Source: Licmophora abbreviata (lineage: Eukaryota). Taken from it: a stretch of 35,164 nucleotides of DNA. Location: NCBI GenBank assembly GCA_900291995.1, contig OLMU01004942.1, forward strand, positions 1 through 35,164, given 5' to 3'. Of this stretch, positions 1 through 35,164 are shown one piece after another. Each line of letters begins with the position of its first letter. Position 1 is the stretch's first letter. The translations under genes and the position numbers were made by a program. The notes beneath the pieces were generated by a model that worked only from the letters and a program-made list of their open reading frames with translations, had not been told where the DNA came from and did not search any database.

Positions 1-465
1 TAAAGAAGCTTACACTTCCTCACCGTCATTCGGTCGACGCGACAGTCGTACGATCTACTGAGCTTTTACGAGAACCCCATACGCGTACTGGTACCAGGTA
101 ACGGTAGCCGGCCCAGATGGTACCGGGTACCTGAACGCAAAACAATCATTGCAATAATGAGTCTATGTGCTCACACTTCAATAAAGCAATGTGCGTTGCA
201 AGCAATACACAACTCTGATCTAGGTGCTTGAAAATGAAACCTGCGGCTGAGCGCCAAAAGTGGACCTCAGTCCCAGGAACGGATCCTCATCGAAGCACTT
301 CTTTTAGCTGTCAATCTGTTGCGCTCCATTCTCTTAGGGTTGGGGATAAGCTACGTATAGTTAGTACTACAAGCTACGGGGGGAGCATTTCGAAGCCGCC
401 ATTATGATCGAGTACTTAGTACTATACTTGGATGTATGATACGAGCACAACAGTAATCGGTTCCG

Positions 466-490
466 ACTCGACTCCGTGACTCGACTCGAC
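466..490. repeat. Short (GACTC)n-type pentamer repeat, intergenic
   Basis: gactcgactccgtgactcgactcgac about 150 bp upstream of the 635 ATG. Confidence 0.55.
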
Positions 491-634
491 ACAAGAAACA
501 AGAGTGTGTGCTCTGGGCATTTTCAATTTTTACTTGGTACATTGAACATGGATTCTAGAGAGCCTTCGAATTTCGTTGTCATTGACAATACTAGTAGAGA
601 AAAGTAGAATGCTCTCTCTGTTCTAGAAGATACA

Positions 635-1507
635 ATGACCATCTTGCTCAAGAATGATGATGATGAGTCTTCGTCGCTGCCTGCCACGAATGATCAAATA
701 CTACAAGAAGGACCAATACTCGTATCAACAGAATCAGCGGCACTCTCACCCGCCGCCGACGTGACTGACAATGATGTAGTACCACCACCACCACAGGCAC
801 CACCTCTCTCCGCCTCCTCGCTATCCTACGAAGACTTGAGAAGAAGGCACTGGAAGGAATCCACATATGCGGTTGGACTTACGGACGTTTCATGGAAGGA
901 TGGACGACGTCGCAACACGAATGTGGCTTGTCAAATTCGTCTGTCCAATATATGCTGTGGATTGTTGAGAGCAGGTCGAGTGGGAAATATGGCAGTCTTG
1001 TTGAAATCGACAAGCACAAGACACAAGGAGGGTGCTGGTGATTTCATCATCATTACGGGCCCCTACTGGTCCATGATGCTGGGTGTCACGCTTCCAATTA
1101 TTCTCATCCTTTCGGTCCTCACGGCAATCCTCAAGTTGGTCGACATGCCTTTTTGGGTATCCATTGTCTGGGCCGTTCTTACATCCCTACTACTTCTTTC
1201 GCTCTGTATGGTCTCCTGTCGGGATCCAGGAATACTCAAGAGACATGCCGAGGCTCCTGAGAATCATGCGTCGTCCTCCTCCAACAACAACACCAATTGG
1301 AGGTGGAACGATCAGGCGCGTACCTTTCGACCACCCAAGGCCAAGTATGATCCCGAGTGTGCAGTTGTCATTGAAGAATTTGATCATACGTGTCCCTGGA
1401 CTGGTACAGCCATTGGAAAACGAAACATGCCGGCATTTCGATGCTTCCTCGTTTCCTTCTTGGTGACGCTTGTCTTTGACTTGGCATTGCTGGTCGGGCC
1501 CTTCTAG
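635..1507 (+). CDS. DHHC-family palmitoyltransferase-like protein, DHTC variant (paralog 1), intronless
   Basis: 290-aa ORF: two TM helices, DPG motif (CRDPGIL), then RPPKAKYDPECAVVIEEFDHTCPWTGTAIGKRN aligning to the DHHC-CRD consensus (..FDHHCPWxxxxIGxRN), then one final TM helix. Confidence 0.85.
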   Translation: MTILLKNDDDESSSLPATNDQILQEGPILVSTESAALSPAADVTDNDVVPPPPQAPPLSASSLSYEDLRRRHWKESTYAVGLTDVSWKDGRRRNTNVACQIRLSNICCGLLRAGRVGNMAVLLKSTSTRHKEGAGDFIIITGPYWSMMLGVTLPIILILSVLTAILKLVDMPFWVSIVWAVLTSLLLLSLCMVSCRDPGILKRHAEAPENHASSSSNNNTNWRWNDQARTFRPPKAKYDPECAVVIEEFDHTCPWTGTAIGKRNMPAFRCFLVSFLVTLVFDLALLVGPF

Positions 1508-1586
1508 CTACTCTATGATATTAACCAAGCTCTCTCTATCTAGAAAGTAAAGGAAAAGTGACAGCAGCTTTACTAGAAGAAGACCA

Positions 1587-3017
1587 TCACTTCTTGTTGT
1601 CGTTGTTGGCCGCCTCGTAGATTCCCTGGATCAGAGCCGGTACAAACAAAGAGGACGGGTGGTCCACAAGAAGGACCCTCTGTGCAAAGGCCAGAGCCGT
1701 CAGTTTCTCTTGAACTCGTTGTCGCGCTGCGTCGTCGTCGTCGTTGTACGTTCGAAGAATGTCATTCAACTGCTTTGCCGGATTGGAAAGAAAGTCTTCT
1801 TCTCGAACGAAAATGCAAAAGTCGTTCATATCCAGCAAGAGCGGTGGCGCATACTGTGGATAGTAGTCACTCACAACAACCGGAATGCACCCCACCCGGA
1901 CGGCCGTCAAGAGCGAGTGAGAATGAGGTGTGTCGCCTCGAATGACGAGACAAAACTTGGAGTGCGTCAAGTCTTGTAACCAGGATGCATGGTCCAAGTC
2001 AAAACCAATACTGAAGACGCTGCCGTTGCTACTACTAGTACTCCTAGCACTTTGTTGTTGGTGTTGTCCTTTCAGCTGGTCCACTACTTTCAGTGGCGCG
2101 TGTCGGTATTGGGTAGAATTGAACCTGGATCCGGATCGTCGCGTGCGATAAAAGAACAAGAGGGGCGACTCACGACTGAACTTTCGATAGGTCGCAGGAA
2201 GAAAGGGCACAGACGGTTCGGGGGGCAATCCAATCGACATGGTTTTGGTTGTATCTCGCGGTTGATTTGCAAAGAGTGGATGAAAGTCATGTCCGTGACA
2301 TGCGCCCCGTTCGGCAAACTCTCGACAGAGGTTCGGGTCGTAGCTTCGTACAATGGTAACATTCTTGAGTCGATCGAACCACTGTGAGAATGCTGTGTTC
2401 CGAAAGTGATCAACAATGGCCAGAATAGCATGTCGGTGGCCGTACTGATGATGATGATGATGATGAAAGTTGGGATCGGCAAGCAAGGCTGTAAAGGCCT
2501 TGTCGTAATACCGGTACGAGGATTCTTGTTGTTGATTTTGTTGTAGTAGTAGGAGCTGACCAATGGGCGTGGGGATAATGAATACGTCTGCAAGTTGCGG
2601 ATCTATCGTTCGCATGTCGTGCCGTCGCAATTCGATATGAATCGCCGTTTCGAACTCAATCTCACGCCAATAGGCCCTTTCAAGCTCAGAATTAGTAGTA
2701 GTAGTATGTTGTAATGTTGTTGTACTGGCAGTAGCATGAAGGAGTACCGACTCTTGTGTCATGGCAGTGTCGTTGTAGTAATAATAGCGAAGCCGTCGTC
2801 GATGTTTCAAAATAGGGTGCGTGATGCTGTCGTCGTCGGTGTTGTCCTGATGGACGAGTGCAGTACTATTAGTAGCAACCCCGCTACTCCAGTTCAAGCC
2901 GCCGTCTACGCGTATCATTCTTTTCACACGACCAAGAATGACAGCTTGAATGATGATACTTATGGTCACTACAAGGAGAACTCTCACACATCGGGTCCGG
3001 AACTTGCTGCATGCCAT
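1587..3017 (-). CDS. Exostosin-like glycosyltransferase (GT47), type II membrane protein
   Basis: First ATG at 3017 (MACSKF). N-terminal TM anchor (VLLVVTISIIIQAVILG), RTIDPQLADVFIIP and SKFCLVIRGDTPHSHSLLTAVRVGCIPVVVSD motifs typical of exostosin/GT47. Confidence 0.88.
   Translation of the reverse strand: MACSKFRTRCVRVLLVVTISIIIQAVILGRVKRMIRVDGGLNWSSGVATNSTALVHQDNTDDDSITHPILKHRRRLRYYYYNDTAMTQESVLLHATASTTTLQHTTTTNSELERAYWREIEFETAIHIELRRHDMRTIDPQLADVFIIPTPIGQLLLLQQNQQQESSYRYYDKAFTALLADPNFHHHHHHQYGHRHAILAIVDHFRNTAFSQWFDRLKNVTIVRSYDPNLCREFAERGACHGHDFHPLFANQPRDTTKTMSIGLPPEPSVPFLPATYRKFSRESPLLFFYRTRRSGSRFNSTQYRHAPLKVVDQLKGQHQQQSARSTSSSNGSVFSIGFDLDHASWLQDLTHSKFCLVIRGDTPHSHSLLTAVRVGCIPVVVSDYYPQYAPPLLLDMNDFCIFVREEDFLSNPAKQLNDILRTYNDDDDAARQRVQEKLTALAFAQRVLLVDHPSSLFVPALIQGIYEAANNDNKK
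2448..2465 (-). repeat. (CAT)6 microsatellite encoding His6 in GT47
   Basis: atg x6 on the + strand; NFHHHHHHQY in the protein. Confidence 0.85.
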
Positions 3018-3480
3018 CGTATTATAGAACAGAGTCACGAACACCCCTCGGCGGGCAGCGGTAACTTGAATGAAAGATACGCGGCGTTAATTTGTCATAC
3101 CGCTCCCTCCATCCTATCATCCAAAAGGGGGCAACGACGGGTGCCTTCCTCTCATTAGACCACCGATATATACCGGTATCCCCACCGACATCGATGGCCG
3201 ATGGCACACATTCCTTTCTTTGTGTTTTGGTATCCTCGCATCTCTTGCGCGTATAATAGGGAAGGGGATAAACGGCGCGCGAAAATTCATCACTTTTACT
3301 TTTCGCGTGTTGCTTTTACACCGTACCGCACCAGTTACCAGGTATCGTACTCGTAGTCGTCAAACAGCAAGACCACAACAGCACAAGAGAAAGAGGGTGT
3401 ATGTTGCAAACGCCGGAAACACATTGCCTGTGAAATTGAGCGCATGGGAGGAGAGTAAAGCACCAGCAAAACATAAAATC

Positions 3481-4555
3481 ATGTCCCAACGCCGCAATAC
3501 CAGCACTTCCGGTCGCTCCGACCATCATCCGCACCACAAGGCCGAACTGGTTCCTGTCCAAGAACCTCTGGCGCTGGACCAAGGAGTCGCCCCGTCCCTT
3601 ACTACTACAACTACGAATCATCCTTCTGCTTCCCCAACCACCACTACTACCTCACCACTTTCGATTGACGATCGCTACGAAACGGAACGACAGAATTCCA
3701 AACGCCAACATTGGAAGGATTCACCCTTTGCCGTGGGTCTAGTCGCCCCCACATGGGAAGAAGAGGGCAATGACGACAGTGAAACAATCTGCTATTGCAT
3801 CAATCCTTCCTCTTGCCAAGACGATGATATTGATTCGTCCAGTTGCATGTGCTGTTCGGGATGGGTCTGTGGCAGACTCGGGGCAGGCCGGGTGGGAAAC
3901 ATGGCAGTATTGTCGCAGAGCATCGAGTGGGTGGAACAGGTCGAGCAAGACGAAGAGACGGGAGAGGAACTTGTACACAAAGTCCAACGCCCCCGACTGC
4001 ATTACGTCGTCGGGCCCTACTGGCCCATGCTCATTTGCATCACGTACCCGTTGATTCTTGGAGTCTCCCTTTTGACTCTCTGGAAGGGTGTTCCCGGAAA
4101 ACACCCCGCGCTTGTCTTCTTTTGGGCACTCTGTACTGGTGGACTCATTTACGCCCTCTTCAAAACGAGCTTTTCTGATCCTGGTATCTTGTATCGTCAT
4201 GCGAGTCCCCCGCCACAAGATGAGAATTCGTGGCGGTGGAGCGATCAGGCGCAGTCCTATCGACCGCGGGGAGCCTTCTACGATAGTGATTGTGCCGTCG
4301 TTGTGGAAGACTTTGATCATACGTGAGTAGTGTGTGTATGAGTATGTTTGTGCATTTTTTGTTTGTGTTTTTAGCGATAGCAACACTGTGGTACTCCTCT
4401 GATCTGACGAGTTGTGCCATCGTTGTGGTATACACAGATGTCCGTGGACTGGGACTGCCATTGGCAAAGGCAACATGCCCTACTTTCAAATGTTTGTTTC
4501 GCTCGTTTTCTTTTGCTTAATTTTCGATATTTTGCTCTTGACGAAAGCTCTCTGA
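3481..4555 (+). CDS. DHHC-family palmitoyltransferase-like protein, DHTC variant (paralog 2), 2 exons
   Basis: Exons 3481-4322 and 4438-4555; intron 4323-4437 (GTGAGT..CACAG) splits the Thr codon of DHTC. Splicing restores FDHTCPWTGTAIGKGNMPYFQMFVSLVFFCLIFDILLLTKAL*. Shares HWKxSxxAVGL, AGRVGNMAVL, GPYWxM and DPGIL with paralog 1. Confidence 0.87.
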
Positions 4556-4781
4556 GGAATGATATCAGGACGATCAGGATGAGGAATGGAGAGTGATGCG
4601 AGGTGTGATTGTGTTGACGACGAATAAACCTGTGGCATACAACATACAACGAGACACAAGATTTGTGCTACCTGTATGTGGAAGCGAACAACACTGAATG
4701 GCGTCGCCACAAATTGATATTGCTCTTATTAGTTTTAAAAAAGAAGAAAGAGTACTCCTAGAGCCGCATTGACGCTTTGCT

Positions 4782-5428
4782 TTAAGAAGGCGTGTAGTGA
4801 AACCAATGATTCGCTACCCATTTCGTTTTGTTGGCGGGCAATCCTGCATGCAGTGCTTGCCAGTCCATAGTCCCATCTTTGTCGTCGCCAAGATAACTGT
4901 AAAAGGCAATGGCGTCTCCCTTTTGAATCGGTACAGTATTATTATTGTCGTTCACTTCAATCTTGCTCGCCGTTGTCACGGTGGTGGTGGACAAGAGAAG
5001 GCCGTCGCGACCGGGAACGCATCCTTTGGCTCGTTCCAATGCTTGGGATCTGTCAACAATAGGTCGCGAAATCACTTCTCTTCCTTGCTCCTCTTTCGCT
5101 TGACTTACTACCTTTGCCAATGGAAACCACGTTTCTCCTGAATCACTGAGATAGTACAGGAGAGTCAGGAGTCGATTGTTGCCGTCATGATGCAAGACAT
5201 ATTCGCCCCCCGGTTCATAGTGTACGACTTGCATGTCTTCGACGCCTTGTGGTTGTATGTGCGACGCTGACACATCGACTGGAGGGATCAGCATGGCCCA
5301 CGCTGCGTGAGCGAGACGACCGGGGAGTCCGTGAAGTTGGTCGTTGGACAACCACCCCACGAAGGAATTTCGTCGTTTCGTAGCATCGTTGGATCCCAAC
5401 GCCGTTCGGGCAGGTTTCATTCTGGTCC

Positions 5429-5459
<31 letters not shown>

Positions 5460-5930
5460 CATTTCCGAAACAATAAAATCGCATTCCTCCGTTGTTAGAA
5501 AGTTGTGCAAGACAAAGATGGGTGGCCTCAAGGATACCCGCTCAATGGTGATGTTTTGAGTGTGTGTTGGACGTTTTGTCGAAGAAGGAGTTCTAATGTT
5601 GTGTCGATATGCCAAAACGGACGCGTGTAGTGGTAGCTGCTCAAGCACGGATGGAACTCCTAGCGTCTTGAGTTCATTTTGCGTGCTGTTCCATGCGCTG
5701 GTCGGATCATCCGGTTGACGACCCCCTAAAGACGGCTGGTTCGGCATGGCATCAGTCGCTGTGCGTTCTCCGGCTGATGACAGTTCTACTGTTGCTCTAT
5801 GCTGCCATCGTCCGATGATACGAGAGATGGAGAACCCATCCGATGACGCAAGGCAAATGAGTAGAAGGAAAAGTCGATTCGGAGTTCTTGTCGAGAGTCG
5901 CATCATCGGCGAAGCGGGCGCTGCCATCAT
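4782..5930 (-). CDS. P4H: Prolyl 4-hydroxylase alpha-like 2OG-Fe(II) oxygenase with N-terminal targeting sequence
   Basis: SLRPPIFVLHNFLTTEECDFI, EDMQVVHYEPGGEYVLHHDG (HxD), RLLTLLYYLSD-GETWFP, KGDAIAFYS, LHAGLP..KWVANHW (distal His + Lys). Hydrophobic signal LFLLLICLASSDG/FSI. First ATG at 5930. Confidence 0.85.
5430..5456 (-). repeat. (CAA)9 microsatellite encoding polyQ in the P4H-like protein
   Basis: Perfect ttg x9 on the + strand. Confidence 0.95.
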
Positions 5931-6239
5931 GGTCGCGACCACAAAAGATGGATTCGCGTTTGGAATTTGGATCTTTGTGTTTCAAAGATGAAGTCGTTGT
6001 TGAAGTTGAAGTCGAGTCGAAGGATTCGTTATTTTTCCACAATTCTACGCATTGCGTCCGTAGAAAGGATACCGCTCGTGACATCAGCATGATTTAACGT
6101 CTCAAAAAGGTCATTCACAATGTCTTTTTCGATCCAGTGGCATTGTTCCTACCCCTGGTTCCAGCACCACAGAGCACCGCCTTGGACCGTTGGAGTGCAT
6201 CGACAATCATCCTCCGTCACGAACGAGACGACCGCGACC

Positions 6240-7385
6240 ATGAGAACGACGATGAGCCGTCTCGGACTGCTGCTAGTAGCGTCTCTGGTCTGCTATGATG
6301 TACAGGGCGCGAACGCAAAGTCGATTCGCCGCTTGGATGACGACCCGTCGCCCGTGGGATCACCGCCTGTTCAGGCACCCGTGGCTGCAGCGATTCCAAC
6401 GGCAGGCGGTGGCGCTGCTCCCACGGCGGTAACTGATCCCCCCACGGCGATAACTGAGCCTCCCACGCCGCGTACTACGGAGCCCCCCACGCCAAGCACT
6501 ACTTCACCCCCGACGAGCGCTGCTGCGGGGCCCACTGCATCCGATGTCGGCGAAGCTCCTACACCGGCTCCCGTGGCAGCAGCTGTCCCCACACAGCCAC
6601 CTAATGCCACGACGGAAGTGCCCACGGCTGTGTCATCGCCCACTGCCGTTGCCTTGTCGCCCACTGCTACGGTGTTATCGCCCACTGCTACTGTCTCGTC
6701 GCCCACTGCTGTTGCCTCGTCGCCCACTGCTGCGGCGCCGACCAATGCATCCGGAGAACCGCCGGCACCGACTAGTAGCGCAGGAGGATCTCCTTTCCCT
6801 ACCCCTGTGCCGCGCCACAAGTCGCCAGCACCAACGTTCACTGAGGACGGCAGTGACGCCACAGATACGACCGACTATTCCGACTACACCTTGAACCCTC
6901 CCACAGACCAGCCCATCCAGTACGTACCGCCTGACGATGATCCCGTCAAGGATGAGCCAGGCTACGAAGATGGAGACGGCGAAGGATTTACATGGAATGA
7001 AGGAGAGTCACCCGAAGAAATGCTACATGATCCAAATGTCGTGATTGCTGTCGGTGTCGTGTGTGGCGTGGCCCTGCTCTTGATGATTTTCACGGCACAG
7101 CAAATGTTGGAGAATCCGGATGGATTTTGTGCTGGGTAAGACAGAGGTGTTCATGGTGTGTGAATTCTTGTGGTCTTTGGAGCCTTTACTGATAACAACT
7201 TGTCGTCATTTTATTATTCCTTCTGCCTTCACAGCTTGTGCCGTCTATTTGTCAGCTGTACCTGCTGTATTTTCCGCAGCGTCTGTCCCTGTCTGGCATG
7301 CTGCTGCGGAAATAAGCGATCGAGAAATCATATCCCAGTCGCCAATGGAAATGACCACTACACGCACGACTTGGAGCTTACGTAG
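6240..7385 (+). CDS. Type I membrane, Pro/Thr/Ala/Ser-rich (mucin/AGP-like) protein with RRL motif and Cys-rich cytoplasmic tail, 2 exons
   Basis: Signal peptide (LGLLLVASLVCYDVQG), KSIRRL, PTA-rich repeats, acidic juxtamembrane region, TM (VVIAVGVVCGVALLLMIFTA). Exons 6240-7135 and 7235-7385 (intron GTAAGA..CACAG) give tail FCAGLCRLFVSCTCCIFRSVCPCLACCCGNKRSRNHIPVANGNDHYTHDLELT*. Confidence 0.82.
6633..6737 (+). repeat. 5 x 21-bp coding tandem repeat, heptapeptide (S/L)SPTAxx
   Basis: Units tcatcgcccactgccgttgcc / ttgtcgcccactgctacggtg / ttatcgcccactgctactgtc / tcgtcgcccactgctgttgcc / tcgtcgcccactgctgcggcg. Confidence 0.9.
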
Positions 7386-7485
7386 AGCGAAATTCAGAAT
7401 GCGACGCGCGGTATTGTAGAAAGGTACTCTCTATCCGGAGTTAATCCGACGATGATATTTAGCGTTCTATACAAGATGCGTTATA

Positions 7486-10400
7486 CTAGTATGCCGATCG
7501 ATCGAATCCTCCACTGAAACTGCTTCGTCGACGAGCCGGCACACGCGTTGGACCAACCGAGTCATGAGGAGATGACATGCGCCGTACTGGTCGTTCTCGG
7601 CGTCGTCTTTCACTTCCGCTTCCCCGCTTCTCGGGCTTCGAAGCTTGACCAGACGCTTCTCGAGATTTGGTGTTCTTGGATGTCGATCGATTCGCTCGTT
7701 CACTGTAACTACTCAGCCTCTTCTCGGGATCCGGCTTTGATCGTTGCGTGCCTTTGGATCTAGTAGAATCTCCCCGTCCGACATCCCCACTCAGCCTTCG
7801 CTCCGGCTTTTTGTATGGCGTCCGCTCTCCACTAGCCCGGCGGTTCGGCTGCTCGCCCTTACTTGGCCTAGACCTCGCAACACGCTCGGAATGGATCGGT
7901 ATGGCCGCAGTGACGGCTGGGGGGCGAAGCATCTTGTGGTACTCTTGAAAGCGCTTGCCGGATTTGACACGCCGAAGGGATGCCTTACTTGGCAAGCGAA
8001 GGTTGCCCTGGTAGTCTAGGAGGTTGGCTCGAATCGCAATCGCACGTCGGCGCGATAGAAACAACAGCGGATGATTCACGACGACATCCAGAATCTGCTT
8101 GGCTGACTCTCGTATCTCTTCGTCGCTCTCCGCGCCCTTACTGGTCGCGTACGTTGTCAACCGAATCAGTTTTGCAACACCATCCAAAGCAAACGACAAA
8201 ATGGTGACAGGCTGTGAGGGGCATCAAGAGTGAAAGTAAGTGGTCAGGGTATACACAAAGCAGAGTCTCGTAGCACTATCTTACGCAACCACTCACGCCA
8301 TGTAGAACTAGATTCTTGAGTAAATGCAGACCAAGGAGTTTGTGCCTGGTTGTACATCCCTTGAAATCGTCGAATCTTGACCAAACCACTGCCATCGTTT
8401 GCGGAAGTACAACCTTACAATCGTGGCAGTCCGATATGACAGAGGTAAGTGCTTGTGACATATTCCCATCAAACGGCTGAGATGAGGTCAATGCCATGGC
8501 TCGTGCCCGAGCCTTCTCACTTCGCTCCACCGATGCATGCATCGGACTTGAGAATGCACTCTTTGAGATAACCCGTCGAATGTTAGCAAATGTAAACTTG
8601 ATGCGTTTCAAACGAAGATGCTTCTCGCATACCGAAAACAACGACATGTGCCGCGCCATCTGCAAACTCGCCCTCCTTTGGTACTCGGCGAGTCGTAACT
8701 GGAGGTGCTGTTCGAGCATGGCAGTTCCGCTGAACTGGATGTAGAGCAAGAACATCGGTGTTTGCTCTTTCAGACCTTGTTCTTTTCTTTTTGATTTGAT
8801 ATACTTTCGGCGATCGAGCAAAAATGTACCATCCCGTGGATCTTCTGAGAGCAGCTCTCCAAGGTCCCCGTGTGTCGTTAGGAAGAATGCGGTCAGAGCC
8901 GCCCGGACCCCCTCTTCCCCGCGCTCGTTATCACATAGACCGCTCGTTGACGCCCACTCGTCGTCTGCTTCCAGATTCTTTGGAACCTCCCCGCCCCCTC
9001 GCTTGCCATTTGGTTTGTCGTACTCACAGTAAAATTGCTTCATGTCGTCTTCTCGGGCTGCAGGCCGATCGTTTTCGTCCTCGCGGAGACTATCACCTCT
9101 CATTACCTTTCCGAATAGCGAGGCAATATCATGTCCACTCTTAGTCGTAAAACCTCCCTCAGAGGCATTCTTTGCTTTCTTCCCAAACAGCCCTGTCTTC
9201 TTACTGGCACCGTGGCTCTCACTTCCCACCGGACGGGTGACGTGCCGCGACGAAGGCATATCCTCAAGGGAAGTAGCTTTGCCATCAGTTCCCTCACCAA
9301 AGATGCGTTTTTCCACCTTTAGAATTTGATCGATATCGTTCTGAAGTATCTCGGCGGGGGTGGCCTGTTTGGAGTTCCCCAGTGGCTGCGCAAGCATGTC
9401 TGGTATGACTTTTACCGGGTTGGCCATTTCGAACGTACGCAACAAATTCCTGTCGATATGGACACATAGCACGTCCTTGAGTCGCATTAGTCTCTCGACT
9501 TCACTCAAATGTTGTTCCAATACACCAATCAGGTACGGGGATCCTGCAATCAGGTACTTGAGCAAATGAGGCGGTAGCACTGGGATGAATATATTTTGCC
9601 ATTGAAGCATGCCTTGCGCCAGCACAGCGGAAGCCCCACGGACACACGCCGACAACCGAGCGGCACTCTTTGAAACGAGGATGACTCGTCGCTCGCAAAG
9701 GAGGGCGGATATGAGTCGCAACGTATGCACAGCTCCCAAACACCGAATCAGTGGGAGGATCGGAGCCTCGTAGTCATCAGGGCTGAGGCCCATTTGAAAT
9801 CCCACTTGTAGCGACGGTGGTAGCTGGTACTTGACAAAATCACCTGGGAGTACCCACCCTCTCGTTCGAGACCTATGGGTACTCGGACACTCCACCCCTG
9901 GTAATGAAAGAAAGGTGTCGCCTGCGGCGGCTTCGCGAGAAGGCCCGTCTTGAAGCCTGCACAGTTTATCCATGACATTGGCATACTGTTTGGCATGGCC
10001 CCGATGAAGTCCGTGAAGAAGCTGCATAGCCTTTTCTCTCGCATCGCCTTGTAATAATACTGCCACCAATGTTCTATCAAGAGAGTGAGAATACCGCAAT
10101 GTTGTTAGTTGCACAATTCACCAGAGGCGACACGCTGCAATAATAAAGGTCGTCATTGATCTACGTACTTCAGAATTGCTTCGAAGAACCGATCCCCACC
10201 CGGAGCTTGAGTCAGCAGAACCATGGCTCTCGCACCCCGTCTTCCGACGTCAGCCCTGGATTGTGCGTCGCGATGCGAGGGCAGATAACGAAGGACGTGC
10301 CCATTCAACTGGGTCCGATTATCGGACAGTTGCAACGAGAAAGTGTGTCGTTCAGAGGTGAACTCATTGTAATAAACGTCATATTGGTTTAGGCACATCG

Positions 10401-10811
10401 CATCTCCTCTGGACGATGATCTGTGAGTCGTTCTCTGGTACGAGAATTGTGTCGCTGAGTTAGCAGCACCAGGTAAGAAATGGAAGGTTGTCATGGTAAG
10501 AGGCTAAGCGGGATCGTACCGGTATACCGGCGTGGAGTCGGCAGTCATCAAATCATGCCTTTACAAGACTTACCCTGTTTCTGGTCGTCATGTTCAGGAA
10601 AGGCGAATCTGGCTATTCTGGATATGTTGGTTGCTTCATAGAGTTCTGCGAAGACTTCAGGATTCGAGGCATCGGGTGGCTCGATGATTCTCGCTCGCTC
10701 GGCTCCGGCAGACGCTGCCGGGTGCGGGAGGTCGAAAAACAAGTCAAACAGCGGAATCGCGTGTCCCGCCCAGGACTCCTCTGGTTGTCTCGAGCGCCTC
10801 ATACTGCTCAT
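7486..10811 (-). CDS. DENN-domain (Rab GEF-like) protein with C-terminal ENTH-like domain and basic low-complexity tail, 4 exons
   Basis: Exons 10811-10574, 10454-10169, 10073-8297, 8211-7486, all GT-AG with consistent phase. uDENN (IARFAFP; HTFSLQLSDN..LNGHVLRY), cDENN (LISALLCERRVILVS..WQNIFIPVLPPHLLKYLIAGSPYLIG), dDENN-like region, ENTH-like (MAVVWSRFDD..RHKLLGLHLLKNLVLHGP..EEIRESAKQILDVV). Confidence 0.82.
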
Positions 10812-11035
10812 TATTGGTGCCACAGCTGACACGGTGATGGGTAAAAGGCAGTTCAGAGCGCAGTCTTCGTTCGACGCTCATTGACGAGCGAATGAGTGAA
10901 AGTGTGATCGTCTCTCAGATTTATAAGCAATGTCACGACCGATGCGACATCTAGAGAGTAAAACACCCAACGGACTTTTATGCTCGAATGTCTTTAAGTG
11001 CGGATACCCGAGTGATATTTCTCTCTCATCACTCA

Positions 11036-11051
11036 TTTGGAATTTGGAATG
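11036..11051. promoter_or_regulatory. Recurrent TTTGGAATTTGG(AATG) motif in the divergent DENN/SPDS promoter
   Basis: Same motif at 5959-5970 and, reverse-complemented, at 28733-28745 and 28827-28837; all lie between head-to-head genes. Confidence 0.45.
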
Positions 11052-11299
11052 TGAAATTTGAAACTTGTATGTTCACATCTCATGTTGTTCGGAACAACCT
11101 CCTGTCATTCACTCTTAACTCTGAAGTAATGCTATCGGGGACGAACGTGTAAATCACCTTCGAACCTTGTTGCGGTGCTGTAGACAGCTTGAATGGAGAC
11201 TTGAGTAGGAGGCTGCGTAGTGAGTCTCTGTGGCAAGCGTAGATATCGGCGATACGGACGAAACACCGTGAAACTTCCGTCGCGTCACGCTTTGAGCCC

Positions 11300-12474
11300 A
11301 TGACCATGACGACACGGCTGCGCTCTTCCCTCTTGCTGGGTTTTCTACTTCCCGCCGTGCTCTCTGCAAAGATCCTGGGAGAACGCGAAGAGGAAATCAA
11401 GTTCTTTCAGGGCCTGGAGGTGACGGATGACTCACCCATCTTTCAGACACAATCAATGTACCAATCGATTGAGGTCCATGTTTCCAAGTATTACGGGAAG
11501 ATTCTAGTATTGGACGATGTCATTCAGTTGACAGAACGAGACGCGGACTCTTATAATGAAATGATGGCTCATATGCCCATGATGCAACACACGCAACCGA
11601 AGAGCGTCTTGGTTATCGGTGGTGGCGATGGATATGTCCTCAGCGAAATATTGAAACATACTACTCTCCAGCACGTGGATCATGTAGACTTGGACGAAGA
11701 GGTTGTCAGGACGTGCAAGAAGTATTTTTCATGGGGTGCGGCCTGGGACGACCCTAGGGTCACATTACATGTCATGAATGGTGCCGATTTTGTTAGGAAG
11801 GCCGCCGACGCATCCTACGACGTGATTGTTCAGGATTCCTCTGATCCTTGGTTTACTACTGATGATGGGGACGCGATTCCGCTCCCATCGGAAGCATTGT
11901 ATAGCCGGGAGCACTTTGAAAACATCTATCGAATACTTAAGCCGAACGGCGTGTTCAATCTGCAGGTGAGTGGGTGTGCAGGTGGGAGACAGAATGTGAC
12001 TGCTGGCGACCCGATGATGTGTCTAAACCAAAACATGCTTGCTCGCGTTCCAGGCCGAGACTTTCAATATTCCAACTGATCTCGAGGGTATCGTCACTTG
12101 GAGAAAACAGGCGATCGACGTCGGTTTTAACAAAGCAAGCTATGGATCGATTTACATTTCAACTTACACCACCGGCCAGATTGGGTTTTTACTGTGCGAA
12201 AAGGAGCCGTCCCAAGCGGCGTCACGGACCGAAGTGAACGCGAGGTACAACGCCATGGTCGCCCGTGACCTGGGAACCTCGTATTATCATCCTCCGTTAC
12301 AGAAAAGGTGCTTTTAACGTGTCGTATGCTGCTAACAAGACTCGGATACCAAACTCATCCTATGATTGCGTTTTCTTTTTCTCTAGCTCATTCGATCTGC
12401 CGCTGTGGGTGAAGCGGCGCATATATTATGAAGACGGCATTATGGAGACGACGAGGGCCGTGGACGAACTCTGA
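11300..12474 (+). CDS. SPDS: Spermidine synthase-like aminopropyltransferase with signal peptide and C-terminal VDEL, 3 exons
   Basis: Exons 11300-11965, 12054-12307, 12387-12474. Motifs QSMYQSI, GKILVLDDVIQLTERD..YNEMMAH, VLVIGGGDG, VDLDEEV, DPRV, YDVIVQDSSDP, IYISTYTTGQIGFLLC, YYHPPLQKSSFDLP. Confidence 0.92.
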
Positions 12475-12638
12475 GGCAGCTCGACTGTTGGAGAATCTCG
12501 GCTGAATGTTGATTGCATTCGATTCGACGAGACTCACGAACTTTGAAAGCTATCTCCGCCAAGGAGTTGGGCGCCATTTTTCAGCGTTGGCTGTACTGTT
12601 GCTATTAGCCGGCCATAAAATATAGCTATAGAGAAATA

Positions 12639-14162
12639 CTATCGTCGTACGGCGCGGTTAGCACCGAGAGCTGATATTGTGGCGACTGCCAAACAAACGG
12701 TCAGCTCGCCCAGAAACAGCAGACCGCGATTCAATGCGAGTCGCTTGTTGGTACGCTGTTTCCAAAAATACTTCTCTTCCTCTTGAATAAGCTCGGCAAG
12801 GACTTGGTCCTGACGAGTTGATCTCTGAGACGACTGCCATGCTATGCGTCTCTCAACTTCGTTCCGCCAACGGCTCAAGCGCCGGTAGTACGCTTGCTGG
12901 ACAGGCGATCCTTCCGGGAGATGCTTGATGGTGTGGAGAATAGCAACATCAAGGGCATGACAGAAAACGGCGCTATCAACCTCCTTCCCACAAGAAGAAC
13001 AAATATCTGTCATCTCTACGTGTACGTAGTCGAGTCCTGTGGTATCGTCTTCGTCGACAGCTTCCTCCTCGGCAATGCTGCATGTGCTGGCAATCCGGTG
13101 AGTTTCCCAGCATGAAGAACATACAGTAGAATCGGCACAGCCGCAACTCAGAGTCAAGGCACCCACTATAACATCGCTACAAATATCGCAAAGCAGTGAT
13201 CCAGGAAGCCACTCGCTTGCATCGTAAACACTTGTCTCGACTGCCGTAGACGATGCATCTACGGAAGGCGGAGCCGGAGGCAAGGCCGGCAACGCGCGAT
13301 CGACAGTGGGTTCCAGCGCGTGGAGTACCATGTCGGCCTGATTTCGGAATTGCATCCAATCCTGTTCCGTAAAACGTGCGTACCATTCGGTCGGTTCGGT
13401 GCCAGTCCGGCGCAACGGCAAAGCCAAGCGATCGGCGACATTCACAAACGAGACTCGAGTGATCTGTCGTTCATGCCTAGCAATACTAGGATGAGAGTTC
13501 ATTGTACCAAAGGAAGCGCAGGAAGAGATGGATAAATCACACTCTTCCATCGAGCTGCCCATCCAGGTGGAGGGGACAAGGGACAAGAGATAGGTATCGA
13601 TCGATTGATCCTCGGTGGAGGAGGATCCGTCCAGCGAGTACTGGTTCCGAAACACAGACTCGGTGGTCGCAATGGAATGAGTATTCTGAACTTCAAGTTG
13701 CGGATGAGGGGACATCACCCATGCATGATGAGAGTCTGGTGGTGGAGAGACCACGAGCTCGAATTCACCGGAAGGCGCCGACGAGACAATCGTTCCGCTC
13801 AAGCTCTCATCGTGGGCTGTTGATGGCTCAGTGATGCCATCCTCGTCTGCCGCATGATGGTTTCGTTGCCGGTAGATTTCAATCAGAGTTCCAGGGGGAA
13901 AGCCGACGATCGCCTCATGGGGATCAGGTACAGAGTCCATAGAAGCCTCTAAACCAGAAGAATCAAGGCCGCCGCCATGCTCGTTTCGGTGAAGTTGATT
14001 CGTGCTTTGCCGTGTGTCATCGTCGCTGTGCTGTGTCCACGACCAGCCCTGTCCTCTTTCAATCTCGTGTCCGCTGCTCATCTCTGCATCACCAGAAGTA
14101 CTATCCGATAAGGATGGAGGATTGTTTAAGCCATCCAGGAGGCTGAACGGCAGCAGCGACAT
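12639..14162 (-). CDS. Tail-anchored RING-like zinc finger protein with long disordered acidic N-terminus
   Basis: 507-aa ORF; C-x2-C-x11-C-x-C-x5-C-x2-C-x36-C-x2-C pattern, helical region, then C-terminal hydrophobic helix (GLLFLGELTVCLAVATISALGA) followed by NRAVRR. Confidence 0.7.
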   Translation of the reverse strand: MSLLPFSLLDGLNNPPSLSDSTSGDAEMSSGHEIERGQGWSWTQHSDDDTRQSTNQLHRNEHGGGLDSSGLEASMDSVPDPHEAIVGFPPGTLIEIYRQRNHHAADEDGITEPSTAHDESLSGTIVSSAPSGEFELVVSPPPDSHHAWVMSPHPQLEVQNTHSIATTESVFRNQYSLDGSSSTEDQSIDTYLLSLVPSTWMGSSMEECDLSISSCASFGTMNSHPSIARHERQITRVSFVNVADRLALPLRRTGTEPTEWYARFTEQDWMQFRNQADMVLHALEPTVDRALPALPPAPPSVDASSTAVETSVYDASEWLPGSLLCDICSDVIVGALTLSCGCADSTVCSSCWETHRIASTCSIAEEEAVDEDDTTGLDYVHVEMTDICSSCGKEVDSAVFCHALDVAILHTIKHLPEGSPVQQAYYRRLSRWRNEVERRIAWQSSQRSTRQDQVLAELIQEEEKYFWKQRTNKRLALNRGLLFLGELTVCLAVATISALGANRAVRR

Positions 14163-14416
14163 GATGTCGAAAGTGGATCAATAGTCTGGACCTTGCCTCT
14201 ATTGGTTCAATTTTGAGGTCGAAATTCTTACACACACATCATTCATCAACATCATTCAGACTTCGTGCTCTTTGCGAGCTCGCAATGTATATTCAATATC
14301 AGCTCGTCCTTCACGCAAGATTGCAGGCCATTCGTCGTCTACGAGTGCTAGTAGTATCATTAGACCTGGTAGGTATCACATATAAGACTCAACCCAAAGT
14401 AAGCAATACGACTAGA

Positions 14417-15397
14417 CTATGAACTACCTGCAGCCTTTGCGTCCTCTGGCTGACTCTTCGCCTTCTTCTTTTTCTTCTTTCGCTTCTTGATTCCGCGTTC
14501 GTACGCCGTAATGGACAAGTCGGCAATGCGAGACTTTTCTTCGTCTTGTTCTTTTCGGGCGCGCTCTGCCGCTGTCAACCCTGCATCTTCCGACTTGATA
14601 GCGACCCCTGCTACATGGGGAGTCAGAACTAGATCAACCTCGTCGAAGCCGACTTCAAACATTGGGAACGCTTCCTCGCCGTTTTCCTTGCTGGTATCAT
14701 TGTCATCAGAGAACCCTTGTTCATCACAGCCATCCGCCGCGCTCGCCAGCCCCATGACGTAGTCCAGATACGACTCTCCATTCAGCGAGCTTTGCTCGAC
14801 AAACAGGAGACGACCCCCGGGCTTCAACACCCGCGCAGCCTCCCGAATACTCTTCTTCCACTCGAGCCCATTCTCCAGCATGCGAGCTGCTGCTTGCAGA
14901 CTAATAACCACATCGACACTATCGTCGGCGGTCTCCTTGAGATCATCCGCTCGCTGATCAAGAAAGCTGACTTTAGCAGCTTTGCGACGCTCCTGTTGTT
15001 GTTTGAGCTGTCGCTTCACTGCAACCTTGACTTGTCCGTCGACTTCAGCAGACGAAGTGACCAGCTCTCGCACGGTCCTAGGAATGAAAGTGATTGCACG
15101 GCCGTCTTCGCAGCCCAACTGTAAGCAGACGTCCGCGGAACGAGGGGTCTGGTTCGTACAAAGAGCAGCTGATACCCATTCGGTTCGAAGATACGTGACC
15201 AAGTCTAAACCCATGTGAAGTCGTGTCTTGGGCGTATTGTTGGTAGTGCGTGGTTGTGCGGAAAGCAAGTTTGGTGGGCACCATGCAGAGGATGTCGCCG
15301 TCCGAGGTACAAACGCAACACATGATTTCCACGCAAACCCAGCTATCAGCACAAGCCAGCCCGTTGCGAGCGACTGTGCGGACTGTGAAAACTTCAT
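14417..15397 (-). CDS. Plastid-targeted class I SAM-dependent methyltransferase-like protein
   Basis: ATG 15397; signal peptide ending CVA/FVP (ASAFAP-type) + Ser/Thr transit peptide; ADDSVDVVIS..IREAARVLKPGGRLLFVE (Methyltransf_11-like motifs II/III); degenerate motif I LQLGCEDG; Lys-rich C-tail. Confidence 0.78.
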   Translation of the reverse strand: MKFSQSAQSLATGWLVLIAGFAWKSCVAFVPRTATSSAWCPPNLLSAQPRTTNNTPKTRLHMGLDLVTYLRTEWVSAALCTNQTPRSADVCLQLGCEDGRAITFIPRTVRELVTSSAEVDGQVKVAVKRQLKQQQERRKAAKVSFLDQRADDLKETADDSVDVVISLQAAARMLENGLEWKKSIREAARVLKPGGRLLFVEQSSLNGESYLDYVMGLASAADGCDEQGFSDDNDTSKENGEEAFPMFEVGFDEVDLVLTPHVAGVAIKSEDAGLTAAERARKEQDEEKSRIADLSITAYERGIKKRKKKKKKAKSQPEDAKAAGSS

Positions 15398-16159
15398 GGT
15401 GGTACCGAGAACTGGGAATGTTGAAGTGAAACAAGCCTTCTCTGCTGCCCACAAGCTGCGATAGATTGAAGTGTTTGGCTGTTTTTTTTGTTTTTGGTGT
15501 GGCTATGTGCGCGTCCAAGTCATCGCGCAGACAGATGACATCGTTCTCCGTTTGGATCGGGCAGCTGGGAAGAGTTTGTTCCGCCAGACAGACCTTGAGG
15601 TTGAACTTATTCTCGCGATCTTTCTCTCCGCGTGGACGCTGGTACTGATCCTACGTAGCAAGCAGTGGCGTCATTCCATCCTCAAAAATCAAGCGGCCGC
15701 ACTTTGTGAAGGTGTGTTTGTGCGGTGACAATGGTGCTTTTCCGGGACGGTCGTCGCAGCGGTGTTCAGGGAATCGCCTCCAGGGACTTGATGATGGTCT
15801 AGAGGATACATGACGACAGATTGAGACGCGAAATTGTGAAAGAAGAATGGAGGAGGGCGAGCTTGAGGGACATCTCTTCTCCCCTTGCTCGTTTTGGCGG
15901 CGCTGACTGAACCCATTCTTCGGGAAGTTCTTGGTCTGGAAATGATCGGGGGTGCTTAGCAGTCGGCTCCTGGCTATGGGGGGTCGTCGGTCGAGTCTCT
16001 GTCGACGATTTCGTTGCCATGACCTCGCCTCTCCGAGATTCCACGGCCTCGCGCGTACGAGCTCGTACGTTTTCGTACACTGTGCAGAACCTCCGACTCA
16101 CTCTCCTCTTTCTTTGGTTCTTTTCCCCGCAGAAATCACTGCACACTGAATTTTCCAGA

Positions 16160-16809
16160 ATGAAGCTTACTATCTTTGCCACCCTTGCCGCATCGGCTGC
16201 TGCCTTCACGGGTACCCCATTGAAGACTGCCGTAAGTGAACCGAGCAAGCGTTCCTCTGTGTGTTTTTGTCCCGGCATGTTTCTCATGCCTCTTTCCTTT
16301 GACACGTTTCTTCTTCTTTTCTTCAGTTCAAGAGCAAGTCTCAGCTGGATATGAAGGTGCTTCCCTCCAAGCTTCAATTTGTCCCATGCATTTCTATGAA
16401 GGATCTTCCCAAGCCCGGAAGCGCCACCTCTGGCGTCGCCGGCGGCCTTGCTATCTGCATCGCTGTCGACCCCAGCGGATCGGTTTATGCCCTCGGTGAC
16501 AAGTGCCCTCCTGTCAACCAGCCCCTCTCTTTCGGAAAGGTCAATAAGGACGGAACCATTGAGGACCCTGTTCTTGGAACCAAGTTCTCCTTGAAGACTG
16601 GACAGGTTGTTGGAAAGTGGTGCCCATCCGGAATTGGAGCCCTCCTCGGAGGCTTGTTCGAACCGTCGGGGGTTCCTACGTTCCCTGTCAAGAGCGGCGG
16701 AGGATCTATTCAGGTTCAAGTGGATGTCAACGCAAAGGCCAACTTCGAGGCGAACTACTGGAGCGGAGTCTTGGATGCCCAGGGCAAGGCCGACGGCAAG
16801 TACTACTAA
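16160..16809 (+). CDS. Plastid-targeted Rieske-ferredoxin-fold protein lacking most Fe-S ligands, 2 exons
   Basis: Exons 16160-16231 (MKLTIFATLAASAAA/FTGTPLKTA) and 16327-16809; intron GTAAGT..TTCAG. VYALGDKCPPVNQPLSFG..GTIEDPVLGTKFSLKTG..PTFPVK matches the Rieske ferredoxin fold. Confidence 0.85.
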
Positions 16810-17206
16810 ATTATTTTCGATTGACCGTCACCAGTTGATGATAAACGAACCGTCGTCTGGTGGATAGAATACTCTTTCGGAAGTTCTGTAGATTTGATCA
16901 AGGTCGCACGAAGGATGCTATTCGCGTGTGGTGAGGGGCTCAGGAAAAGATTACGTTTTGTTTTTCAATTCAAACTCTAGCTACACAAAGCAAAAGTCAC
17001 TCTTGTATTTATCTCGGACTATCCTAGTTCAGTCTGGCTTCCTGGGTAGCCACATTGCACGCGATAGTCTTGTTTTTCTTCCAATTGTTGTGGGGAGGAG
17101 ACAGGAATCGGCATTTGCGGTGTGTAGACAACGAGAGAGGACAAGATGATGCCGCCGCATGGCCGAGTATTGAAGGTCATCGCCTCCAAAAAGCAAGCGA
17201 AAATTC

Positions 17207-17233
17207 GACTGACTCGACTCGACTCACTCGAGT
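17207..17233. repeat. Short (GACTC)n-type pentamer repeat, intergenic
   Basis: cgactgactcgactcgactcactcgag between the Rieske-like and O-FucT-like genes. Confidence 0.55.
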
Positions 17234-17564
17234 TGATGACCTCCGGTCGGATGCCATCGCGAGCGAGTCGAGCCAAAAAGTCATCCTGTCGTCACCGATC
17301 GAGATGGGGTCAGTCGAAAATCGAAAATGACTTGCTCGGGGCGTGCCGGGAGCAACTGCAGACACGGACCCAATAAATGCTACCAGGCGAGACCCAAGAA
17401 CGAAAATTGGCGCATTCACCGCTTGGACCCACCAGCCACCAGATCAATGCGGCGACTGAACACCGCTACGTACTACCACTGCCAGAGCATAGCGCATCAC
17501 TTGTCCGCCTGCCCATCAGTGTCGTAGCGGTCGACGAGACTTGACTACAACCAAAACTCGTCAG

Positions 17565-18743
17565 ATGTTTTCACAACAGCACTACAAGATTATCATTGCT
17601 ACTGGCTTGCTCATCGCTGCAGCATGGGATTTTCTTCCGACTCTCATTGAGAAACTGCCGACCTTGCCGTCGGTGGTAATACCGAAAGTCCAGACCATGA
17701 CCCAGAACTCTAGTTCCATCAGCAGTTCTGGAACTCTCTTCATTGAAATTGATGCCTGGGCTGAAGGTATGGCCGCTTGGACCGTTACGATGTCAGTAAT
17801 GATTGCTATTGCGCAACGAGTGGGTGGAAAGGTCGTCGAGCCATGTATTCGCAATGGTCGTCTTGGACCTTGCGGCACGACGGGCACTTTTGCGTTTGGG
17901 CAAGTATTTGATGTTTCCTTCGCTCGGCCGTGGTTGGTGAGTCAAGAAGAATTTGATAAGCTTTCACGGTCTCGAGAAATGCCTAAATACTCGATATGCA
18001 TGGCGAAGACCAAGTACGAACACACCTGCAACGATGCGCCCCCAAGCTACGGGCTTAATGAGAGCGCCCCTCTCGAGAACGCCGTAGCGGCTACCAAAAC
18101 GCACCCCCACGGCGCTGTCCTACATATTGTCAATCTGTGGAAATACGGATTTAAGAGAATGACCCTGAACGGTTCTCGGCTTGTGGACTATGGCGGCGCG
18201 GTGGTTACGGGAATAAAGAGCAAGCTGTTGCGATTCAAGAAAGAGCACAGAGACCAGGTGACATGGATGTTACGCGAAATGGGAGTTCGGAATAAATTCA
18301 ATGTTATCCACTGGAGGGCAGAGCTCCACAATATTGACTACCTGGAATGCGCGCGCTACATCTTGAGGACAGCCGATGTCATGGGGTCCGGAAACACAAC
18401 AACAGTGCTATTGTCCAGTCTCAACTTGCAAGAGAATCTTCAATGGGGCGGAGCAAAAGCGATGGCCCAGAACACCACTGCTAGTCGAGCGCTGCAGTTG
18501 CTTCTAGACTCGGGAATGAAAAAGCTGGACTCTGTTACGAGTCAGTTGAATGTCACAGACATGATCCAGACTGTCGTCTGGGATGTGATCCTTGCCATGA
18601 TGGCCGATAGATTCGCGACGTGTAGGCCACATTGTAATTCAGCCTGTCAAAAATGCAGCCATGGTGGTCACTTCAACAAGCTTTTGGTGTCTGTCAGAGG
18701 GGAGCAAATGAACAAGTCAAGCGATGATTGCTGGCCTTCTTGA
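17565..18743 (+). CDS. Type II membrane O-fucosyltransferase-like (GT-B) glycosyltransferase
   Basis: N-terminal TM (IIIATGLLIAAAW), EGM..W..MIAIAQRVGGKVVEP, FGQVFDV, FNVIHWRAE (HxR motif), WDVILAMMADRF; these match POFUT/O-FucT-type motif order. First ATG at 17565; an upstream exon cannot be excluded. Confidence 0.6.
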   Translation: MFSQQHYKIIIATGLLIAAAWDFLPTLIEKLPTLPSVVIPKVQTMTQNSSSISSSGTLFIEIDAWAEGMAAWTVTMSVMIAIAQRVGGKVVEPCIRNGRLGPCGTTGTFAFGQVFDVSFARPWLVSQEEFDKLSRSREMPKYSICMAKTKYEHTCNDAPPSYGLNESAPLENAVAATKTHPHGAVLHIVNLWKYGFKRMTLNGSRLVDYGGAVVTGIKSKLLRFKKEHRDQVTWMLREMGVRNKFNVIHWRAELHNIDYLECARYILRTADVMGSGNTTTVLLSSLNLQENLQWGGAKAMAQNTTASRALQLLLDSGMKKLDSVTSQLNVTDMIQTVVWDVILAMMADRFATCRPHCNSACQKCSHGGHFNKLLVSVRGEQMNKSSDDCWPS

Positions 18744-19069
18744 CTGGATGGTGCCGAGTGACGGGGTGCTCGCTAGGTTGCGTTCTGCATCCCACAAAAA
18801 ATTGTAGGCCCCACTTTTTCCTTTCTGCTTCTTTTGCCTGAATATATAGACCTCGAGAGGCCGTTGTCGATCTATCATCGTCTACTGTAGTCTAGTTAGG
18901 GTATGTATGCCGAATGATAGTACCAGGACCGGGGCTGCAGGCTAGACCTAGAGACTACAGTACGAGGTCTTTTAGTATGATACAGCCGCAGCTCGTGTCA
19001 CAAAGATGAGACGATCGAGAGTGCGATCAGGGGATGACACTCGAGTCTTGTCGACTAGATCTTTAGACC

Positions 19070-19690
19070 ATGGCGGCTATTACGGCCAAGCGAGTCTTCC
19101 TTCTGGCAAGCAATGTTGCCTCGATGAGCGCCTGGGCTCGCGTGTTGCTGATTTTCGCCGCGAGCGGCTGGGAGAAACTTTCGAATGACGAAGAGAGCAT
19201 GTGCTTAGATACTCTCCGATCGGCACTGTTCCTCGCCTTGGCCGTTTCGTCGATGGAGCTTGTGAATTCCGTACTGGGCCTGACGCGCTCCAATCCTCTT
19301 CAAGTGTTGCTACTTACGACCGTACGAGCCGGAACTGAGATTCTGGTCACTCCCCTGATCTCCTGCGGCGCATGGCAGCATCTCTTGACGGCCTTCTTTT
19401 GGGCTCTGGGCGAAACCGTGCGCTTTGGATGTTTTGCGCTTGACGCGGCGTCACAGGAGGCAGGAGTTCATGCTCGGTCCATCCGATATACAGTGGGACC
19501 ACTCGTCTTTCCGCTGGGAGCTTCAGGCGAAATGCTCATGGTACTGCGGGCAGCGATGGAAGGTAGACCCATGCTTTACCTCGCTGCCGCGCTGTGGCCC
19601 GCAGGCTTCTACCCGCTCATGAAGCGAGTACTGGAACAACGACGGAAGCATTTCAAGAAGTTATCGTCAAATGATATGAAACAGGACTAA
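19070..19690 (+). CDS. PTPLA / very-long-chain 3-hydroxyacyl-CoA dehydratase (HACD/PHS1/PAS2)-like membrane protein
   Basis: Multi-TM; MELVNSVLGLTRSNP, WALGETVRF, IRYTVGPLVFPLGASGE, YPLMKRVLEQRRK match PTPLA family motifs. Confidence 0.8.
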   Translation: MAAITAKRVFLLASNVASMSAWARVLLIFAASGWEKLSNDEESMCLDTLRSALFLALAVSSMELVNSVLGLTRSNPLQVLLLTTVRAGTEILVTPLISCGAWQHLLTAFFWALGETVRFGCFALDAASQEAGVHARSIRYTVGPLVFPLGASGEMLMVLRAAMEGRPMLYLAAALWPAGFYPLMKRVLEQRRKHFKKLSSNDMKQD

Positions 19691-19745
19691 TAATATGTAA
19701 AAACTGGGTTTGTACGTTTCGACACTGGGGCAATCGCCGTCTCTC

Positions 19746-21002
19746 TTATGAATCGTTGGGGGCGACCGGAAATCCAACTGCGAAGCTCATAAACTTGTTC
19801 AGTTCCTTGGGAATCGGCCCAAGCTGCGGGCATTTTGAAATGTCCAACCGATCAAGTCGAGCTAAACTACCGAGTGAGGCAGGTACAGTCGTTAAGTTCT
19901 TGCAGGCGGATACGTCCAGCATGCGGAGTTTTGGTAGATGACCGACACTCGCGGGAATACTCGTCAGGCTCTTGCATCCACGAACATCGAGCTCCACCAG
20001 ACTTGTGCATTCGCCTATTGAGTCAGGGAGTGCTTCGAGCTTTTTGCACTTGGTCAAGATCAAGTCTTCTAGAAGCTTCCAGTTGGAGATGCAAGACGGT
20101 AGGCTTCTGAGAAGGACACACTTTGACAGGCTAACCTCGGTCAGCATTGTGCAGTCTCCAATCGAGACTGGAAGTTCCTTTACTTCCTTGCACTCCCGCA
20201 TGTGAAGAATCGAAAGTCGAGATAGGCTTCCAACGGAAGCTGGCAAGCATTCAAGCACCTTGCACTTGTCCAAAACTAGTTCTTCAAGAGACGATAAGTT
20301 GCCAAGTGACTCCGGAAGAGTCTTGAGAATCTTGTTCCCGCTTCCAGTCGCACCTCCGACAACAAGTCGTTGTAAACTGTCGTTTAAGCCGTCCATCATG
20401 GCGAGCAACGTTATAAGATTTCGCCGACAACGAGACAGGAGATAGGTCGACCTACTAGAACTTACCTCTTGAGCTCTCCAATTTCGTCCGGGAGATGAGC
20501 CAGAAGAGGGCAGTCTGTAAGATTGAGCTTTTAACACATCGAGACAGAGCATGAGATGTGTTAGATCCAATAGGGGATATCATAGGTTGGACTGTACATC
20601 AAGACGGTAGCTTCTCGCATACAAACACACCTCCTGAAGCAGCCCCAGCCGTCCAATCGATGGTGGAATACTGACCAGCCGCTCACAGTTTGTCAATTGC
20701 AAACGGAGAAGTTGACTCAAGTTTCCTATCGAATTGTCGACATTCGTTATGTATCGACTCTTGTGCATGTCCAAGGAACGAAGGTGCGGGTACTTGGCCA
20801 ACGATGGCATGTCGTCCCACTTGTCTGCGTCGCGCATGGACCGAAAGCTCAAAGACGTGGCGTTTCCAGATTCGGCATCGACCAAGACAGTTGCACCCTT
20901 GAAATCATCGTCCTCTACGAGCACCCACGCAGATTCACCGTGACCAAATGGCCCTAGCGATTTTGCTAATACCGGCTGTGGAACATTCTGCTGCTGTGAC
21001 AT
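19746..21002 (-). CDS. Leucine-rich repeat protein (24-aa plant-R-protein-like LRRs), 3 exons
   Basis: Exons 21002-20631, 20527-20466 (LNLTDCPLLAHLPDEIGELK, not in the ORF track frame) and 20376-19746. Repeats of LxxLPxSIGxLxxLxxLxLxxCxx. Confidence 0.88.
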
Positions 21003-21519
21003 ACTTGGAACTCGTCTCTCTGCTGAAAGTTAAACTGGCAGGGAGGGAAACGATGAGGGAGCAAGAGCTTTTTGGTCGCTTCACAGGCCCGTATTGGCGA
21101 CCCCTTGATTGTTGTTCTTTGAGCACGTCAATGCGAACGTGCTTCAGTTCTACTTCACGTCCTGAGAAGCCTTCATCAACGTTCACAACAACTTCAAACT
21201 CAAGAACTCAAAAAAGATCTTTGGAAAGGAGGGAAACGCATGCGGAGGAGATATCCATATCCGGGTGCCTTATTCTTTTTTGGGTACTGTCGTTCCAATC
21301 TTTACCCAAGACGATATTATGAGCCTACTCCGCGTAGGGGCTGTGGTGATGACACGGCTTGCCTCCCAGAACCGTCTCGCAGCAATTTTTTCGCTACAAT
21401 ATGCATGAAGCCAAAGCATATCGAATTCAACAGTATACTGTCGCAACTAGCTAGTCGAAAGACACATACTTAATATGTATTGTACACTTCCAGCGGTAAG
21501 TCGTCGTGAGTTTGCCCTC

Positions 21520-23320
21520 TTACATGCCGCGATACGATCCGCCCATCCCGGCGTTGTTCAATGCGAGCAGCAGCGATAGATCAGGATTGGTCCCCCGAGC
21601 CTGAGCAGCCAACAATTCTGTTTCCAGAGCCGCGTTGTTGTTTCCCATCCTGGCGACACCGCTATTCGACGAAGACGCGGCCAAGAAAGGGTTCGAAAGG
21701 GCTTGCTGCGGAATGCTGTTATTGGGTGGCCCACTATGCATACCCACCGCTTGATTCATGCCGAAGCTACCCATACCCATGGGAAGCATGCCCGCCTGGG
21801 GTTGACGCATGGCTTGCGCATTGAGTAGCGACGCAGCCATAAAAGGATCGGCGCGTTGATGCTGCTGAGCGGAGAGCGCGTTCACCGCTTCGATCGCGTT
21901 GAGTCGCTCCACTAACTCGGCACGCTGCTGCCGCTCCACCATGGCTGCTTCGTAGTTGGCGAGAACCGATGGGTTAAAAGTACCCAACGTTGGATTGAAG
22001 CCCGGTAGAGGGCTGGCATAGAGTGGACGCGGCGCCATGGCTGGAAACGGACTCTCGGGGACGGGGAACGCTCGACTGATGGAGTAAAAGTCGGGAGTAA
22101 AATCTGAGTCTTCAAGGCCATCCGCTTCCTTACGGTTAGCGGTGTCTTTGCTCGTGAGACGACGCATGTTGTGACATAAGTGAGGAATGCCACGGAGGAA
22201 CATCTTGCAGCGGGCGGAGAAAGAAAGCAAACATATGAGTTGGTGGAGCGAACGCAACGCGCAGTCAACAGTCTGCCCAAACTGAGCTAAGGTATACGGT
22301 AGGACGTACCTCGTGATAGTAAGAGTTGTAGTCGCTTCCATGAGTCTAAAGGGAAGCAGGTACAAGCAGCATGGTGTGAGTGCATGATGTACTAGTCTTC
22401 AGAAGGTTGGTCGGACGTTTTGGTGATAAGGGAAAAGGCAATAAAGGCAGACTGTCCGACAGACAGACAATGAAAAGAATTTGCATCTCGAGAGAGCAAA
22501 GAGTGACGTGGCACGACGAGCTCCATAATCAATCACAGTCAAACGCGTGTCCGAAAAGTGTCGCCGCAAACCCGATTGCAAGATTCGTTGATGAATTTTC
22601 AAGGGACGATGGGGAAAGCGATGACTCTGGAAGGTTTTAAGCACAAACAAAACAAACAAGACTGTACTCACGACCCTCTTGAAGCCCCAGCCGTTAACCT
22701 GGCGAGCGAACGAGGAGTATCGACCGTGTCGGAAGAACAGAGGGATGATGCGTTCCTCGAAAGCCCTTTGCTGGAGGATGCGCCACGACCGTCCGTGAGG
22801 AAGCCAGCAGATGATGTCTTGGAACTCTGGGTTCGATAGTATCATGTGAAGCTTGACTGGGAAGGTCGCTGGTGAGGAAGGGTTGTATTTGACAGAAAGA
22901 GGTGGAAGAAGTGAGCGATGCTTTCGCGCGACATGAGCGAGTGCCCGCGGTAGTAGAGAACCGGGACTACTTACGATCTTTGCTCTTCCCCTTGCCACCG
23001 GAAGGATGCCCATAGTCCGGATCAGCGGGGACACGGGAGAAGTCTCTGTATCTGGACTTGGGAGGAAAATCCTCGTTCGCTTCTTCCGCCCATTTCTTCC
23101 CGACGGTAGGGGCGTACGGCGCGACATCCGTACTGACTTCGTCAGTTGAAGCCGGCTTCGTCGTCTCGCCGGTCTTTTCACCACTTTCAGGGTCTTTCGC
23201 CGCCCCTCTTTCGCTCGATCCTTCCATCTGCTTTGGAGACTCCGGAACAGGATTCGCTCCACCTTCGATCGAAGGCTCTGGCGTGCCGCTGCTGCCTGCG
23301 TCGATCTCGGATGTGACCAT
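21520..23320 (-). CDS. HSF: Heat shock transcription factor (HSF DNA-binding domain), 4 exons
   Basis: Exons 23320-22975, 22868-22672, 22345-22310, 22203-21520 splice to GKDPTFPVKLHMILSNPEFQDIICWLPHGRSWRILQQRAFEERIIPLFFRHGRYSSFARQVNGWGFKRVTHGSDYNSYYHEMFLRGIPHLCHNMRR..PDFYSIS. Start could extend in frame to ATG 23410. Confidence 0.92.
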
Positions 23321-24043
23321 CTTCACAGGGACTTTTTTGTACTTGCGCTCGGACCGTAGGCTTGTGCGAAGGAACCGGAGGATTTCCATGAGTAGGCTCT
23401 TTCTGGCCATTTGAAAGGAACATCTTTCCTGTTCCCATGGCCGGCATCCTCGTATCCGAGGCTTGAACTTTATTCATCCATGTATAACATTTAGACGTTT
23501 GTCGTTGACATCTCAGAAATTCTGTTCAGGTCATGGGAAAGCTTCGTAGAAATCATACCAGGGCGGCTGTGCGACTCCTTCCGTCCGGAGGGTCGGAATC
23601 GAGAAATGACCAGCTGTGATGATGAGTTTCGATTTGTGATGAGTTTCGAGAGTTTCAGTTGCGCAGTACAAACGTATCATACCGTGTACAGACGGTGTAT
23701 GGTTAATGTTGTGTCGAAGAATGAATCGAAGGTTGGACAGTGATGCTTTGATGAGAGGCGGTACCAAAGACCAAACCAATTGACCGGTACTCATCCCAAT
23801 TCCAACAAGTATCAAAGGAAGCAAATCGCGGTCGTACCAATGAGCTACTGTACATCGGTCGCCTTCGTCGGTTATATCTGACAAGATTCATCCTCTAGTA
23901 CTCCACTACTATCTCTAGGAAAAAGCTGCTTAGCTAGAAGTTTCTTCACTATTTACATGCCTCGTAAAGCCGCTCTCTCGCTCTTGGAAACACAGCATAA
24001 AGTTTGTACCAAAGGTATGGCTCGCGATCTGTTCTTTGACAAC

Positions 24044-24319
24044 TCATTTTCCTTTGGGCTTGGGCTTCTTGCGCTTGCCAGACGACTTATCTTCGTCGAC
24101 CCACATGGCGTTGTCTTCGTCCTCGCGAATAGTGATTTTCTTTCCCCTTCCAGCAAAAACATCCGCATCTTGTTTGTTTGGGTCCTGCTTCTTTGGCTTA
24201 TTTCCGCCGAAAAAGCCAAGCGAAGTGGTGGTTCGTTGCGACGACAACATGGCCGGAGTAAAGCTCGCAACGAGCGCGCTGCACAGCAAGGCAACCAAAA
24301 GAGACAACAGGCACTTCAT
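24044..24319 (-). CDS. Small (91 aa) plastid-targeted protein of unknown function
   Basis: MKCLLSLLVALLCSALVAS/FTP signal + ASAFAP-like site, transit peptide ending TTTSLG, charged mature part GRGKKITIREDEDNAMWVDE with Lys-rich end. Confidence 0.75.
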   Translation of the reverse strand: MKCLLSLLVALLCSALVASFTPAMLSSQRTTTSLGFFGGNKPKKQDPNKQDADVFAGRGKKITIREDEDNAMWVDEDKSSGKRKKPKPKGK

Positions 24320-24734
24320 AGCGACAAGGTTGGTGGTTGTTTTGCGTGATTGAAGGAGTCGGCTTGACAAGACCACGAGCAAAGAAAGGCGTGTCGAATG
24401 TGTTGACAGCTGCTGCAGTCATCAAATTGAGGATCGCTCGTATCAAAAAGTTCAACAGAGCGAGGAACATGCAGAGTGACGCACGCGACGATTTGAGATT
24501 TATATGAGCCGGTATCTTTCACAAGAGCTCGTGGATCTTTCGAAAACGAAAACACAACAAGTAATTAAAAGATGAGAGACACCATGGCGCAAGTACGCTG
24601 ATACTGGTACGCATCCGCCCTCGAAGCGTAGCGAAATAGTCGGCACCTCCCAACAGCGACCGCTGAACCCTAACACTGTTCGTAGTCCGGACACACTAGG
24701 GCGTCTCCAAAACTTGCAAGAAGCAAAGAAAATA

Positions 24735-25550
24735 ATGTCTCAAGGGACGCTGCTGGTTTCGCCATCCAAGGGGGGCATACCTGCACTCCTGAATTCGGTT
24801 ATTGCCAAGTGCTGCATTGACGCCATTCAGACCAGAGGTATTTTCACGATTGCACTCAGTGGAGGATCTCTGCCCTCCTTGTTATCGGCCATCAAGGAGG
24901 CGTTTGATGCCGAGGGTGCCGATCCGAACTTCGATGCTTGGCATGTGATTTTGGCGGACGAACGATGTGTGCCGATATCGCATGAGGATTCCAATATGGG
25001 AGCATTGAATTCAAAGCTCTTTGCTAACATAGCCGTACCACCGTCACAGATCTATCCCATTAATGAAGAGATGTTGGGCGACTCGACGGAGGCTATTGCC
25101 GCGGACTACGAAGCAACTGTACGCGCGGTTATAGACAGGTCAGCGGGAGACCTGGATCTGGCAGTGTTAGGATTCGGTCCGGATGGACACACCTGCTCAC
25201 TTTTTCCTGGACATGAATTGTTGAAGGAAAGTACTAAATGGGTTGCGCCCATTGACGATTCGCCAAAGCCCCCACCGTCACGCATTACATTGACGTACCC
25301 GGTGCTCAACACAAAGACGCGCAACGTTATCTTTTGTGGGTCCGGCGCCTCCAAAAGTCCCATTCTGAAAGAAATATTCGCTGTCATTACCAAAACGAAT
25401 GACAGCAACTACCATGTAGTGATGAAAGAGCCGGCTCCGTATCCTTGCGCTGGTGTTCTTCCAAAATCGGAAAGAGGGGCAAACACACTGACTTGGGTGG
25501 TTGACGTAGATGCCATGGAGGGTGTTGTTGCGTCTTCGAAGAAGTCCTGA
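24735..25550 (+). CDS. PGL: 6-phosphogluconolactonase
   Basis: FTIALSGGSLP, LADERCVP..DSN, DLAVLGFGPDGHTCSLFPGH, DSPKPPPSRITLT signature motifs. ATG at 24735. Confidence 0.95.
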   Translation: MSQGTLLVSPSKGGIPALLNSVIAKCCIDAIQTRGIFTIALSGGSLPSLLSAIKEAFDAEGADPNFDAWHVILADERCVPISHEDSNMGALNSKLFANIAVPPSQIYPINEEMLGDSTEAIAADYEATVRAVIDRSAGDLDLAVLGFGPDGHTCSLFPGHELLKESTKWVAPIDDSPKPPPSRITLTYPVLNTKTRNVIFCGSGASKSPILKEIFAVITKTNDSNYHVVMKEPAPYPCAGVLPKSERGANTLTWVVDVDAMEGVVASSKKS

Positions 25551-25681
25551 CTTCGTTTCCCTACAAGTAGATTGTAGTTGCGTGCTTCTAAACGAGACAA
25601 ATGTCGTGGGGCAACCAACGGCGTCTACCTTCCTACTTGTTATAATTTCAATGAGCTGGCACCAGCCAACACACACATACA

Positions 25682-28595
25682 CTAACGATGTCCCAATTTT
25701 CCAGACAGTCCGCCCATTGATTTCGACTTGCCATCGGGCACCATGTAGAGTATGAGGGGTTTTTCCTTGCTCACGTATGGACGGTTGACGCGATAGTAGC
25801 CACGACGCTCGAGTTGAATTACGTCGTGTTCCTGCAACGACTTCAAACCTGCGTCGCCAATGGCATCGCTTGTCGCCATAGTGTTTGGATTGATGTAGTC
25901 CTCAAAGTTGTCGTCTTCTTCGAGCTTCTCCTTGGTGACAAGATTGTCGAATTCCGTCAAGACGCAGCTCGTGTTCTCCGGCACATCGGCAATCCAGCTG
26001 AACTTCTTCTTCGCGGCCTTGATGTCGCCGTCCGGGATGAACGTACCCTCGAGTTCACCTTCGACGTTGGTAATGTTGACAACACCTGTGTTGGTGGTGC
26101 CAGGAGAGGTCACAGCTAAGTCAGTTTTGGGGGTTTCGAGAGATACGGTCACAACATCATAATCTGCATGAAGCCTCACGCTTACCCCAACGAACAAGTA
26201 CAATATTCTCGCCGACTTCAATCGTTTCGGCGTCGACATTTTCCAACAAGACGCGCTTGGATAGTCGAACCACACGCTTTCCCAATGATGGGTCTTTCGG
26301 GTGAAAGTCTGTAGACGCAAGCGTGTTCGAATCGACCTCGGGACCATTGGCAATAGTCAACACCTTGTGTTGTTCCTTATCAATTGCCATGTAACGTTTT
26401 GCCGTCTTGTCGATCTCTTTCTTGTTCTCCGCCCAGAACTTGCCCCATTCCATGTTGACAACACGACGGGAGGCACCTTGAGAGTACATGAAGTTTCGCA
26501 GAGCAGTTATATTTAGACCGAGATTAACCACACCGCGCACCGTCGGGAAACGCGGATCGTCCCATCCTGTCACATGGCTATTTTCGACAAACCATGTCAA
26601 CTTGCGCTTGCTCAGCACTGTATTGACAAAGTTCACACGCGAAAACGCGTGAATACGAGTGCGTCGCAATCCCAGTGTCGTCTGGAACCACTGGTACTGT
26701 TCATCACGATCATTGTATTCGGTCGTTCGAAGCGCATGAGTTACTCCCTCCAGCGAGTCAACGACGGGACACGCCAAGTCGTACGTTGGGTACGCCTTGA
26801 ACTTGGTTCCGGATCGATGGTGTTCTGTTACGTTCTGCCGATACATGACAGGATCGCGCATAGTACCATTTACACTCTGCATGTCAATCTTGGCGCGCAA
26901 ACACCACTTGCCCCCTTCTTCCGTACCAGTACACATGAGCCTGAAGTATTCCATACACATCTCCGGAGTCTGGTCCCGATGCACCGAGTCTTTCTTCTCC
27001 ATACGCTCTGCTTTCATCTGTTCTTGCGGAGTATCATCCATGTACGCCATGCCATTCTTAATCATGAACTCGGCATATCCACGGACTGTTTCAAAGTAGT
27101 CAGACGTGTAAGTAACGACATCCGGCTTGACATCCAACTTGGCCAAATCTTCGACGATCGCCTCCTCGTATTCTCCCTTTTCCTTGGACGGATTTGTATC
27201 ATCGAACCTCACGATGAGACGACCCTTGTATCGACGCGCGTAATAATCATTGAGCAGTACAGCTTTGGCATGCCCAATGTGCAAGTATCCGCTCGGTTCC
27301 GGAGGGAACCTCGTCACGACGCGTCCCGGCGTACCTCCCTCCAATGTGTTCATGCCCGGTGCGAGCGGTTCCAGAGTAGCCCCGTCTGCAAAGACCGCTT
27401 CCGCATTCTGCACAATGCCAACGGCACACTGCGTCGCTTCCTGAATAGCTGGCAACTGCGCCATCATGCAAATCCAACGACGCGCCGCCGTAAACTCCGA
27501 CTCTGACAACACACTCAACACGTGATTCAAATCACTCGACTGCGCCGGAAACGCCAAGGCCCCAAACAAGCAGACGTCCGCAATGCTCACGGATGCTCCT
27601 ACCAGATAAGTGCGCTCAACTAAGGCATGCTCTAGTGTCATGGCTACAGCTCGAATACGCTGTTCCGGCCCCAGCTGCGACAAGGACTGAGCATAGTCGA
27701 CATAAGCATCCACGACGGCCTGTTGCGATGTCGACGACCCACCCAATAACTCGGTAGTACTAGAACTAGCAATAGATTGCGTGGCAACAGCAGTCCGACA
27801 AATGTACCGTGCCATGGCATAGTCTCCCAAGACGACACCGCTGTAATCTGGCAATCCCAAGCACGTTTGTCGCGAGAGATGATCACTGGCAATACTGTAG
27901 TCCAACAAGGTATTGGTGAGAACGGCAACCGTGAGGGCAACAACTGGACGATCCTGTAGAGCGGCGTTGGGATTAATCACAATCTGATGTGGTTGCACCT
28001 TAATGGTAGAAGCGCGTCTGGGAGGAGGGGGAAGCTTTGGGGTTACGCGCACGACGGGAGCTGGCTTCTTGGTGCTTGTCACAGGCAGCTGTTTGGCAGC
28101 GGCCGGCGGTCCATCGGCAGCGACAGGAGCCGTCCCGTCGCCTCCTCCTGTCTTCATGGCAGCCTTTTTGGCTTTCGCAGCGGCCTTTTTGGCCGCCTTC
28201 TTTTGCGCATTGGCAGAGTTTGGGTCGGGCGTCTGTCGACGGTGAAACAAAAGAGTGAGTGCATGGCACCGCAGCTTGTAGGCCCAAGACGCGCGACAAA
28301 ATACTACCATGTTCGCAGCACTGACCTCCTTGGCTGGCCCAGCTACTTTCTCTGCCTTTTCTTTCTGTTTCTTTTGCTTGCTCGTCAGAGGCACTTCATA
28401 TGGCTTTCCGTCGACACCGATGCCCTGGTTGCTGTCGGCGTATGATTGTTTGGCGACAAGGAGTTCCTTGACTGCTGTCGCAATGGCGTCCTTATCCACG
28501 GGATCCGCAGATTTCAACGACTTGATTTTGTCTCCCAGCGCCGTCACTTGCGCCTTGAGGGCCTCCAAGTCGACAGAAATAGCAGCTTGCGCCAT
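25682..28595 (-). CDS. GluRS: Cytosolic (eukaryotic-type) glutamate--tRNA ligase with N-terminal WHEP-like and GST-like domains, 3 exons
   Basis: Exons 28595-28326, 28232-26186, 26085-25682. VTRFPPEPSGYLHIGHAKA (HIGH), RFDDTNP, YPTYDLACP, THALRTTEY, VLSKRKL, WDDPRFPTVRG, IQLERRGYY. Intron 1 (93 nt) is in frame with no stop codon. Confidence 0.95.
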
Positions 28596-28856
28596 GGTCA
28601 AGATGCATGCAATCTCAACACGAGACAAAATATATTTCGTGTGTTTTCGTGTTTTCGTGTTTTCTGTTTTGCCGATGATGGCCGTCCATTTTGCAAGAGG
28701 GCCCCACCAATTTATTTTTGACAGATTTGGGACATTCCAAATTCCGACAGTATACGACTCTTTCGACTCCCTTGACCAAAGAAAATTGCGCGCCACACAC
28801 GACCTCAGCATCTTGAATCTCGCCACAAAATTCCAAACTCAAACCGAAAATTGGCC

Positions 28857-30102
28857 ATGGCGACTTCGCAGGTCGTTCCGTCTTCTCCCCCTCCATCCTG
28901 GGATCGGTTGCTATCGGCAGCGCAAAAGAATAACTCGGAAGAAATCGGTCGACTCGTGAGAGAAGAAGGAGTGAGTCCGTCGCACGCCAATGCGGTGCGA
29001 CAGTCGGCGTTGCATATTGCAGCCCTGTGGGGTCATGGTGAGTAACGAGTCCTGCATTGTATGCAACTGTCCTCAGCAGTACGGATTGTACTTGTATCAG
29101 CGATGAAGTCTCCTCAAACTGATCGCTTCCATGATTCTCTCAGTCGAGACGGTAAGGACTCTGCTTGAATTAGGCGCCAATGTCAATAGTACAAACACCA
29201 TCACGGGCGCTACGCCCATTCACTGTTGTGTACAGTCGAATAAGGGCACCATGGACGACAAGATTCAGTGCATCGAGAAATTGTTGCAACATGGGGCCAA
29301 TCCATCACTGGGTGACTCGTTCGGTAGTATACCAGCTGACTATTGTAACGACGATGCACTGCTCGTATTGCTTTTGCCAAAGATTCCGACTGTGATGGAG
29401 GCGATTCAGGACAACGATCTCGAGCGACTCGACCAAGTCTTGTCGGAGGACGTTGATGACACTGCTGTTCATGTACGCTACCAGAATAAGACACCCCTTT
29501 TACATGTTGTGGATTCATTGTTGCTGAGAAATGGCGAGGAGGATTGGGAAGACGACGGCGACGCTGGCCAAGACTCCCTCGCCATGATGAGACTCTTACT
29601 GCAACACGGCGCTGATCCCAATGCGACGCCGACTGTACAGCGAAACGGACATCTCACCTCGTCGTCCAACAATGAAGAGGAAAGTTCCTTGCACATCATT
29701 TGTCTTCAACTACGAGATGCTCATCGCCAAGAGGATGAACCTGCCATTCAAAAGCTGCAGTCGGCCGCACTTTTATTGAAGCATCACGGTGCGGTCGTGC
29801 CATCTTGTACACAACAACTCCTCCACGATGCGGCACGTCGCAATCGTCTGTCACTTGTTCAATTCATGATCGAGAAACTTGAGGTCCCTCTCAACACGCG
29901 CAATCGACAAGGCATGACTCCTTTGCAATTTGCCGCCCGGTCGGGGCATATTGAAATGGTACGACTTTTATTGACGTATGATACTGACGGCTTGGTTGCT
30001 GCCATGGATGATCGGGGCCAGACGGCATTGGATGCGGCGCGTACTAACGGTCGAGAGGAGGTAGTGGCCGTGTTGGAAGGGCACATGATGATGCACAGCT
30101 AG
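28857..30102 (+). CDS. Ankyrin-repeat protein, 2 exons
   Basis: Exons 28857-29037 and 29144-30102; QSALHIAALWGHVETVRTLLELGANVN, GATPIH, GMTPLQFAARSGHIEMVRLLL, GQTALDAA. Confidence 0.92.
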
Positions 30103-30371
30103 AAAGACTAGTAGAGCGGAAAATCTAGCTTGACGGAATTTTTAGGACGGTATTCGTACCAGGAATCAGGCACTTTGAACTTGGCGAAGACAGACACTCG
30201 CACACACGCACTTTTCATTCGGAACCGGGCACAGATCCGCGCTGATGATGGCGGACATTTTCCACGGACTCGTTTTGTCCACACACACAGTCTGCCGCCA
30301 CCCCATTGACTGAGCTCTGATTGTCATCTCCACGCTTGTCCTCATTTTCTTTCCTCTTTTATATTGCCATC

Positions 30372-31976
30372 ATGGGGTACTCGACCAGTGAGATTATCCT
30401 GGAGCTTATCTGCCCCGCGCTGGGAGTGATTATGGCAAACGTCATGTTTTCCGGTAAGTTTCCTGCAATCGTCGTGCAATCTTGCTTTCTGTACCCAAGA
30501 AAAAGGAAGTATTGGACTGAATGGCGTTTCTGAAGGTCCTGGCGTGGATGGGATGCGTAAGGGGTCCTCGAGATGATTATGAATGCAGGCTGGTCTACTG
30601 CGGTATCAAATACCAGTGCAGTCGTCGATAAACGGTGCCCGTGAAGAGCTTCGAAACGTGGATGGCGTTGTGGAAGTCAAGCATATTTCATCGCTCAAAG
30701 GTGATATCTTTCGTCTTTCTTGTCTCGACCCTCCTCTACAACAGCCCCCTACAGAGCAGTCGTTTTGGCAATCGCAAGAGGATATCTTGGAGATTTAAAC
30801 CCAATGCCCTGGGCCTTCATGACGGGGAATTGTCTAGGTAAGTGACATGCGTCGAGTCGCCGTCAACTCGTGCACGGTTCTATACCTAGCGATCATATGG
30901 AAATACCGCCGGTAGACGATCCGCTCTTGTCTCATTTCTATTTTTTTTTCTTGATGACAGGATGGCTCTTTTATTCCTTCATGACTCGAGACTACTTTCT
31001 GTATTTTGCCAACGCCCCCGGACTCATTCTGAGCATATGGCTCAACTTGTGTGCCGCCAAATTGCAGTACAATGCGTATCGCACCGAAAGTATGCGACAC
31101 TCCTTTGTTCATTACATGGGGACATCGCAACGACGGAGGATGAGCATATACGCCGAAAATAGAAATACAATGAAGAAGGCAACCGATTTTGGCAAGGAAG
31201 TCTTGAGCAAATTCATGTTTCAAAAGGGCAAGTCTCCTGCGCCGCATGAGAAGCTCACCGTCGGGATCATTGTGCTTTGGATGGCTGTACTGAGTGTCAC
31301 CTTCTTTGCCGACTTTTCGAGCAAGACACGAGAAACTATTGTCGGTGTCGTGGTCAATTGTAACTTGCTGTTCTTCTACGGCGCTCCTCTTTCTGTCATC
31401 TTTCGAGTATTGAAGGCAAAGAACTCTGCGTCGATTCATATTTGGACCATGTGTACCAACACCATGAACGGCACGTTCTGGTCGGCATATGGCATTGCCA
31501 TTATGGATCCCTTTGTACTGGTGCCAAATGCGATCGGGACGGCGATGGGTTTGATGCAGATTTTTCTTGTGTGCACTTATCCGAGGAAAAAGAAAGACGA
31601 GTATTCGGAAACTATGCAAGAATTCAGACAAGAGTTGGGACCTATAGCCGAAGGCGACGAGGAAGAGGACAGCGATGAAGAGGGCCAGTTCGATCCGTAT
31701 TATGGAATCGATCAAATTAGCGATCCGAGTGAAGATGGGAGTAAAGACGGGGGCGAAGACGGAAGCGAGCGTTCTTTCGACACAGAACATCCTCCCATGG
31801 AAAATGGCCAGGAGGCACACGTCGAGGAGAAAGCAGCCAGTGAAAGCGTTGATCTTGAGAAGGCACCACAGCCAACTGAAGTGGAAGACGTCGATCCGGA
31901 AAAGGCACCGCAGTTGGCGAAACGAAATGTCGCGCCAGCGATCGAGGAGGACGCATCGGGGGATATGTGGGCATAA
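30372..31976 (+). CDS. SWEET: SWEET / MtN3-saliva sugar transporter with long acidic C-tail, 3 exons
   Basis: Exons 30372-30453, 30745-30837, 30961-31976 give LGVIMANVMFSAP..GDLNPMPWAFMTGNCLGWLFYS..FANAPG and second repeat FFYGAPLS..NSASI..NGTFWSAYG..DPFVLVPNAIG..Q. Confidence 0.92.
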
Positions 31977-32324
31977 GCGCACGTCGGCGGTCCGATTCAA
32001 GCGCTTGACTGGTACAGCACATGACAGACCACTAGACGACGCCGATTTTGTTGGCGGTTGTCAATTGGGCAGAGGAGTGCGTCAAGGGCTGGAGTTGCTA
32101 GACTGTCGCAACGATTCCGTTGCTACAGTTCAGTCATCGACATGTCGGCGATATGCCTTTTCGTGCTGAAGCAATAGTATCTACCACTGATTATAGCGTG
32201 TACATAAAGTTTTAAAATTGCTTCGCGATAAGCATCTCACGTCAGTTGTTTATCAGTCGTAGGACAGCGCAGAAGAAAACACTCTGGCTCATTTGGTTTG
32301 AACAGTCCAGCTGCGTGTGTCCAA

Positions 32325-34862
32325 TCACATCTCCTCCTGCGGCAACGTAGAGTAGAAATTCCACGGTCGAGGACTCGACACTCGCACTCGACCTTGTTTG
32401 GTTCCGTACACAAAGCCATAGCCCGAGTTGGGATGAAATCGAGCAATGTTGACATCGTCGTCTCCACTGAGCATGGTAGAGACATGCGTCATCCCACCGT
32501 TGATACGATACAGCGATGTGACGGGATGGTAGTGACTGTCTTCTCCATTCTCGGTCGATACGGGTTCTCGGACTCCGTATCCCAACAGACAGAAATCGGC
32601 AGAGGGTGAAAACTTGACGCAGGTTACAGCCGATGCCTTCGCCCCGTCTAGGGGACATGCTTCGAGTAGCTGACCCAGCCGCGGACGATACCCGTTAGCG
32701 ACAGACGTTCGCGGGCCGACGGGATACGCCGCTGGGCTGATTTGTGTCGTATCGAGACTAATCGTCACAACATGAGGAACGTATCTTCCAAGTTGACGCG
32801 CCACGTCTGCGTACATGGAGCTCCCCGTTACGATTGAAAGCGGATGTGGGGGGCGCAGAGGTACGTGATGAGCACGCCCTGACGACGGCGGAGGCGGTAT
32901 CGCTGGATTCGCTGATCGCAATGGATACTCCGAGTTGGAAGTCAAGAACGGTTGAAGTCGATTGCTACCGCGGCCCAAAAAGGAGTGGCTCTGTCCAAGA
33001 CCACCAGTGAATCGTAGACCAGGCGGCGGTGGTGGGGAAAGTCGAGGTTGCCGACGCTGCTGATTCGGCGGGGTAATGGGGTTAGAGTCACCTTGGTTTT
33101 GACGCGTGCTGCTGTGGTTGGAACTGCTGGTCTCGGAGAGGCGAGAGAGTATGCGGCGTGGCGGGGTATTGTAAGAAGGCGAACCCTGACCCGACTGGGG
33201 AGTTTGTTGAGTAGTTGACACAGAGCCCTCTGCCGCCCCTGGATCGTTACTTCGTGGTGTGGACGAGGGAGTTGCCATGACTGTCGCAGGCGACATCGGG
33301 ACAGCGCCTTCTTCCCCGGAAACAGAGCTTGCATCGTCCTCATCCTCGTTCGAGCTGTCACTCTCCTTTTCCTCCCGCTCAAGCAGTTCCATGGCACTGT
33401 TGACACCTTCTGGAAGCCAGTACTCGGCGCATGCACAGAGCGTTTTACCATCTGGGGACACATCAAATCCACCATCATTGTACAAGAGCGCTCGAGGGAC
33501 AAACGTGCGAGGCTGCGGAGAGATAAGGCAGATCGGCGATGGGCGCATGTGAGCAATTGAACGCCAGAGAAGACAACGGCTGGAAAGCTTATAGAGCATC
33601 CACATACGACTCACATTGTTCAGCGCCTTCTTACGTGTTCGAAGTGACGTACGGGACGAGCTGGCGGGTTGCTCACTGCGGAACGGATGCAAGGCGGCGT
33701 CTTCCTCAAAATCCCAGAGCTTCAAATAGAAGCTCATGCCACCACCCGACATGCCCCCAAGACCTCGTCCTGGTCGATGAGCGTCATCATTCTTTGGATT
33801 CATGCCTCCCACAATCAATGTCGTTCCGTTCGGTGGAAAGTGAACGCATCGTAGCATGTGCCCCTGATCGATATCCGTCAATGCGCCCCTCGTCTGTTGT
33901 TGTGCGAGGGACATCTCAAGCGTCGTCGGCGCAGTATTGCCACCGTGATTGTCATAGTCCCAAAAATGAATGCGGGCCCCACAGGCAATGGCCATAACAC
34001 GTCCGGCTGGGTGAAAGCTCAAACTGATAATGGCAGAGTCGAGACGAATCATGTGCAAGCAGCGTGCTTCCTGCCAGTTCCAAACTCTCACCTGAAAACC
34101 GAGACAGCCGCTCGCAAGAATGCGAGGATCGGAGGGGTGAAATTTGACGGTCCAGGGTGTTCGAGGATGTCCATCCAGTGATTGAAGCAAGTCACCAGTT
34201 GAACACGATGTAATCTTGACTGTATGGTCACCGTGTGTTGACGCCATGGTCTGCGCGTCGGGAGAAAAGGCAACCGAGATTGTACTCACTGCATTGGTCG
34301 AGGTCGGTTGATCATCATCTTCCTCACCCGCTTCTGGCTCTTGAATACTCCCCGGACCTCCCAGATGATGTAAGTAGGCGGAATGATAACGCACGACACA
34401 ACTGTACTCGCAATAGGTTTGAATTTCATGAAAGACCGACTTGGGGTATAGCGCCGCACGCCGTAGACTGGAAGAGCGCATGGATTCCTCCTCGCGGCGG
34501 TTCGGAGAGCGCTTTTCGCGGCTCGGGGTGTAATTTTCTATTGCGTCATTCGAAGCGCGGTGCATGACAACGTGTCGTGCTCCAAAACGTTCTCGGTCTC
34601 GTAATGCCAAACAGATATGACGTCCAGTCTCTCCCAATCCACCGTGTCGGTGAATTCTTCGGTGCTGTAATGTCTGCTCTTGAATCAATTTCCGAAAGTC
34701 CCATCGGTCCTGCATTGTTTTTGTGGAGGGTGCGGGAGATAGGGCGAGAGAGTGTTGATTCTCCTGTCCGTCAGAAGTGGAGCGGTGGTGGTCCGCCTGC
34801 TCCTGTTCGTGGTAGGCTTCCCAGAGCATGGCGCATTCAGAATCGTCGTCGTGCTGGTACAT
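32325..34862 (-). CDS. AMBRA1-like split WD40 protein (putative DCAF), 2 exons
   Basis: Exons 34862-33615 and 33512-32325 (102-nt in-frame intron GTGAGT..CGCAG). STISVAFSPD..ASTHGDHTVKI..GHPRTPWTVKFHP..LASGCLG.QVRVW; LYNDGGFDVSPDG; VTCVKFSP..LLGYG; DDVNIARFHP..GFVYGTKQG. Confidence 0.82.
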   Translation of the reverse strand: MYQHDDDSECAMLWEAYHEQEQADHHRSTSDGQENQHSLALSPAPSTKTMQDRWDFRKLIQEQTLQHRRIHRHGGLGETGRHICLALRDRERFGARHVVMHRASNDAIENYTPSREKRSPNRREEESMRSSSLRRAALYPKSVFHEIQTYCEYSCVVRYHSAYLHHLGGPGSIQEPEAGEEDDDQPTSTNAVSTISVAFSPDAQTMASTHGDHTVKITSCSTGDLLQSLDGHPRTPWTVKFHPSDPRILASGCLGFQVRVWNWQEARCLHMIRLDSAIISLSFHPAGRVMAIACGARIHFWDYDNHGGNTAPTTLEMSLAQQQTRGALTDIDQGHMLRCVHFPPNGTTLIVGGMNPKNDDAHRPGRGLGGMSGGGMSFYLKLWDFEEDAALHPFRSEQPASSSRTSLRTRKKALNNVSRMWMLYKLSSRCLLWRSIAHMRPSPICLISPQPRTFVPRALLYNDGGFDVSPDGKTLCACAEYWLPEGVNSAMELLEREEKESDSSNEDEDDASSVSGEEGAVPMSPATVMATPSSTPRSNDPGAAEGSVSTTQQTPQSGQGSPSYNTPPRRILSRLSETSSSNHSSTRQNQGDSNPITPPNQQRRQPRLSPPPPPGLRFTGGLGQSHSFLGRGSNRLQPFLTSNSEYPLRSANPAIPPPPSSGRAHHVPLRPPHPLSIVTGSSMYADVARQLGRYVPHVVTISLDTTQISPAAYPVGPRTSVANGYRPRLGQLLEACPLDGAKASAVTCVKFSPSADFCLLGYGVREPVSTENGEDSHYHPVTSLYRINGGMTHVSTMLSGDDDVNIARFHPNSGYGFVYGTKQGRVRVSSPRPWNFYSTLPQEEM

Positions 34863-35164
34863 TGTTTTAAACTCCAAAATTAAGACTCAGGAGAGGAGCG
34901 GAACAAGTTTAGTGAGATGAAGACTCAATAGTCCGACTACAAAGGCGATTAAAACAGAAGTGACCGACAGAAAAATGTTACTTCCGCCATCGTGTCTTGT
35001 GTCTCGGTCGTTGTGCGTTTTACATTCGTGGCGGGTCCCCCACACAGACACGATGTGATTGTTTTTTCTTGCTGTGCACGAGCACCAAAGGCAGGACTGC
35101 GTCGAGTCAGTCAGTCATACAAGCGCTCGTCCGTCCCTCATCCGCTTCGACTGTCATTGGATTT

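Follow-up and report, generated by a model that had tools for sequence, protein, structure and literature searches.

The window analysed here, a 35,164-nucleotide stretch of DNA from Licmophora abbreviata (contig OLMU01004942.1 of assembly GCA_900291995.1), carries a gene of three exons whose 1008 nt of spliced sequence encode a protein of 335 aa that ends in VDEL and then the stop. All features described below lie on the plus strand. Exon 1 (11300..11965) encodes residues 1-222 and contains the predicted signal peptide and the N-terminal beta domain, together with the gate loop and the greater part of the Rossmann core; exon 2 (12054..12307) starts with residue 223 and ends two bases into codon 307; and exon 3 (12387..12474) supplies the C-terminal helix motif SFDLPLW, a tail of predicted low order, the VDEL tetrapeptide (12460-12471) and the stop codon. 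Both introns have GT..AG borders, the first of 88 nt (11966..12053) and the second of 79 nt (12308..12386), and retention of the second would give an in-frame stop. Upstream of the ATG an in-frame stop is reached at 30 codons, with no intervening ATG.

As read from the sequence, this gene model is established by homology. Transcript-derived homologues begin in the same way as the window protein and align ungapped over both junctions, NLQ/AETF and LQK-S-SFDLPLW, and the spliced VDEL terminus that had been proposed for the gene is thus confirmed by a model with regular introns and matching junctions. Many genomic relatives called as open reading frames end right after N[LIF]Q, so the position of intron 1 is probably a common one. 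A single sequencing run matched the window (X1, share 0.05), and it carries no record of being RNA; its one contig, 166 nt long and lying on 12196-12329, passes unspliced through the border of exon 2 and intron 2 and has adapter-like loose ends, for which reasons it looks like DNA. The flanking open reading frames are unrelated eukaryotic genes, with no SAM decarboxylase adjoining, and a functional tie to these neighbours was accordingly dropped.

The protein is built as a spermidine synthase. Pfam recognises Spermine_synt_N (PF17284) at residues 37-79 (9.6e-10, 38.7 bits, cut-off 22.1) and Spermine_synth (PF01564) at residues 83-222 (8.5e-40, 136.7 bits, cut-off 22.9), both within exon 1, and the scan of the window protein returned no further domain and no SAM decarboxylase domain (PF02675). 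The AlphaFold model of exon 1 (pLDDT 92.1) is confident through the active-site region, and that of P0005, a full-length family proxy and not the window protein itself, has a pLDDT of 92.2 and a pTM of 0.89 and superposes on the human and plant enzymes at TM 0.83-0.91. In both models an N-terminal beta domain of six strands (24-30, 35-41, 48-51, 56-62, 66-71 and 74-78 in exon 1) precedes a Rossmann-type core. The best solved relatives are the spermidine synthases of Arabidopsis, Plasmodium and human, and human SRM (PDB 2O06) and Arabidopsis SPDS1/2 (PDB 1XJ5, 6O64) share both Pfam domains and the fold with it. These canonical enzymes, at about 40-47% identity, also possess GGGDG, DSSDP, the catalytic Tyr and two Asp, but they have neither a signal peptide nor an xDEL end, their gate loop is 10 residues shorter and they fall in a separate clade.

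The catalytic motifs are intact, as the original prediction had stated. GGGDG (11618..11632) occupies residues 107-111, is invariant in the alignments and is followed by a family-specific Tyr112, and DSSDP occupies residues 179-183. Tyr85, Asp110, Asp179 and Asp182 are invariant in the family and canonical rows of alignments A1 and A2, the first three being 99-100% conserved across the family, where they correspond to the active sites Tyr79, Asp104 and Asp173 of spermidine synthase in human numbering (PMC10968388). Also retained are Asp182 and Tyr260, the residues by which canonical enzymes grip the distal amine of putrescine, which leaves ordinary spermidine synthesis a plausible activity.

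What sets the protein apart begins at its N-terminus. Residues 1-23 (11300..11368) resemble a signal peptide, with two Arg, a 15-residue uncharged core and then VLS/A or LSA/K, both in keeping with the -3/-1 rule, so that cleavage is likely after Ser22 or Ala23. This segment is the one 19-residue window of the whole protein with a mean Kyte-Doolittle value of at least 1.6, and in the exon 1 model pLDDT is 56-59 across residues 1-20, with the first strand starting at residue 24. The assignment, a putative one made from hydrophobicity, the -3/-1 rule and model confidence, agrees with the signal peptide originally proposed and gains from its recurrence in relatives: hydrophobic N-termini occur in 82 of 123 family rows vs 5 of 49 canonical rows, and among 139 rows 83 have a signal-peptide-like start and 23 an anchor-like or late hydrophobic stretch. 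The idea that this peptide takes the place of the first strands of the N-terminal domain was wrong, since the fold that begins at residue 24 has all six. The window protein contains no N-x-S/T sequon, which speaks against a lumenal enzyme.

A signal peptide in a diatom might also form the leading part of a two-part presequence for the plastid or periplastid space, which would place the enzyme in or near the plastid. Diatom plastid import does begin with an ER signal peptide, and in the bipartite pre-sequence a transit peptide comes after the cleavage site, whose +1 residue is aromatic or Leu. Cutting behind Gly14, which formally satisfies the -3/-1 rule, would indeed give Phe at +1; it would, however, shorten the hydrophobic core to some 5 residues. 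At the sites that we favour, +1 is Ala or Lys. Because the fold begins at residue 24 there is no space for a transit peptide, which upholds the earlier view that plastid Phe and transit peptide are both absent, and the C-terminal VDEL speaks for ER retrieval. We therefore consider a plastid destination very improbable.

The second distinguishing feature is the gate loop, which together with DSSDP spans residues 179-201 (11834..11902) and contains a 10-residue insertion. HMMER alignment makes the loop 10 residues longer than those of Arabidopsis SPDS1/2, in agreement with the lengthening first noticed in the sequence, and the spacing from DSSDP to L-F/Y is 16 residues in the window protein and its family vs 6-8 in 64 canonical rows. 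All 121 aligned family rows carry the insertion, as do 272 of the 447 proteins retrieved, and it is predicted (AlphaFold models of exon 1 and P0005) to form a beta hairpin with strands at 184-186 and 192-194. Acceptor choice is governed by the gate loop (PMC6356823). Further residues follow the same division: Tyr112 after GGGDG is found in 97% of the family vs Gly in 14 of 15 canonical rows, and the family has F-Y vs canonical WPG, Asn86, directly after the catalytic Tyr, vs Gln/His, Gln178 vs Val/Thr and His205 vs Phe.

The gene had been treated at the outset as a single odd one, and this does not hold: judged by its insertion and signature residues, it belongs to a family with many members in diatoms. 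The long-gate-loop family forms a clade apart from the 15 canonical rows with an SH-aLRT of 100. Its taxonomic range, as read from 16 named rows, takes in pennate and centric diatoms, to which 16/16 belong, Cyclotella cryptica, Seminavis robusta and Nitzschia among them; the expected restriction to silicifying lineages is borne out to that extent. PF02675 is absent from the long-gate rows of at least 390 aa that were examined, and no SAM-decarboxylase or SET fusion with a long gate loop occurs among 90 longer matches, both consistent with the stand-alone aminopropyltransferase-type protein that had been predicted. P0230 was left out of the family, as its longer loop arises from another insertion and the rest of its sequence is canonical.

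It is reasonable to ask whether a protein with so many substitutions is still an enzyme. The window copy departs from the strong family consensus at Lys34, Ser102, Asn160, Thr261 and Asp294. The Asn160 codon (11777..11779) lies at a position, which we take to be the Asp of the xDG motif that binds adenine, where 96% of the family has Asp; Asp is invariant there in A1 and present in all other A2 rows checked. Such departures, one of them at a near-invariant residue, together with the family's Asn for Gln/His after the catalytic Tyr, its Tyr for Gly after GGGDG and the hypothetical nature of dcSAM in the lumen, would suit a lumenal pseudoenzyme with a polyamine-binding or chaperone-like role, or an enzyme that has changed its use of cofactor; this would apply to the window copy at least. 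Against this, Tyr85, Asp110, Asp179 and Asp182 are all invariant, the model is confident over the active-site region, and Asn replaces Asp160 in 5 further, scattered rows among 156 family rows, a recurrence that suggests the change is tolerated. Loss or alteration of catalysis thus strikes us as improbable, and we continue to regard the protein as a probable aminopropyltransferase.

The C-terminus tells a more divided story. Ends of the form [DE]EL close 23 of 170 readable family C-termini vs 0 of 64 canonical ones, and 137 of the 170 readable family tails have no xDEL end of any kind. On the tree the [DE]EL ends are clustered: they take 6 changes, whereas the shuffles averaged 9.6, and 0 of 500 shuffles came down to 6. 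In the window's own sub-clade (SH-aLRT 84) 5 of 6 rows end in [DE]EL and one row ends otherwise, and in a second sub-clade 7 of 7 do. The tail of the P0005 proxy is of low predicted order (pLDDT 60 and 49). DDEL holds proteins in the ER of Phaeodactylum (PMC3503769). VDEL itself is a putative retrieval signal: position -4 is reported to influence receptor affinity in other organisms (PMC8248988). Conservation in orthologues, as called for at the outset, is seen both for the hydrophobic N-terminus, which is common in the family, and for the [DE]EL end, which is kept clade by clade. For the family at large, secretory-pathway is a more fitting label than ER-resident.

How does this family relate to aminopropyltransferases already described in diatoms? 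For Phaeodactylum tricornutum, PMC10968388 lists just two stand-alone genes of the window protein's Pfam family; their products, PtSDS1 and PtSDS2, convert putrescine to spermidine in vitro and were reported as cytoplasmic by C-terminal EGFP at 400x magnification. PtSDS2 was considered as the Phaeodactylum member of the long-gate-loop family and ruled out by its SEQRES record (PMC10968388 supplement), a sequence of 275 aa that starts with the WPG motif, carries Phe instead of the catalytic Tyr, has a gate loop of the short canonical kind and lacks both signal peptide and xDEL end. PtSDS1, too, appears to be canonical and short-gate, as judged by the description in the paper (PMC10968388). Since PtSDS2 is of the short-gate, cytoplasmic type, that work lies outside the long-gate-loop family. 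The diatom fusions of SAM decarboxylase and aminopropyltransferase, with or without a SET methyltransferase, have also been proposed for long-chain polyamine synthesis (Michael 2011, FEBS Lett 585:2627, as cited in later papers); they are multi-domain and of bacterial type, whereas the family of the window protein is stand-alone with a secretory signal. Identity to the window protein reaches at most 40% in rows with PF02675, and the gate loop is short in P0290, a SET-fused row. Diatom aminopropyltransferases are described as still without functional study (PMC12803844), and our literature search, which reached Michael 2011 through citing papers, found no account of a signal-peptide- or xDEL-bearing diatom aminopropyltransferase, nor of this family.

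These comparisons bear on the most conservative explanation, in which the gene encodes an ordinary cytosolic spermidine synthase and chance, or a faulty gene model, accounts for its hydrophobic N-terminus and its VDEL. The model does come from homology, the lone X1 contig is unspliced and DNA-like, and source databases annotate the relatives simply as spermidine synthase. Nonetheless, the transcript-derived homologues share the start and span both junctions without gaps, the N-terminal trait and the [DE]EL ends separate family from canonical rows in the proportions given above, and the family is a clade distinct from canonical enzymes, among which the cytoplasmic PtSDS2 and PtSDS1 are placed as short-gate by sequence and by description, respectively. 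We regard this explanation as largely refuted, with scarcely any probability left to it.

Overall, we lean toward the view that the product of the window gene, as part of a diatom-specific family, is a dcSAM-type aminopropyltransferase imported into the ER, retrieved by its VDEL end and active on an amine acceptor in the lumen. A cleavable N-terminal signal peptide would direct entry into the ER, where the protein would fold from residue 24 as a complete spermidine-synthase-like enzyme; the exposed C-terminal VDEL of the window copy would return it from the Golgi to the ER; and in the ER lumen it would move aminopropyl groups from dcSAM to the acceptor. Translocation, ER residence, lumenal catalysis, dcSAM import and a biosilica role are each steps that we infer. 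As acceptors, the likeliest candidates in our view are propyleneimine chains under extension, or amines borne on the lysines of secreted proteins that form silica, in preference to bulk putrescine. Silaffins enter the ER and carry aminopropylated lysines for which the responsible enzymes are unknown (PMC4557024). The only localised diatom SAM decarboxylase was reported as cytoplasmic (PMC10968388), so dcSAM in the lumen would need a transporter.

A secretory-pathway aminopropyltransferase need not serve silica at all. It might instead produce small polyamines, spermidine included, inside the endomembrane system, to be exported, stored in the vacuole or used for some other lumenal need, with the xDEL end of the window copy simply setting the site of polyamine synthesis. 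The putrescine-type pocket and the full set of conserved catalytic residues would accord with such a role, as would the majority of the family, which without xDEL would move onward, and diatoms are reported to secrete polyamines (PMC6356823). A general need of this kind, however, would leave unexplained why the family is confined to diatoms among its 16 named rows, and the loop that governs acceptor choice (PMC6356823) is remodelled in every member. We therefore judge a role apart from silica unlikely, although spermidine as the sole product would still represent an unusual relocation of polyamine synthesis.

For the lumenal aminopropyltransferase that we favour, a broader reading is possible, if more doubtful than the assignment of the window protein itself: the long-gate-loop family as a whole may be the lumenal aminopropylating machinery of diatom biosilica, with its members distributed over the stages of the secretory pathway. 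Long-chain polyamines shape the silica of diatoms, as do silaffins with aminopropyl-bearing lysines (PMC4557024). Copies with xDEL would work in the ER, signal-anchor copies in the Golgi, and others onward toward the silica deposition vesicle, adding propylamine units to silaffin lysines or extending long-chain polyamines within the lumen, while the entrance for the acceptor would be remodelled by the conserved hairpin so as to admit polymeric or peptide-borne amines. If true, this tentative scheme predicts a supply of dcSAM, or of SAM plus decarboxylase, to the endomembrane lumen of diatoms; the literature consulted gave no description of lumenal dcSAM supply in any organism. The existing candidates for diatom aminopropyl chemistry are multi-domain fusions, and a stand-alone, diatom-restricted family with secretory signals, a remodelled gate and ER-retrieval sub-clades offers concrete, testable candidates for the aminopropylation of silaffins and polyamines.

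There is a precedent for such a relocation in the silaffin kinase tpSTK1 of Thalassiosira pseudonana, an enzyme of a normally cytosolic type that a signal peptide brings into the secretory pathway, where it modifies silica-forming proteins (PMC4557024). As described there, tpSTK1 is ER/Golgi-associated; it is experimentally supported, whereas the window gene is known from sequence, and the two proteins differ in fold and in chemistry.

An ESM Atlas search returned generic spermidine-synthase clusters only. The metagenome locus scan gave a single relative, L001, an intron-free sequence of 385 aa without an xDEL end that has a signal-peptide-like start and a gate-loop insertion of 6 residues.

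Overall, the best reading of the window protein, and one toward which we lean modestly, is a secretory, probably ER-retrieved, stand-alone aminopropyltransferase. The original prediction had placed its gene at 11300-12474, and these coordinates are the exact coding span. Three forward-strand exons (11300-11965, 12054-12307 and 12387-12474), separated by introns of 88 and 79 nt that are both bounded by GT and AG, keep one reading frame through the expected VDEL to a stop, and the spliced gene is 1008 nt, comprising 335 codons and then the stop. On the 5' side, an in-frame stop lies 30 codons before the chosen ATG, with no ATG between them. The predicted exon/intron structure is based on homology. 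Both junctions are crossed gap-free by transcript-derived relatives (MMETSP rows P0004, P0006, P0064, P0067 and P0088), and many relatives predicted from genomic contigs end directly after the N-[LIF]-Q that closes exon 1, as expected if the position of the first intron is shared with the window gene; the model of another relative, P0098, has an additional stretch precisely at the second junction. Sequencing-run coverage of the gene consists of a single unspliced 166-nt contig from the only run listed (12196-12329) with adapter-like ends, which looks like DNA.

The fold is that of a spermidine synthase. Exon 1 scores far over the cut-offs of both spermidine-synthase Pfam domains; among solved structures it is closest to Arabidopsis SPDS2 and SPDS1 (E ~1e-39), with the Plasmodium and human spermidine synthases next. 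AlphaFold models the window's own exon 1 confidently (pLDDT 92.1), and P0005, a full-length relative from the same sub-clade (335 aa, HDEL end) that stands in for the spliced window protein, is modelled with pLDDT 92.2 and pTM 0.89; superposed on spermidine synthases from human, plant and trypanosome, it reaches TM scores of 0.83-0.91 (normalised to the target). The longer gate loop noted in the original prediction is confirmed, and it is a family-wide trait rather than a peculiarity of this gene: the 10-residue insertion is present in 121/121 aligned rows (the window protein and its 120 best matches) and in 272 of all 447 proteins fetched, whereas the 64 canonical relatives have a short loop. 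Its conserved anchors are Trp or Phe following DSSDP, one Gly, Leu-Pro-Ser and Leu-Tyr, and in both models (exon 1 and P0005) it is predicted to form a beta hairpin (184-186 and 192-194). P0230, whose longer loop is unrelated, was excluded from the family. L001, a metagenome relative (135-1292, +) that is intron-free, with a signal-peptide-like start and no xDEL, has a 6-residue insertion, indicating that insertion length varies at the family's edge.

Other signature residues, derived by comparison with 15 canonical rows, are Phe-Tyr at 35-36 (canonical Pro-Gly), Ala82 (Glu), Asn86 (His/Gln), Tyr112 (Gly), Gln178 (Val/Thr) and His205 (Phe). In a quick maximum-likelihood tree of 87 rows, made up of 72 family members with readable C-termini and 15 hand-picked full-length canonical proteins from the 64, with the 84 family rows whose tails are unreadable left out, the family splits from the canonical rows with an SH-aLRT of 100, with long outgroup branches flagged by the tool. 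A bit-score gap among 1.84 billion cluster representatives likewise separates the family (>~185 bits) from canonical proteins (~120-157 bits), the latter being 40-47% identical to the window protein.

The catalytic residues are in place. The Asp of GGGDG, which we take to give such enzymes their preference for decarboxylated SAM (dcSAM), is retained, and the family also keeps Asp182 and Tyr260 (the latter at 92%), which in canonical enzymes hold putrescine's far amine. Tyr85, Asp110, Asp179 and Asp182 are invariant in family and canonical rows alike; the first three are the counterparts of human Tyr79, Asp104 and Asp173, named as active sites in the available text of PMC10968388. The mature window protein would have only two Cys, residues 139 and 270, and each lies at a position conserved in the family (93% and 58%).

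The window's own protein is absent from the databases searched, where its closest match is 75% identical. Restriction of the family to diatoms is supported, if not proven, by the 16 family rows that carry an organism name, 16/16 of which are diatoms: Nitzschia inconspicua, Nitzschia sp. Nitz4, an MMETSP Nitzschia, Seminavis robusta, Mayamaea pseudoterrestris, Cylindrotheca fusiformis, JGI 'Psemu1', Odontella, MMETSP 'Amphi...', Cyclotella cryptica, Cyclotella atomus, Thalassiosira sp., Thalassiosira exigua, Discostella pseudostelligera, MMETSP 'Thal...' and Extubocellulus. Named non-diatoms (plants, fungi, Hondaea, Hexamita and bacteria) occur only in canonical-type rows at <=~46% identity, and the first few whose gate loops were checked are all short-gate. 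No Phaeodactylum row is among the 16 named members, and the lightly silicified Phaeodactylum tricornutum may lack the family; the available text of PMC10968388 gives just two stand-alone spermidine-synthase-like genes for this species.

The enzyme also appears to stand alone, as proposed: the long-gate rows examined, 24 new ones (P0266-P0289, from 90 matches of 390-2000 residues) and five earlier ones, carry only the two spermidine-synthase domains, and the longer proteins owe their extra length to an extended N-terminus that often includes a hydrophobic segment. SAM-decarboxylase fusions occur only in rows of <=40% identity, and P0290, which is fused to a SET domain, is short-gate; for P0301-P0350, domain content was taken from Pfam columns alone. 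The characterised diatom enzymes, PtSDS1 and PtSDS2, are of the canonical kind. Both make spermidine and are reported as cytoplasmic, and PtSDS1 is 58% identical to human spermidine synthase (PMC10968388, available text). The PtSDS2 SEQRES record (PMC10968388 supplement) has 275 residues, starts at the WPG motif and has a short gate; its catalytic Tyr is replaced by Phe, and it lacks an xDEL end.

At the N-terminus, the proposed classical-looking signal peptide is supported at residues 1-23 by hydrophobicity, the -3/-1 rule and model pLDDT. In this segment two Arg precede an uncharged core of 15 residues, and small residues occupy -3/-1, with predicted cleavage after Ser22 or Ala23; it contains the protein's only strongly hydrophobic 19-mer, and its pLDDT in the exon 1 model is 56-59. 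The original observation holds apart from one structural detail, and its interpretation is partly supported. The detail is the suggestion of a signal peptide taking the place of the first N-domain strands, which is unsupported because all six modelled strands (24-30, 35-41, 48-51, 56-62, 66-71 and 74-78) come after it. The Pfam N-domain match begins only at profile position 11.

Secretory-type N-termini are family-wide. Of the full-length family rows, 82/123 have a strongly hydrophobic 8-mer among residues 1-30, vs 5/49 canonical ones. Measured from the aligned fold start, the 139 usable family rows comprise 83 signal-peptide-like, 12 signal-anchor-like, 11 with a later hydrophobic stretch, 22 with none, eight not starting with Met and three too short; several of the 22 fall just below threshold or begin at an internal Met. 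One sub-clade (P0032, P0035, P0039, P0046, P0065, P0069 and P0093) has a basic stretch and then a ~18-residue hydrophobic segment, a pattern that resembles the type II signal anchor of Golgi enzymes more than a signal peptide that is cleaved off.

As for conservation of the two signals in relatives, hydrophobic N-termini are common, and ER-retrieval-type ends are concentrated in sub-clades, with [DE]EL in 23/170 family tails (window included, and by a wider tail pattern than an earlier count of 16/72), near variants in 10/170 and other endings in 137/170, against 0/64 in canonical rows. The window's sub-clade of six carries ADEL, HDEL, REEL, GEEL, VDEL and one other ending, although with an SH-aLRT of only 84, while a second sub-clade has [DE]EL in 7/7. 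On the tree, the xDEL label requires 6 changes vs a shuffled mean of 9.6, a value as low in 0/500 shuffles, and is therefore clustered. The last 15 residues of P0005 have low predicted order (pLDDT 60 and 49), which suggests that the last four would be exposed. In Phaeodactylum, an antibody with C-terminal DDEL is kept in the cell and is secreted after removal of the signal (PMC3503769, available text), which indicates that diatoms read xDEL ends with unusual -4 residues. A clade that includes Nitzschia inconspicua (P0028, P0041, P0044, P0050-P0052, P0080, P0085, P0088, P0091 and P0101) lacks xDEL; its tail is instead conserved and acidic and contains one Cys (…EDTSDLLC…), a residue that predominates (69%) at this position across the family.

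In the pathway we envisage, the window protein would be translocated, its signal peptide would be cut near residue 23, VDEL would cycle it back to the ER, and it would transfer aminopropyl groups from dcSAM in the lumen. Against this we count that five residues of the window copy differ from a strong consensus, among them Asn160 (otherwise a near-invariant Asp), that it has no N-glycosylation sequon, and that the only localised diatom SAM decarboxylase is reported as cytoplasmic (PMC10968388, available text), so that a dcSAM carrier would be required. As to the acceptor, the gate-keeping loop, which governs substrate choice (PMC6356823, section 3.3), is altered in every family member. The conserved Asp182 and Tyr260 would weigh on the other side.

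A link between the family and silica is attractive, if still tentative and less likely than not. Silaffins carry ER signal peptides, and their lysines are alkylated by aminopropyl units that are methylated; KXXK motifs are proposed as recognition sites of the modifying enzymes, and a silaffin kinase with a signal peptide is ER- and Golgi-associated (PMC4557024, available text); in Thalassiosira pseudonana, a SAM synthetase is among the proteins of the valve SDV set, whose authors link it to propylamine units (PMC9894196, available text). It is these observations that make a biosilica role attractive. The long-chain-polyamine enzymes proposed in the literature, as available, join a SAM decarboxylase to an aminopropyltransferase, either alone or together with a SET domain. 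For Nitzschia inconspicua, a 2025 JBC paper counts eight stand-alone homologues alongside 32 fusion proteins and calls them an open area (PMC12803844, available text). Our full-text search found no description of a diatom aminopropyltransferase with a signal peptide or an xDEL end; Michael 2011, Sheppard 2010 and Roemer 2008 lay beyond that search, and an earlier mention is possible. The main value of the family is as a diatom-specific set of candidates for the enzymes that aminopropylate silaffins or build long-chain polyamines.

Among the neighbouring frames, one of 512 aa (12639-14177, -) converges on the gene's 3' end; it has no Pfam match at E<=1e-4, and by eye contains a RING-like stretch rich in Cys and has a hydrophobic C-terminus. 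Two genes downstream, an ORF at 14417-15502 (-) encodes a methyltransferase domain of the class I SAM-dependent type (Methyltransf_11, E 4.5e-10); although N-methylation is a feature of long-chain polyamines, such proximity means little in a eukaryote. Upstream, within 608-5981, lie three ORFs with endomembrane-type domains (a DHHC palmitoyltransferase, a GT47 exostosin and a 2OG-Fe(II) oxygenase), probably by coincidence.
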